From: Mustelus asterias
Lineage: Eukaryota
Direction of reading: 5' to 3'
DNA: 64,000 nt
Assembly (NCBI RefSeq): GCF_964213995.1
Contig: NW_027590476.1
Coordinates: 62,001 to 126,000 of the forward strand
The position numbers and the translations under genes are program-made. How positions within the stretch are numbered: position 1 is the first letter of the stretch; each line of letters begins with the position of its first letter. The notes under the pieces were generated by a model. That model ran no database searches and was not told where the DNA came from. It saw only the letters and a list, made by a program, of their open reading frames with translations. Positions 1 through 64,000 of this stretch are shown in pieces.

Positions 1-1259
1 GCCGATGCCCTCTAGTTTTAGACTGCCCTACCACACACAAATAAAGAGCGATCGAGTATAACAAACAGATCATTCTGAAATCTCTTCCCTTTTAAGATAT
101 TTGATTTCATTGAAAAACTGACTGTGGTCAATATCAAATAAGCATCATGGGATGTGTATTACTCAGTGACTTGAATTCATTTGTCGGTCAGTCATGTTTC
201 CATTTCAATGTTGTATATTTCAGAGATATTCAATTCAGAATGAGGACATCGTGTTAATTAAATGTATAGATATTAAATCTTGAATATAAAACAAATAGTG
301 GAACGAGCTGGTTGAAATTATTCAACGGAAGAGGAGAATTATGTATTAATGACTGAGCATATTCTATGATTCTATGATTTACAGCAGAAATCATTGCTCC
401 CTTAGACATTTTCTGGATGAACGCCTTTAAATTTTGAAATTCTAGATAAGTTGAGGAATCACGTTGAAAATAACGGTTGTCTTCTTGTATTGCGGTAGAT
501 GGACTCTAAAAGACACATGAATTGCAGAATCACAACCGCGGTAGGGAACAATATGGAGAAAATGTGGAGGGGGTGAGGGCGATGGAGGAGGAACATTTTT
601 CCGGTTGGATGTTTCTTTTTATTCAATAACGAGATGTGGGTGTAGCTGGTTGTGTCAGCAATATTACCCATCACTTATTGGTTCTTGAGAAGGTGGTGGT
701 AATCTACCTTCTTGAACTGCTGCTGTCTATTGGTTTCGGCGCATCCATAGAGCTCTTGGGGGTGGAGGGTGGCGGGGGCGGGGGGAGGGAGCGGTTCGTT
801 ATTCCAGGACCTTCATAGGACCTTGTCCCAGTGACAGTGAAGGTTCAGCGATATATTTCCAAGTCAGTGTGTTGATTGGCTTGGAGGGGAACTTCCAGAT
901 GGTAGCGGTCTTGGGTTTGAAAGCTGCTCTCTAAGATGCATTTGGTGAGTTCATGCATCATCCAGACAAGTGGAGAATATTTCATCACACTCTTGACCTG
1001 TGCCTTGTAAATGGTGGACAGGTTTTAGAGACTCAGGAGGTGAATTCCTCACCGCAGGATTCCTAGCCTCTGACCTGCTCGTGTTGCCACTGCACGAACT
1101 GATAAAATGTGTGCTGAGCGACAATATGAGCATTTCTTTTTGTGCTCAGTGTGTAGTGGATTTTCAGCACTTTTCTTTTTTTTTTCTGAATGCATCTTGA
1201 GGCATATGTAACAGCTAATGCCATGCGCTTGTAAAATATTCTTTTCAAGTAATATTCAT

Positions 1260-1430
1260 TAAGAAGTCCCACAACACGAACTTAATGTCCAACAGATTTA
1301 TTTGGAATCAGTACCTGATGAAGGTGGAGTGCTCCGAAAGCTCGAAATTCCAAACAAACGTGATAGACTTTAACCTGATGTGAGACTTCTTACTTTGCCC
1401 ACCCAAGTCCAATGCCGGGCATCTCCACCT
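1260..1430. mobile_element. Short Penelope-derived terminal-repeat fragment (degenerate)
   Basis: Resembles the Penelope 3' end at 13377-13470 (AAGTC.CACAACAC...GTCCAACAG.TTTATTTGG; CTGATGAAGG...GCTCCGAAAGCT). Confidence 0.6.
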
Positions 1431-1680
1431 CAAATGATATTCGACAATTGGTCCAGTGAGGGGATTGGTTAGTGGTTGGGCAGTGTTATTGTCTTTAATT
1501 GCAACACGGCAGATTAACTCAGCAACTCAATTCAAGGGCAATTAGGAATGACTGTAAATGAAGAAAGAAAATCACAATGATGGAGCCTATCGTCAGAAGT
1601 AAACAAATAATTTTGACAAAGCTTCTGCCGTATTCTGAAGCGTCGACCCAATATGGAACAACTACTACGAGCTTGCACAC

Positions 1681-1753
1681 GGGCTAGTGGCGCATTGGCT
1701 AACGCGTCTGACTATGGATCAAATGGTTCCAGTTTCGACTTCTGGCTTGCTCG
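1681..1753 (+). pseudogene. tRNA-Arg(ACG)-derived pseudogene
   Basis: GGGCTAGTGGCGCATTGGCTAACGCGTCTGACTATGGATCAAATGGTTCCAGTTTCGACTTCTGGCTTGCTCG aligns over its full length with vertebrate tRNA-Arg-ACG. The anticodon is changed to ATG and there are several stem and T-arm mismatches. Confidence 0.8.
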
Positions 1754-1824
1754 GTGCAACTTTAAAAAAAGTTCACAAGTTCCATGTTACTTTTGATGAC
1801 TGTCTTTAGTAACTTTAGATTGAC

Positions 1825-2168
1825 GGGGCGGCACAGTAGCACAGTGGTTAGCACTGCTGCTTCACAGCTCAAGGGTCCCGGGTTCGATTCCTGGCTCGGG
1901 TCACTGTCTGTGTGGAGTTTGCACATTCTCCTCGTGTCTGCGTGGGTTTCCTCTGGGTGCTCCGGTTTCCTCCCACAGTCCAAAGATGTGCGGGTTAGGT
2001 TGATTGGCCAGGTTAAAAAATTGCCCCTTAGAGTCCTGGGATGCATACGTTAGAGAGATTAGCGGGTAAAATATGTGGGGGTAGGGCCTGGGTGGGATTG
2101 TGGTCGGTGCAGACTCGATGGGCCGAATGGCCTCCTTCTGCACTGTCGGGTTTCTATGATTCTATGAC
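1825..2168 (+). mobile_element. HE1-type V-SINE (tRNA-derived shark SINE)
   Basis: A box (TAGCACAGTGG), B box (GGTTCGATTCC), V-domain core GTGTGGAGTTTGCACATTCTCCTCGTGTCTGCGTGGGTTTCCTC, and a CR1-like tail ending (TTCTATGA)n. Confidence 0.9.
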
Positions 2169-5100
2169 TCAGATAAATGCTGACGAACTTCAGTTTGCTT
2201 CTCTGGAGCGATTTATCTTAGGAAATTGTTTTTCAACAGAAACCGACTATTTAAAGTTAAATTCTACTGAAAGATTAGCCTTATTCATATTTAAACGAGT
2301 TTTTTAACGAACTTTTGCTATATTGTCTGGAAAACATTTTGATAAGTTTAAACTATTTTTTAAAAGGTTGGAGCCGTCTAGAGATGGTATGGAGAAGTTA
2401 TTTTGGAAAATGTTGAAACTAGTTTCCAAAAAGTTGACAAACACTTGTCAAATTCTAGGGAAGAATTTATTTCAAGTCTGTTTAGTGCTAAGAAGTTCAC
2501 AAGATATTTCAGTTCGATAGCAGTTTTTCAAAAGTTGACCAATTCTAGTGAAACCCCATGGAGAAATATCTGTGAATAAGTTTCGTTTTGAAACGTTCAC
2601 AAATTAGCCAGGAGGTCGAGGTGCTGTAATTGTTCTCCAATGAAGCGGAGGAGATTGAGGAGTGAGGCAATCCAGGTGGATGAGATTAGGACAGGTTTTG
2701 CTCAGGTCGATAAAGAAAAGATGTTCCCATTAGCTGGTGGTGCTAAGAGAAGATAGGCTGGGGGTATGGAAGGGGGCATTTTTTTCAGATTATGGGCAAT
2801 GGAGGAGGTGAGGGCGATGGAGGAGGAACATTTTTCCACAGTGAGCACTAAGCATCCAGAACACTTTGCCTACGAGAGTGGTGGACGGGGCTCTTTTAGA
2901 TAAATAGAAATTCTGAGGCCGGAAGGTTGACCTCTTGAGAAAGAAAATGCATCTCCAGGAACACTATGGGGCAGCTAAATGGAACTCCTCGATTCAATTT
3001 AACCTGTAAAGGCACCACTGCTGTGGTGTTTGTTAAGAACCTCGCTGATGTTAAATGTGAGGGTACCCCAAAGTAAAGAACGATTAATTGGAACACCAAT
3101 TTTTAATTGTGGAAATTTTCAATTTGACATAATGTATATCAAAAAGGAAATGAATGAGACATGGTCCAGCCTTGTTGCAAATAATTAATAATAGATAGTT
3201 ATTAAATTTAAGGCAGGCACACAGCAAGAAAGACACTTCAGCATGGCCCTTAACTTCAATAATGACTGCAGACACAAAGTATCTCATGAGGTTGACCCCT
3301 TTTCCCAGCTGTCCAGGTTCCTGACCTCAGAGAACTGCCCCTCTCCCTAACATCATTCGAAATTAGATAATGCAGATTATAGTGACTACCCACGGGTTAT
3401 TTTCCAATTTGAGAAAACCTTCTTCAGTCCAGCATAGCGGTTCCTCTCTGTTAATTATTTTTAAACGGCAGTACATTGCCTTTTTGCAGAGCCTGCTTTC
3501 TCCAGCTGGCTATGGCTTTTGTAGTCGCTATTCCTCTCCTCCTGTACTCAGCTCCCATGGCTATAGTTTCCATTCCTTTTGATGTCATGCTATCTTAATT
3601 ACACCTCTTCATATCAATCCATGGTGACTCACGTACACATTTGTTTTCCTGCTGCATTACTAATTCGCATATCAAAAACCCCTTCAGATAGGTGCACTTT
3701 TTAAAATCCAATTCTTCAATTTGTTTTATCCAAAGTTGAATTTAAATATTTATATTTATAAATATTGTAATGTTCTGGGTCGAAAGTTGGGGGTGGCCTC
3801 CATTCTGAACTGGAGAGGCAGGCCAAGGCCTTGTTCAGGGGAATCCTGACATCTGTACGCCACGTTCTTCGGGCCTGGGTGAAAGATTTTGGACGGAATT
3901 CCGCTGCGAACGAGAGCGGAGAAATTGGTGCTCAGCCAAATCTACGTTTACTGCAGCGGGACCGGAGAAATCCAGCTGTGGTCGAGAAACTCGTGTCATA
4001 GCATTCTGCGTCCACCTGGTGGCAGTTCGACCACAGCTATGTTTTCAGACTGTAGACCTTTTCCATAGCAATGATTTTTAAAGGAGGTCCTCTTCCAGCT
4101 TTTGCTCCACTCGTCAATGCCTCTCGTCACTTTGCACCAGATTGTATTTCTGTTCAAATTGCAGGAAGTCCTCTTTTATTTTGACATGTGAGTAGGCTTC
4201 TGATGATAACAACCAGATCCTGCCTCATATAACACTTCATTGGATCATACTTGTGCTTAACTGACAGTTTGTGTCTGTTGTAAACAATAAAATATATCTT
4301 TACATTTTATTATATGTCCTAGCTAATTAATATTACGCTGGACGTTCTCCCTGCCCACGTGTCCTGAGGCCATTGCCTGATTTCATATTACACTCGACAA
4401 CTTTCCGTTTATACTGTATGGTATCACTCCATGTCTCGATGTAAAGTCAGTTCATCCCTTTTTCATGCATTCCGCTCAACTGTGCCCCTGTTTGTATTAG
4501 AGAAGAATCGGCATCGATAGAACACATCTCTGTCAATGTTACAGTTGGCTAGTTCTTTGATATAAATGCACTGAATTATGCAACGGATTTATTACACTTC
4601 GACTTGATTCATTGCTCTCCCTGTGTTACCCTTCGGCCTGCATTACTTCGTGGACTATAACAAATTATTGTTCATAATGCCTGAGGCCATTCCCAACTGC
4701 TCCTGCACAAGATTCTCTACCTGCTCAGATCGCACCCTGTTTATATCACACTATATGGTGTTATATCTATTGATGTTATACCGTTCAAATGTTTATATTA
4801 CAATCATCCTACCTCAGTTATTAATGCACGCAAATTACCTCAATTTATATTACACTAAGACCCTGCCTCAGCTATGAGTGCACCAGAACATATATCAGTT
4901 TTTAAAAGACTCGGCCCTGCCTCTATTTCTACGACAGTACAGCTTGTCTACATTTCTATTGTATTGGAACTGCTTATGTCATTTGCCGACTTGTCTGTTA
5001 ACTCTGCACCATGTCTTCCTATCTGTGACTTATATCGTTACTGTGTTGTATTGCTGTGCTCTGTTTCTAGCGTGGCAGCTGCTAATATTGTGCTTGGACA

Positions 5101-5461
5101 TGGCTCACTTATTACAGCACAAGACAATGCCACTACTTACGTTAGAACAAGGTGTATCTTGTCAATATTAGTCCCGTCCCTGTCGCAGTTATTACTGGAG
5201 TATACATGTCCGCGCCCCGAGTACACTAGACTCTGTATCAGTCGTTACTGCAGTGCAGAAAATATGTTTTCATCAGTTAGTGCTTTACTCGAATATGTTC
5301 CTGCTAAAATGTATTAGATATTGATTCAGTTTACAATACACAAGGTCTGCCTTCATTATTGAAGCAAGTTACCTTGCATTTATTTATAAAACACTGGATT
5401 ATTTGTCTGTTTATACGACTCTGCTTTCTGTGTCAACTGATACTGCACTAGAACATGACTT

Positions 5462-5788
5462 CAGCACGCACGGACTGCTGCTTCACAGCTCCAGGGTCCC
5501 GGGTTCGATTCCCGGCTCGGGTCACTGTCTGTGTGGAGTTTGCACATTCTCCTCATGTCTGCGTGGGTTTCCTCCGGGTGCTCCGGTTTCCTCCCACAGT
5601 CCAAAGATGTGCGGGTTAGGTTGATTGGCCAGGTTAAAAATTGCCCCTTAGAGTCCTGAGATGCATAGGTTAGAGGGATTAGTAGGTAAATATGTGGGGG
5701 TAGGGCCTGGGTGGGATTGTGGTCGGTGCAGACTCGATGGGCCGAATGGCCTCCTTCTGCACTGTAGGGTTTGTATGATTTCTATGAT
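5462..5788 (+). mobile_element. HE1-type V-SINE
   Basis: Near-identical to 1825-2168, slightly 5' truncated. Confidence 0.9.
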
Positions 5789-6250
5789 ATGTGATCTTTG
5801 TGTTCTAAATTGACGAGCGCTCACTGCGTGTTGCTTGTTTCTATCTTTCATTGAGCCATTACTGCTGTTTGTTCTGAAAAGCGTTTCGGAGCATCAGTGG
5901 AGCGATCGTGTCTCAAAGAAACAAAACTCAGTGTGGGCATGTGTACAAAAAGACTTGCACGTTAGATTCTGGAATATATTGGCAGCACTTTAGAAATAAC
6001 ACCTGTTCAACTTTTCCTGATGTCCTTTCAAATGGGTATAATAGAATATGTGAAGTCTTTGTTGATGTGAATTGTCAGTCTGTCCCCTATACTATGTAAA
6101 TATTGAGATGTACTCTTTTCTCTATTGTATATAATCCAGATGCCTCCTGTAATAGTTAGATTGTGATTGACTTTACTCATTTCCGAAGAGGGAGAGATAT
6201 GCTCGTAATCAATAAAGCGGTTACCTAATGTTTTACATCTTATTTTACAG

Positions 6251-6578
6251 GTAAAATCCAAGGGAATTTGGTTTCACAGTGTCAATCTAAGTTAAAAGTA
6301 TCTGAGGGAGCTAATGTGCAATTGAACTCCAGTTCTGTTGATCCGATCGCTGCTGGTACCGGTTGTACCCGAACCAGCCACTCCAGTTTATATTGTATCG
6401 GGATAACACCAGGCGCAAAAACGCCGATTTTCCCAAAGGTAAATTCGATGCTCAACATTTCAGTCAATAACAGGTTTTCTTTTTGTCAGTTTTTGCATGG
6501 AGACTAAAGACAGCGCCCTCTGTTTCTGTGGATTGAGTATCATGATGGTTCAAACCGGCTGCGACCCGTACAAAAACC
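6251..6578 (+). pseudogene. TCR alpha/delta V pseudogene with decayed RSS
   Basis: After acceptor TTTTACAG: KIQGNLVSQCQSKLKVSEGANVQLN, then in other frames WYRLYPNQPLQFILYRD...KGKFDAQ* and TKDSALCFCGLS. Frameshifts and a stop. RSS is CATGATG, 22 nt, ACAAAAACC (6541-6578). Confidence 0.8.
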
Positions 6579-7856
6579 TTGACAAAAACACAACGAAGAC
6601 AGGGGGATCAGCAAAGGCATCTTCCAACCTTGAAAAATAAAATCCCTCGTTTATATAATGATTAAGAAAACTAACAGTTTTGTTCTGACAAATTGTTGTC
6701 AAGGATTATAAACATCAGTTACGCTTAGTGAATAGAGAAACTGAATTTGTTCCCTTGGAAACGAGAAGTTTCACGTGAATTTAAAATGAAGTGTCAAAAT
6801 TAATGAAAGGATTTTAAATAATATATGACGAGGAATTATTTACATGGGCAGCAGGGACGACAATGAGAAGATGCTGATTAAAGATAATCGGTCAATAGAA
6901 ATGCTGGAGAAATTTATGATTATGTTCAAAGAGCGCCGTTATGATCTGCAAAACACTGCCTGAAAGACTGGTGGAAGCATATGCAGTGATAAATAATTGG
7001 GCGCATGTTGGAAAAAGACCAAAGTAGAGGACAAAGGATATGTATCTGATCTGAAGGAATAGCTCTTGCAGACTAGAAGTACAAACAACTTAGCCGAATG
7101 CCTTCCTTCTGTGTCGTTTTATCCCGTGATTCGATAAATCATATCCAATCCTAACTCCGGCATAAACAACCGTTCCTGCTGCTGTCTCTCGTTCAAAATC
7201 CTAAAAGTGCGTCCAGAATCACAGTTGGAAGCACCTTCAACATTCACACTGGCGTGGTACTCAGGATGAGACCACAACGAAATTATGTGAGGTTCGCGAT
7301 GGACAATAAATTGTGGTCTTGCTATAATCGACGACAACTAGAGAAGAGATAGAAGCAGACAAAAATATATAGCACCTTATGAGAATCAGCACATAATTTC
7401 TTCCTCGGTTTGCATAATTCATTCTTTCATTTTTATTCGTGTCTTGTCTGCTCTATTTCAGGCCGGTTGCCTCTCTGCCAGTTTCTCTCATTTTCATTTC
7501 TTTGCATCTATAATGAAGTTCAATGACAGATTACATGGCCAAATGTTATATTTTCTGAAAACGTAGCGTGAGGAGGGAAGGGGCGAGGCTGAATTCCAAA
7601 CACAAGCCCTGCCCAGAGCAGTGAAGCGGTGTAACAGGAGCGAGAGAGAATATATCTGACCAGTCATCACTCTTGTTAACATGCTGCTACCCAGTTACCG
7701 CATTGCTAGTTTATATTGGTAAACGATTTCCCGAGGCTCTTCCTCTCCTTCTGTTTTAGCTTTCTGTACAACAGTCGCTTAATTTAAAGGATCGCAATAG
7801 TAAATATATCCATATCTTCACACATGCGATTCAAGGAGATCACTGGCCAAGAAATA

Positions 7857-8338
7857 ATGGTGTTCTTCTGTTTTTGTCATCTGGTTATATTGTGGCTGTT
7901 GTTCGGTAGGTAACACCATCACTTCTTATCTGCTGGCAGTATTGTGATGTTAATGGACTCGCCTCTCAGTGTTACGTTAAAGCTTTCCTTATACTTTATT
8001 CAGGGCTGATTCAAGCAGATTCTCTGTCGCAACCTCAGACTGAACTGTATATTACTGAAGGAGATAGAATGAAAATGGACTGCAGCTACACGACAAGTCA
8101 CAGGTATCCCTTTCTTTATTGGTACAGACAGCAGAGTGACAAGGCTCCGCATTTTATTTTGTACCGAGATAGAAGCAACAGAAGAGACGCAGGTTTTGCC
8201 ACGGGAAATTTCGAGGCCGACCAGACGAATGCAGAAAATTATTTTCCTTTAACGATTACTCGAGCAGAAATCCAAGATATCGCTGTCTATCTCTGCGTGT
8301 AGAGAGACACAGAGGTCATCTATCGCTGTACAAAACCT
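7857..8338 (+). pseudogene. TCR alpha/delta V segment, probably non-functional
   Basis: Leader exon 7857-7905 (MVFFCFCHLVILWLLF, GT donor, phase 1). V exon 8004-8307 reads DSLSQPQ...MDCSY...LYWYRQ...DIAVYLCV* with TAG two codons after Cys104. RSS is CACAGAG (8308-8314), only a 15-nt spacer, ACAAAACCT. Confidence 0.85.
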
Positions 8339-9287
8339 CATTAAACAGAACTGGCACAGGTGGTGTCGCCAGTTCAAGTTCTATCTGCGGTTCCGTGTCA
8401 ACTGTTACATTTCTTAGTTCAATCGCCTCTTATTCAGGAAGCTGTGGGCTCGGGGCTCCCTTCAGAGACCTGAGCGCACATTCCACTGCCACTTACACTG
8501 CCAGTACTAATGGAGTCCAAGCGTCTCCGCAGTGGATTGCTCAGATAAACTACTATTTGAGGCTCCGCCTGCCCTTTCTGGAGGATCTTAAACATTTCAG
8601 CGCACCAGCCTCTAAAGCAAGGCAGTTGTCTACAACATTCAAACCTCAGTCGACAAGCTGCAACAGATGACCACGTGACGTGGGATCGTACTCTGTTCAT
8701 AGCGACTCTTTCCTACATTACAATAGTCACTGCACTTCAGATTTATTTCATTTTTATTGTGCGCAGGTTGGATGTACTCGGCCATCCTTCTCTGTCTGTC
8801 ATTGTTGGCAGCAATAGTAAATAATGCAACTTGCGGGCCTGCACACATCCTTTTCAGTTTCCCACTCAACACTCGCCCAAACAATGCCAATTGCCTGACT
8901 GGGCCTCAGGCCGGCCCTGGGGCGCTGACTTTTCAAACAACCAAACTGAGATTTCTGTACCAATCCTAGGAGAAAACTTGAGTTCAGTCCTCTAAAATGT
9001 CCCTAATTCCTCGCGTGCAACATTTGACTGGATTCCAAACAGCTTTCCTTCACTTTTAACGTCAATTGTGGCATGAACATGCACAAGCTCTCTCCTCCAT
9101 CTTCTCCTCATCCATCTTTTACACAAGAGCGTTTTTAATGACCTCGTTGCTGTTCCTTCAGCGGACAGAGAAAGCCACAGGATGTCAATTATACCAATCA
9201 GGAAAAAAGCCTGATGAACTATATGAGTTCAACCGAATTTTATCTGGCTGTTTACAAACATGAGCATTTGTAAACATGACTGGAAGT

Positions 9288-9467
9288 TCACAGCTGCGTT
9301 CACCATTTAAATCCTTGAATTTAATTTGAAGTATGGGCGTGGCCTAATTTACCAGTGTTCGGGTCTGAAGTATTTCAATTCAGCCCTGAGGTCCAGTCTC
9401 CCAGAGCAGTCCAGCTCTACAGTCTCAGTTCCCAGTCATATAAACCTCAGTTCCAGGCGGCAGAGCG
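9288..9467 (+). promoter_or_regulatory. NAR-TCR V promoter
   Basis: CATTTAAAT, GC box GGGCGTGG and TATAAA (9439-9444) upstream of the ATG. The same motifs are kept in the inverted copy at ~21133-21315. Confidence 0.6.
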
Positions 9468-9945
9468 ATGGGAATCCTTCTTGTTTTCACCGTGTGTGCC
9501 TATTTACCCCGTGAGTACCGATCAAACTAACCCACATTGTGTGGATTGAACATAATGCCCCAGTCCATCTCAATTACAGACACTGTCTGGGGTTTAGCCC
9601 CGTTGTGCGGTTCGGCTCTGATTGTCCATTAAACTCTCTGTGCTTAATTTCCAGGATGTTTCAGTCAGTCAGTGACTCAAAGCCCGGCAGCGGCGACCAG
9701 GAAGGAGTGTCAGTCTCTCACCATCACCTGTGTTTTCAATGGTGTTTACGATTTAGAAAATGGCCATTTCTTCAGACAAACCCAAACTGGGACAGAGCGG
9801 GAGCGGATCTCCAGCGGAGGGAGGTTTGTTGTGTCGGTGAATGAAGCAGAAAAGACATTTTCGCTGGAAATTCGGGACATGAGAATTGAAGACACCGCCA
9901 CCTATTACTGTAAAGCTCAGCACTGGTACTACGCACATGGGACAC
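9468..9945 (+). CDS. NAR-TCR V segment (VNAR-like N-terminal domain), intact, with a D-like 3' tail
   Basis: Leader exon 9468-9510 (MGILLVFTVCAYLP, GTGAGT). V exon 9655-9945: QSVTQSPAAATRKECQSLTITCVF...FFRQTQTGTERERISSGGRFVVSVNEAEKTFSLEIRDMRIEDTATYYCKAQHWYYAHGT. VNAR-type CDR2 deletion and an extra FR1 Cys. RSS is CACAGTG, 12 nt, ACAAATACT (9946-9973). Confidence 0.9.
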
Positions 9946-10343
9946 CACAGTGGAAGAGAGGAGAACAAATACTTAAATATTTCTGAACAAGCGAAGCAAT
10001 AATTTCCAGGACACGGACCACAGCTTGTCGGGTTGTTGTTATTATCGTTGCAACATGATTTCATTTCGTTGTAATTTCCTCCCTTCAGTTATCTTTCTTT
10101 AACTTTTTTATTCCATTTCTACGAAGCGTCCATCTCCGCTCCGTTCCTGGGCCGTTTTGCCAAGAGTTCAGAGTGTCCCAAGGAACAGTTTGTTCCAATG
10201 GGAATTATAAAACTATCATACTTCATTATTGATCTATAACCCCTGAATAATTGATAAACGCTGACTATTCGGTATTTTTTTCCCCATCAGTTTGAGGTGT
10301 CAGTCATTCTTGTACTGGGCTGACTGAGAGTGCGGACACCGTG

Positions 10344-10396
10344 GGGAGAGTGGAGATTTACAGATGGGTCTGGGACGGTGGTGACTGTCTCAGCTG
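10344..10396 (+). CDS. NAR-TCR J segment
   Basis: Reads GEWRFTDGSGTVVTVSA followed by a phase-1 GTAAGT donor. Preceded by a 23-RSS: CATTCTTGT, 23 nt, CACCGTG (10305-10343). The DGxGT motif is IgNAR-like. Confidence 0.88.
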
Positions 10397-12453
10397 GTAA
10401 GTGACTCCAAATCCCCCCGTGTTGCAGAATGTCTTGGTTCGTTTTCGCCGTCAGTTCATTCTTGTAGTCTGCCTCTCTTCAATCCTCTGTGACTACAATA
10501 GCAGCGTGGGGGAAGGGGGGTTTCTGTGGAAGATTTTCAATTGCAGTTTTAGATTTGGGAGCATAATAGGAAACTGGAGTCGGGTCCACATTTTGAAGCT
10601 ATGACTTCTGTCCTAGTGTCAACTTTGATTCCCTCTGTGGCTCTTACGAAGGGTCATCCCGACTGGAAACGTTGACTCTATTCTGTCTCCACAGATGCTG
10701 TCAGACCTGTTGAGGTTTGCCAACATTTTTCAGTTTTTGTTGTTGATATAAATCTTTAGCATTAATTTATAGGTTCATTAATGTACGTGTGGAGAAAACG
10801 ATTCAGATTAAAGAAACATTTAATATAATGCCAGTGAGATAAAAGAAAAAGAAATTAGGAGGCATGTGGAGGGCGCTACCACATGGAGTGGTTGCAGTAA
10901 ATGGCGTAAGGAATTTTTCTGACGGCGTGAAAAATCGAGGAGGGAGAAGGACACAGTGCTCAGTGTACACAGGTTTCGTTAGGGATCGAGTGTGAGAGGG
11001 ACGTAGGTACGTGTGCAGTGCAAGGACAAGTGTACTGTGAGCCGACTGGCCTACTTCTGTTCTGTAGAGTCTATATAATATAAAATACAGAGAGGATTCT
11101 GCCCAGAAAGCATGGGGAACAATCAACCAATGGGTGGAATGAATTGAAAATCTCAAGCACCTTGAAAAGGCAATTTTCACAGTGAGTAACAGTGAGCAAG
11201 TCAATCGGGGAAACTGAGCATGCTGATCTCAACTGATATTGGAGAGTGTATGGGACAGGTTCTCATGGTGGCAAGAAATCGCAAGCAGCACAAAGAGAAC
11301 AACTCAGATTTAGAAATCCACTGGTATTAACTGAAAATCATTCTAATATATAATATAAATTGTAGAATCGATGGACGAAACTGTGCAAAGAGTTAAACGG
11401 TAGTCAAAGGTTGATCTTTGACACAGATATGCAATATCATTTTCGCATAATTAGTTTCGCTGGGCGAGTATGACCATCTTCGCCTGAATCTTGATGTGAC
11501 CCAGGATATAAAAAGGTAGGGTTACTCTCAGTCAATCAACTCTGGACAGCAATTGTTATAGTGAGAAAAGTGAACTTTCATGTAATTTCCTCAGGTTTGT
11601 AAATCGCCAATATACACAGAAGCAGACACTAAATATAAAACATAAAATGAGAAACCGGAAAAGGACATCATTCTGACCAAGTGGCGATTCTTTGCAGGTG
11701 CTACTGAACTTTACCTATGTTACCTTCCTACTCTTCAAAACCACCGGAATTCTAATCTGATTCTGTATGTTTCTTCCATTTGCGGTTTTAAAATGAGTGC
11801 TGAATATGTTCCCAAAATAACATCTCCAAAGGATCCAATTGAGCAAAATTCGCTGTGTGATAAAATAAAAATCATCTAAATATTTGCCCCTCGCTCTTTT
11901 GCCATTTGTTCAATTCATTCTCGGGATGTGGGTGTTCCTAATTGCCTTTGAACTGGGTGGCTTGTGAAGCCCATTTAGAGGGCATTTAAGAGGCAACCAT
12001 ATTGTTGTGGACCTGGAGTCACATGGCGGCCAGACCAGATACGAATGGCAGATTTTCTTCCCGAAAGGACCTTCGAGAAACAGATGTGGTTTTAACGACA
12101 AGTGGCAATGGTTCCATGGTCATCATTAGACATTGCTTCAACATGTTTTTTTTATTGAATTAATTCAAGATTGAATTGAAATTCAAATTTCACCATCGGC
12201 CGTGGTACCGTTCGTACCCGCGTCCCCAGGGCATTCCGTGGATTACTAAATCTCTGGATTAACTAATCCAGTGACAATACCACTATGGCACCGTCTCCTC
12301 AATTATAGTTAATACATGTCGAACACCCTTCAATGAAACAATTGCGGCAAAATGGTCAGCTATTGACGCGATTATATTTCCCCGGGCAAACTAACATGCA
12401 ACGCAGGTAATGGCATCATAGAAATATTGTGCATTATTTTATTGGTTCTGCAG

Positions 12454-12759
12454 AATCCAGTTCATCTGTGGCACAGAATTCGTCTCTCCAAACGTGTGCT
12501 GCTGGCGACACCATTACTTTAAACTGCGAATATCAGGGATGTTGTCAACACACACTGTACTGGTACCGTCACTCTCCAGGACAAACCCCAAAATACCTGC
12601 TTAAGAGACACACATCAGGCGAGGAGAGCAAAGAAAACGCTGCCGGGGCGAGAATTTCTGCTTTTGTCGACCCAGTCGAAAAAATCAGCTGGTTAATGAT
12701 CTCCAAGCTGCAATTGAGCGACTCCGCTGTGTATTACTGTGCACTGAGTCGGCACACAG
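12454..12759 (+). CDS. TRDV: Supporting TCR-delta V of NAR-TCR (leaderless), intact
   Basis: Phase-1 acceptor TTCTGCAG is in frame with the J donor at 10397. Reads SSSVAQNSSLQTCAAGDTITLNCEYQGCCQHTLYWYRH...LSDSAVYYCALSRHT, with CDR1 cysteines. No leader exon seen. 23-RSS at 12760-12798. Confidence 0.9.
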
Positions 12760-13064
12760 CACAGTGATGCAGAACAGGGAGAGAGCCGTACAGAAACTTG
12801 AACATGGTGAGGCTTACAGACACAGTGAGACAGAACAGGGAGAGAGCTGTACAGAAACTTGAACATGGTGAGGCTTACAGACACAGTGATGCAGAAGACG
12901 GAGAGAGCCGTACAGAAACTTGAACATGGTGAGGCTTACAGACACAGTGAGACAGAACACGGAGAGAGCTGGACAGAAACCTGAACATGGTGAGGATTTC
13001 AGACACAGTGATAAAGAACAAGGAGAGAGTTGTGCAAAAACATGGACATGGTGAGGACTACAAG
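12760..13064 (+). repeat. Tandem array of five 61-bp units, each a complete 23-RSS
   Basis: CACAGTG at 12760, 12821, 12882, 12943 and 13004. Each is followed by a 23-nt spacer, a nonamer (ACAGAAACT x3, ACAGAAACC, GCAAAAACA) and a 22-nt linker TGAACATGGTGAGGCTTACAGA. Confidence 0.95.
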
Positions 13065-13066
13065 AA

Positions 13067-13376
13067 TCTGTAATTCATCTTCAGGCTTTTGTTCAGCTCT
13101 CCGTGTTCTGTATCACTATGTCTGTAATCCTCACAATGTTCAGGTCTCCGTCTAGCTGTTTCCGTGTTCGAAATCACTGTGCCTGTAAACTTCACCATAT
13201 TCAGGTCTTTGTACAGTTCTCTCCGTGTTCTTCATCACAATGTCTGTAATTCTCACCATGTTCAGGTTTCTGGAAAGCTGTTTCCGTGTACCAAATCACT
13301 CTGTCTGTAATCATCACCATGTTCAGGTTTTTGTAAAGCTTTTTCCGTCTACCAAATCACTGTGTCTGTAATCATC
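13067..13376 (-). repeat. Inverted tandem array of the same 61-bp RSS unit (five copies; a sixth lies beyond the Penelope insertion at 15789-15837)
   Basis: Plus-strand heptamer positions 13114, 13175, 13236, 13297 and 13358. The unit at 13326-13364 is a perfect GGTTTTTGT-23-CACTGTG; the others are degenerate. Confidence 0.9.
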
Positions 13377-15788
13377 GTAAGAAGTCTCACAACACCAGGT
13401 TAAAGTCCAACAGGTTTATTTGGTAGCAAATACCATAAGCTTTCGGAGCAATGCTCCTTCGTCAGATGGAGTGGTCTCTGTTCTCAAAGAGGGCACAGAC
13501 ACAGAAATCAAATTACAGAATACTGATTAGAATGCAAATCTCTACAGCCAGCCAGGTCTTAAATGTACAGACAATGTGGGTGGAGGGAGCATTCAACACA
13601 GGTTAAAGAGATGTGTATAGTCTCCAGACAGTACAGCTTGTGAAATTGTGCAAGTCCAGGAGGCAAGCTGTGGGGGTTACTGATAATGTGACATAAATCC
13701 AACATCCCGGTTTAGACCGTCCTCATGTGTGCGGAACTTGGCTATCAGTTTCTGCTCAGTGACTCTGCGCTGTCGTGTGTCGTGAAGGCCGCCTTGGAGA
13801 ACGCTTACCTGAAGATCCAAGGCTGAATGCCCGTGACTGCTGAAGTGCTCCCCCACAGGAAGAGAACAGTCTTGCCTGGTGATTGTCGAGCGGTGTTCAT
13901 TCATCCGTTGTCGTAGCGTCTGCATGGTTTCCCCAATGTACCATGCCTTGGGACATCCTTTCTTGCAGCGTATCAGGTAGACAACGTTGGCCGAGTTGCA
14001 AGAGTAGGTACCGTGTACCTGGTAGATGGTGTTCTCACATGAGATGATGGCATCCGTGTTGATGATCCGGCACGTCTTGCAGAGGTTGCTGTGGCAGGGT
14101 TGTATGGTGTCGTGGTCACTGTTCTCCTGAAGCCTGGGTAGTTTGCTGCGGACAATGGTCTGTTTGAGGTTGCGTGGTTGTTTGAAGGCAAGAAGTGGGG
14201 GTGTGGGGATGGCCTTGGCGAGATGTTCGTCTTCATCAATGACATGTTGAAGGCTCCGGAGGAGTTGCCGTAGCTTCTCCGCTCCGGGGAAGTACTGGAC
14301 GAGGAAGGGTACTCTGTCCACCGTGTCCCATGTTTGTCTTCTGAGGAGGTCGGTGCGGTTTTTCGCTGTGGCGCGTCAGAACTGTTGATCGATGAGTCGA
14401 GCACCATATCCTGTTCTTATGAGGGCATCTTTCAGCGTCTGAAGGTGTCTGTTGCGATCCTCCTCATCCGAGCAGATCCTGTGTATTCGGAGGGCTTGTC
14501 CGTAGGGGATGGCTTCTTTTACGTGTTTAGGGTGGAAGCTGGAGAAGTGGAGCATCATGAGGTTATCCGTGGGCTTGCGGTACAGTGAGGTGCTGAGGTG
14601 ACCGTCCTTAATGGAGATGCGTGTGTCCAAGAATGCAACCGATTCCGGAGAGTAGTCCATGGTGAGTCTGATGGTGGGATGGAACTTGTTGATGTCATCA
14701 TATAGTTGTTTCAGTGATTGCTCACCATGACTCCAAAGGAAGAAAATGTCATCGATGTATCTAGTGTAGAGCATCGGTTGAAGGTCCTGTGCGGTGAAGA
14801 AGTCTTGTTCGAACCTGTGCATGAAGATGTTGGCATATTGAGGTGCGAATTTTGTCCCCATGGCTGTTCCGTGTGTCTGGATGAAGGACTGGTTGTTGAA
14901 GGTGAAGATATTGTGATCCAGGATGAAGCGGATGCGTTGTAAAATTGCATCTGGAAACTGGCAGTTGACGGCATTGAGCACTGAGGCCGTTGCAGCAATG
15001 CCATCATCGTGGGGGATGCTGGTGTAGAGTGCCGAGACATCCATTGTGACGAGGAGCGCTCCTGGTTCAACTGCTCCATGTGTGTTGAGTTTCTGTAGGA
15101 AGTCCGTAGTGTCGCGACAAAAGCTGGGGGTTCTTTGTACAATGGGTTTCAAGATGCCCTCGACATAGCCGGAGAGGTTCTCGCACAGGGTTCCGTTTCC
15201 TGAAACGATGGGACGGCCGGGTGTGTTTGCCTTGTGTATTTTTGGGAGGCAGTAGAGATCTCCAACGCGTGGAGTACGTGGGGTGAGAGCACGGAGGGTG
15301 TTCTGAAGGTCCGGATCAAAGGTTTTGATCAGAGTGCTGAGTTGACGGGTGTGTTCTTTGGTCGGATCTGTGGGTAACTCTCTGTAGTGTTCCTCGTTGT
15401 TCAGTTGTCGGTACACTTCTTTGCAGTAATCCGTTCTGTTCAGTAGGACGATGGCCCCTCCTTTGTCTGCTGGTTTGATGACAATGTTGCGGTTGGTCTT
15501 GAGAGCGTGGATGGCGTTGCGTTGTGCTTGGGTGATGTTCGGTGCTGTCTTGTGAGTGCGGCTGATGAATTTGGTGTTGACGCACCTCCTGATGGCTTGG
15601 GCATACATGTCAAGTCGAGGGCAGCGGCCTTCCGGAGGAGTCCAATTCGACTCTTCCCTCTTCGGTTGCACTGCGGGTCTCTCTGTCTGCTGTTCCGGTT
15701 CATTAGCTGTCTCATTGTGTTCGCTGTTGGCCTCTTGGGGTTTGTGGAAGAACTCCCGCAGCCTCATTCGCCTGATGAATTCCTCTGA
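13377..15788 (-). mobile_element. Penelope-like retroelement (RT + GIY-YIG), 5' truncated, one nonsense codon
   Basis: RT motifs KPADKGG, LPKIHK, GTAMG and RYIDD, then NVVYLIRC...YIGET in the same frame after a CGA>TGA stop at 14376-14378 (the copy at ~63426 has CGA). It splits an RSS-array linker (ATCATC|ACCATG). Confidence 0.95.
13433..13469 (-). ncRNA. Minimal type I hammerhead ribozyme in Penelope terminal repeat
   Basis: CCAU-CUGACGA-A-GGAGC(AUU)GCUCC-GAAA-GC-UU-AUGG: intact core, stems I and II, and a palindromic AAGCUU in place of stem III. Confidence 0.7.
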
Positions 15789-15798
15789 ACCATGTTCA

Positions 15799-16143
15799 GG
15801 TTTTTGTACAGCTGTCTCCGTGTTCTGTGACACTATGCTGTGCGCCAACTCATTTCACAGTAATAAACAGCGGAGTCCGCTCAGTTGAAGTTTGGAGATC
15901 TTTAACCGGCTGATTTTGACTGAAGATTCGATAGAAGCAGAAATTCTCCCCGCGACAGCGTTGCTTTATTCTCGTCTCCTGAAGTGTGTGTCTGAAGCAG
16001 GCACTTCGGAGTCTGTCCTCGGGTCTGACGGTACCAGTGTACTGTGTCCTGACAGAGACCTGAATATTCATAGCTTAACAGAACCGTGTCGCCGGCAGCA
16101 GATGTTTGTAGAAGGGAACTTGGTGACACAGGTGAGCTGGAAT
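15799..16143 (-). pseudogene. Supporting TCR-delta V pseudogene (inverted cassette)
   Basis: SSPVSPSSLLQTSAAGDTVLLSYEYSGLCQDTVHWYRQ... is a paralogue of 12454-12759. Cys23>Tyr and frameshifts. RSS is CATAGTG, 23 nt, ACAAAAACC. Confidence 0.9.
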
Positions 16144-16251
16144 CTGCAGTGTAGAAATAAAATGAATTGTTTGTTTCGTCGCCGTTTATCCTGGAAACTT
16201 GTCAATCGGGTTAATACCTGTCTGTTGCAGCAATTTGTTTAATTGAATTTG

Positions 16252-16560
16252 GGGTCGGCGCAGTGACACAGTTGCCAATGTTGCCTCACAGCGCCAGGGA
16301 CCCAGGTTCAATTTCACGCTCGGGTCACTGTTTGCCTGTTCTCCCCGTGACCGTTTGGGTTTCCTCCGGGTGCTCTGGCTTCCTCCCCCAGTCCAAAAAT
16401 GTGCAGATTACGTTGATCGACATTGACCCTCGTGCCAGAGGGAGATTAGAAAGGCAAATATGTGGGGTTATGGGGATAGAGCCTGGGACTGGGTGGGACG
16501 TGGTCGGTGCAGACTCGATAGGCCGAATGACCTCTTTCTGCCCTGTTGGGATTCTGTGAA
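16252..16560 (+). mobile_element. HE1-type V-SINE (diverged)
   Basis: Same core and tail as 1825-2168. Confidence 0.75.
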
Positions 16561-17625
16561 TTTGAATTGGAAATAAACAAGCGTGGCAGATCTTCAGACC
16601 TTTTTTGCACAGAGAATTGCAGTCACCTGAATGGCATGCGGAAGGGCTGATGCTGGGAGCAGACTTAGCATTAACTTTCAAACGGTAATTGAGGGGGAGA
16701 AACTTCTGGGACAGGACAGGATTCCAGTGGGGACCAAAGAAGAGCGAATAGGTACATTGGCAGAACCTTCAAATTACTGACAGAATTGTGTTTTTTTTGC
16801 GGAGTATGATTCTATTTTTATTAAATATCTGCTAATAAATATATTGGTGAAGTGCGAACCAGAAAACTAAATCGTAAAGTTCACTCTTCTTTTCAATGAA
16901 TTAATTGCTGTCTAGATTTGATTGCCCGAAAGAAAATCGGGCAGTCTTGTGAACCTGTAAATCTCAAGGTTCAGCACAGAATAGAGATTTTCGTCCGCAC
17001 CTATTAATCCGAAATGACAATGTAAATCTGTGGGTCAAAAATCGACCTTTGGCCGCAGTTCAACACTACAAGGTAACTCCTGTCTGCCGTTGGGCTCTTT
17101 GTCTGTTTCCGTCCATCAATTCTACCGTTTTACTTCCATTAGAAATATTTGCAAGTTGATTTCATTTTATTTCTACATCTGAGTTGTTTTCTGTCTGTTC
17201 ATGGCGGTTTCTAACCGTCATGAAAACTTGCCCTAATTTCTCTCAGTTGTCGGTTGGTTCAGTCTGTTCAGTTTCCGCAGTGGTTTCACTGTTACTCACT
17301 GGGAACTGCCTTCAGGGTATGTGAGAATTTCAATCCTTTTAGTCCATTGGCTGATTGTTCCCTGTTCTTTCCGAACACAATAGTCTCTGAGTTTAACATT
17401 CTACACTTTCCACTTTACACGAATAGGCCACTCAGTCCAGCTGGTCGAAGATTGTCCTCGGACGCCCGTTCACCTCTCGAACCCGAAATAACCATTTACA
17501 TCCTGAGCTGTGTGTCTTTTTATTCCTCTCTCCCAAGCTGTGCCATAAATGCATCACGCCGTTTCTCCAAAGAGCGAGTTTCACATTCTGATGTGTCTCC
17601 GTGTAAATATACCCGAATGTTTCTA

Positions 17626-17812
17626 TCATAAGAACATAAGAACATAAGAAATAGGAGCAGGAGTAGGCCATCTGGCCCTTCGAGCCTGCCCCGCCATTCA
17701 ATAAGATCATGGCTGATCTGAAGCGAATCAGTTCCACTTACCCGCCTGCTCCCCATATTCCCTAATTCCCTTATCGATCAGAAAACTATCTACCCGTGAT
17801 TTAAACATATTC
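17626..17812 (-). mobile_element. CR1 LINE 3' end fragment
   Basis: (CATAAGAA)n tail plus ATAGGAGCAGGAGTAGGCC..., nearly identical to 57841-58020. Confidence 0.85.
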
Positions 17813-19358
17813 TAAACATGTCTATCTCTTCTGATAGACATTTCATATTTCATATATAAATATCCAGTTCTTTTGGGGGCCCTGGTTCGAATCCTGCCTC
17901 GGCAGTTGGTGGAATTTGACTTCAATTTTAAAAATCTGAAGTTAAGTATCTGCTGCTGACCGTGAAACCATTTCCGATGTTTAGAAAAAGCCACAGCAAT
18001 GTGATTGACTCTCAACTGTCCTTAAATATGGCCCAGCCAGCCATTGATTTGAAGGGCGACCAGGAATGCACAATAAATGATGGCCAACCAGCGACGCCAT
18101 GTCACACGAATGATTTAAAGAAAGAAACAGCTCTCCCACCGAAGGACCAGTTTCTGCACATGGAACTCCTTGAAACTACAACATAATGTTCGGTGTTTCA
18201 ATGCCGTTTTTCATGTCTTACCGGCCTTCGAGAGCCGAAAGTCAAAGCTTTTGCAAACTTTCGATATCCATACACATGATTGATTATTTATATTCTCTGA
18301 GTGTAAGAAATTCATGCAGATAATAAGATACATAAAATTTAGAAACATGGTAGACCAATCCACCTTGGGGACCCACTGTACAATTCAGGAATGTTCAGAT
18401 CTGTTCATCTACCTTAATGCTAACTGTGCGTCCTATTTCCAAATCCATTGATTCCATTAGTACTCAAAAATAAAATCTTTGGAACGGTTCAGCACCCTCA
18501 GCCGCGACACAACCCAATTCTTGAGGGATTCATTGTGCTTCAGTGAGCACAATCGCATGTTTTTGAAATCGACAAAAAACATAATGCAAACAGAATTGTC
18601 CACCATCAGCGATCAATATGTGGAAGAGAATGCAATTCTAACGTTTTGGAATTCTGCCAAAATAATTGTTAAGAGGAAGGAAATAAAAATCAGATGGGAT
18701 GTAATTATTTTTAGTCACTGATTGCGCATGAAATGTCACCTACAACTATAAAATTAGCTCTTGAAGCTATTTGTGTCATGTTCCTGTTTTCCTGTCACTG
18801 CAGGTATTGGATCTGCCGCTGCAATTTTGGATTGCTTCTCCCGGTAGCTCATTGACATTTCCTGGAGCAGAGAGAAATCCTGTGCTCAGTGGCTCCGCTT
18901 CCTCCCAGCGGGGAGCGGGGAGCAGGGTTCGGTGTGTCCACAAGTTGCTTCTTATTCGTTGATGAGAACTGGGTGTCGACGCTGCCCGTCGCCAGTGACC
19001 CAGAGGCAGTTGAGAGTCAGACACATTGGTGTGACTCTACAGTCACATGTAGGCCAGACAGGTAAAGACGGCAGATTTCCTTCCCTGAAGGACATTAGTG
19101 AACCAGATGGGGGTTTCTGACAATCGTCAATGGTTTCATGGTCATCAGTAGATTCATAATTCCAGATATGTTTATTGAATTGAAATTCCACCATCTGCCC
19201 TGGCGGGTTCCCAGAACTTTAGCTGTGTTTTTGAATTCATTGTCCAGTGATAATTCCTCTTGGTCACGGCCTCCCCTAATGGGCGCTCACTGAAACCAGT
19301 TAGGAGAGTGAGAGTGCAGGCAGTTGTGAGGATTAACCGATGCCTTCCTTAAACCATG

Positions 19359-19905
19359 ATTTGGAGATGCCGGCGTTGGAATGGGGTGGGCACGGTAAGA
19401 AGTCGCACAACACCAGGTTAAAGTCCAACAGCCTTATTTGGAATCACGAGCTTTCGGAGTGCAGCTACTTCCTCAGGTGAGTGGAGAGTTGGGTTTGCAA
19501 ACACGGCACATATACACATAGACGCAATTCCAAGGTAATGGTTGGAATGCGAATCTTTGAGGACGGCCTCAGCCGGGATCTTAGGTTCATGTCACAATAC
19601 ATGTAACCTCCATCATTTTCCCTGGGCTTGCAAAGTCCTACCATCTGTCCTGGCTTGAGACAATTCGCACCTCTTTAACCTGTGATTATTCTTCTCTCCA
19701 CTCGCGTTCTCTGCGCCTGTAAAGACTTGATTACCTGTAAAGACTTGCATTCCAACCATTGTCTTGCAATTGTGTTTCTGTCTATATATGCCGTGTTGTG
19801 AACCCAACTCTCCACTCACCTGAGAAAGGAGCAGCGCTCCGAAAGCTCGTGATTCCAAATAAACCCGTTGGCCTTTAATCTAGCGTTGTGAGACTTTTTA
19901 CTGTT
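19359..19905. mobile_element. Penelope-derived element with inverted terminal repeats
   Basis: Contains the ORF end (EDGLSRDLRFMSQY) flanked by two opposite-facing terminal repeats with degenerate hammerhead motifs. Confidence 0.75.
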
Positions 19906-20198
19906 CCTTAAACCAATAATAGTCCAGATCGAGTGAGCTGAACCTCCTTCCCTGTGGGATACCTGTCCTTCAGGTTCTCACATTGCTTCAATCTGGTCTC
20001 ATAGCCTGACTCTTCGAGTTGTGAGACTCTTCGGTTTCTTAATCTGCTCCCAAGTCTAAATCTGCAATTGAAAATCTTCCACTGGAAAGCACCCTGCTTT
20101 AGAAGCAGAGAATTGAAGTGATGCTGATAACGAATTTAAACTGACGGTGAACACTAACCTAAACAGGCTGCAACACAATAGGATTAGGAGTCACCTAC

Positions 20199-20250
20199 CG
20201 GCTGTGACAGTCACCACCGCCCCAGACCCATCTGCAATCTCCATTCTCCC
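20199..20250 (-). other. NAR-TCR J segment of the inverted cassette
   Basis: Reads GRMEIADGSGAVVTVTA with a GTAGGT donor. 23-RSS at 20251-20289 with a perfect heptamer. Confidence 0.85.
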
Positions 20251-20623
20251 CACAGTGTCAGCGCTCTCAGTCAGCCCAGCACAAGAATGACTGACACCTC
20301 AAACTGCCGAGCAGCCATTACCGAGCAATCAGTGTTTCTCGATTATTCAGGGGATTTGAATCCATAATGAACATTGGTTGTTTAAAAAAAACCTCATTGG
20401 ATCAAACTTTTCCTTGTGACTCTCTGAGTTCCTGGTAAAATATCCCAGGAACAGGAGCAGAGATGCAAGATTCTTATTAATGGCGAAAAACCTGGAAGAA
20501 TTATAACTGATAGGTGGAAATTAAAATGAAATTAAACTAGATTGAACTGGGAATAACATCAAACCGACAAGTCAAGTTACCGAACATGGGAATTGCTGGG
20601 AATTACTGTTTTGATTATCCTGA

Positions 20624-21132
20624 GGTTTTTGTCGAACTCTCTCCGAATGCGGTGTCCTATGTGAGTAGTACCAGTGCTGAACGTTACAGTAATAGGTGGC
20701 ACTGTCTTCAACTTTCACATCCCGAATTTCCAGTGAAAATGTCTTTTCTGCTTTATTCACCAATACAATAAATCTCCCTCCGCTGGTGACCCGCTCCTGC
20801 TCCATCCCGGTCTGGATTTGTCTGAAAAAATGACCATTTTCTAAATCATGAACTTCACAGAAAACACAGGTGATGGTAAGAGACTGACACTCCTTCCTGG
20901 TCAACGCTGCCAGGCTCTGTGTCACTGGCTGATTGAAAGATCCTGGAAATTAAACACAGAGAGTTTAATGGACCATCAGAGCCGAACCAAACAAAGGGGC
21001 TAAAATCCGAGACAGTGTCTGTAATTGAGATGGACACGAGGCAGCTTTATATTCAATCCACACAATGTGGGTTAGTTTGATCGGTACTCATCAGGGTAAA
21101 CAGGCACACAGGGTGAAAACAAGGATTCCCAT
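20624..21132 (-). pseudogene. NAR-TCR V pseudogene (inverted cassette)
   Basis: V exon 20652-20942 is open (QPVTQSLAALTRKECQSLTITCVF...YYCNVQHWYYSHRT). The leader donor is destroyed (CCC TGA TGAGT) and the heptamer is mutated: CGCATTC, 12 nt, ACAAAAACC. Confidence 0.9.
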
Positions 21133-21460
21133 CGTTCTGCTGTCTGGAGCTGACGGTTTATATGCCAGGGAGCTGAGACGACAGAGCTGGACTGCTCTGG
21201 GAGACTGGCTCTCAGAGCTGCACTGAAGTCTTTCAGACCCGAACATCGGTGAATTCGGCCACGCCCACAGTTTAAAATGAAACTCCAGTATTTAAATGGG
21301 GAACTGAGCTGTGAATTTTCAGTCGAAACTCCCGGCAGCGAGAATCCAGAATTTCAGCAGGTGATCGACAGTTGTGGGTGGCATGCTCGACTTGGTTTCG
21401 AATAGATTATTTATTGTTATTGATTCAATGGATGTGGGCTTCGCTGGCGATGCCAGTAGA

Positions 21461-22845
21461 GTCATAGAGTCATAGAGGTTTACAGCATGGAAACAGGCCC
21501 TTCGGCCCAACTTGTCCATGCCGCCCTTTTTTTTTTAAACCACTAAGCGAATCCCAATTGCCCGCATTTGGCCCTTATCCCTCTATACTCATCGTACCCA
21601 TGTAACTATCTAAATGCTTTTTAAAAGACAAAATTGTACCCGCCTCCACTACTACCTCACCACCCTCTGTGTGAAGAAAAGGCCACTCTGGACACTTTTG
21701 TGTCTGTCCCCTCTCACCTTAAACCTATGCCCTCTAGTTTTAGACTCTGCAAGTCTGGGAAAAGATATTGACTATCTAGCTGGTCTATGCCCCTCATTAT
21801 TTTAAAGACCTCCATAAGATCACCCCTCAGCCTCATAGGCTCCAGAGAAAAAAGTACCAGTCTATCCAGCCTCTCCTTATAACTCAATCCATCAAGTCGC
21901 GGTAGCATCCTAGTAAATCTTTTCTGCACTCTTTCTCGTTTAATAATATCCTTTCTATAATAGGGTTACTAAAATTGCACACAGTATTCCAAGTGTGGCC
22001 TCACCAATGTCTTGTACAACTTCAACAAGACGTCCCAACTCCTGTATTCAATGTTCTGACCGATGAATCCAAGCATGCCGAATGCCTTTTTCACCACTCT
22101 GTCCACCTGAGACTCCACTTGCAAGTGGAGTCTCAGGTGGACCACTTGAGACTCCACTTGAGTCCACTTTGTTCTGTAACGCTTCCCAACGCCCTACCAT
22201 TAACTGAGTAAGTCCTGCCCTGGTTCAAACTACCAAAATACATCACCTCGCCTTTGTCTAAATTAAACTCCATCTGCCATTCGGCAGCCCAGTGGCCCAA
22301 TCAAGATCCCGTTGCAATTGAAGATAACTTTCTTCACTGTCCACTATGCCACCAATCTTACTGTCATCTGCAAACTTAGTAACCATGCCTCCTATATTCT
22401 CATCCAAATCATTAATATAAATGACAAATAACAGTGGACCCAGCACTGATCCCTGAGGCACACTGCTGGTCACAGGCCTCCAGTTTGAAAAACAACCCTC
22501 TACAACCAACCTCTGGCTTCCATCAAGAAGTCAATTTTGTATCCATTTCGATACCTCACCCTGGATCCCGTGAGATTTAACCTCATGCAACAACCGACCA
22601 TGCGGTACTTTGTGAAAGGCCTTGCTGAAATCCGTGTAGACAACGTCGACTGCACTGCCCTCATCTACCTTCTTGGTTACCTCTTCAAAAAACTCAATCA
22701 AATTTATGAGACATGATTTTCCCCTCACAAAGTCATGCTGACTCTCCCTAATCAGTCATTGCGTCTCTAAATTCCTGTGGATTCTGTCTCTCAAAATACC
22801 TTCCAACAACTTACCCACGACAGATGTGAGGCTCACGGGCCTATT
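21461..22845 (-). mobile_element. CR1 LINE, 5' truncated, degenerate RT
   Basis: DFSKAF..VPH, VPQGSVLGPLLF, KFADD and LVRPHLEYC motifs; (CTATGACT)n tail; candidate TSD CCAGTAGA at 21453 and 22846. Confidence 0.9.
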
Positions 22846-23772
22846 CCAGTAGACATTACCAATCTCTAATTGCCCTTGATAACGTGGTGGTGAACCGCCT
22901 TCTTGAAAGGTTGCAGTCGCTGCGGTGTACGTAAACCCACAGCGCTGCTAGGGAGGGAATTCCAGAATATTTTCCAGGGGACAGTGAAGGAATCGAGTAC
23001 ATTTCCAAGTCTGGAAAGTGATAGTGTTCCGATGTGTCCTCCTCGGTTTCAGCTGTTGTGTGCTTGAAATGTACCGCTTAACGAGGCTTGGTGAGTTCCT
23101 GCAGTGCATCGTGTATGTAATGCAGACGGCTGCATTGGTGGTGGAGGGAATGAATGTTAGGGTCCATTAAAACTGATTTCAAACAATCGACATGCAAAGC
23201 AAAATGAATGCTTTCTGAGGGGTGCATGCTATTATGTAACGTAATACCGCGACGGGAGAGACGATTTCGATTTTGTTTATCCCTGTATCCTAATCAAACA
23301 GGGGACCATGATGAAGCAATATTATAGAGAGAGCCTAGTGAATTCATGAATGACATAACGACTACGAAATAAATAACCAGAGCTTTAGAACCACCAAAAA
23401 ACAAGGAGAATCTAGCTAGCACAATAGAAATGGGGTCCAGAGAAAAATAAACATGGAAAGAAACGACTGGAATAGTCAAGAGGGCTGGGATTGTTATCAA
23501 CATATCTATTAATTTCCATATGTTCTTCTGTCGGATTTTTTGACAGCTCCCACGTGGTGGCATTGGGCAGTTTCATGATGTTTCCGGTGCTGTGTGAATG
23601 TGTTTGTGAGAATGCATGCTATTGTGACGTGATGGTCGGTGGAGTCTGTCGGCATCGTTTGTACTGTCTGGGAATGACTTACATTTTGTGAGGAACTTAT
23701 ATGTTGCATGGGACTCCTACTTCTGTTATATGAGGCCATTCGATAACATGTGACTGTCACTGTCAATTCGAT

Positions 23773-23950
23773 ACAAAAACAGAAAATGCTGGAAAATCTC
23801 AGCAGGTCTGACAGCATCTGCAGAGAGAAAATAGAACCAACGTTTCGAGTCTGAATGACCCTTTGTCAGACCGCTTCGCTCCACAGATGCTGTCAGACCT
23901 GCTGGGATTTTTCAGCATTTTCTGTTTTTGTTCCAGATTCCAGCTTCAGT
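23773..23950. mobile_element. Short palindromic non-autonomous element (probably Penelope-derived)
   Basis: ~48-bp inverted arms AAAAACAGAAAATGCTGGAAAATCTCAGCAGGTCTGACAGCATCTG. Relatives at ~10645-10740, ~49600-49730 and ~50498-50645. Confidence 0.65.
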
Positions 23951-24357
23951 AGTTTTTTAAATCTTACTATCATTCCGATTTTCATCTGTTCTAATGTCAC
24001 TGAGCTATGCTGCCTGCTGCCTCGTGGCTGTAATATTTTTTAGCTGTATCATTATAATGAACATTTCACATGATAAGCATCCGTTACTTTTGCCCAAGTA
24101 TTAAGTAATTCAACTCAAAATTACCCAGGCGGCAGGAGACATAAAGACTAGATCGTCCCCTCCCTGGAATATCGCAATATGCTAACCCCTCCCAGAATGA
24201 ACATGGAAAATGAGTGCTGAATCTGTTTGTTCAAGTAAGTGTAAATAATGTTGGAAATTAATTGCGTCCCTGTAGATTTCCAACAGTATTAATGTGGGTG
24301 CCTGTGACTTTGTAACAGAGAATCTTTGTGTTTAACTGTCATCTTTTCTCATACAGA

Positions 24358-26480
24358 ATGCACGGGCGAATATCTGGTGTAGTTTATGCCATTTACTATC
24401 CAATTCTTGCTGCCATTGGAGTTCCAGGTAAGTCGTGGTACTAAATCATTAACTTGACGCATCATTAATTTATGAAGTTAGCGCTCATTATGGTAATAAA
24501 GAACATGACATAATTGTTTCCAGGTTTCTTCTAAAACATTATTGCTCAGTGGTAGCCTGTCTTTTCATCACTGAAATATGTATTTTACTTAAACGTAAGC
24601 CTTACTCATTAAGTCTCTGACACATTCAATACTCTGTGGCTGTTCTTGCCAGCATGCATATACCGAGGCAAGATTTTTCATATCTTTGTAACCTATAGTT
24701 CCTGGGCATTCAGCTACAGGGGGAAACGTGAGAAAACATTTCCAGCAATACAATCTTTGGGCATGATTCCAAAATCAGCGGGCACAACCTTCCAGTATTC
24801 ACTCTGTCAAGCCTTTCGAGAAGTTTGTTTGTTTCAACAAGATCGCCTTTACTCTTCGAAACTCCAGACAATATATATCCTTTTTTTCACTTCTCATTAC
24901 GGAACAATTAGTGTCATTGCTCAACAGATTGGAAATGTATTTTCCCAGCAAGCGGGATTTCTGATTAAAACACATCTGATGCTCCTTAAATTGTGTTAAT
25001 TTGACACATCATACTTACTGAATATATTCCCGTGGAATCCTAACAAGCCAAACCAAATCCTTATCACATTATACATTTTAACCACACAGGTGTAACTAAT
25101 ATGTCAAGCGTATTTACAGGATATTCTGCTTATCTGTTACATGGTCCAAAGCTTGAATGCCGAATTTTACATGCAACCCGGAGATCTACAGCCTTTCGGT
25201 CCCAAACATTGCAATTGCTGCCATTGCCATTCTTCCTCACTCTGCTCATTATATAGTTTCCTTAAGTGTATCTCATTGTCAAGTTATTCAGCATTTAACT
25301 TAATATCGCCTCATGTTATTAGGTGTCAAATTTTGCTGCATTGCTTTCCTGTGAAGCGACTTGAGACACCCTTTGCGTTAAATTTGCGACATAAATGGAG
25401 TCTGCCCTTGTAGCTCTTTTTGAAATATAATTAACCTTGAAAAGCCAAGAATAGCTGTCTTCCATAACGAAGATAAACCAGCAAAAGTGTCACAAAAAAC
25501 CCCGCAGCACCCATGCGTGTGCTTGGAATTTGTTGAATAAATTTACAACTTTAATTTTGCTTTTGCTCTCAGTTAACTTGATGGCGATTGTGATCCTCTC
25601 CCGAGGAAGGTGTGGTCTCTCCAAATGCATCACTCGATATCTGGTTTCCATGGCAGTGACGGATCTCCTTGTCGTTGTCACCGCTGTGATATTCAACCGG
25701 ATTATTGGCATTTATTTTCCAGTAAGTTTTATGTCGTTGACTCCAGCCTGTACTCTGAGTACTGTGATAATCTATGCAGCCACGGAGAGTTCTGTCTGGT
25801 TAACCGTCGTTTTCACCTTTGATCGTTATGTAGCAATTTGCTGCCAGACACTACAAGCAAACTATTGCACCGAGAAAACAGCAGCTGTGGTGATTGGAAT
25901 GGTCTGTTTGCTGAGTTGTTTAAAAAGCATTCCCTGGTATTTTATGTATGAACCGCTCTATATAATGAACAATGTGCCATGGTTTTGTAATATAAAGTCA
26001 GCTTTCTACACTTCCTTCTCATGGACAGCCTATGATTGGTTTGCACGTATATTAAATCCCATTCTGCCATTCCTTCTGATTTTGTTGTTTAATGCACTGA
26101 CCGTCAGACACATCCTGGCGGCCAGTAGATCCCGCCGTCGACTCCGGGCTCACAGCAGTGCAGATAATCAGAGTGATCCAGAAATGAAGAACAGGAAGAA
26201 ATCTGTTGTTTTACTCTTCGCCATCTCGGGAAGTTTCATTCTGTTGTGGATGACATACGTTGTGGATTTCCTCTATGTGAAAATTACAAATGAAGCATAT
26301 TTCGGAGGATCCAATTTCAATGACCCAAAATTCATTCGCCAAGAAAGTGGAAACATGCTGCAGCTGCTGAGCTGTTGCACTAACACGTGTATTTATGCAG
26401 TGACGCAGAGGAAATTCCGAGGAGAATTGAAACATGCAGCAAAATATATTGGCAGTCTCGTTGTAAGCATAGTAAAGTAG
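24358..26480 (+). CDS. GPR139-like orphan rhodopsin-class GPCR, two coding exons (24358-24427, 25573-26480), ~325 aa
   Basis: Exon 1 MHGRISGVVYAIYYPILAAIGVP with GTAAGT splices in phase 1 to VNLMAIVILSRGRCGLSKC. Motifs LVSMAVTDLL, FTFDRYVAIC and LLSCCTNTCIY; seven hydrophobic segments. Confidence 0.9.
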
Positions 26481-29400
26481 AAAATCCAAAAGGTTTGGTT
26501 TAAATTACAAATCGAAATGTATATTTTCATCACAGAATTTTTCGCCTTGACTTGTGAGGTGAAATTGGTCTTCGGCAGCTCTGTAAGAAAACTACCACGA
26601 GTTTCCCTTTTATTCCACTGAGGTGGCAATTGAAGAAAGTTGTATCACATATAAAGAAGGCAGCTGCTTTCTGATCACCAGGCTAACGTAACCTGTCCCT
26701 TCCATTCTGTCTTCATCCTTCCTTAGAGATTTCCTCTTAAGAAAATAAGAATCGGGAGAAGAGAAGCCACTCGGCTCCTCCAATCAGTACTGACATTTAA
26801 CATGTTTGGGACCAATCTTTTTCATGAAACAATAAATCTGCTCTGTACCTTTATCCCTTAAGCCATTCAGTGCCCCGAAATCCATCAACATCAATCCTGA
26901 CCATGTTCAACGATTGAAAAACCACAGCGATCACATAGTGAAATCCAAAATTATCAACAATTGGAGCGCAGCTTTTTCTCATCATCCCAGTCGTTCTTCG
27001 TTAATCTGAAACTCTTATCCTTCACACTATCTGGATGGAGAAATAGCTTCTGAGTATTCACGCTGTCAACTTCAAACAGGAGTTGAAACATGTCACTGAG
27101 AACTTCTCATGATCTGAATCCAGACACTATATACCCATACTATTCAATTTTCACCCCGTCCCTCTCGCAGTTCCTGCCTCCGGATACAAAAAGGATAGTA
27201 TCAAGTGACCTCGTAGGTCAGAAGTGAAGTGCTAAAATAAATCAGTGAGAAACATTGTTTGATGATTTGTCCTTGCATGAATCATTGAACTAGTTTAAAT
27301 GCAGGTACTCTTTCTTTGAGAAAACATTCCACACATTAAGGCCATCAGGAAGAAAAGCAGCCGGTCACAGCCCTCAGGATCTTCAAGTTTTCAACCAAGT
27401 GGCTTCGTCATCTTCGCAATTCTCACACATTGTCTGCCTCTAATACACATCTGTTATGTACCCTGCTAATGTTAAATACGAGGGTATCCCAGAACCTAGA
27501 GGTGTAACTTGGTACACTGGTGCTTAATGGTTTATATTTCAATTTGGTGTCCATTTAGTACGGTATGCAAACCCGGGAGGAACAGTCAAATCTTGTTGCG
27601 ATCATTTAATAAAGAACATGTATTAACATAAAAAGAAAAGCGCATGACAAGCATGACGATAAAACACAAATACAGTGCACGTAACTACACTAATGGCTAT
27701 AAATACGGACGTTAACATGAAGTAACCCCTTTTTTCCCAACAACCAACTTTTCCTGAAATCTGACATGCCCCTTATTGCCAAACAGCAACCAATATTATC
27801 CAACTGTATGAGCATCTAGAGCATATAAGTTCCAATTCCCTGAACGATCACATTGAAGTTACCTCTTCCACACCTGATTGTATCACCCCAATCATATATG
27901 TGGACCCTTGCTTTTCGGACTGGCATGTTAATTCACTTATCAGTACCCCCTTCTTTCAGCTGTCCTCATAAATTTCCTTTTTAAAATTTATATTACCCAA
28001 TTTTCATTTGTTTTAATAAGTTTATTCCGAATCTAAATTTTTCCCAGTTCTTAACAAGTCGTCCTTGCGTTCTGGTTTGTTTCCTGGCTCCTCGTGTTGA
28101 AACCCCTTGTGCCAATCTGAAGGGTTTATCCTTTAGGAAATGGAACAAAGGCATAAAAGTAAAACAAAATGAATGTGCAGAGGGAGTTCCGCTCCTGGAT
28201 AGTGGACAAAGCAGAAAACGAATTCACACAGTCAACTGAGGACGACATTTGGAATAACAAAGAAGGCACGTGGCATGATCTCGGGCAAAGCAACCTCCTT
28301 CATTGGAACCCCTTCCATGCATTGACATATATCAGCCCTCGTTAACGCTTTTTGTCAAGATGTATCACCTTAAATTCCAGCTTTCACTCATTTACCAATT
28401 CTGCTAGCCTGCCCCGGTCCGTTTGCAGCTGAAAGATACAATTCTCAATCTGTGACACAATTCGAAATATTTAGAAATTTCAATCAATATGACAAGAACA
28501 CGGAACATATATAGTGCAGAACAGTGATGCTAGCACTAAACTTTGGGGCAGCAACTATTGTTTATCACCAAAAATTAGGTTACATTGACATTTGTCCCTG
28601 AGGCAAATGGGGCAAAAATGAAATTGTTCAGATTACTGGTTTGAATAGAAAATAAGACTATTTTGGGAGGGACTACAGACTGCACGTTACCGAGGTACAT
28701 ACGTACATAAATCACAACACATTAGCATTGCAGATACGGTACATATTTAGGAAGGCAAACAAAATGTTCTGACTATACAGAGTGTTGGTGAAATCATAGC
28801 TCAACACAATGTTCGTGTCCTGATTTAAGGAGGGTTATACGTGTATGGAAGCTGTTCGGGGAAGATTCATTACGTTATTTCCAGGGAACAAATGTTTGAA
28901 TTATGGCAATATGTTTAGTTAGAAGTGCCGGCATACACTTGAATATCGATCAATGAGAGACGATCATTTGGAAACATAACTTTTTCTCAGCGTGTTTGAC
29001 AACATAGATGTGGAGATTGGAGAAAGGGGAACTCGTGGAACAATTTCAAAATAAGAGGCCTCCAACTTAGCAGAGATTAGGAGGAATTTCTTCTCTCAGA
29101 TGTTTTTTTGTGGCCTTCCAAAGATCGAATGCTGAATTGGACATGTTTCTGATCTACAACGGAGTCAAAGGATACGGGGCGCAGGCAGGATGGTAGATTT
29201 AAGTCTACAGTTAAATTAATTGGTGGCAAAGACCGATGAGCACATGGTTTTCAAAGAGCAATAGCATTAACAGCTGAATGAAATGAAATTCCACAGTTAT
29301 TAGGAACTGTAGGCTAGTGAATATAGGAAAATTGTTATTGCAAGGAGCTAGCCTGGAATGGAAGGGCCGAAAGCTTGGATGTGCTGCAATGATTCTGTGA

Positions 29401-29746
29401 TTGTATTCCATGTGGAAGGAGGTGGATGAAGTAGAAAATCTCAGCAACACTGATCATAGTGTCAGAAATTGATGTTACCAATAGAACGGTTGTGGGACAA
29501 TATAAAATAAAAACTGGTTGAGAAATCGTGTCACCGAATTGAGGAGAAATATTGATCCAGTAAACTGCAATCTAATACCGTTAGGCACTAATGTATTGGA
29601 TCAGTGGGTGTGGTTAAGAGAAAATTAATTTTGTTACAGTTGCAAACCGTTGAGCACGACATAAGTCCAGCTGAGAGAACAACAGTGAAAATAGAGAGGC
29701 AGAACTATAGAAAACGATAGACAGAAAGAATAGAAAGAGAAATAGG

Positions 29747-29830
29747 GACACACACGCACAGACAGACAGACAGACAGACACACACACACACACACACGGA
29801 CGCACACGCGCACGCACACAAACACACAAT
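29747..29830. repeat. (CA)n/(CAGA)n compound microsatellite
   Basis: Read directly. Confidence 0.9.
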
Positions 29831-30262
29831 AATCCAGCTCAGTTTCTGTTCAATGCCAACCCAGAGGATGATAATACTCGGAGATAATTAATACCATTGC
29901 ATATCAACGGGAGATGAGACCGAGTGCAATGCGTCTGATGGGGCGATAAAAACGGGAATGTGAGAAAAGAAAACTGAGAATGTGGGAGCGAGCGAGAGAG
30001 AGAGAATGACAAACCTCACAGTCAGGCATGCGGGAACCACATAAAGAGATTTGCGAAAAGAACCTGAGCAGGTGGAGAAAGCTCAACCGACGAGATAGTG
30101 AACCACATACAGACAAATTTAACTGTTGAATGTAGTTAATAGAATGTACATCACATTGCTGCGGCAGTTGCAAAATATCACAACCTTGTGTGGAGTCAAA
30201 ACGTCATATTAGAAAGAAGGAACATTTTCTGTACGGGTCTCGACTGACCTGGTAACGCTGTG

Positions 30263-30615
30263 TGTCCCAGTACACAGTAATACATCGCACTGTCAGAGAA
30301 CTGCGCAGAGTGAATGCTTAAAGGAACAGTTCTTGCTGTGTTATCTAAAGTAGCATAAAGCAGCCGCTTCCCAAAGGCAGTCACATTTTTTCCAGTACTC
30401 CTTTTCTCCAAAAGATATTGAGGGTGTTTCTCTGGGTGCTGAATATACCAGAAGAAAGCAGTAGAAGTATGTGATGTCGAATAATTGCAGTTTAGCTTCA
30501 CACTGTCTCCGTAACTCACTCTGATACTCGGTGGATCCTGAAACACTGCCTCCATTTCCTCACTGGCCTGAATGAGAAGAATGAATATCGATGTCAAAAA
30601 GAGAAAATGATGCAT
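30263..30615 (-). CDS. TCR alpha/delta V segment, intact, leader apparently contiguous with V
   Basis: MHHFLFLTSIFILLIQASEEMEAVFQDPPS...LNCNY...FFWYIQ...FSDSAMYYCVLG. RSS is CACAGCG, 23 nt, ACAGAAAAT (30224-30262). Confidence 0.88.
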
Positions 30616-31775
30616 AATATCAGAATACAGAACACAGCAGCAACACAGCTTCGGACCCTTAGTAATAGGTTGATAAAGCCTGCATCACCCGCCCTCCACC
30701 TCAACAGTGGAACTAAATGAGCCAAAACCTGAAATGAGAACTTGAATGTATATCTGCGCGACCGATGAGCGGAAATGGCAACTTAGATGACAGAATGACA
30801 GGTTTTCTGACAGATGTCACTTTCCATCAGCCCTCCAATCTATATCACTAAAATCGATGACCTGGTTATCACTTTGTTCTTTGTGGAGTTTGAAGCGCGC
30901 CTATTAACTGCCACGCCTCCTATATTAAGGCAGTGATGAAAATTCGAAGACTTCTTTGGGTGTAAAGCTCTTTGTGAAGTCCTGATGTCATGAACGGCGG
31001 TATATAAATGGAAGTCTTTCTTTATTGCCTTTGAGAGACAGCGTGCGAATCAGAATCAGAAGATGGGATGCAAACGTTTACACTGAGTGCAGTTTTAACC
31101 GTTACATCAAACTCAATATCAGGAGTTTCTTTCTCAGTATCTTTTTGACTCTGTATAATTTCGTGTCACTCTATAGGTCTTCACCTCGACAACCCTATAT
31201 CTGAACTTATTGTGTCCCTCACCATGTCTCTGTACTGGGAAGGCAGATAGTGGAAGAAATATGCAGACAAATTATGCAACAATAGTAATGGAGATGTATA
31301 TTGTCTCGTATTAATTCTATGCAAGAAGTCGGTAAAGGAGGTAACCGAATAGCTTCTACGATTGGTTTTAGATGCTTATATAATCCGAAATGTTGGAAAA
31401 AACACCAACAAGGGAAGATTTGCTATTGTATCTTGTAGTCGGGAAGAAAGCAGATCAGATCCGAGAAGTAACTGGAGGGGAACGTTCAGCAATACAGATC
31501 ATACTTCCTCATTAAGAGGTTCGAGCTGAGTAAGTGTCTGACGGAAATCAGCTAACCACTTGATTCAGTGACAGGTATCCTGAATGGTACGCAGTGAACC
31601 AGAATGTTTGAGTGATTCAGGTAGATGACTGAAAATTCAATAAAGAAACTCTCACGTATGTTTGAGCTACATTGCTGGAAGTAAGCTTACCAGCGCTGCT
31701 CCAATTACGTTTGCATAAGGAATATGGAGTTTAGGGAATGCAGTTGATGAAAAGATCAATAATTGTCTTCGAATC

Positions 31776-32085
31776 CATACAGTGCAAAAGGAGGCCATCA
31801 GACCCTTCGAGTCTGCAGTGACTCTCCGACAGAGTATATTTTCCTGGTCCTCTCCTGCTCCATCACCGTAACCCCACAGATTTATCGTGGCTATTTATTC
31901 TAACCCACAATTTTTTGACAAGTTGGCATGCTAAATGCATCTAACCTGCGCATCATTGAACTGTGGAGGCAAAGGGGCACCCCACACAGACACTGGGAGC
32001 ATCTGCGAACTCCACGTAGCCTGGAACTGAACCCGGATCCCTGGAATTATGAGGCAGCAGTGCTAACCACTGTGACACCACTGTA
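31776..32085 (-). mobile_element. HE1-type V-SINE (diverged)
   Basis: Reverse-complement SINE head GCAGCAGTGCTAACCACTGTG and tail. Confidence 0.65.
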
Positions 32086-32968
32086 CCAATTAATGACAGC
32101 CAAGCACGCACGATGGGGTGAATGGCCCATCGCACGATCTGCAAATATTATGGAGTTGCAGGATTCCCTTGGTGGTTTACACACTTCGCTGTGCGGAAGT
32201 GAGCAGTGAGGATAAGGTGGTGCTGCTCCATTGGATGACTGTCGATAAAACGCGAAATGAAGCCAAGGTCTGGTCCACTACTTTTGCTTTCACCGTCTTT
32301 GCCCGGGTGCAGACAGCAGCGGAATGAATCGTTTCAGTAATTGCTGATGGCGAGTTGTGGGGCTGATCAACAAGGAAGGATCACTGCTTAAATCTGGTGA
32401 ACATTATCCATTTCCAAACAATCCAAGAGCAGAGAACACACGTGACCTTAAATGTATGTCGCCAACTTTAGCTTTCTACTTCTTCTTTACACCGCCAATC
32501 TCATGGTCTCTACTAATGACGGATTCATTAAATGAGACAAATAGAAAGGGCACATTGATTTTCAGGTAGCAATGTGAAAACTCCGCAACGACGGTAAGTC
32601 ACGTTTCGGGTAGCTTTGTTTGTCGAGTTTGTCAAAATCAGTTGTCACCCCTTGAATTATTTGAATTAATTTCCAGTCATTTGATAGCGATAAGGAGGTT
32701 TACAAAAAATGAGAGGTTGGTAGAACAGAGAGACGGAAGCAATGAGACAGAGTTATGAGGAAAGTCGCATAAGACACAGAAGGAACCAGAAAATGCGATT
32801 CTTTACAGCTCTCATTTATTGGCGGGGAATATCCATCAGTTCCGGCAGCGTAGCCAATCCTGTCTCTGGGAAATGCCCCTCAGTTCCTCAAAAAATAAAC
32901 CTAGGTTGGAATCATCAGCAGAATTAGAGCATTTTGTTACTTTGCATCGAGATGTATACAGGGAAACC

Positions 32969-33437
32969 ATGTGTTCTCCATGTTCCTTACTGATTATAAT
33001 GATCTTGCTGCCCGGCGGGTCCATTATTAAATGGTAACCATGTCATCCAGTGGTTATTTTTAAACCCTGACTTTTGAGCCAATCTGTATTTGTGTGACAG
33101 GAATGAGTGGCAAAACTTCAGTGTTCCAGGCTCATTTCGAATTAACAATTCGGGAAGGACAGTGTGGACTGGACTGCCGTTACTTGATAACTTACACTAC
33201 CCCAACTCTACCCTGGTACATGTAGTATTCCGGGGAAGCTCCGAGACATTTGCTGAAGAAATATAGCTTAGGGGGTTACGAAAGGTCCCCAAACGGAGGT
33301 TTTCTGCAGATTTGCAGAAGGGAAATGAAACAGTTCCTTTATATCTCGCGGGGGCTCTTCTGTCGGATACTGCCGTGTATTTCCGTGCGATGGAGCACAC
33401 ACTGATACAGAGATAGAGCGGATCCAGTACGAAACCC
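32969..33437 (+). pseudogene. TCR alpha/delta V pseudogene
   Basis: Leader MCSPCSLLIIMILLP with a GC donor. V exon from 33101 reads KTSVFQ...LDCRY...PWYM*..., frameshift, RFSADLQKGNETVPL...SDTAVYFRAME (Cys104>Arg). RSS is CACACTG, 24 nt, ACGAAACCC. Confidence 0.85.
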
Positions 33438-34627
33438 CCCAGAATGGGAGTTCCAGTTGGTGGCCAGAAGATGGCGCTGTCACACCGATCAATAGGGACA
33501 AGAATTAAACCCAGTGAGAGTCACAGAAAAGAACAAAATATAACCCCACATAAGAAGTGAGGAACACTTGCGAAATTGTATTCGTTGATTTTAAGGCGCG
33601 TTCATAATAAAACTCGCCTTCGGAAATCTATTTGATCTATTTCGTTCAATTAGTGTTTTGAAGCTGTTTCCACGCCTGTCTGTAACACTAAACAACTCTT
33701 GTTCATCTCCCCTTTTAGATTTCTGGAGCCTTTGGCCCGAGACCAGTTCTCTGGGTTCTTTTGATCAGAGTGTGTTGTTGGGTCAGAAACAGTTTATGAA
33801 AAATGAACAGATTTCAGAACTCATTGACTTTGATCATTCAATTGAATTTCACAATCTTTTCCGAACAGTATTCGAATACTCATCTGATTTACAGAAACGA
33901 GGAGCAGCGAGAAACAGATGAACAATGCGGATATGGTAAGAAGTTTAATGCTACCCTGGTATTAGGTGGAGACAGTCAGGGAGATGTGGAAACTGGCTGC
34001 TCTGAACTTCGGATTTATTTGAGAAATCAAAGTCGCAACTTTATGAAATGTGTTCAGGGTGTGGAAGCTGTCTGGAATGTAGCAATAGTGATCAAATAAA
34101 CGCTATGAACAGCTCACCCTCAAAGGCCCCCAGAAACTGAAAAGGGAGATGGAGCGAGTGGTGTTCAGTATGGTAAGCAGGCATGGAAAAATAAGGAAAG
34201 GACAAATAGGGACTTCGGGATCAGAGGACGTCACACAAACATGGAGAACTGTCCGTCTGCTGTGTGTGTGGCGCTTCACGGCCAGGTTTGACGGATGTTT
34301 GGGATTTTATCACCCAGGTCTGATTTTAGAGGAATACAGAGTTGATTAGCAGCAGAAGGGACGATTTAATTGACACATTCATTATGTGATGGACTTGTCG
34401 GCCTAAAACGGTTCTGCAGTTTGTTTTCTCGGCCTCTCCTGGAAACAGTTGGGTGACAGTTGATCCGAGGTGAATATGGTTTCCTGTCGGTTTGTGTTTG
34501 AGCGGCTGACAGCGCCGCTGCTCATTGTGGCTGCATCTGCCAGAAGTTCTATACAGCAGCGAGGAGCTCTGACTTATCCTGCTGAGACAGTTTTTGTACA
34601 GGAGTCAGGCTGCTTTCCATCACTGTG

Positions 34628-35086
34628 AGGCTGAAAGCGCAGTAATACACGGCCGCGTCAGACAACTGCAGATCCGAGATAGTCAAACTGATGGATTTCT
34701 TCGAGGTTTGGAGGTCAGTCGAGAAACGGATTTTAGCAAAATCTGCTTGATCTTCATCACCCCCCGAGTTCTTTCTCAGAATGTACTCGGGCTGGGAGTC
34801 TGGATGCTGTCGATACCAGTATAAAATATAGTAGGTTTCTGCAGTATCATAGTTGCAGTTTAATGTCACCGCGTCTCCTTCTGTCTTAACATCTGAGGAC
34901 AGCGGCTGAGTGACAGAATCTCCATGGGTCAGACCTGGAAAATATGTTCAAATAGATAAAGAAAAGAGTGATGTGTAATCAACAGTAAGATTCAACCCAA
35001 GTTTTGGAAATGAGAAAACTAACGTGATGCCCAGAAATACCTGTTAGAAATGCCCCCCACACAATCCAAATGATGAGTATCTTCAT
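34628..35086 (-). CDS. TRDV: TCR delta(/alpha) V segment, intact
   Basis: Leader exon 35041-35086 (MKILIIWIVWGAFLT). V exon 34628-34934 reads DSVTQPLSSDVKTEGDAVTLNCNY...LYWYRQHPDSQPEYIL...LSDAAVYYCAFS. RSS is CACAGTG, 23 nt, ACAAAAACT (34589-34627). The delta assignment is by resemblance only. Confidence 0.92.
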
Positions 35087-36659
35087 TGTCTCTGTCCGCT
35101 CTGTGAAGGCGGAATCGGATATTTGAAGACACCCATTCTAATCCCCACCCTTAATAATCTGATGACGTGTCTCAGAATGCTCACGCGTCAGTTCCGTGTC
35201 TCGCCAGTGGCTCCGTGAGATTGATAATTGCTCAGATGACTGTTAGTGAATGGAAGCTCTCCAACCTGTACTACATTCGGTGTCCCTGTTGGGCGAATTG
35301 TTCCGCTTTGGAAACGGGATGTCAAGAAAAAAAAACTTCATTTTGCTATTAGAACGGAGGAGCAAGGAGTGTTGATTGATTTGGTGGATTTCCAATCAAT
35401 GTTCTGTGCACATTTTCTTAGCTTTCGCATCCGAGCATTAGTGCCTGAGACTCCAGTGAGAGTCCAGAGAACGGTGGAGGCTGAGGGCCACAGAATAATT
35501 TTTAAGCTGAGCGAAACCAACATTTTAACTAAAATTTATGCCACGGTTCAAGAAGATCAAGGCAGCAAAGTGGATTTAAACGGAAGATCAGATGAACTGT
35601 AATCTGACTGAATGGTAGAGCAGATTGCAGGCAGCCTAATTTTTGTGTTCGAATGTTCAGATATCAGCGGATGGGCTGTGAGATACTTTGCAATCTTCGT
35701 TGTTTTACTAAAGGAACAGGGAAGTCGATCAGTGAGCTCTAGTTGCCTGTTTATTGTTCCTGAGATAATGTAAAAAGTGTACTGTGGATGTTGTACTGAA
35801 ACTTGACCATGCCTGAAATCAGCAGGGTTAGGATACCAAATTGTTATAGTGCAGCTAATTATGACATTGCCTTTTCTTCAAAGGTCCATTCAGGGACAAC
35901 AAGTTGCACTTGGTAGTTGTGGCCCCATCTCATATAATATACTGGGAAGTGTCAACTTCAAGAACTTCCGCTTTTTCTTTTTAATCATTGTCAACATGGG
36001 GTCACTGGAAAAGCAATTCACGAACCCAGAATGATGCTTTGGGAAAAGTAGTTCAATCCCATCATATCAACTGGTTACATTTAAATTCGATTTACGAGAA
36101 AAGTAGTCAAAATTCTACCCCAGCAGCTGGTTAAATTTAAATGTGATTAATTGATATTGAAAGCTACTCGCAATGATTGTTCCGAACGCGATCACTGCAA
36201 ATCCACCTGGTTCACTAATGCACTTTGTGGAAGGAAATCTGCCTTCCTAGCCTAGCCTGGTCTGTGTGTGACTACAGAACAACTGTAGTCACATAACTAA
36301 CTCTCAAATAGCCCAGCCCGTTTCGAGGACAATTAGTGATCGACAAAATCTTGGACTTGTGACCGACACCCAATCAATATTTTTCTTTAAAAAGAGTAGT
36401 CATCATTTGATTAATAGTAATACCTAAATTACAGCAGTCAGGAGAACAGCATATTCTTTACTTTTAATTGGGAAGGAAACGCTAAGTGAAAAAGTGATAT
36501 ATTGACGAGCAGAGGTCCTTCTCCCGAATCAGTAACGTTGCAGCTCAGGAAATATTCTCCTGGAGTGGAAACACAGATTCACGCCCCCACAACGCTCATA
36601 GATCCACCCGCATTTCTGATACAACCAGTGCCAAACAAGTAAATCAACAGAAATCTCTT

Positions 36660-36953
36660 CATAGAATCCCTACAGTGCCGAAGGAGGCCATTCAGCCCAT
36701 TAAGCTTGCACCGACAACAGTCACACCAAGGCCCTATCCCCGTAACCCCACGTGTTAATCTCCTAATCCCCCTAACACTAAGGGACATGACTATTCCACC
36801 TAACCTGCACATTTTTGGACTGTGGGAGGAAACGCACGCAGAGACGGGGAGAAGGTGAAAACCCCACACAGACAGTTACCCAAGGCCGGAATTGAACCTG
36901 GGCCCCCTTTGCTATGAGGCAGGAATGCCAGCCATTGTGCCACCGTGTCGCCC
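36660..36953 (-). mobile_element. HE1-type V-SINE
   Basis: Reverse complement of the SINE seen at 1825-2168. Confidence 0.8.
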
Positions 36954-37419
36954 ATTTACTAATACAGGATACATGAGGTGAGAGCAGAAAAATGGGACTG
37001 CGTGGTTACTGCCAATAGCAGCGATATGCGAATGGTGCCAGAGGTTTTGTCGCCATCATTTCAAGTTGGGAGAAATATGTGACGACTGCGCCCTCTGGCG
37101 GTGACTCAGGTTACGTGACGCTGTCCGCAAGTGCAAGGTTGACGATGGGCCGTCTCCAGCGGGCTTTTACTGAGGGACATGTTTTCAAACAATGCAACTA
37201 TATAAATAGACGTGAGTGAAATATGAGTAACTTGAAAGAACAATGCATTCAGGGTCATTTCTGAATCTCTTCCTTTCTGTCTTTCTCACAGCTTTTGACT
37301 TTGTATTTCGCACTCGTAATGTCTCACTTTCCTTCAATTCTCCTTTCATACTTTTCTGAATTGTTGTCCTCTGCCCGTAATCTTAAACCGAAAACCAATT
37401 CCAGGATTCTGACGCAAGG

Positions 37420-37752
37420 GTGCGGCGTTATGGAGAGCACAGTGGTTAGCACTGCTGCTTCACAGCTTCAGGGACCTGGGTTCGATTCCCAGCTCGGGTC
37501 ACTGTCTGTGTGGAGTTTGCACATTCTCCTCGTGTCTGCGTGGGTTTCCTCCCACAGTCCAAAGATGTGTGGGTTAGGTTGATTGGCCATGCTAACATTG
37601 CCCCTTAGTGTCCTGAGATGCGTAGGTTAGAGGGATTAGCGGGTAAAATTAGCAGGGAAATGGGGTTGGGCTTTGGTGCGATTGTGGTCGGTGCAGACTC
37701 GATGGGCCAACTGGCCTCTTTCTGCACTGTAGCGTTTCTATGATTCTATGAT
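37420..37752 (+). mobile_element. HE1-type V-SINE
   Basis: Same head, core and (TTCTATGA)n tail. Confidence 0.85.
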
Positions 37753-38419
37753 ATGGTTCAAAATGAGGATGGTGTGCGGCTTGAAGGGGTGTTCTCATGC
37801 AGCTGTTCCTCTTATCCTTCTAGATGGAAGAGATTCTGGATTCGCAAGGTGCTGTCGAAGCAGGCTTGACGGATTAATATAATCACAATGTAAAGTACGT
37901 GCATCAACTTCTAGTGTAGGATTGTGGTTTTGTTGGTTAACAAATAAGGAACTGTGGACGCCGTTATTTTTAAGCAGATTTGTTTATTGATGAGAAACGT
38001 TGTGCAAACATTGTTGCCCAGTCTGCCCAGAGACATTGGAATGCAATGATTTATAGAGTCCACTCTCTAGGCCTCTTGTACCATCCACCTCCTGCTCTTC
38101 CAGTTACCATGCCCTAAGAGGGCATTGGTGACCATGAATGTCCTTATCATTCTGTGACTGTTTATTTCAAATTATTCCAGCGGATTGCCATTGACCTCTG
38201 CAGTATTGTTGACCAGGCATCTGTTCCGTTCCCATCACCTGCCATCAGGAATACTGAAAGGGTTTACACGGCACACAACCCCAGAATAGAGGGACGACAC
38301 TATAGAACCGATTTGACTTTAATGTCTCTTTCCCGGGTGACTGTTTGCGTGCCAGGCAACCATCTTATGTGTACCCATCTGTATATGGGTACACATAAGA
38401 TGGGACTTAATAGACATTA

Positions 38420-39015
38420 AACCCCCACCCCATCAACATCCTGGGAGTTGACAGAAAACTGAACTGGACCCAGGAACATAAATACAGTGGCTACCAGAGC
38501 TGATCAAAGGTTAGGAATCCTGCGGCGAGTAACTCACCTCCTGACTCCCCAAAGCCTGTCCACCATCTACAAGGTACAAGTCAGGAGTGAGATGGAATAC
38601 CCTCTACTTGCTTGGATGAGTGTAGCTGCAACCACACTCAAGAGGCTCGACAGAATGCAGGACAAATCAGCCGGCTTGATTGCTACCCATTCCATGAACA
38701 TTCATTCCTGCCATCACAGACGAACAGTGACAGCCGTGTGCACCATCTGCAGGGTACACTGCAGCAACTCACCAAGGTTTTTTTTTTGGGCAGCACAATC
38801 CAAACACACGAGCACTGCCATCTAGGAGAAGAAGAGCAGCGGGCACATGGGAACACCACAACCTCGAGGTTCCCTTCCAAGTTATTCTACATCCCTACAT
38901 GGAAACATATCGTTGTTCCTTCACGGTCACTGTGCCAAATCACTGGAACTCCCTCACTAACAGCACAGTGTGTGTACCTGCACATCAGGGACCACAAGAA
39001 GGCAGTTCACCACCA
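38420..39015 (+). mobile_element. Old LINE (CR1/L2 group) 3' fragment
   Basis: ATRADQRLGILRRVTHLLTPQSLSTIYKVQVRSEMEY resembles the post-RT region of LINE ORF2. Decayed. Confidence 0.7.
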
Positions 39016-39519
39016 CACAATACACCAATGTCAGCTGCGGGAATAGACTATCTTCGTGCTGCGAGGTGAGTCTCTGTCCCGGATGTATAATAATAGTCGT
39101 GTTGCTAAGTGAGTCTATGTGGCGGTTATTGTGCATTTCATTTGTTATGAACTTCAGCAGACTTTGATCCATTCTGAATTTAGTTATAGGAACGAATGCC
39201 GAGGAGTCTGTGTCCGTGGGCTCATCTGAGTTAACAATTCTGGATGAACAGCCGGTAATTTTCTGCTCTATTGCCTCCACTTCTGAGCGCATCCTTCAAC
39301 TGATAGCTCGATACTCCTGGTATCTGCTTACTATATAAATCGCGGCATGGGGTTTAGTCTCGAGATTTACCAAAGTGCTTCTATGATGATTTGAACAAGG
39401 TCAAATTGTCTGGTAAATAGAATCGCCGCCTTCGTGAACACGTGATCAAAACATCTTCATGGAGTTGTAAATACCCGCTGAGGTTTTTGTACGGGGTTTA
39501 GCTGTAATCTAACGCTGTG

Positions 39520-40007
39520 CCTCACTGCACAGTAATAGACCGCCCCGTCCTCCAAACTGAGGGCGCTTATATTGAGGGAGCCGCTCTGTGTGGACTTGTC
39601 AGTAGCCGCCAGATATCGTCCTGAAACTTCATTTTCCTCCACTACGAATGCATTGGTAATAATCCATCTCGGTGGCTGTGCCGGTTTCTGCTGATACCAT
39701 TGCATGTCGCTCATCTCCTTGTCTGTATAGTTACAATCCAACTGCACCGAATCCCCTTCTGATGCGATTATTGTCACCGGTGACTGAGTTACTGGATCTG
39801 CGCACAGTCCACCTGTAAAGGTAGAGGAATTAAATATCAAGAGTTCATGTAAATTTATAGTTTGTGGAACCTCCCATCTACACCTCACATGGATATTTTT
39901 GATGGTTAATTAAATTGGCATCTTTGTGTATAAATATGTTTCCGTGGTTTGATGAACGTTGTCCGGTACTTACTGTGCAAGAGCGCCGCCAGAACGATCA
40001 GAAACAT
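39520..40007 (-). CDS. TRAV: TCR alpha(/delta) V segment, intact
   Basis: Leader exon 39974-40007 (MFLIVLAALLH, GTAAGT). V exon 39520-39812 reads DPVTQSPVTIIASEGDSVQLDCNY...QWYQQKP...LEDGAVYYCAVR. RSS is CACAGCG, 22 nt, ACAAAAACC (39482-39519). The alpha assignment is by resemblance only. Confidence 0.9.
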
Positions 40008-41032
40008 GTCCGACTGGATTTATTTCAGTGAATGAGAATGGAGGAGTCAGAGAGTGAGAAAGAGAGCGGGAACCCAGACTCTGCTCCGTTGATTGCAGTG
40101 TGTGTGAGTGTGAGTCAGTTTGTCTGTGTGGGTGTAATTGTGGGGAGGGGAAGTGGAGTCTATTGTGACCTCAGCAGCCTACCATCCATACAGGCTCCAG
40201 TGATAATGTCACGTGAGATTGTAACACCCCCCTCCCCCCAGCATCCCTCCCCATTCCAAAACCGGGCTTGAAATTGGCGCCCTCTGCTGACAAATGTTGT
40301 TTAATGCAAGTTCGCATTTGGCTGTTGAGTCGATTTCAAGGGTTTACTCCAACACATACCAAGGCACAAATGCTGCCCAGGAATCCGAATTGGTGCTCTG
40401 TAGAAAGTCCTTGTTACGTTTCCTACTTACATCGTAAAATGATGCGGGCATCATTCCTGGAATTCTCTGTTCAAATCCCGGGTACACCGAAGTCCAGAGC
40501 ATACCAAGACTTTGGGAAAAGTGCGGTGCTGGGGGAGATATTTCCGTGTAAGTCAGAGAGACGAGGATCCAAGGGCACAGCCTCAGAGTAAAGGGACGAT
40601 CCTTTAAAGTAGAGATGAGGAGGAATTTCTTCAGCCAGTGGGTGGTGAATCGATGGAATTCATTGCCACAGAAGGGTGTGGAGGTCAGGTCATTGAGTAG
40701 ATATGTTTTTGATTTGTAAGGGGATCAAAGTTTCCGGGAAAAGGCGGGAGAATGGGGATGAGAAACTGAGCAGCCACAATTGAATGGCGGAGCAGACTTG
40801 ATGGGTCGAATGGTCTAATGCTATTCCTATATCTTATCGTCTTAAAGGCTTATGGTTATAAATCAGAATAGTGCCAGGGATCAACAGACTAATTTGGTTT
40901 ATTTTGCTTACAAACAAGAAGGTACAAAGGCGACTCAGTTGATATGTTTAGAATTTTCCTCTTTTCAGAGAGTAAAATTTAATATTATAAATTTAATATA
41001 TGCCGCGATTTATATAATTGTATAATTTAATA

Positions 41033-41109
41033 TTGTAAAGTCACCGCTTCTCCTTCTGTCTTTACTGCTGAGGACAGCGGCCGAGTGACAGAATCTCAGT
41101 GACCCATAT
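41033..41109 (-). pseudogene. Truncated TCR V fragment (FR1 only)
   Basis: Acceptor TTTTCCAG, then ...*DSVTRPLSSAVKTEGEAVTL, a close paralogue of the 34.9 kb V. It breaks off into AT-rich sequence. Confidence 0.8.
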
Positions 41110-41370
41110 CTGGAAAAAGGTTGTCTTTGGAGGAGGTGGACTCATAAGAAAATATTCACGTTCATTCAGTTTGGCACTCGACATTCTTTGTGTAGTGTAG
41201 CGGGTAACATCTGTATTTTATACACGACAGCGCCCAGTTCCAAACAGTCGAGTTAGCAAAATACTAACATGCTGCGTTTGTTCAACAATTTCGGGCCTTT
41301 ACCAAGGATTTCTGAGCTGCTTTGGATACAAGCAAACCAGTTATATTTCGGTGAAAGCGCCGGTTGCGTA

Positions 41371-41416
41371 GACTCGTTGGTCTAGGGGCATGATTTTCGC
41401 TTTGGGCATTTGAGGT
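41371..41416 (+). pseudogene. 5' half of a tRNA-Pro(TGG) pseudogene
   Basis: GACTCGTTGGTCTAGGGGCATGATTTTCGCTTTGGG matches the tRNA-Pro 5' half. The T arm and 3' acceptor strand are missing. Confidence 0.7.
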
Positions 41417-41539
41417 GAAACTGTGTGAGAGGTTGACTGGGACAGCCATTGTATTAGACGGTTGGATGGAGCGAAATTTGTTGAGTGTATTCAGGAGGAA
41501 TTTCTCATTCCCGACGAGAGGGGGCAAAACTTTACTTCC

Positions 41540-44500
41540 TCTTGGGAAATAATGTGTTGTTTCTGCATGATGTGGGAGCTGGTGGACCCCACTGTGGTTC
41601 CCAGTGAGCATGTCTGCAGTAAGTGTTGGTTGCTTGAGGTACTCCGGCTCAGGGTCGATGAGCTGGAGTCTGAGCTTCAGACACTGCGACATATCGGGAG
41701 GGGGAGAGTTACCTGGACGCTGTGTTTCAGGAGGCAGTCACACCCTTTAGACTAACTAATTCAGCCGGGGGTCAGGGACAAGAGGGTGTGGCTGCGAGCG
41801 AGGCAGGAAGTGGGATCCAGAAGGTAGAGTTGCAAGAGCCTCAGTCCCTGAATCTGTACAACAGGTTTGAAATTCTTACTCCCAGTGTGGATGGGAACGG
41901 GGACTGCAAGGAGGATGAGCAAACTGCCCACGGCACCGTGGTACAGGGAGCCGTTCAGGTGGAAGAAGAAAAAAGAAATGTAGTGGTAATTGGGGATAGT
42001 GTAGTTAGGGATATTGACACTGTTCTCTGTGACCAAGATCGAGAATACCAAAGGTTGTGTTGCCTGCCTGGTGCTCGGGTCCAGGATATCTCATCTGGGC
42101 TGCAGAGGAACTTGGAGTGGGAGGGTAAGAATCCAGTTGTAGTGGTCCACGTAGGTGCCAACGACATAGGCAGAACAGGAACAGAGGTTCTGCAGAGGGA
42201 GTATGAAAAGCTAGGAGCCAAATTAAAAAGCAGAACCAACAAGGTGGTAATCTCTGGATTACTACCTGAGCCACAAGCAAATTGGCGTAGGATCAATAAG
42301 ATTAAGGAGGTAAATGAGTGGCTCAAAGATTGGTGTGGGAGGAATGGGTTTGAATTCATGGGATATTGGCACCAGTATTGGGGAAGATGGGACCTGTTCA
42401 GATGGGATGGTCTTCGTCTGAATCGTGCTGGGACCAGAGTCCTGGCGAATAGTATAACCAAGGCTGTAAATAGGGCTTTAAACTGAAGAGTGAGGTGGGG
42501 GGGGGGGGGGGGGGGGTGAGGGAGGGAGGGTTCAGGGGCATGGGGAATTATAAAATCAAAGGTAAAGGAGAGGGTACGAGTGCAGGTTAATGATGAGGAC
42601 ATTCACCTAGTTAAAGGAGTAAAGGGCTCAGGCAGAGTAAAAAAGGTGACAAACACAAGAAGAGAGGTGGTTAACGCAGTGCAAGGAGATGGTCTGGGGA
42701 AGGATAACCAGTTTGAGACAGGTAGGGACAGAGCATGCAATCAAAAGAATGCACTAACAAATCGGGTCCATATAAAGGCTAGCATAAAGACACTTTACCT
42801 GAATGCACGTAGCATTCGAAACAAAGTGAATGAGTTGATGGCACAAATCAGTACAAATGGGTATGATCTAGTGGCCATTACAGAAACGTGGTTGCAGGGT
42901 GACCAGGACTGGGAACTGAATATCCAGGGGTATCAGACATTTCGGAAGGATAGACAGGAAGGAAAAGGAGGTGGGGTAGCTCTGTTAATTAAAGATAACA
43001 TCAGGGCGGTAGTGACAGACGATATAGGCTCTAAGGAGCAGAATGTGGAATCGTTGTGGATGGAGATAAGGAATAGTAAGGGGAGAAAGTCACCGGTGGG
43101 CGTGGTCTATAGGCCCCCAAATAATAACTTTGAGGTGGGTCGGGCTATAAACAAGCAAATAATGGGTGCGTGCAAAAACGGAACAGCAATAATCATGGGG
43201 GATTTTAACCTGCATATTGATTGGTTGACTCAAGTCGGACACGGTGGACTTGAGAAAGAGTTCTGAGAATGCTGTCGGGATAGTTTCCTCGAACAGTATG
43301 TTACAGAACCTACGAGGGAGCAAGCCATCTTGGATCTGGTCCTGTGTAATGAGACAGGTAAAATTAATGATCTTCTTGTGAGGGATCTTGGAATGAGTGA
43401 TCACAATATGGTTGAATTTCTAATACAAATGGAGGGAGAGAAAATAGGGTCCCAAACCAGTGTCCTCTGCTTGAACACAGGGGAGTACAATAGGATGAGG
43501 GCAGAATTGGCTAATGTAGACTAGTTGGTAGGACAGCTGAGCAACAGTGGTGGATTTTTAAGGAGATTTTTCTCAGTACTCAGCAAAAATATATTCCTGT
43601 GATAAAGGGGAAATATGAAGACATAAGGCAGCAAATTAGAGGAGTAAATTGGAAGGAGGGATTCTCGGGGAAATCTACTGAAGAGAGGTGGCAGTTTTTC
43701 AAGGAATGTCTGTCTAGGGTTCTACAGGACAATGTTCCGAGCAGGCAGGGAGGAGTTGGTAGGTTAAAGGAACCGTGGTGCACGAAAGCTATGTGGGACC
43801 TAGTCGAGAAGAAAGGAAGTGTATAAAAGGCTTAGAGAGCTTGGCGAAGATAGGGATTTAGAAGAGTATAGGGCTTGTAGGAAGGGACTAAAGAAGGAAA
43901 TTTGGAGAGCCAGAAGGGGTCACGAGAAAGCCTTGGCAAGTAGAATTAAGGAAAACCCTAAGGCGTTTTATAAATATGTGAAGAGTAAAAGGATGAGACG
44001 TGAAGGAATAGGGCCTATAAAAGGTGAAGGCGGGAAAATCAGTACGGAACCAGTAGAAATGGCAGAGGTGCTTAATGAGTATTTTGCCTCGGTTTTCACA
44101 GAGGAGAAGGACATGGGTGGATGTACTGTGGGCTTGCGGTGGACTGAAAAGATTGAGTATGTGGACTTTAACAAAGAGGTTGGAATCGTTGAATGGCATC
44201 AAGATAGATAAGTCGCCGGGTCCGGATGGAATGTACCCCAGGTTACTGTGGGAGGCGAGGGAAGAGATTGCAGAGCCTCTGGCAATGATCTTTGCATCGT
44301 CGATGGAGACAGGAGAGGTGCCGGAGGATTGGAGGATTGCGGATGTGGTTCCTATTTTCAAGAAGGGGAATAGGGATAGCCCAGGTAATTACCGACCGGT
44401 GAGTCTAACCTCAGTGGTTGGTAAGCTGATGGAGAAGATCCTGAGGGACAAGATTTATGAGCATTTAGAGAGGTTTAGTATGCTCAAGAATACTCAGCAT

Positions 44501-46482
44501 GGCTTTGTCACAGGCAGATCGTGCCTTACAAGCCTGGTGGAGTTCTTCGAAAATGTGACTAAACACAGTGACGAAGGGAAAGCGGTAGATGTGCTTTATA
44601 TGGATTTTAGCAAGGCGTTCGATCAGGTCCCCCATGCAAGGCTTCTCGAAAAAGTGAGAGGGCATGGGATCCAAGGGGCTGCTGCCCTGTGGATCCAGAA
44701 CTGGCTTGCCCAAAGGAGGCAGAAAGTGTGTATTGATGGGTCTTTTTCTAAATGGAGATCGGTCACCAGTGGTGTGCCCCAGGGATCTGTTCTGGGACCA
44801 TTGCTGTTTGTCATTTTCATAAATGACCTGGATGAGGAAATGGAGGGATGGGTTGGTAAGTTTGCCGACGACACGAAGGTTGGTGGGGTTGTGGATAGTC
44901 TGGAGGGATGTCAGAAGTTACAGAGGGACATAGATAGGATGCAAGTCTGGGCGAAGAAGTGGCAGATGGACTTCAACCCAGATAAATGCGTAGTGGTCCA
45001 TTTTGGCAGGTCAAATGGGATGAAGGAGTACAATATAAAGGGAAAGACTCTTAGTACTGTAGAGGATCAGAAGGACCTTGGGGTCCGGGTCCATAGGGCT
45101 CTAAAATCGGCCCCACAGGTGGAGGAGGTGGTTAAGAAGGCGTATGGTGTGCTGGCCTTTATCAATCGAGGGATTGAGTTTAGGAGTCCGGGGATAATGA
45201 TGCAGCTATAGAAGACCCTCGTCAGACCCCACTTGGAGTACTGTGCTCAGTTCTGGTCGCCTCATTACAGGAAGGATGTGGAAAAGATTGAAAGGGTGCA
45301 GAGGCGATTTACAGGGATGTTGCCTGGATTGAGTGGCATGCCTTATGAGGATAGGCTGAGGGAGCTCGGTCTTTTCTCCTTGGAGAAACGTAGGATGAGG
45401 GGAGACCTAATAGAGGTATATAAGATGTTGAGAGGCATAGATCGGGTGGACTCTCAGAGGCTTTTTCCCAGGATGGAAATGGCTGCTACGAGAGGACATA
45501 GGTTTAAGGTGCTGGGGTGTAGGTGCAGGGGAGATGTTAGGGGGAAGTTTATCACATGGAGGGTGGTGGGCGAATGGAATTGGCTGCCATCAGTGGTGGT
45601 GGAGGCAAAGTCAGTAGGGTCTTTTAAGAGACTCTTGGATGAGTACATGGGACTTAATAGGATGGAGGGTTATAGGTAGGCCTAAAAGGTAGGGATATGT
45701 TCGGCACAACTTGTGGGGCCGAAGGGCCTGTTTTGTGCTGTAGTTTTCTATGTTTCTATGTTAAAGAAGGAATGTAAGAAAAGGGATAACCAGCCGTGGA
45801 TAACTAAGGAAATAAAGGAGAGTATTAAATTAAAAACCGATGCGTACAGAGTGGCCAAAACTAGTGGGGGATTAGAAGGTTGGGAAAGCTTTAAAAAACA
45901 ACAAAGAACTACTAAGAAAGCGAGAAAGAAAGGAAAGATAGATTATGAAACTAAACTAGCACAAAATATAAAAACTGATGGCAAAAGTTTTTACAAATGT
46001 ATAAAAAGGAAAAGAGTAGCTAAAGTAAATGTTGGACCCTTAGAAGACGAGAAGGAGGATTTAATAATGGGAAACGAGGAAATGGCCAAGGCCTTAAACA
46101 AGTTTTTGTGTCGGTCTTCACGGTAGAGGACACAAATAGCTTACCGAAAATTGACGGTTGTGGGACTATAGGGGGTGAGGTCCTTAAAACGATTACTATT
46201 ACTAAAGAGGTAGTGCTTGGTTGGCTAATGGGACTAAAGGTAGACAAGTCCCCGGGCCCGGATGGAATGCATCCCAGGGTCCGGATAGAAATGGCAGAAG
46301 TAATAGCAGATGCGTTGGTTGTAATTTATCAAAATTCACTGGACTCTGGGGAAGTGCCGGCTGATTGGAAAACAGCTAATGTGATGCCACTGTTTAAAAA
46401 AGGAGGTAGACAAAAGGCGGGTAACTACAGCCCGGTTAGCTTAACATCCGTAGTTGGGAAATTGCTGGAATCCATCATTAAA
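41540..46482 (+). mobile_element. CR1 LINE (host): ORF1 Zn/zipper + SGNH esterase, ORF2 AP endonuclease; 3' truncated and interrupted
   Basis: C..C...CSKC then VVIGDS/HVGAND (ORF1 to 42486). LYLNARS, ITETW and MGDFN (APE). After the nested insert it resumes with KKRDNQPWITKEIKE...SPGPDG...GNYSPVSLTS. Confidence 0.9.
43601..45762 (+). mobile_element. Nested 5'-truncated CR1 LINE with RT domain
   Basis: YRPVSLTS, DFSKAFD, GVPQGSVLGP and FADD motifs; ends in (TTTCTATG)n; splits the host sequence QQKYIP|KKECKK. Confidence 0.9.
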
Positions 46483-47440
46483 CATTTCTAAAACAAAAAG
46501 GTAAAAGTGATGGTCAATTGAGCCAGGATTTTATTCTGGGACCTTCCTGTCCAGAAGTCCAGAAGTAACATCAGCTGGGATTGTAACTTAGCAGCAGAAA
46601 CCCATCTTCTGTTCTATTCCCCCAATTCCCACAAAATAGTTTTTAGATTTGGGTGAGTTTGTATAAAATTGACAAAGGTGGAGATTCAAGACACTTAACA
46701 AGTGAATAAAGGCAAAAGATTCCACAGATTCTGCACAAACAAAATAAACTTTACTATACACAATGATAAAGGGAAAACAAGTTACAATATGTGGAAGGTA
46801 AAACATTCAAGGACTTTCGAGAGGAAAGGGAGGTGGGATGGTAGTTCACAAGGGCATGTGTCAAAGATATTTTAATGAGAAGTGGGTGATGATATCGGAT
46901 TTGAAGGAGAGGAAGATATTGGCAATATCAGCTGATATGGAGAAGTTGTGCTGTCAGTAGGACATTGGGAAAAGGATTGAGGGATCAAGAGATGGGTCTC
47001 ATGGGCAAGATGAGCTCTAAGAGGACATGAGGGGAGGTAGGAGAGAAACTGCAGAAAGATGAGAGTTCAGAGCTCAGATAAAGGGCAGCGTTAGAGGAGG
47101 TTTGTTCCAGTGGGTTAGCGGAAGGAGGGAAGCAGGAGAGGCAGCTGATTGGATTGTCTCAAACTTAGTGACAAAGAAGATTGTGAGTTTTATTCCCAAT
47201 GAGCACTTGCGGGGAGGTGAAGATGGGAGAGGGACAATGGGAGAGCAACTCAAAAGGAATTCAGTTGTGCTGATGATATTAAAAAGATTCACAGTACTGA
47301 ACACAAAGATAATTTATTTGACTTTTATTCAGAATATTAAACCGTATAACTGGCTGGAGTTCATTAACATCAACAAAAACAAACGCAATGAACATATTAC
47401 AGTCCTGGATAGGATTAGCAGCAGATTCCAATCACTGTGG

Positions 47441-48646
47441 TTACTCGTGAATTCTTTGGTGTCTAAGCAGGTAGGATGACCGAGTGAATCTCTTCCCACT
47501 CTCAGAGCAGCTGAATGGCCTCTCCCCAGTGTGAGCTCGCTTGTGTCTCAGCAGGGTGGAGGACTGAATGAATCCCTTCCCACATTCAGAGCAGGTGAAT
47601 GGCTTTTCCCCAGTGTGGGTGCGCTGGTGTAGAATGAGATCATATGATCGCCTGAACCCAGTCCCACAGTGAGAGCACCTGAACGGTCTCTCATCAGTGT
47701 GAACACGTTGATGGGAAGTCAGTTCACCAGAACTTTTATAGCACTTCTCACAGTCAGAGCATTTAAAAGGTCTCTCCCCGGTGTGAACTCGCTGGTGTGT
47801 CAATAGGTGGGATGACCGAGTGAATCCCTTCCCACAGTAGGAGCAGGTGAATGGCCTCTCCCCAGTGTGAACTCGCTGGTGTTGCAGCAGGCGGGATGAC
47901 CGAGTGAATCCCTTTCCACACTCGGAGCAGGTGAATGGCCTTTCCCCAGTGTGGATGCGCTGGTGTAGAATGAGATCATATGATCGCTTGAACCCAGCCC
48001 CGCAGTGAGAGCACCTGAATGGTCTCTCATCAGTGTGAACATGTTGATGGGACATCAGTTCATCAGAACTTTTATAGCACTTCTCACAGTCAGAGCATTT
48101 AAAAGGTCTCTCCCCAGTGTGAACTCGCTGGTGTGTCAATAGTTGGGATGACCGAGTGAATCCCTTTCCACACGCGGAGCAGGTGAATGGTCTCTCCCCA
48201 GTGTGAACTCGCTGGTGTACAGTGAGGTTATGTGAATGCTGGAACCCAATCCCACAGTGGGAGCACCTGAATGGTCTCTCATCAGTGTGAACACGTTGAT
48301 GGGACATCAGTTCCCAAGAACTTTTGAAGCACTTCCCACAGTCTGAGCATTGGAAAGGTCTCTCATCAGTGTGAACTCGCTGATGAGTAAATAGGTGGGA
48401 TGACTGAGTGAATCCCTTCCCACACTCAGAGCAGGTGAACGGCCTCTCCCCAGTGTGACTGCGCCGATGAGTTTCCAGCTGGGATGGGGAATTAAATTCC
48501 TTCCCACAGTCCACACATTTACACAGTTTTTCCATGGAGTGACTGCACTTACGTTTTGACAGGCCAGAGGATCGGCTGAAGCCTCGTCCACACACAGAAC
48601 CCGTGTACGGATTCTCCCCACTGGGAATAGTGCTTTTTCCTTCCAT
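47441..48646 (-). CDS. C2H2 zinc-finger protein (12 intact + 2 degenerate fingers)
   Basis: 401-aa ORF from the ATG at 48646 with TGERPF/TDERPF linkers. Acceptor near 48754; upstream exons not resolved. Confidence 0.9.
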
Positions 48647-49069
48647 GTTCAAAATCCACTGATATTCAGTTATGATAAATTGGGCGACTCTGGCAGTTCC
48701 TGATATGATATTTACTTTCAGTTTCCTGACTGCAAATCGTCCCCTTCTAGTCCCTGTGAAACTGATTCAAAACAGAAAAAAGGGGATTGAGAGAAAACCC
48801 ATAGAGACAGGTGATGAACAGAGTCCAGACCGAAGCAACAATAAAAATAAAACACGCAGGAGGCCAGGAACTGAGGATCATCAAGATATTCAGCAGACTG
48901 GGCAGCCTGTGAGAGTTACAAACATTATTGAGGGCTCAGGTTGCTGACTTGCCCTCAGTCTATAATGAAACATCTAGAGTCAGGCACTGACTAATGGCGG
49001 TCACATTTCCCACAATGCTCTGCACCCCAGAAACCCCTCTATTCAAAAGTTGCTCACCGCAATTCACTA

Positions 49070-49868
49070 ATCATCGAATCCTTACAGTGCAGAAAGAGGC
49101 CATTTTACCCATCGAGTCTCGACTGACTCAGAGCATCTTTCCCAGGCTCACCTCCTGTCCCAGTAACCCCACGCACTTACTCTGCTAATCCCCATCCTGA
49201 ACTTTTTCTTCACCCTGCCTGCAACCACAACAATATATTCTGTACCCGACTCTTTTCCTTCCCCCCTCTGTACTTTACCAAGTTATGATTTTTTTTTCTG
49301 TATAACACGCAAGAAATAATTTTCACTGTATCCCAGAACACGCAACAATAATAAATCAAATTAGACCCTATACATCTTGGGACGCTAAGGGACAAATTTA
49401 ACATGGTCAATTCACCGAACCTGCACACCTTTGGGCAGTGAGAGGAAACCAGAGCACCCAGAGGAAATGCACACAGACAGGGGGAGATTGTGCAAACTCC
49501 ACACCTGAGGTGAAGATGTTGGACTGGGGTGGGCACAGTAAGAAGTCTCACAACACCAGGTTATTTGGAACCACGAGCTTTTGGAGAGCTGATGAAGGAG
49601 CAGCTTCGACAAACGGTCATCTGGACTCAAAATGTCAGTTATTTTCTCTCCTCACAGATGCTGCCAGACCTGCTGAGATTTTCCAGCATTTTCTCTTTTG
49701 GTTTCAGATTCCAGCATCCGCAGTAATTTGCATTGATTCCAAATAACTTATTGGACTTTAACCTGATATTGTAAGACTTCTTACTGTGCAAACTCCACAC
49801 AGTCACACACCCATGGCTGGAGTCGAACCCTGGCGCTGTGAGGCAGCAGTGTGAATCACTGTGCCACA
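49070..49868 (-). mobile_element. HE1 SINE interrupted by Penelope-derived fragments (nested composite)
   Basis: SINE tail at ~49070, core at ~49380-49500 and head at ~49785-49868, separated by other repeats. Confidence 0.65.
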
Positions 49869-50696
49869 GTGAAGGGAGTTTGCAGCAAATTTCGGGTGAT
49901 AACAATGGGCTGGATGTTGCTCAGAATGTGGAGCACTGCAGCAAAGTACAGAGAGACAGAGACAGAGCAGCAAACTGGACTGAGAAATGGAGTCTGCAGA
50001 CTGGAACTGGCAGCATGAGGAGAGGTTATTTAGTCTAACACTCACAGCAATCTACAACCCACCCCCATTACCGAGACAGTGAGACAGAGATTACAAACAC
50101 TCACCAACACAGCTCCACTGAAACGTCCCAGGAAAAAGGGGGAATCTGTGGCTGTTCCTGTCCTGAAATAGCCCCAGGACTGTCACTCAAACCCCCAACC
50201 CGGCCCAGTTCACAGCTCAGTCTCTCAGCTTGCAGCTTCCTGCACTTCGAGCCAACCCTGTCCAGGTGTGGGAGGGATGTGGAACCACAGAGTGTGGGGA
50301 GGGGTGACCTCCTGCTGTGCCCCAAATAGTTTCTCCTTCCCCTCCCCCATGGCGCTCTAAGCTCTCAATGTGGACGGGTTGCTGGACTTTGCAGAGCCTC
50401 ACTGAGCAGCGCTTGTCCCTTATCCTGGGTCACCCCTTCCCCCTGGGTTCAGTGTGTTCAGTTCGCTGCTTCTTTCCCTGCTGAACCTTCAGTTAATCAA
50501 AAACAGGAAGTGCTGGAAAACCTCAGCAGGTCTGGCAGCATCTGTGATCATCCAGACTGGAAGTATTAACTCTATTCTCTCTCCACAGATGCCAAGATTT
50601 CTAGCATTTTCTGTTTCTGTTTCAGATTCCAGCACCCGCAGTATTTTCAGCACTCTGCGTCCAGGGCAGGAAGCAGTGAGCATGGATCTGTCAATC

Positions 50697-51210
50697 ACAC
50701 ATGAGGACGGCCTCAACCGGGATCTTGGGTTCATGTCACACTATCTGTAACCCCCACAACTTGCCTGGGCTTGCAAAATCTCACCAACTGTCCTTCATCT
50801 GACGAAGGAGCAGCGCTCCGAAAGCTAGTGGCGTTTGCTACCAAATATACCTGTTGGACTTTAACCTGGTGTTGTTCGACTACTTACTGTGTTTACCTCA
50901 GTCCAACGCTTGCATCTCCACATGCTTGCAAAACACACCTCTTTAATCTGTGCTTAATCCTCTCTCCACTCACATTGTCTGTACCTTTAAGACTTGATTA
51001 CCTGTAAAGACTCACATTCCAACCATTATCTTGTAAATTGAGTTTGTGTCTTTATATGCCCTGTTTGGGAACACGACTCCCACTCACCTGATGAAGGGGC
51101 AGCGCTCCAAAAGCTTGTGGCTTGTGCTCCCAAATAAACCTGTTGGACTTTAACCTGGTGTTGTGAGACTTCTTACTGTGCTTACCCCAGTCCAACGCCG
51201 GCATCTCCAC
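50697..51210 (+). mobile_element. Penelope 3' end and terminal-repeat fragments
   Basis: HEDGLNRDLGFMSHYL* followed by two terminal repeats. Hammerhead core intact at 50795-50831 and broken at ~51085. Confidence 0.8.
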
Positions 51211-51642
51211 ACTCTGAGTGGAAACAGAGAGAAGTAGGAGAGGCCGGAGGTGAGGAGAGAGATTTTATACATCTACAACTCAACAGGAACTTTGACAGAA
51301 TTTCCAAACCCTGTGAACACCATCAGCTCCAAGTTCCTCTCCAACTCACACACCATCCTGACTTGTCTGACATCCAGTACTGAAAGAACAGAAATTTATT
51401 TCATTTAAATACTGGGAAGACTGAACCCATTGTGTTCAGTCCCCACTACAAACTCCACTCCCTCACCAACAACTTTATCTCTCCTCCTGGCAACTGTCTG
51501 AGGCTGAACCCGGCTGTTCACAACCAGGGTGAAATAGTTCATCCCAAGATGAGCTTCCAGCCACATGTCCACATCATCATCAAGACCACCTTCATTCATA
51601 GAAGCATTAATAGTAATTAATTAACAATAATGAATAATAAAA

Positions 51643-51935
51643 TACAGTGTCGAAGGAGGCCATTCAGCCCATCGAGCCTGCACCGACAACAATCCCATCC
51701 AGGCCCTATCCACATATTTACCTGTTAATCCCCCTGATACCAAGTGGCAATTTATCATGGCCAATCCGTCTAACCAGCACATCTTTGGACTGTGGAAGGA
51801 AACCGGAACACCCGGAGAAAACCCACACAGACACGGGGAGAATGTAGAAACTCTGCACAGACAGCGACCCGAGGCTGGAATTGAACCCGGGTCCCTGGCG
51901 CTGTTAGGCAGCTGCACTAACCACTGTGCCACCGG
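51643..51935 (-). mobile_element. HE1-type V-SINE
   Basis: Reverse complement of the SINE seen at 1825-2168. Confidence 0.8.
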
Positions 51936-51990
51936 GCCACATGTCAGTGCCATCGCCCGACTCCAGCCCAGTCTCAGCTCATCTGGAACC

Positions 51991-52154
51991 CTCACCCATT
52001 CCATTGTGACGTCACACTCTCACCCATTCCATTGTGACGTCACACTCTCAACCATTCCATTGTGACGTCACACTCTCACCCATTCCATTGTGATGTCACA
52101 CTCCCACCCATTCCATTGTGACGTCACACTCTCACCCATTCCATTGTGACGTCA
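51991..52154. repeat. 28-bp minisatellite x6 carrying CRE palindromes
   Basis: Unit CTCACCCATTCCATTGTGACGTCACACT at 51991, 52019, 52047, 52075, 52103 and 52131; TGACGTCA is intact in 5 of 6. Confidence 0.92.
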
Positions 52155-52159
52155 GGGCT

Positions 52160-52720
52160 TCCCTCTCCGATCACAATCCCTCCCGGCCTCCCACATGCAG
52201 CCTCAATGGCGGCAGTCAGCCCGGGTCTAACACTACAAGCTGCCGCTCCATTTGGTACAAAGGGGGGGACCGGGAAGTTCATTTCCGGGGTTTGGGTTTG
52301 AACAACATGTTTACAAAGTCTCTCCACCCACCCGCCACATTTATCATTCCCCGTGCGCCGCCCTCTACCTCGTATTGATCTCGCTTCCAAGTTAAAACCG
52401 TCCGTCTGTCCGTCGCCATTACCCGCACTGCGCATGCTTCAGGCCCCGCCCCTCATTCACTCCGATTGGTTGGAGGACCTGCCGCTCTCGCTCGGTCCTC
52501 CAGTCCCGCCCCTCGTTCACGCCGATTGGTTGGAGGACCTGCCAGTCCCGCCCCCTCTTCCTATTGGTCCGGAGCTGCCGTCAATCAGTCCCCGGGCATT
52601 GTGATGTGGAGCATGCGCATTGTCATTGCTGTTCTTGGCGCTTGTTTGTCCCGGAGAAGCGGAGTCAGCGTTAGGCGGTGGCTGGGAGGATTTGGAAACA
52701 CTTTGTGGATCCGCAAACCC
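52160..52720. promoter_or_regulatory. CpG-rich putative bidirectional promoter between divergent zinc-finger genes
   Basis: YY1-like AATGGCGGC, ETS-like CGGGAAGT/TTTCCGG, NRF1-like TGCGCATGC x2, GC boxes CCCGCCC x3 and inverted CCAAT x3. Lies between the - and + ZNF ORFs. Confidence 0.7.
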
Positions 52721-52913
52721 TTCAGAATCATTGTCAGCTCCCTGGTTTGCAGCTGCGGGGCTTCTCCCTCCCTCCCAGGAACAGGGCCAGGTGGGCGGGG
52801 AGGATTCATAAACACCCGCTGGAGGCCCCAACAGCCCCAGTAAAAAGCTGCAGCTCCCTGCAGTGACCAGGAGAGAAAATACCCATTAAAATAGCAATTC
52901 TCCCAATGTATTT

Positions 52914-53227
52914 CATAGAATCTCTACAGTGCTGAAGGAGGTTATTCGGCCCATCGAGTCTGCACTGGCAACAATCCCACCTAGGCCCTATTCCGGTAAC
53001 CCCACATATGTAACCTGCTAATCCCTCTAACATACTCATCCCAGGACACTAAGGGGCAATTTAGCATAGCCAATGCACCTAACTAGTATCTCTTTGGACG
53101 ATGGGAAGAAACCGGAGCATCTGGAGAAAACCCAGGCAGACATGGGGAGAACGGGCAGACTCCACACGGACAGTGACCCAAGCTGGAAATCGAGCTGTGA
53201 GGTAGCAGTGCTAACCACTGTGCCGCC
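52914..53227 (-). mobile_element. HE1-type V-SINE
   Basis: Reverse complement of the SINE seen at 1825-2168. Confidence 0.8.
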
Positions 53228-54204
53228 AACATTGCTGATGAGAATTTTAATTTACTGACTTGGGAATTAATTCTCGGGAATAGTCATTCTGAAAATGACC
53301 ATTAAAATGTGTTTTAATTTACCACATGATGCCAGATTTCAGTTTGCATTTCAAAATTGAATTGAGAATGTCTGGGAGCAAATGGTAAAATGAGGTTTGA
53401 GACACCAGCTGCAATTATTTTCTGTGACTGATGATACCTTTGTGCCTGTGCAGGAGGTAATTCCCCTGCTGTTGTGGCACAAATAAAATGGAGCCTTTCC
53501 GAGGAACAGGCCCATGTTAATGGTCACCGTGGTGTTTCATTGGTGAGCAGAGCACATGTGACTATTGTGGTAACAACAGAGTCAGTGGGGCTGCACGTCC
53601 CCTGACTTGGAAGGAAAATAATTGACTCCTTGATTGTACTCTCAATCTGTACATGGTCTGGAGGACTGAATCCAGCTGGAGGGAGAGGGAGCTGGGCTCA
53701 GAGTGGAGATGAGACAATGAGTTTGATTTCAGCTCAGGGACAAGAGAGAGTGTGGGATGGGGATGACAGCTCAAGATAAATAAGATGGAGAAATGTTTCG
53801 TGGAAACTGAAATTGTCTGTTCTCAAGTAATTTTTTAAAACTCTTTTTGCAGGGAACTACAAGAGGAGGATTCACAGACAGGAAACAAACTAAACTTCAG
53901 ATCAAAGTCTGACAGAACCATTCGATTCATCATGACCTGAATATGATTGCTTTTGACAGTGGAGGGAGAAATCATTCCCTGTTTTGTCAGTGGGAGAAAA
54001 TTTCAAAATTCAATGTGACAGAAAAAGAACTGAGACACACACACACACACTCCAGTGAACTGACTGTGAATCGAGCTTTAACCAGTAACACAGCCTGAAA
54101 AACATCACACCATTCACAGTGGGGAGAAACCATACACATGGTGTGTATGTGGATGAGGCTTCAACTAATCATCCAACCTGGAGAGACAGAAGGACACCAG
54201 CACC

Positions 54205-55155
54205 ATGGACAAACCGTGGAAATGTGAGGATTGTGGTAAAGGATTCAATTATCCATCCCGGTTGGAAACCCATCGACACGGTCACATTGGGGCTGGGAAA
54301 ATGAAGAAACCATGGAAATGTGATGATTGTGGTAAAGGATTCAATTATCCATACTTGCTGGAAAACCATAGACACAGTCACACTGGAGAGAGGCCATTCA
54401 TCTGTTCTGTGTGTGGGAAACGATTCACTACCTCATCCCACCTGCTGTTACACCAGCGAACTCACACTGAGGAGAGGCCGTTCAGCTGCTCCACCTGTGG
54501 AAAGGGGTTCTCATGTTCATCCAACCTCAGTGCACATCAGCGAGTTCACACTGGGGAGACATTGTTCACCTGCTCCTTATGTGGGAAGGATTTTGCTGGG
54601 CCATCCGGTCTTTGGTCACACCAGCGAATTCACACAGGAGAGAAGCCATTCACCTGTTCTGTGTGTGGTAAGAGATTCACTCTGTCATCTAACCTGCTGT
54701 CACACCAGCGAGTTCACACAGAGGAGAGACCGTTCAGCTGCACTTCCTGTGGAAAGAGGTTCAGGTCTTCATCCAACCTCAGTGCACACAAGCGAGTTCA
54801 CACTGGGGAAAGGCCGTTCACCTGTTCCACGTGTGGGAGGGAATTCACCAATTCACCCGGCCTCCTGTCACATCAGCGAATTCACACTGAGGAGAAACCA
54901 TTTATTTGCACATACTGTGGAAAGAGTTTCAGGCAGTTATCAATCCTCACTGCACATCAACGCACTCACACTGGGGAGAGACCATTCACTTGCTCCATGT
55001 GTGGGAAGGGATTCACTCAGTCTGGCAGCCTGCATTTACATGAGCTCATCCACACTGGGGAGAGGCCATTCACCTGCTCTGTGTGTGGGAAGGGATACAC
55101 TCGGTCATCCCACTTGCTGACACATCTGCAAGTTCACAATTGCCTGCAGGAGTAG
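54205..55155 (+). CDS. C2H2 zinc-finger protein (11 fingers)
   Basis: 316-aa ORF with repeated C-x2-C...H-x3-H and TGE(R/K)PF linkers. Acceptor at ~53852 is followed by decayed upstream finger sequence. Confidence 0.9.
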   Translation: MDKPWKCEDCGKGFNYPSRLETHRHGHIGAGKMKKPWKCDDCGKGFNYPYLLENHRHSHTGERPFICSVCGKRFTTSSHLLLHQRTHTEERPFSCSTCGKGFSCSSNLSAHQRVHTGETLFTCSLCGKDFAGPSGLWSHQRIHTGEKPFTCSVCGKRFTLSSNLLSHQRVHTEERPFSCTSCGKRFRSSSNLSAHKRVHTGERPFTCSTCGREFTNSPGLLSHQRIHTEEKPFICTYCGKSFRQLSILTAHQRTHTGERPFTCSMCGKGFTQSGSLHLHELIHTGERPFTCSVCGKGYTRSSHLLTHLQVHNCLQE

Positions 55156-56090
55156 GATTTTGCAGTTACTGCAGCTGTTAATCACATCCAGGATTGATAG
55201 TCTGACAATATTTGGTTTGTTTCTGCTGACATTAACAATCGCGACAACTGGCTGAAGTTTAATATTCTGAGATGTCACTGATTTTCAGGGCTGCTGTGTC
55301 CCTTTTTAAAAGCACCATCTGTGATTTTTTTAAATTCAGGAACTCTCAACAGGAACTTGTTTATAATAAGTTTATGAACTTTTCCTGAAATCTTAAATTG
55401 ATGTTTGGTGCAAACTGTACAATTCAGTGTCTGAAAGGTTCCACTGATTAAGATTTCCAATTCGAAAATACTGACAATTCTTACTAACTTGCACATTATT
55501 CACAGTGACACTTCCACGATCACATTTAATTATCAAGGAACATAAAACAATGCACAGATACTTGTTAGAACTGAACTTGAATATTGCTGAAAAGAGAGAC
55601 CTGTTGCTGAATCTCTTCATCATGCACTCATCAGGACAAACAGAAGAATGCCAAATTTCAAATGATCGCAATTGGTGGAGTCTCATTGACTTGAAGCATC
55701 ACCATGGAGAAATCAATAGAAGACTGTAGGTTTCTCAAGCTTCTGGGAAATTCAAAAAAGGTGCAAGACTTGAAAATTCTCCTTTTGTTTGCAGGGAAAG
55801 GATCGCTGCGTATAAATGTAAGTTGCTTCTCACAACTATAACTATGAACTCGACTGATTATCTTCAATTGATTATGAGTGTAGCTATTGGCACACTCAGG
55901 ATTGTTCAGCAAGTGCTGCCCAATCTGTAATCACAGTAAACATTGTATTTTTGGTTTTGTGAGTGTGGGCTGCTGAAAAAAAACACTACTTATTCTGACA
56001 AATCAAGGAACATGCTGTTTTGTTCTATCAGCCACTCACTGGGATGTCCAGCCTCGTACCCGGCACTACACTGGCAAAGATATTCATAAT

Positions 56091-56646
56091 GTGGAGATGC
56101 CGGCGTTGGACTGGGGTAAACACAGTAAGAGTTTTAACAACACCAGGTTAAAGTCCAACAGGTTTATTTGGTAGCAAATACCGTTAGCTTTCGGAGCGCT
56201 GCTCCTTTATCAGATGGAGTGGAAATCTGCTCTGAAACGGCACAGAGACACAAAATCAAGTTACAGAAGACTGATTAGAATGCGAATCTCTACAGCCAAC
56301 CAGGTCTTAAAGATACAGACAATGTGAGTGGAGGGAGCATTAAGCACAGGTTAAAGAGATGTGTATTGTCTCCAGACAGGACAGCCAGTGAGATTCTGCA
56401 AGTCCAGGAGGCAAGCTGTGAGGGTTACTGTCTGGAGACAATACACATCTCTTTAACCTGTGCTTAAGGCTCCCTCCACTCACATTGTCTGTATCTTTAA
56501 GACCTGGTTAGCAGTAGAGATTCGCATTCTCATCAGTATTCTGTAACTTGATTTTGTGTCTCTGTGCCCTGTTTGAGAGCAGATTTCCACTCCATCTGAC
56601 GAAGGAGCAGCGCTCCGAAAGCTAATGGTATTTGCTACCAAATAAA
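56091..56646. mobile_element. Foldback Penelope terminal-repeat pair
   Basis: ~56165-56380 is the reverse complement of ~56428-56646; both resemble 13377-13670. Confidence 0.85.
56592..56628 (+). ncRNA. Minimal type I hammerhead ribozyme
   Basis: CCAU-CUGACGA-A-GGAGC(AGC)GCUCC-GAAA-GC-UA-AUGG. Confidence 0.7.
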
Positions 56647-57149
56647 GATATTCATACCCAGTCTTGCTCAGTTGTGTGGGAGGCTGAATTCCTTTTTGGT
56701 GCTGGCAGCTAATTAGTGGAAAGTATCACTCGTGTAACCACGACATAGCCGCAGAATGAAACAGATTAGTGTTCCCTCTGTATTGTGCAGCCTTGTGATT
56801 GTGCTAAAGGCCATCACTTTCAGATCTGAAAAGTGCCTGGGTCAAGGTCAAATTACCCCAGAAAGGGAAAATTTCTCTCAAATCTGAAGCACCAGGTTAA
56901 ACAAATCATTTCACACTGAAACACATCTTCAACGTTGCGGTAGTTTGTTCAGTTACACACTTGGTGGTCACGTGACTCTGGTTGTAGCATTCCTGAGCCT
57001 CATTGGAGGGATTCCTCACATGAGCCGAGTTTGAGGAGAGTATCTCTGGCCTCCAGTGATGCAGCCGCTGAATCTATTCCTGGAAAAAACACATTTGGAA
57101 TATTGTGATAATGCTGTCTGAATCCATCAGGACAATTTTGTATTCAAGT

Positions 57150-60100
57150 GTGGGGGGGATAATGTTCACTGTTTTATATTCGGGTCTGGGGGGGGATAAT
57201 GTTCACTGTTTTATATTCGGGTCTGGGGGGGGATAATGTTCACTGTTTTATATTCGGGTCTGGGGGAGAATATTCACAGTTTTATATTCGGGTCTGGGGG
57301 ATAATGTTCACTGTTTTATATTCGGGTCTGGGGGGGATAATGTTCACTGTTTTATATTCGGGTCTGGGGGGGATAATGTTCACTGCTTTATATTCGGGTC
57401 TGGGGGATAATGTTCACTGTTTTATATTCGGGTCTGGGGGGGATAATGTTCACTGTTTTATATTCGGGTCTGGGGGGGATAATGTTCACTGTTTTATATT
57501 CGGGTCTGGGGGTGATAATGTTCACTGTTTTATATTCGGGTCTGGGGGGAATAATGTTCAGTGTTTTATATTCGGGTCTGGGGGGGATAATGTTCACTGT
57601 TTTATATTCGGGTCTGGGGGGGATAATGTTCACTGTTTTATATTCGGGTCTGGGGGATAATGTTCACTGTTTTATATTCGCGTCTGGGGGGGATAATGTT
57701 CACTGTTTTATATTCGGGTCTGGGGGGGATGATGTTCACTGTTTTATATTCGGGTCTGGGGGATAATGTTCACTGTTTTATATTTGGGTCTGGGGGATAA
57801 TGTTCACATGATTTATATTCGGGTCTGGGGGGAGAATGTTACATAAGAACATAAGAAATAGGAGCAGGAGTAGGCCGTCTAGCCCCTCAAGCCTGCCCCG
57901 CCATTCAATAAGATCATGGCTGATCTGAAGTGGATTAGTTCCACTTACCCGCCTGATCCCTATAACCCCTAATTCCCTTACCGATCAGGAATCCATCTCT
58001 CCGTGATTTAAACATATTCAACGAGGTAGCCTCCACCACTTCAGTGGGCAGAGAATTCCAGAGATTCACCACCCTCTGAGAGAAGAAGTTCCTCCTCAAC
58101 TCTGTCCTAAACTGACCCCCCCTTTATTTTGAGGCTGTGCCCTCTAGTTCCAGTTTCCTTTCTAAGTGGAAAGAATCTCTCCACCTCTACCCTATCCAGC
58201 CCCTTCATTATCTTATAGGTCTCTATAAGATCCCCCCTCAGCCTTCTAAATTCCAATGAGTACAAACCCAGTCTGCTCAGTCTCTCCTCATAATCAACAC
58301 CCCTCATCTCTGGTATCAACCTGGTGAACCTTCTCTGCACTCCCTCCAAGGTCAATATATCCTTCCGCTAATAAGGGGACCAATACTGCACACAGTATTC
58401 CAGCTGCGGCCTCACCAATGCCCTGTACAGATGCAGCAAGACATCTCTGCTTTTATATTCTGTCCCCCTTGCGATATAGGCCAACATCCCATTTGCCTTC
58501 TTGATCACCTGTTTCACCTGCAGACTGGGTTTTTGCGTCTCATGCACAAGAACCCCCAGGTCACTGCTTCATATACGGATCTGGAGGATAATGTTCACTG
58601 TTTTATATTCGGGTCTGGGGGGGTTAATGTTCACTGTTTTATATTCGGGTCTGGGGGGGGATAATGTTCAATGTTTTATATTTGGGTCTGGGGGGGGATA
58701 ATATTCACTGTTTTATATTTGGATCTGGGGGGGATAATGTTCACTGTTTTATATTCGGGTCTGGGAGGGATAATGTTCACTGTTTTATATTTGGGTCTGG
58801 GGGGGATAATGTTCACTGTTTTATATTCGGATCTGGGGGGGATAATGTTCACTGTTTTATATTCGGGTCTGGGGGGGATAATGTTCACTGTTTTATATTC
58901 GGATCTGGGGGGGATAATGTTCACTGTTTTATATTCGGGTCTGGGGGATAATGTTCACTGTTTTATATTCGGGTCTGGGGGGCATAATGTTCACTGTTTT
59001 ATATTCGGGTCTGGGGGGGATAATGTTCACTGTTTTATATTCGGGTCTGGGGGGGATAATGTTCACTGTTTTATATTCGGATCTGGGGGATAATGTTCAC
59101 TGTTTTATATTCGGGTCTGGGGGGGGGATAATGTTCACTGTTTTATATTCGGGTCTGGGGGGGATAATGTTCAATGTTTTATATTTGGGTCTGGGGGCGG
59201 ATAATATTCACTGTTTTATATTCGGATCTGGGGGGGATAATGTTCGCTGTTTTATATTCGGGTCTGAGGGATAATGTTCACTGTTTTATATTTGGGTCTG
59301 GGGGGGATAATGTTCACTGTTTTATATTCGGATCTGGGGGGGATAATGTTCATTGTTTTACATTCGGGTCTGAGGGATAATGTTCACTGTTTTATATTTG
59401 GGTCTGGGGGGGATAATGTTCACTGTTTTATATTTGGGTCTGGGGGGGATAATGTTCATTGTTTTATATTCGGGTCTGGGGGGGATAATGTTCACTGTTT
59501 TATATTTGGGTCTGGGGGATATTGTTCACTGTTTTATATTCGGGTCTGGGGGGGATAATGTTCACTGTTTTATATTCGGGTCTGGGGGGGATAATGTTCA
59601 CTGTTTTATATTCCGGTCTGGGGGATAATGTTCACTGTTTTATATTCGGATCTGGGGGGGATAATGTTCACTGTTTTATATTCGGATCTGGGGGGGATAA
59701 TGTTCATTGTTTTATATTCGGGTCTGAGGGATAATGTTCACTGTTTTATATTTGGGTCTGGGGGGGATAATGTTCACTGTTTTATATTCGGGTCTGGGGG
59801 GATAATGTTCATTGTTTTATATTCGGGTCTGGGGGGGATAATGTTCATTGTTTTATATTCGGGTCTGGGGGGGATAATGTTCATTGTTTTATATTCGGGT
59901 CTGGGGGGGATAATGTTCATTGTTTTATATTCGGATCTGGGAGGGATAATGTTCACTGTTTTATATTGGGGTCTGGGGGCGATAATGTTCACTGTTTTAT
60001 ATTCGGGTCTGGGGGGGGATAATGTTCATTGTTTTATATTCGGGTCTGGGGAGGATAATGTTCATTGTTTTATATTCGGATCTGGGAGGGATAATGTTCA

Positions 60101-62597
60101 CTGTTTTATATTGGGGTCTGGGGGATAATGTTCACTGTTTTATATTCGGGTCTGGGGGGGATAATGTTCACTGTTTTATATTCGGGTCTGGGGGGGATAA
60201 TTTCACTGTTTTATATTTGGGTCCGGGGGGGATAATGTTCACTGTTTTATATTCGGGTCTGGGGGATAATGTTCACTGTTTTATATTCGGGTCGGGGGGG
60301 GGATAATGTTCACTGTTTTATATTCGGGTCTGGGGCGGGATAATGTTCACTGTTTTATATTCGCGTCTGGGGGGAATAATGTTCATTGTTTTATATTTGG
60401 GTCAGGGGGAATAATGTTCACTGTTTTATATTCGGGTCTGGGGGGATAATGTTCATTGTTTTATATTTGCATCTGGGGGATAATGTTCACTGTTTTTATT
60501 TGGGTCTGGGGGGGATAATGTTCACTGTTTTATATTCGGGTCTGGGGGGGACAATGTCCACTGTTTTATATTTGGGTCTGGGGGATAATGTTCAGTGTTT
60601 TATATTCGGGACTGGGGGATAATGTTCACTATTTTATATTCCGGTCTGGGGGAAGAATGTTCATTACTTTATATTCGGGTCTGGGAGATAATGTTCACTG
60701 TTTTATATTCGGGTCTGGGGGGGATAATGTTCACTGTTTTATATTCGGGTCTGAGGGGATAATGTTCACTGTTTTATGTTCGGGTCTGGGGCGGGATAAT
60801 GTTCACTGTTTTATATTCGGGTCTGGGGGGAATAATGTTCATTGTTTTATATTTGGGTCAGGGGGAATAATGTTCACTGTTTTATATTCGGGTCTGGGGG
60901 GATAATGTTCATTGTTTTATATTTGCGTCTGGGGGATAATGTTCACTGTTTTTATTTGGGTCTGGGGGACAATGTCCACTGTTTTATATTTGGGTCTGTG
61001 GGATAATGTTCAGTGTTTTACGTTCGGGACTGGGGGATAATGTTCACTATTTTATATTCCGGTCTGGGGGAAGAATGTTCATTACTTTATATTCGGGTCT
61101 GGGAGATAATGTTCACTGTTTTATATTCGGGTCTGGGGGGATAATGTTCACTGTTTTATATTCGGGTCTGAGGGGATAATGTTCACTGTTTTATATTCGT
61201 GTCTGAGGGATAATGTTCACTGTTTTATATTTGGGTCTGGGGGATAATGTTCACTGTTTTATATTCGGGTCTGGGGGATAATGTTCACTGTTTTATATTC
61301 GGGTCTGGGGGGGATAATGTTCACTGTTTTATATTCAGGTCTGGGGGGAGGATAATGTTCACTGTTTTATATTCGGGTCTGGGGGGAATAATGTTCATTG
61401 TTTTATATTCGGGTCTGGGGGGGATAATGTTCACTGTTTTATATTCGGGTCTGGGGGGATAATTTTCACTGTTTTTATTTGGGTCTGGTGGACAATGTCC
61501 ACTGTTTTATATTTGGGTCTGGGGGATAATGTTCAGTGTTTTATATTCGGGACTGGGGGATAATGTTCACTATTTTATATTCCGGTCTGGGGGGAGAATG
61601 TTCATTACTTTATATTCGGGTCTGGGGGGGATAATGTTCACTGTTTTATATTCGGGTCTGAGGGGATAATGTTCACTGTTTTATATTCGGGTCTGGGGGG
61701 GATAATGTTCACTGTTTTATATTTGGGTCTGGGGGATAATGTTCGCTGTTTTATATTCAGATCTGGGGGGGATAATGTTCATTGTTTTATATTCGGTTCT
61801 GAGGGATAATGTTCACTGTTTTATATTCGGGTCTGGGGGGGATAATGTTCACTGTTTTATATTCGGATCTGGGGGGGATAATGTTCATTGTTTTATATTC
61901 GGATCTGGGGGGGATAATGTTCATTGTTTTATATTCGGGTCTGGGGGGGATAATGTTCACTGTTTTATATTCGGGTCTGGGGGGGATAATGTTCACTGTT
62001 TTTATTTGGGTCTGGGGGACAATGTCCACTGTTTTATATTTGGGTCTGGGGGATAATGTTCAGTGTTTTATATTCGGGACTGGGGGATAATGTTCACTAT
62101 TTTATATTCCGGTCTGGGGGGAGAATGTTCATTACTTTATATTCGGGTCTGGGAGATAATGTTCACTGTTTTATATTTGGGTCTGGGGGGGGATAATGTT
62201 CACTGTTTTATATTCGGGTCTGGGGGGATAATGTTCACTGTTTTATATTCGGGTCTGGGGGGGATAATGTTCACTGTTTTATATTCGGGTCTGGGGGGGA
62301 TAATGTTCACTGTTTTATATTCGGGTCTGGGGGAGATAATGTTCACTGTTTTATATTCGGGTCTGGGGGGGATAATGTTCACTGTTTTATATTCGGGTCT
62401 GGGGGGGATAATGTTCACTGTTTTACATTCGGGTCTGGGGGGATAATGTTCACTGTTTTATATTCGGGTCTGGGGGATAATGTTCACTGTTTTATATTCG
62501 GGTCTGGGGGGGATAATGTTCACTGTTTTATATTCGGGTCTGGGGGAGAATGTTCACTGTTTTATATTCGGGTCTGGGGGAGATAATGTTCACTGTC
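57150..62597. repeat. G-rich satellite, unit ATAATGTTCACTGTTTTATATTCGGGTCT + G5-9 (mode 36 bp), well over 100 copies
   Basis: Read directly; it explains the repetitive ORFs (GGDNVHCFIFGS)n. Confidence 0.97.
57841..58561 (-). mobile_element. 5'-truncated CR1 LINE inserted in the satellite
   Basis: (CATAAGAA)n tail and LEGVQRRFTRLIP...RLRGDLIETYK; splits a satellite unit at AATGTT|CACTG. Confidence 0.92.
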
Positions 62598-63324
62598 TGG
62601 GGTTTGTTCGCTCGGGTTGATTCTGCCTACTGTGCATTCTCGGTTGTCAGAGCTCTCAATAAAAGCCCTAATTTCCAGTCAGTGACTGAGTTGTCTCTGA
62701 TGGGATGGGGAACCAGAGTGGGGGTAATGTGGTTCATGGACAGCGATGGGTTGGAGTGAGTATAAAATAAACCCGTTCTGCACCAGGTAATTGTGAGAAC
62801 ATTAAAACCATCACAAAAAATCATAGCACCATGTTGGAAAACAGAATACTTTGGCTCAATCTTTGATCAATTTTGTTTGATTCAATATTTTGAGTGGCTT
62901 GTTGGATTGCTGGTTATTTTCTAACGGCAGCTCGGCACCATCATTTTGACCATCAACTCGGCCCTGGCGACTGCTGCATTTTTCCAGCACCTTCTGTTTT
63001 AATTTTAAGTGGAACCTTAATATCTGCTTAGTACACAGGCCAATTTATCATTCTAGGGGTGAGTGTGTCTGAGAGGTATGCAACTAGAAAACATTTTCCA
63101 TTCATCTCCTAGATTGCTGCAGTATATATACATTGTTCTCACTCTGCCAGCAGGGCTGTGAGATTAATTGGATCGATCTTAAAGACAGCCCGACTGGGCA
63201 GGATGAGCCAAATGGTTTCCATCTGTGATGTATCATTCCATAAAACAGAATATTCAGCATCAGGAAAAAGAAAGTGAAAGAAACCAATCTCTGTGGGATT
63301 TACCCAACCAGTATGAGCACCTTC

Positions 63325-64000
63325 AGATCTGCTCGGATGAGGAGGATCGCAACAGACACCTCCAGACGCTGAAAGATGCCCTCATAAGAACAGGATATGG
63401 CGCTCGACTCATCAATCAACAGTTCCGATGCGCCAGAGCGAAAAACCGCACCGACCTCCTCAGAAGACAAACACGGGACACAGTGGACAGAGTACCCTTC
63501 GTCGTCCAGTACTTCCCCGGAGCGGAGAAGCTACGGCATCTCCTCCGGAGCCTTCAACATGTCATTGATGAAGACGAACATCTCGCCAAGGCCATCCCCA
63601 CACCCCCACTTCTTGCCTTCAAACAACCACGCAACCTCAAACAGACCATTGTCCGCAGCAAACTACCCAGCCTTCAGGAGAACAGTGACCAGGACACCAC
63701 ACAACCCTGCCACAGCAACCTCTGCAAGACGTGCCGGATCATCGACACGGATGCCATCATCTCACGTGAGAACACCATCTACCAGGTACACGGTACCTAC
63801 TCTTGCAACTCGGCCAACGTTGTCTACCTGATACGCTGCAAGAAAGAATGTCCCGAGGCATGGTACATTGGGGAAACCATGCAGACGCTACGACAATGGA
63901 TGAATGAACACCGCTCGACAATCACCAGGCGAGACTGTTCTCTTCCTGTGGGGGAGCACTTCAGCGGTCACGGGCATTCAGCCTTGGATCTTCAGGTAAG
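63325..64000 (+). mobile_element. Penelope-like element, 5' truncated, runs off the window
   Basis: Highly similar to the reverse complement of ~13800-14478 (ICSDEEDRNRHL...VVYLIRC...YIGET). Confidence 0.92.

Follow-up and report, generated by a model that had tools for sequence, protein, structure and literature searches.

The window (i.e., the whole 64,000-nt stretch of DNA that was analysed) contains a NAR-TCR cassette in which the V segment ends in an RSS with a 12-nt spacer and lies opposite a J whose RSS has a 23-nt spacer. This raises the question of whether V and D have been fused in the inherited DNA and, if so, how the fusion came about and whether the resulting gene still makes a receptor. 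NAR-TCR was reportedly described by Criscitiello in 2006 as the doubly rearranging TCR-delta of cartilaginous fish. To our knowledge, germline joins are well known in shark antibody genes and barely recorded for T-cell receptors. Below we argue that the window cassette is almost certainly a real germline V-D join. We also hold, with fair confidence, the overall reading that the V-D fusion is inherited and likely goes back to a single ancient RAG-type join in the germ line, that the fused unit then multiplied, and that one 12/23 join would be enough for intact copies to complete the tip domain.

Anatomy of the window cassette

The window cassette has the parts of a NAR-TCR as given in the available portions of PMC1845163 and PMC12227049, namely a leader, a NAR-type V with a Cys in the a-b loop and without the Trp of WYRK, a J, and an in-frame supporting V-delta with a Cys in CDR1. 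Among named proteins the closest match, at 98% identity, carries a houndshark label. The features of the cassette, and of a paralogue in the same window, are as follows:

9468-9510, plus strand: leader exon of 43 nt, phase 1, with a GT donor at 9511 and an in-frame splice to the V exon
9655-9933, plus strand: NAR-TCR V proper, up to the V-encoded KAQHWYY end, with the a-b loop Cys (KECQ) and FFRQ in place of WYRK (hallmarks as in the available part of PMC1845163)
9934-9937, plus strand: junction bases CACA, with the V end, N addition, D or the first bases of the lost V heptamer as candidate sources
9938-9945, plus strand: putative D remnant TGGGACAC, with a 7-nt word in common with a free D end of the same genome (p ~0.006-0.009)
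9946-9973, plus strand: 12-RSS, heritage of the D 3' side
9974-10304, no strand: former D-J spacer, without a D
10305-10343, minus strand: J 23-RSS, its heptamer with an A4G change in the window copy (3 of 12 subfamily A copies)
10344-10396, plus strand: NAR-TCR J (GEWRFTDGSGTVVTVSA), GT donor at 10397
12454-12759, plus strand: supporting V-delta, open, with an acceptor in frame with J and a Cys in CDR1
12760-13042, plus strand: five tandem 23-RSS with a 61-nt period, behind the supporting V
13143-13364, minus strand: inverted 23-RSS copies, one of them perfect (13326-13364), in a J-like orientation toward the V-D 12-RSS; possible decoys
20199-21132, minus strand: dead paralogous V-D-joined cassette (leader donor lost, heptamer CGCATTC)
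15838-16143, minus strand: the paralogue's broken supporting V (frame broken, heptamer CATAGTG)

The V exon (9655-9945) is in frame with the leader and ends in YYCKAQHWYYAHGT; past YYC it reads KAQHWYYAHGT and is followed by CACAGTG, a 12-nt spacer and ACAAATACT. Read on the minus strand, the J signal has the heptamer CACGGTG and the nonamer ACAAGAATG. These readings bear out an earlier note on this DNA, which had described a V with a 12-RSS opposite a 23-RSS J and no RSS-flanked D within 9974-10304: at up to 4 mismatches, no RSS-like site was found between V and J besides the V-end and J signals. With up to 2 mismatches allowed, a consensus 12-RSS matched the V-end signal and nothing else in the window. 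Shuffled windows contained on average 0.06 such matches (6 of 100 shuffles had one), and the motif by itself is only modestly beyond chance; its weight comes from its location at the exact V end and from the same register in 39 copies. Starting at 12454, the supporting V-delta combines its in-phase acceptor, open frame and CDR1 Cys with a 23-RSS. A precise VD-J join would be one base out of frame (the V-D end is in phase 1 and J starts one base before its frame), so trimming or addition would be needed.

The paralogue has the QHWYYSHRT tail and the 12-nt spacer before ACAAAAACC that the earlier note had used to confirm the register, but with its altered heptamer and lost leader splice donor it is dead. 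The remaining V segments read in the window have spacers of 22-24 nt, again as described; a further V with a "broken 15-nt" spacer was not found among them. Elsewhere in the window, 47447-48632 and 54108-55138 hold two blocks of repeats with an 84-nt period, in opposite directions and with zinc-finger-like spacing, and 57132-62596 is a long minisatellite with a period of ~35 nt.

Origin and age of the V-D junction

The same genome holds 15 unjoined cassettes with separate segments, ordered V-22RSS, 12-D-12 and 22- or 23-RSS-J, which makes the window cassette a derived variant. We found that the window V-J spacer aligned with the D-J spacers of all 15 unjoined cassettes at scores of 100-139 (shuffles reached at most 41), whereas alignments with their V-D spacers scored 19-30. 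The alignment extends from the end of D via the heptamer, the spacer and an AAATAC-type nonamer to J. Specifically, the window cassette lacks the V 22-RSS, the ~400-nt V-D spacer and the 5' 12-RSS of D, and it retains the 3' end of D, its 12-RSS and the D-J spacer. Given that the V-J spacer matches the D-J and not the V-D spacers, the V-D interval is gone together with both of its signals, i.e., V and D have almost certainly been joined in the germline. The earlier note's proposal of a germline V-D fusion that left the D 3' 12-RSS behind is thus well supported, since unjoined cassettes have homologous counterparts of both that RSS and the entire spacer.

The tail itself is more ambiguous. Unjoined V ends reach 22-24 nt past YYC and already encode WY in 7 of 22 cases (KADYWYY, KAQHWYG, KAQYWYW, KAHYWYW); HWYY is V-encoded, and its proposed derivation from D did not hold. 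Beyond the V end, the window tail runs 10-12 nt further than any unjoined V end; this extension comprises the putative D remnant and 2-4 bases of ambiguous origin. Alignment with a free D and its 3' RSS, which the earlier note had suggested as a check, gave a match for the RSS and the spacer; in the tail only the last ~8 nt are D-like, with the 7-nt word in common, and no free D with exactly the remnant's end was found in the genome searched. The junction holds 0-4 bases of ambiguous origin and no P bases were seen there. Its start, CACA(TGGG), resembles the lost V heptamer plus spacer, and because the ambiguous bases match the start of that heptamer they leave room for a deletion without RAG. 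If few bases were added, this would fit the germline joints in the available part of PMC2193156. Since both breakpoints coincide with signal borders or miss them by a few bases, leaving 0-4 bases unassigned, the V-D join was quite probably made by RAG.

Searches of genome assembly G000 and of fetched stretches (four listed matches being left out) gave 39 assembly copies with the joined tail and one and the same junction, in six subfamilies: A with 12 copies (including the window cassette), B with 15, C with 6, D with 3, E with 2 and F with 1; these are counts of assembly copies, which may include haplotype duplicates and may be inflated on small scaffolds. In DNA trees (identical rows merged, midpoint roots), the joined copies are set apart by a branch supported at 100/100 in the spacer-plus-J tree, where subfamilies D and E are absent, and at 88/86 in the V tree, in keeping with a fusion ahead of cassette multiplication. 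The V-D junction is present in the loose ends of contigs from two sequenced samples, X1 and X3, and an X3 contig covers V, junction and RSS (9848-10227). An ENA protein, P0065, has the same tail with read-through into the RSS at 77-80% identity to its best G000 match. With one junction in copies grouped by the trees, in the X1 and X3 contigs, and in P0065, the V-D join is to be read as inherited and old, and probably as a single event.

Other searches and a protein tree add the following. A protein search with the P0065 tail matched only P0065 itself; among 64 longer matches no gene model from outside the houndsharks had the WYY-x-HGT tail, which gene models and 90% clusters can mask; and a metagenome scan for the V-D junction gave 0 matches. 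The joined Vs are not grouped in the protein tree (4 changes, mostly unresolved) and the P0065 V body falls with another V family; this tree lost six outgroup rows to a motif filter, and its resolution is too low to root or date the join. The P0065 V body is of the GGFFARP type, which hints at V-body exchange or at an older form of the joined cassette. V bodies may have been exchanged between families.

Three other origins have to be weighed against an inherited join made by RAG. If the cassette were natively D-less, i.e., a V-J cassette of the light chain or platypus second TCR-mu domain type, its tail would be a normal V end. The V-encoded HWYY agrees with this, but NAR-TCR Vs do not normally end in this tail and a 12-RSS, a possibility that the earlier note had itself raised: a 22-spacer RSS was found on all 22 non-joined V ends parsed, the window's 12-RSS and spacer are those of a D, and the tail outruns every unjoined V end. 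We therefore regard a natively D-less cassette as very improbable. Still less credible is that half-rearranged T-cell DNA entered the assembly. Single-copy structures resembling rearrangements do exist there, and small-scaffold copy counts may be inflated, but a somatic origin is refuted by a junction shared by 39 copies in six subfamilies whose spacers have diverged by up to ~0.4 substitutions per site; five of these copies lie on one 20-Mb scaffold, and the contigs of two samples and P0065 speak against it as well.

An ordinary deletion of the V-D interval, repaired at a short shared word (TGGG, found in the V-RSS spacer and in D), would produce the same fused V-D. The tail begins CACATGGG and unjoined V signals begin CACAGTGATGGG or CACCGTGATGGG, and published shark germline joints keep no RSS sequence in the available part of PMC2193156, both of which speak for such a deletion. 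By contrast, a chance loss of 400 nt would have to begin no more than 4 nt from the V border and finish inside a D of 13-19 nt; V ends of 22-24 nt, often terminating in CA, explain CACA without any RSS; and several other joins at signal borders occur in the same locus. We thus consider the deletion unlikely and prefer a join by RAG.

Under this preferred origin, RAG would have joined V (by its 22-RSS) to D (by its 5' 12-RSS) in a germ-line cell, and the fused V-D unit would then have duplicated. Assembly in a T cell would take a single step for the tip domain, pairing the D-derived 12-RSS with the J 23-RSS, and a join of the supporting V to a D-delta/J-delta some distance away; the spliced product would be leader-VDJ-Vdelta-Cdelta, a three-domain delta chain. 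Lying 12 nt from the cut, the V-encoded HWYY would mostly be spared trimming, leaving the first half of CDR3 nearly fixed. The earlier note had proposed a semi-invariant receptor; reduced diversity is the most that the joined anatomy would allow, because J junction diversity and the whole rearrangement of the supporting V-delta would remain.

Copy state, neighbouring units and present use

Intact copies (i.e., those with a start codon, splice sites, an open V, a CAC heptamer, an open J and a supporting V with both cysteines) account for 14 of the 39, 8 in subfamily A and 6 in C. The other 25 carry a defect: 21 belong to dead subfamilies and 4 are among the 12 copies of A. All 18 copies of A and C retain the CAC of the 12-RSS; among the 21 others, 18 have lost it. 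Between A and C, dN/dS was 0.29-0.37 in 5 of 5 pairs (Fisher p 0.003-0.005 on 2 pairs), with dS of 0.23-0.28, dN of ~0.08 and a spacer divergence of ~0.41; within C it was 1.8, on 11 changes. These ratios may partly reflect exchange of V bodies. Contig depth in X1, which is no copy number, was ~97 on the V-J spacer and 25-34 on its neighbours, a hint that the 12 assembled A copies may correspond to a smaller number of real loci.

Further cassette types were also present, namely three with D joined to J, two inversion products, three V genes that have neither a D nor a J within 4 kb, and a single broken type. The apparent joins at the locus, other than the V-D junction, comprise three D-J joins, one junction of supporting V to D-delta on two scaffolds and one signal joint. 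They fit germline RAG activity; the single-copy ones may be somatic. The supporting-V junction was seen at L140 (G000:C436, ~213700) and L142 (G000:C119, ~553650), where a supporting V-delta runs directly into a D-delta end and the D 23-RSS is kept ~330 nt before the first J. As the two scaffolds differ in their NAR V genes yet share an identical junction, another V-D join in the germline is the likely explanation. The D-J joins are those of L104 (2073-2085), L105 and L106. The L104 junction is crossed, with no mismatch, by an X1 contig (depth 14) that has 30 letters to the left of the junction, one fewer than the bridging rule asks for; X4 shows the unjoined D end. At L098 (G000:C110, ~113300-114500), present as a single copy, a V coding end is joined to a J signal in inverted orientation, and ~820 nt further on lies a signal joint that is perfect and head-to-head. 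At L097 (G000:C122, ~393150) a NAR D is joined to an inverted supporting-V coding end, the product expected if a D 3' 12-RSS pairs with the 23-RSS of a supporting V. The broken cassette, L102 (G000:C437, ~309000), has a J signal with a 12-nt spacer and a V interrupted by a copy of the D region, with similar matches on C138 and C108.

TCR-delta-like C exons were found at 19 places in G000 (71-100% to the query), three of them on C71 (7.14, 11.04 and 12.27 Mb). Of the 18 NAR cassettes that are unjoined or D-J-joined, 15 have such an exon 16-58 kb downstream. The unit on C71 has the order NAR V-D-J, supporting V, D, five J and C, resembling TCR-mu clusters.

Whether the V-D-joined family is used today is, on this evidence, an evenly balanced matter. 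No rearranged VD-J copy was matched in the assembly. A gene model considered as a rearranged VD-J product, P0004 (KAQHCVHLRSWRFT), was rejected, as its EDPATYYC variant is shared with the unrearranged L010 and its junction is absent from the assembly. No C-delta-like exon was found within 60 kb of any of the 18 A and C copies, compared with 13 of 15 unjoined cassettes that have one so close; 5 of the 18 share a scaffold with such an exon, 0.24-3.8 Mb away. Inverted 23-RSS stand behind the supporting V in 12 of 12 A cassettes and in 0 of 6 C cassettes, and those in A copies could out-compete the weaker J signal.

These data could be read to mean that the join is real but that the family consists of relics stranded by segmental duplication, their frames kept intact by recent copying or by exchange with working Vs, and giving no receptor. 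The 25 defective copies, the distance of C-delta, the decoy signals of subfamily A and the absence of a rearranged copy from the assembly all point this way. Set against them are a dN/dS of ~0.3 despite the diverged spacers, and the retention of leader, splice sites, both RSS, J and supporting V in two lineages. Moreover, the NAR-TCR models of the great white in table S1 of PMC12227049, as available, are scattered over 8.4-17.1 Mb in both directions; with models spread across ~9 Mb, long-range joining is plausible and the distance from C would not be unusual. A family of stranded relics thus seems to us a serious possibility, if the less probable one.

Germline-joined receptors in other vertebrates

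Compared with an ordinary NAR-TCR, a cassette with V and D fused in the germline needs one join for its tip domain rather than two. Shark IgH is an established case of germline V-D joining (PMC2193156, PMC4279169, as far as available), and the window cassette resembles the partly joined (VD-J) shark IgH clusters and the joined NS4 light chains described there in having a fused VD, a retained D 3' signal, few or no added bases, and split and joined genes side by side. It differs from them in encoding a T-cell receptor chain and in the ambiguous CACA of its junction. Among T-cell receptors, the available text of PMC7615758 names TCR-mu as the only joined case, and that of PMC12698447 reports pre-joined V-J in newt TRD. 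The window cassette shares with marsupial TCR-mu V-mu-j and newt TRD V-J a germline-joined TCR variable sequence, TCR-mu also being a three-domain chain. However, in these sources V-mu-j and newt V-J are fully joined, and V-mu-j is an inner domain and probably retrotransposed, whereas the window join is partial, concerns the outer domain, keeps the leader intron and would still need RAG. A retrotransposed, fully joined exon of the V-mu-j type was rejected for the window cassette, which keeps its leader intron and a separate J with its own RSS.

The label "NARTCR V(gj)V(gi)V" given to great white LOC121270133 in table S1 of PMC12227049 suggests that a germline-joined NAR-TCR V had already been noticed; no definition or analysis of "(gj)" was found in the available text of that paper. 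P0002, a model with the same NCBI description as LOC121270133, has a different CDR3. No description of a V-D-joined NAR-TCR was found in literature searched by title and abstract opening, nor by term in the elephant shark supplement, and an earlier description is possible.

A partial, intron-keeping V-D join beside unjoined relatives would offer direct evidence of V(D)J-type joining in the germline at TCR loci, and the two forms make a natural pair (two joins versus one) for testing 12/23 order and repertoire limits. Tentatively, we suggest that germline RAG activity may have repeatedly rewritten the TCR-delta locus, joining V to D in the NAR tip, D to J in other cassettes and supporting V to D-delta in still others. 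The old V-D-joined family could then be a selected, working class of NAR-TCR whose CDR3 has a nearly fixed aromatic first half, perhaps a gamma-delta receptor of an innate-like or early-life kind that related sharks have in common. A tip domain in which half of CDR3 is fixed would, if expressed, provide a handle on the ligands of NAR-TCR.
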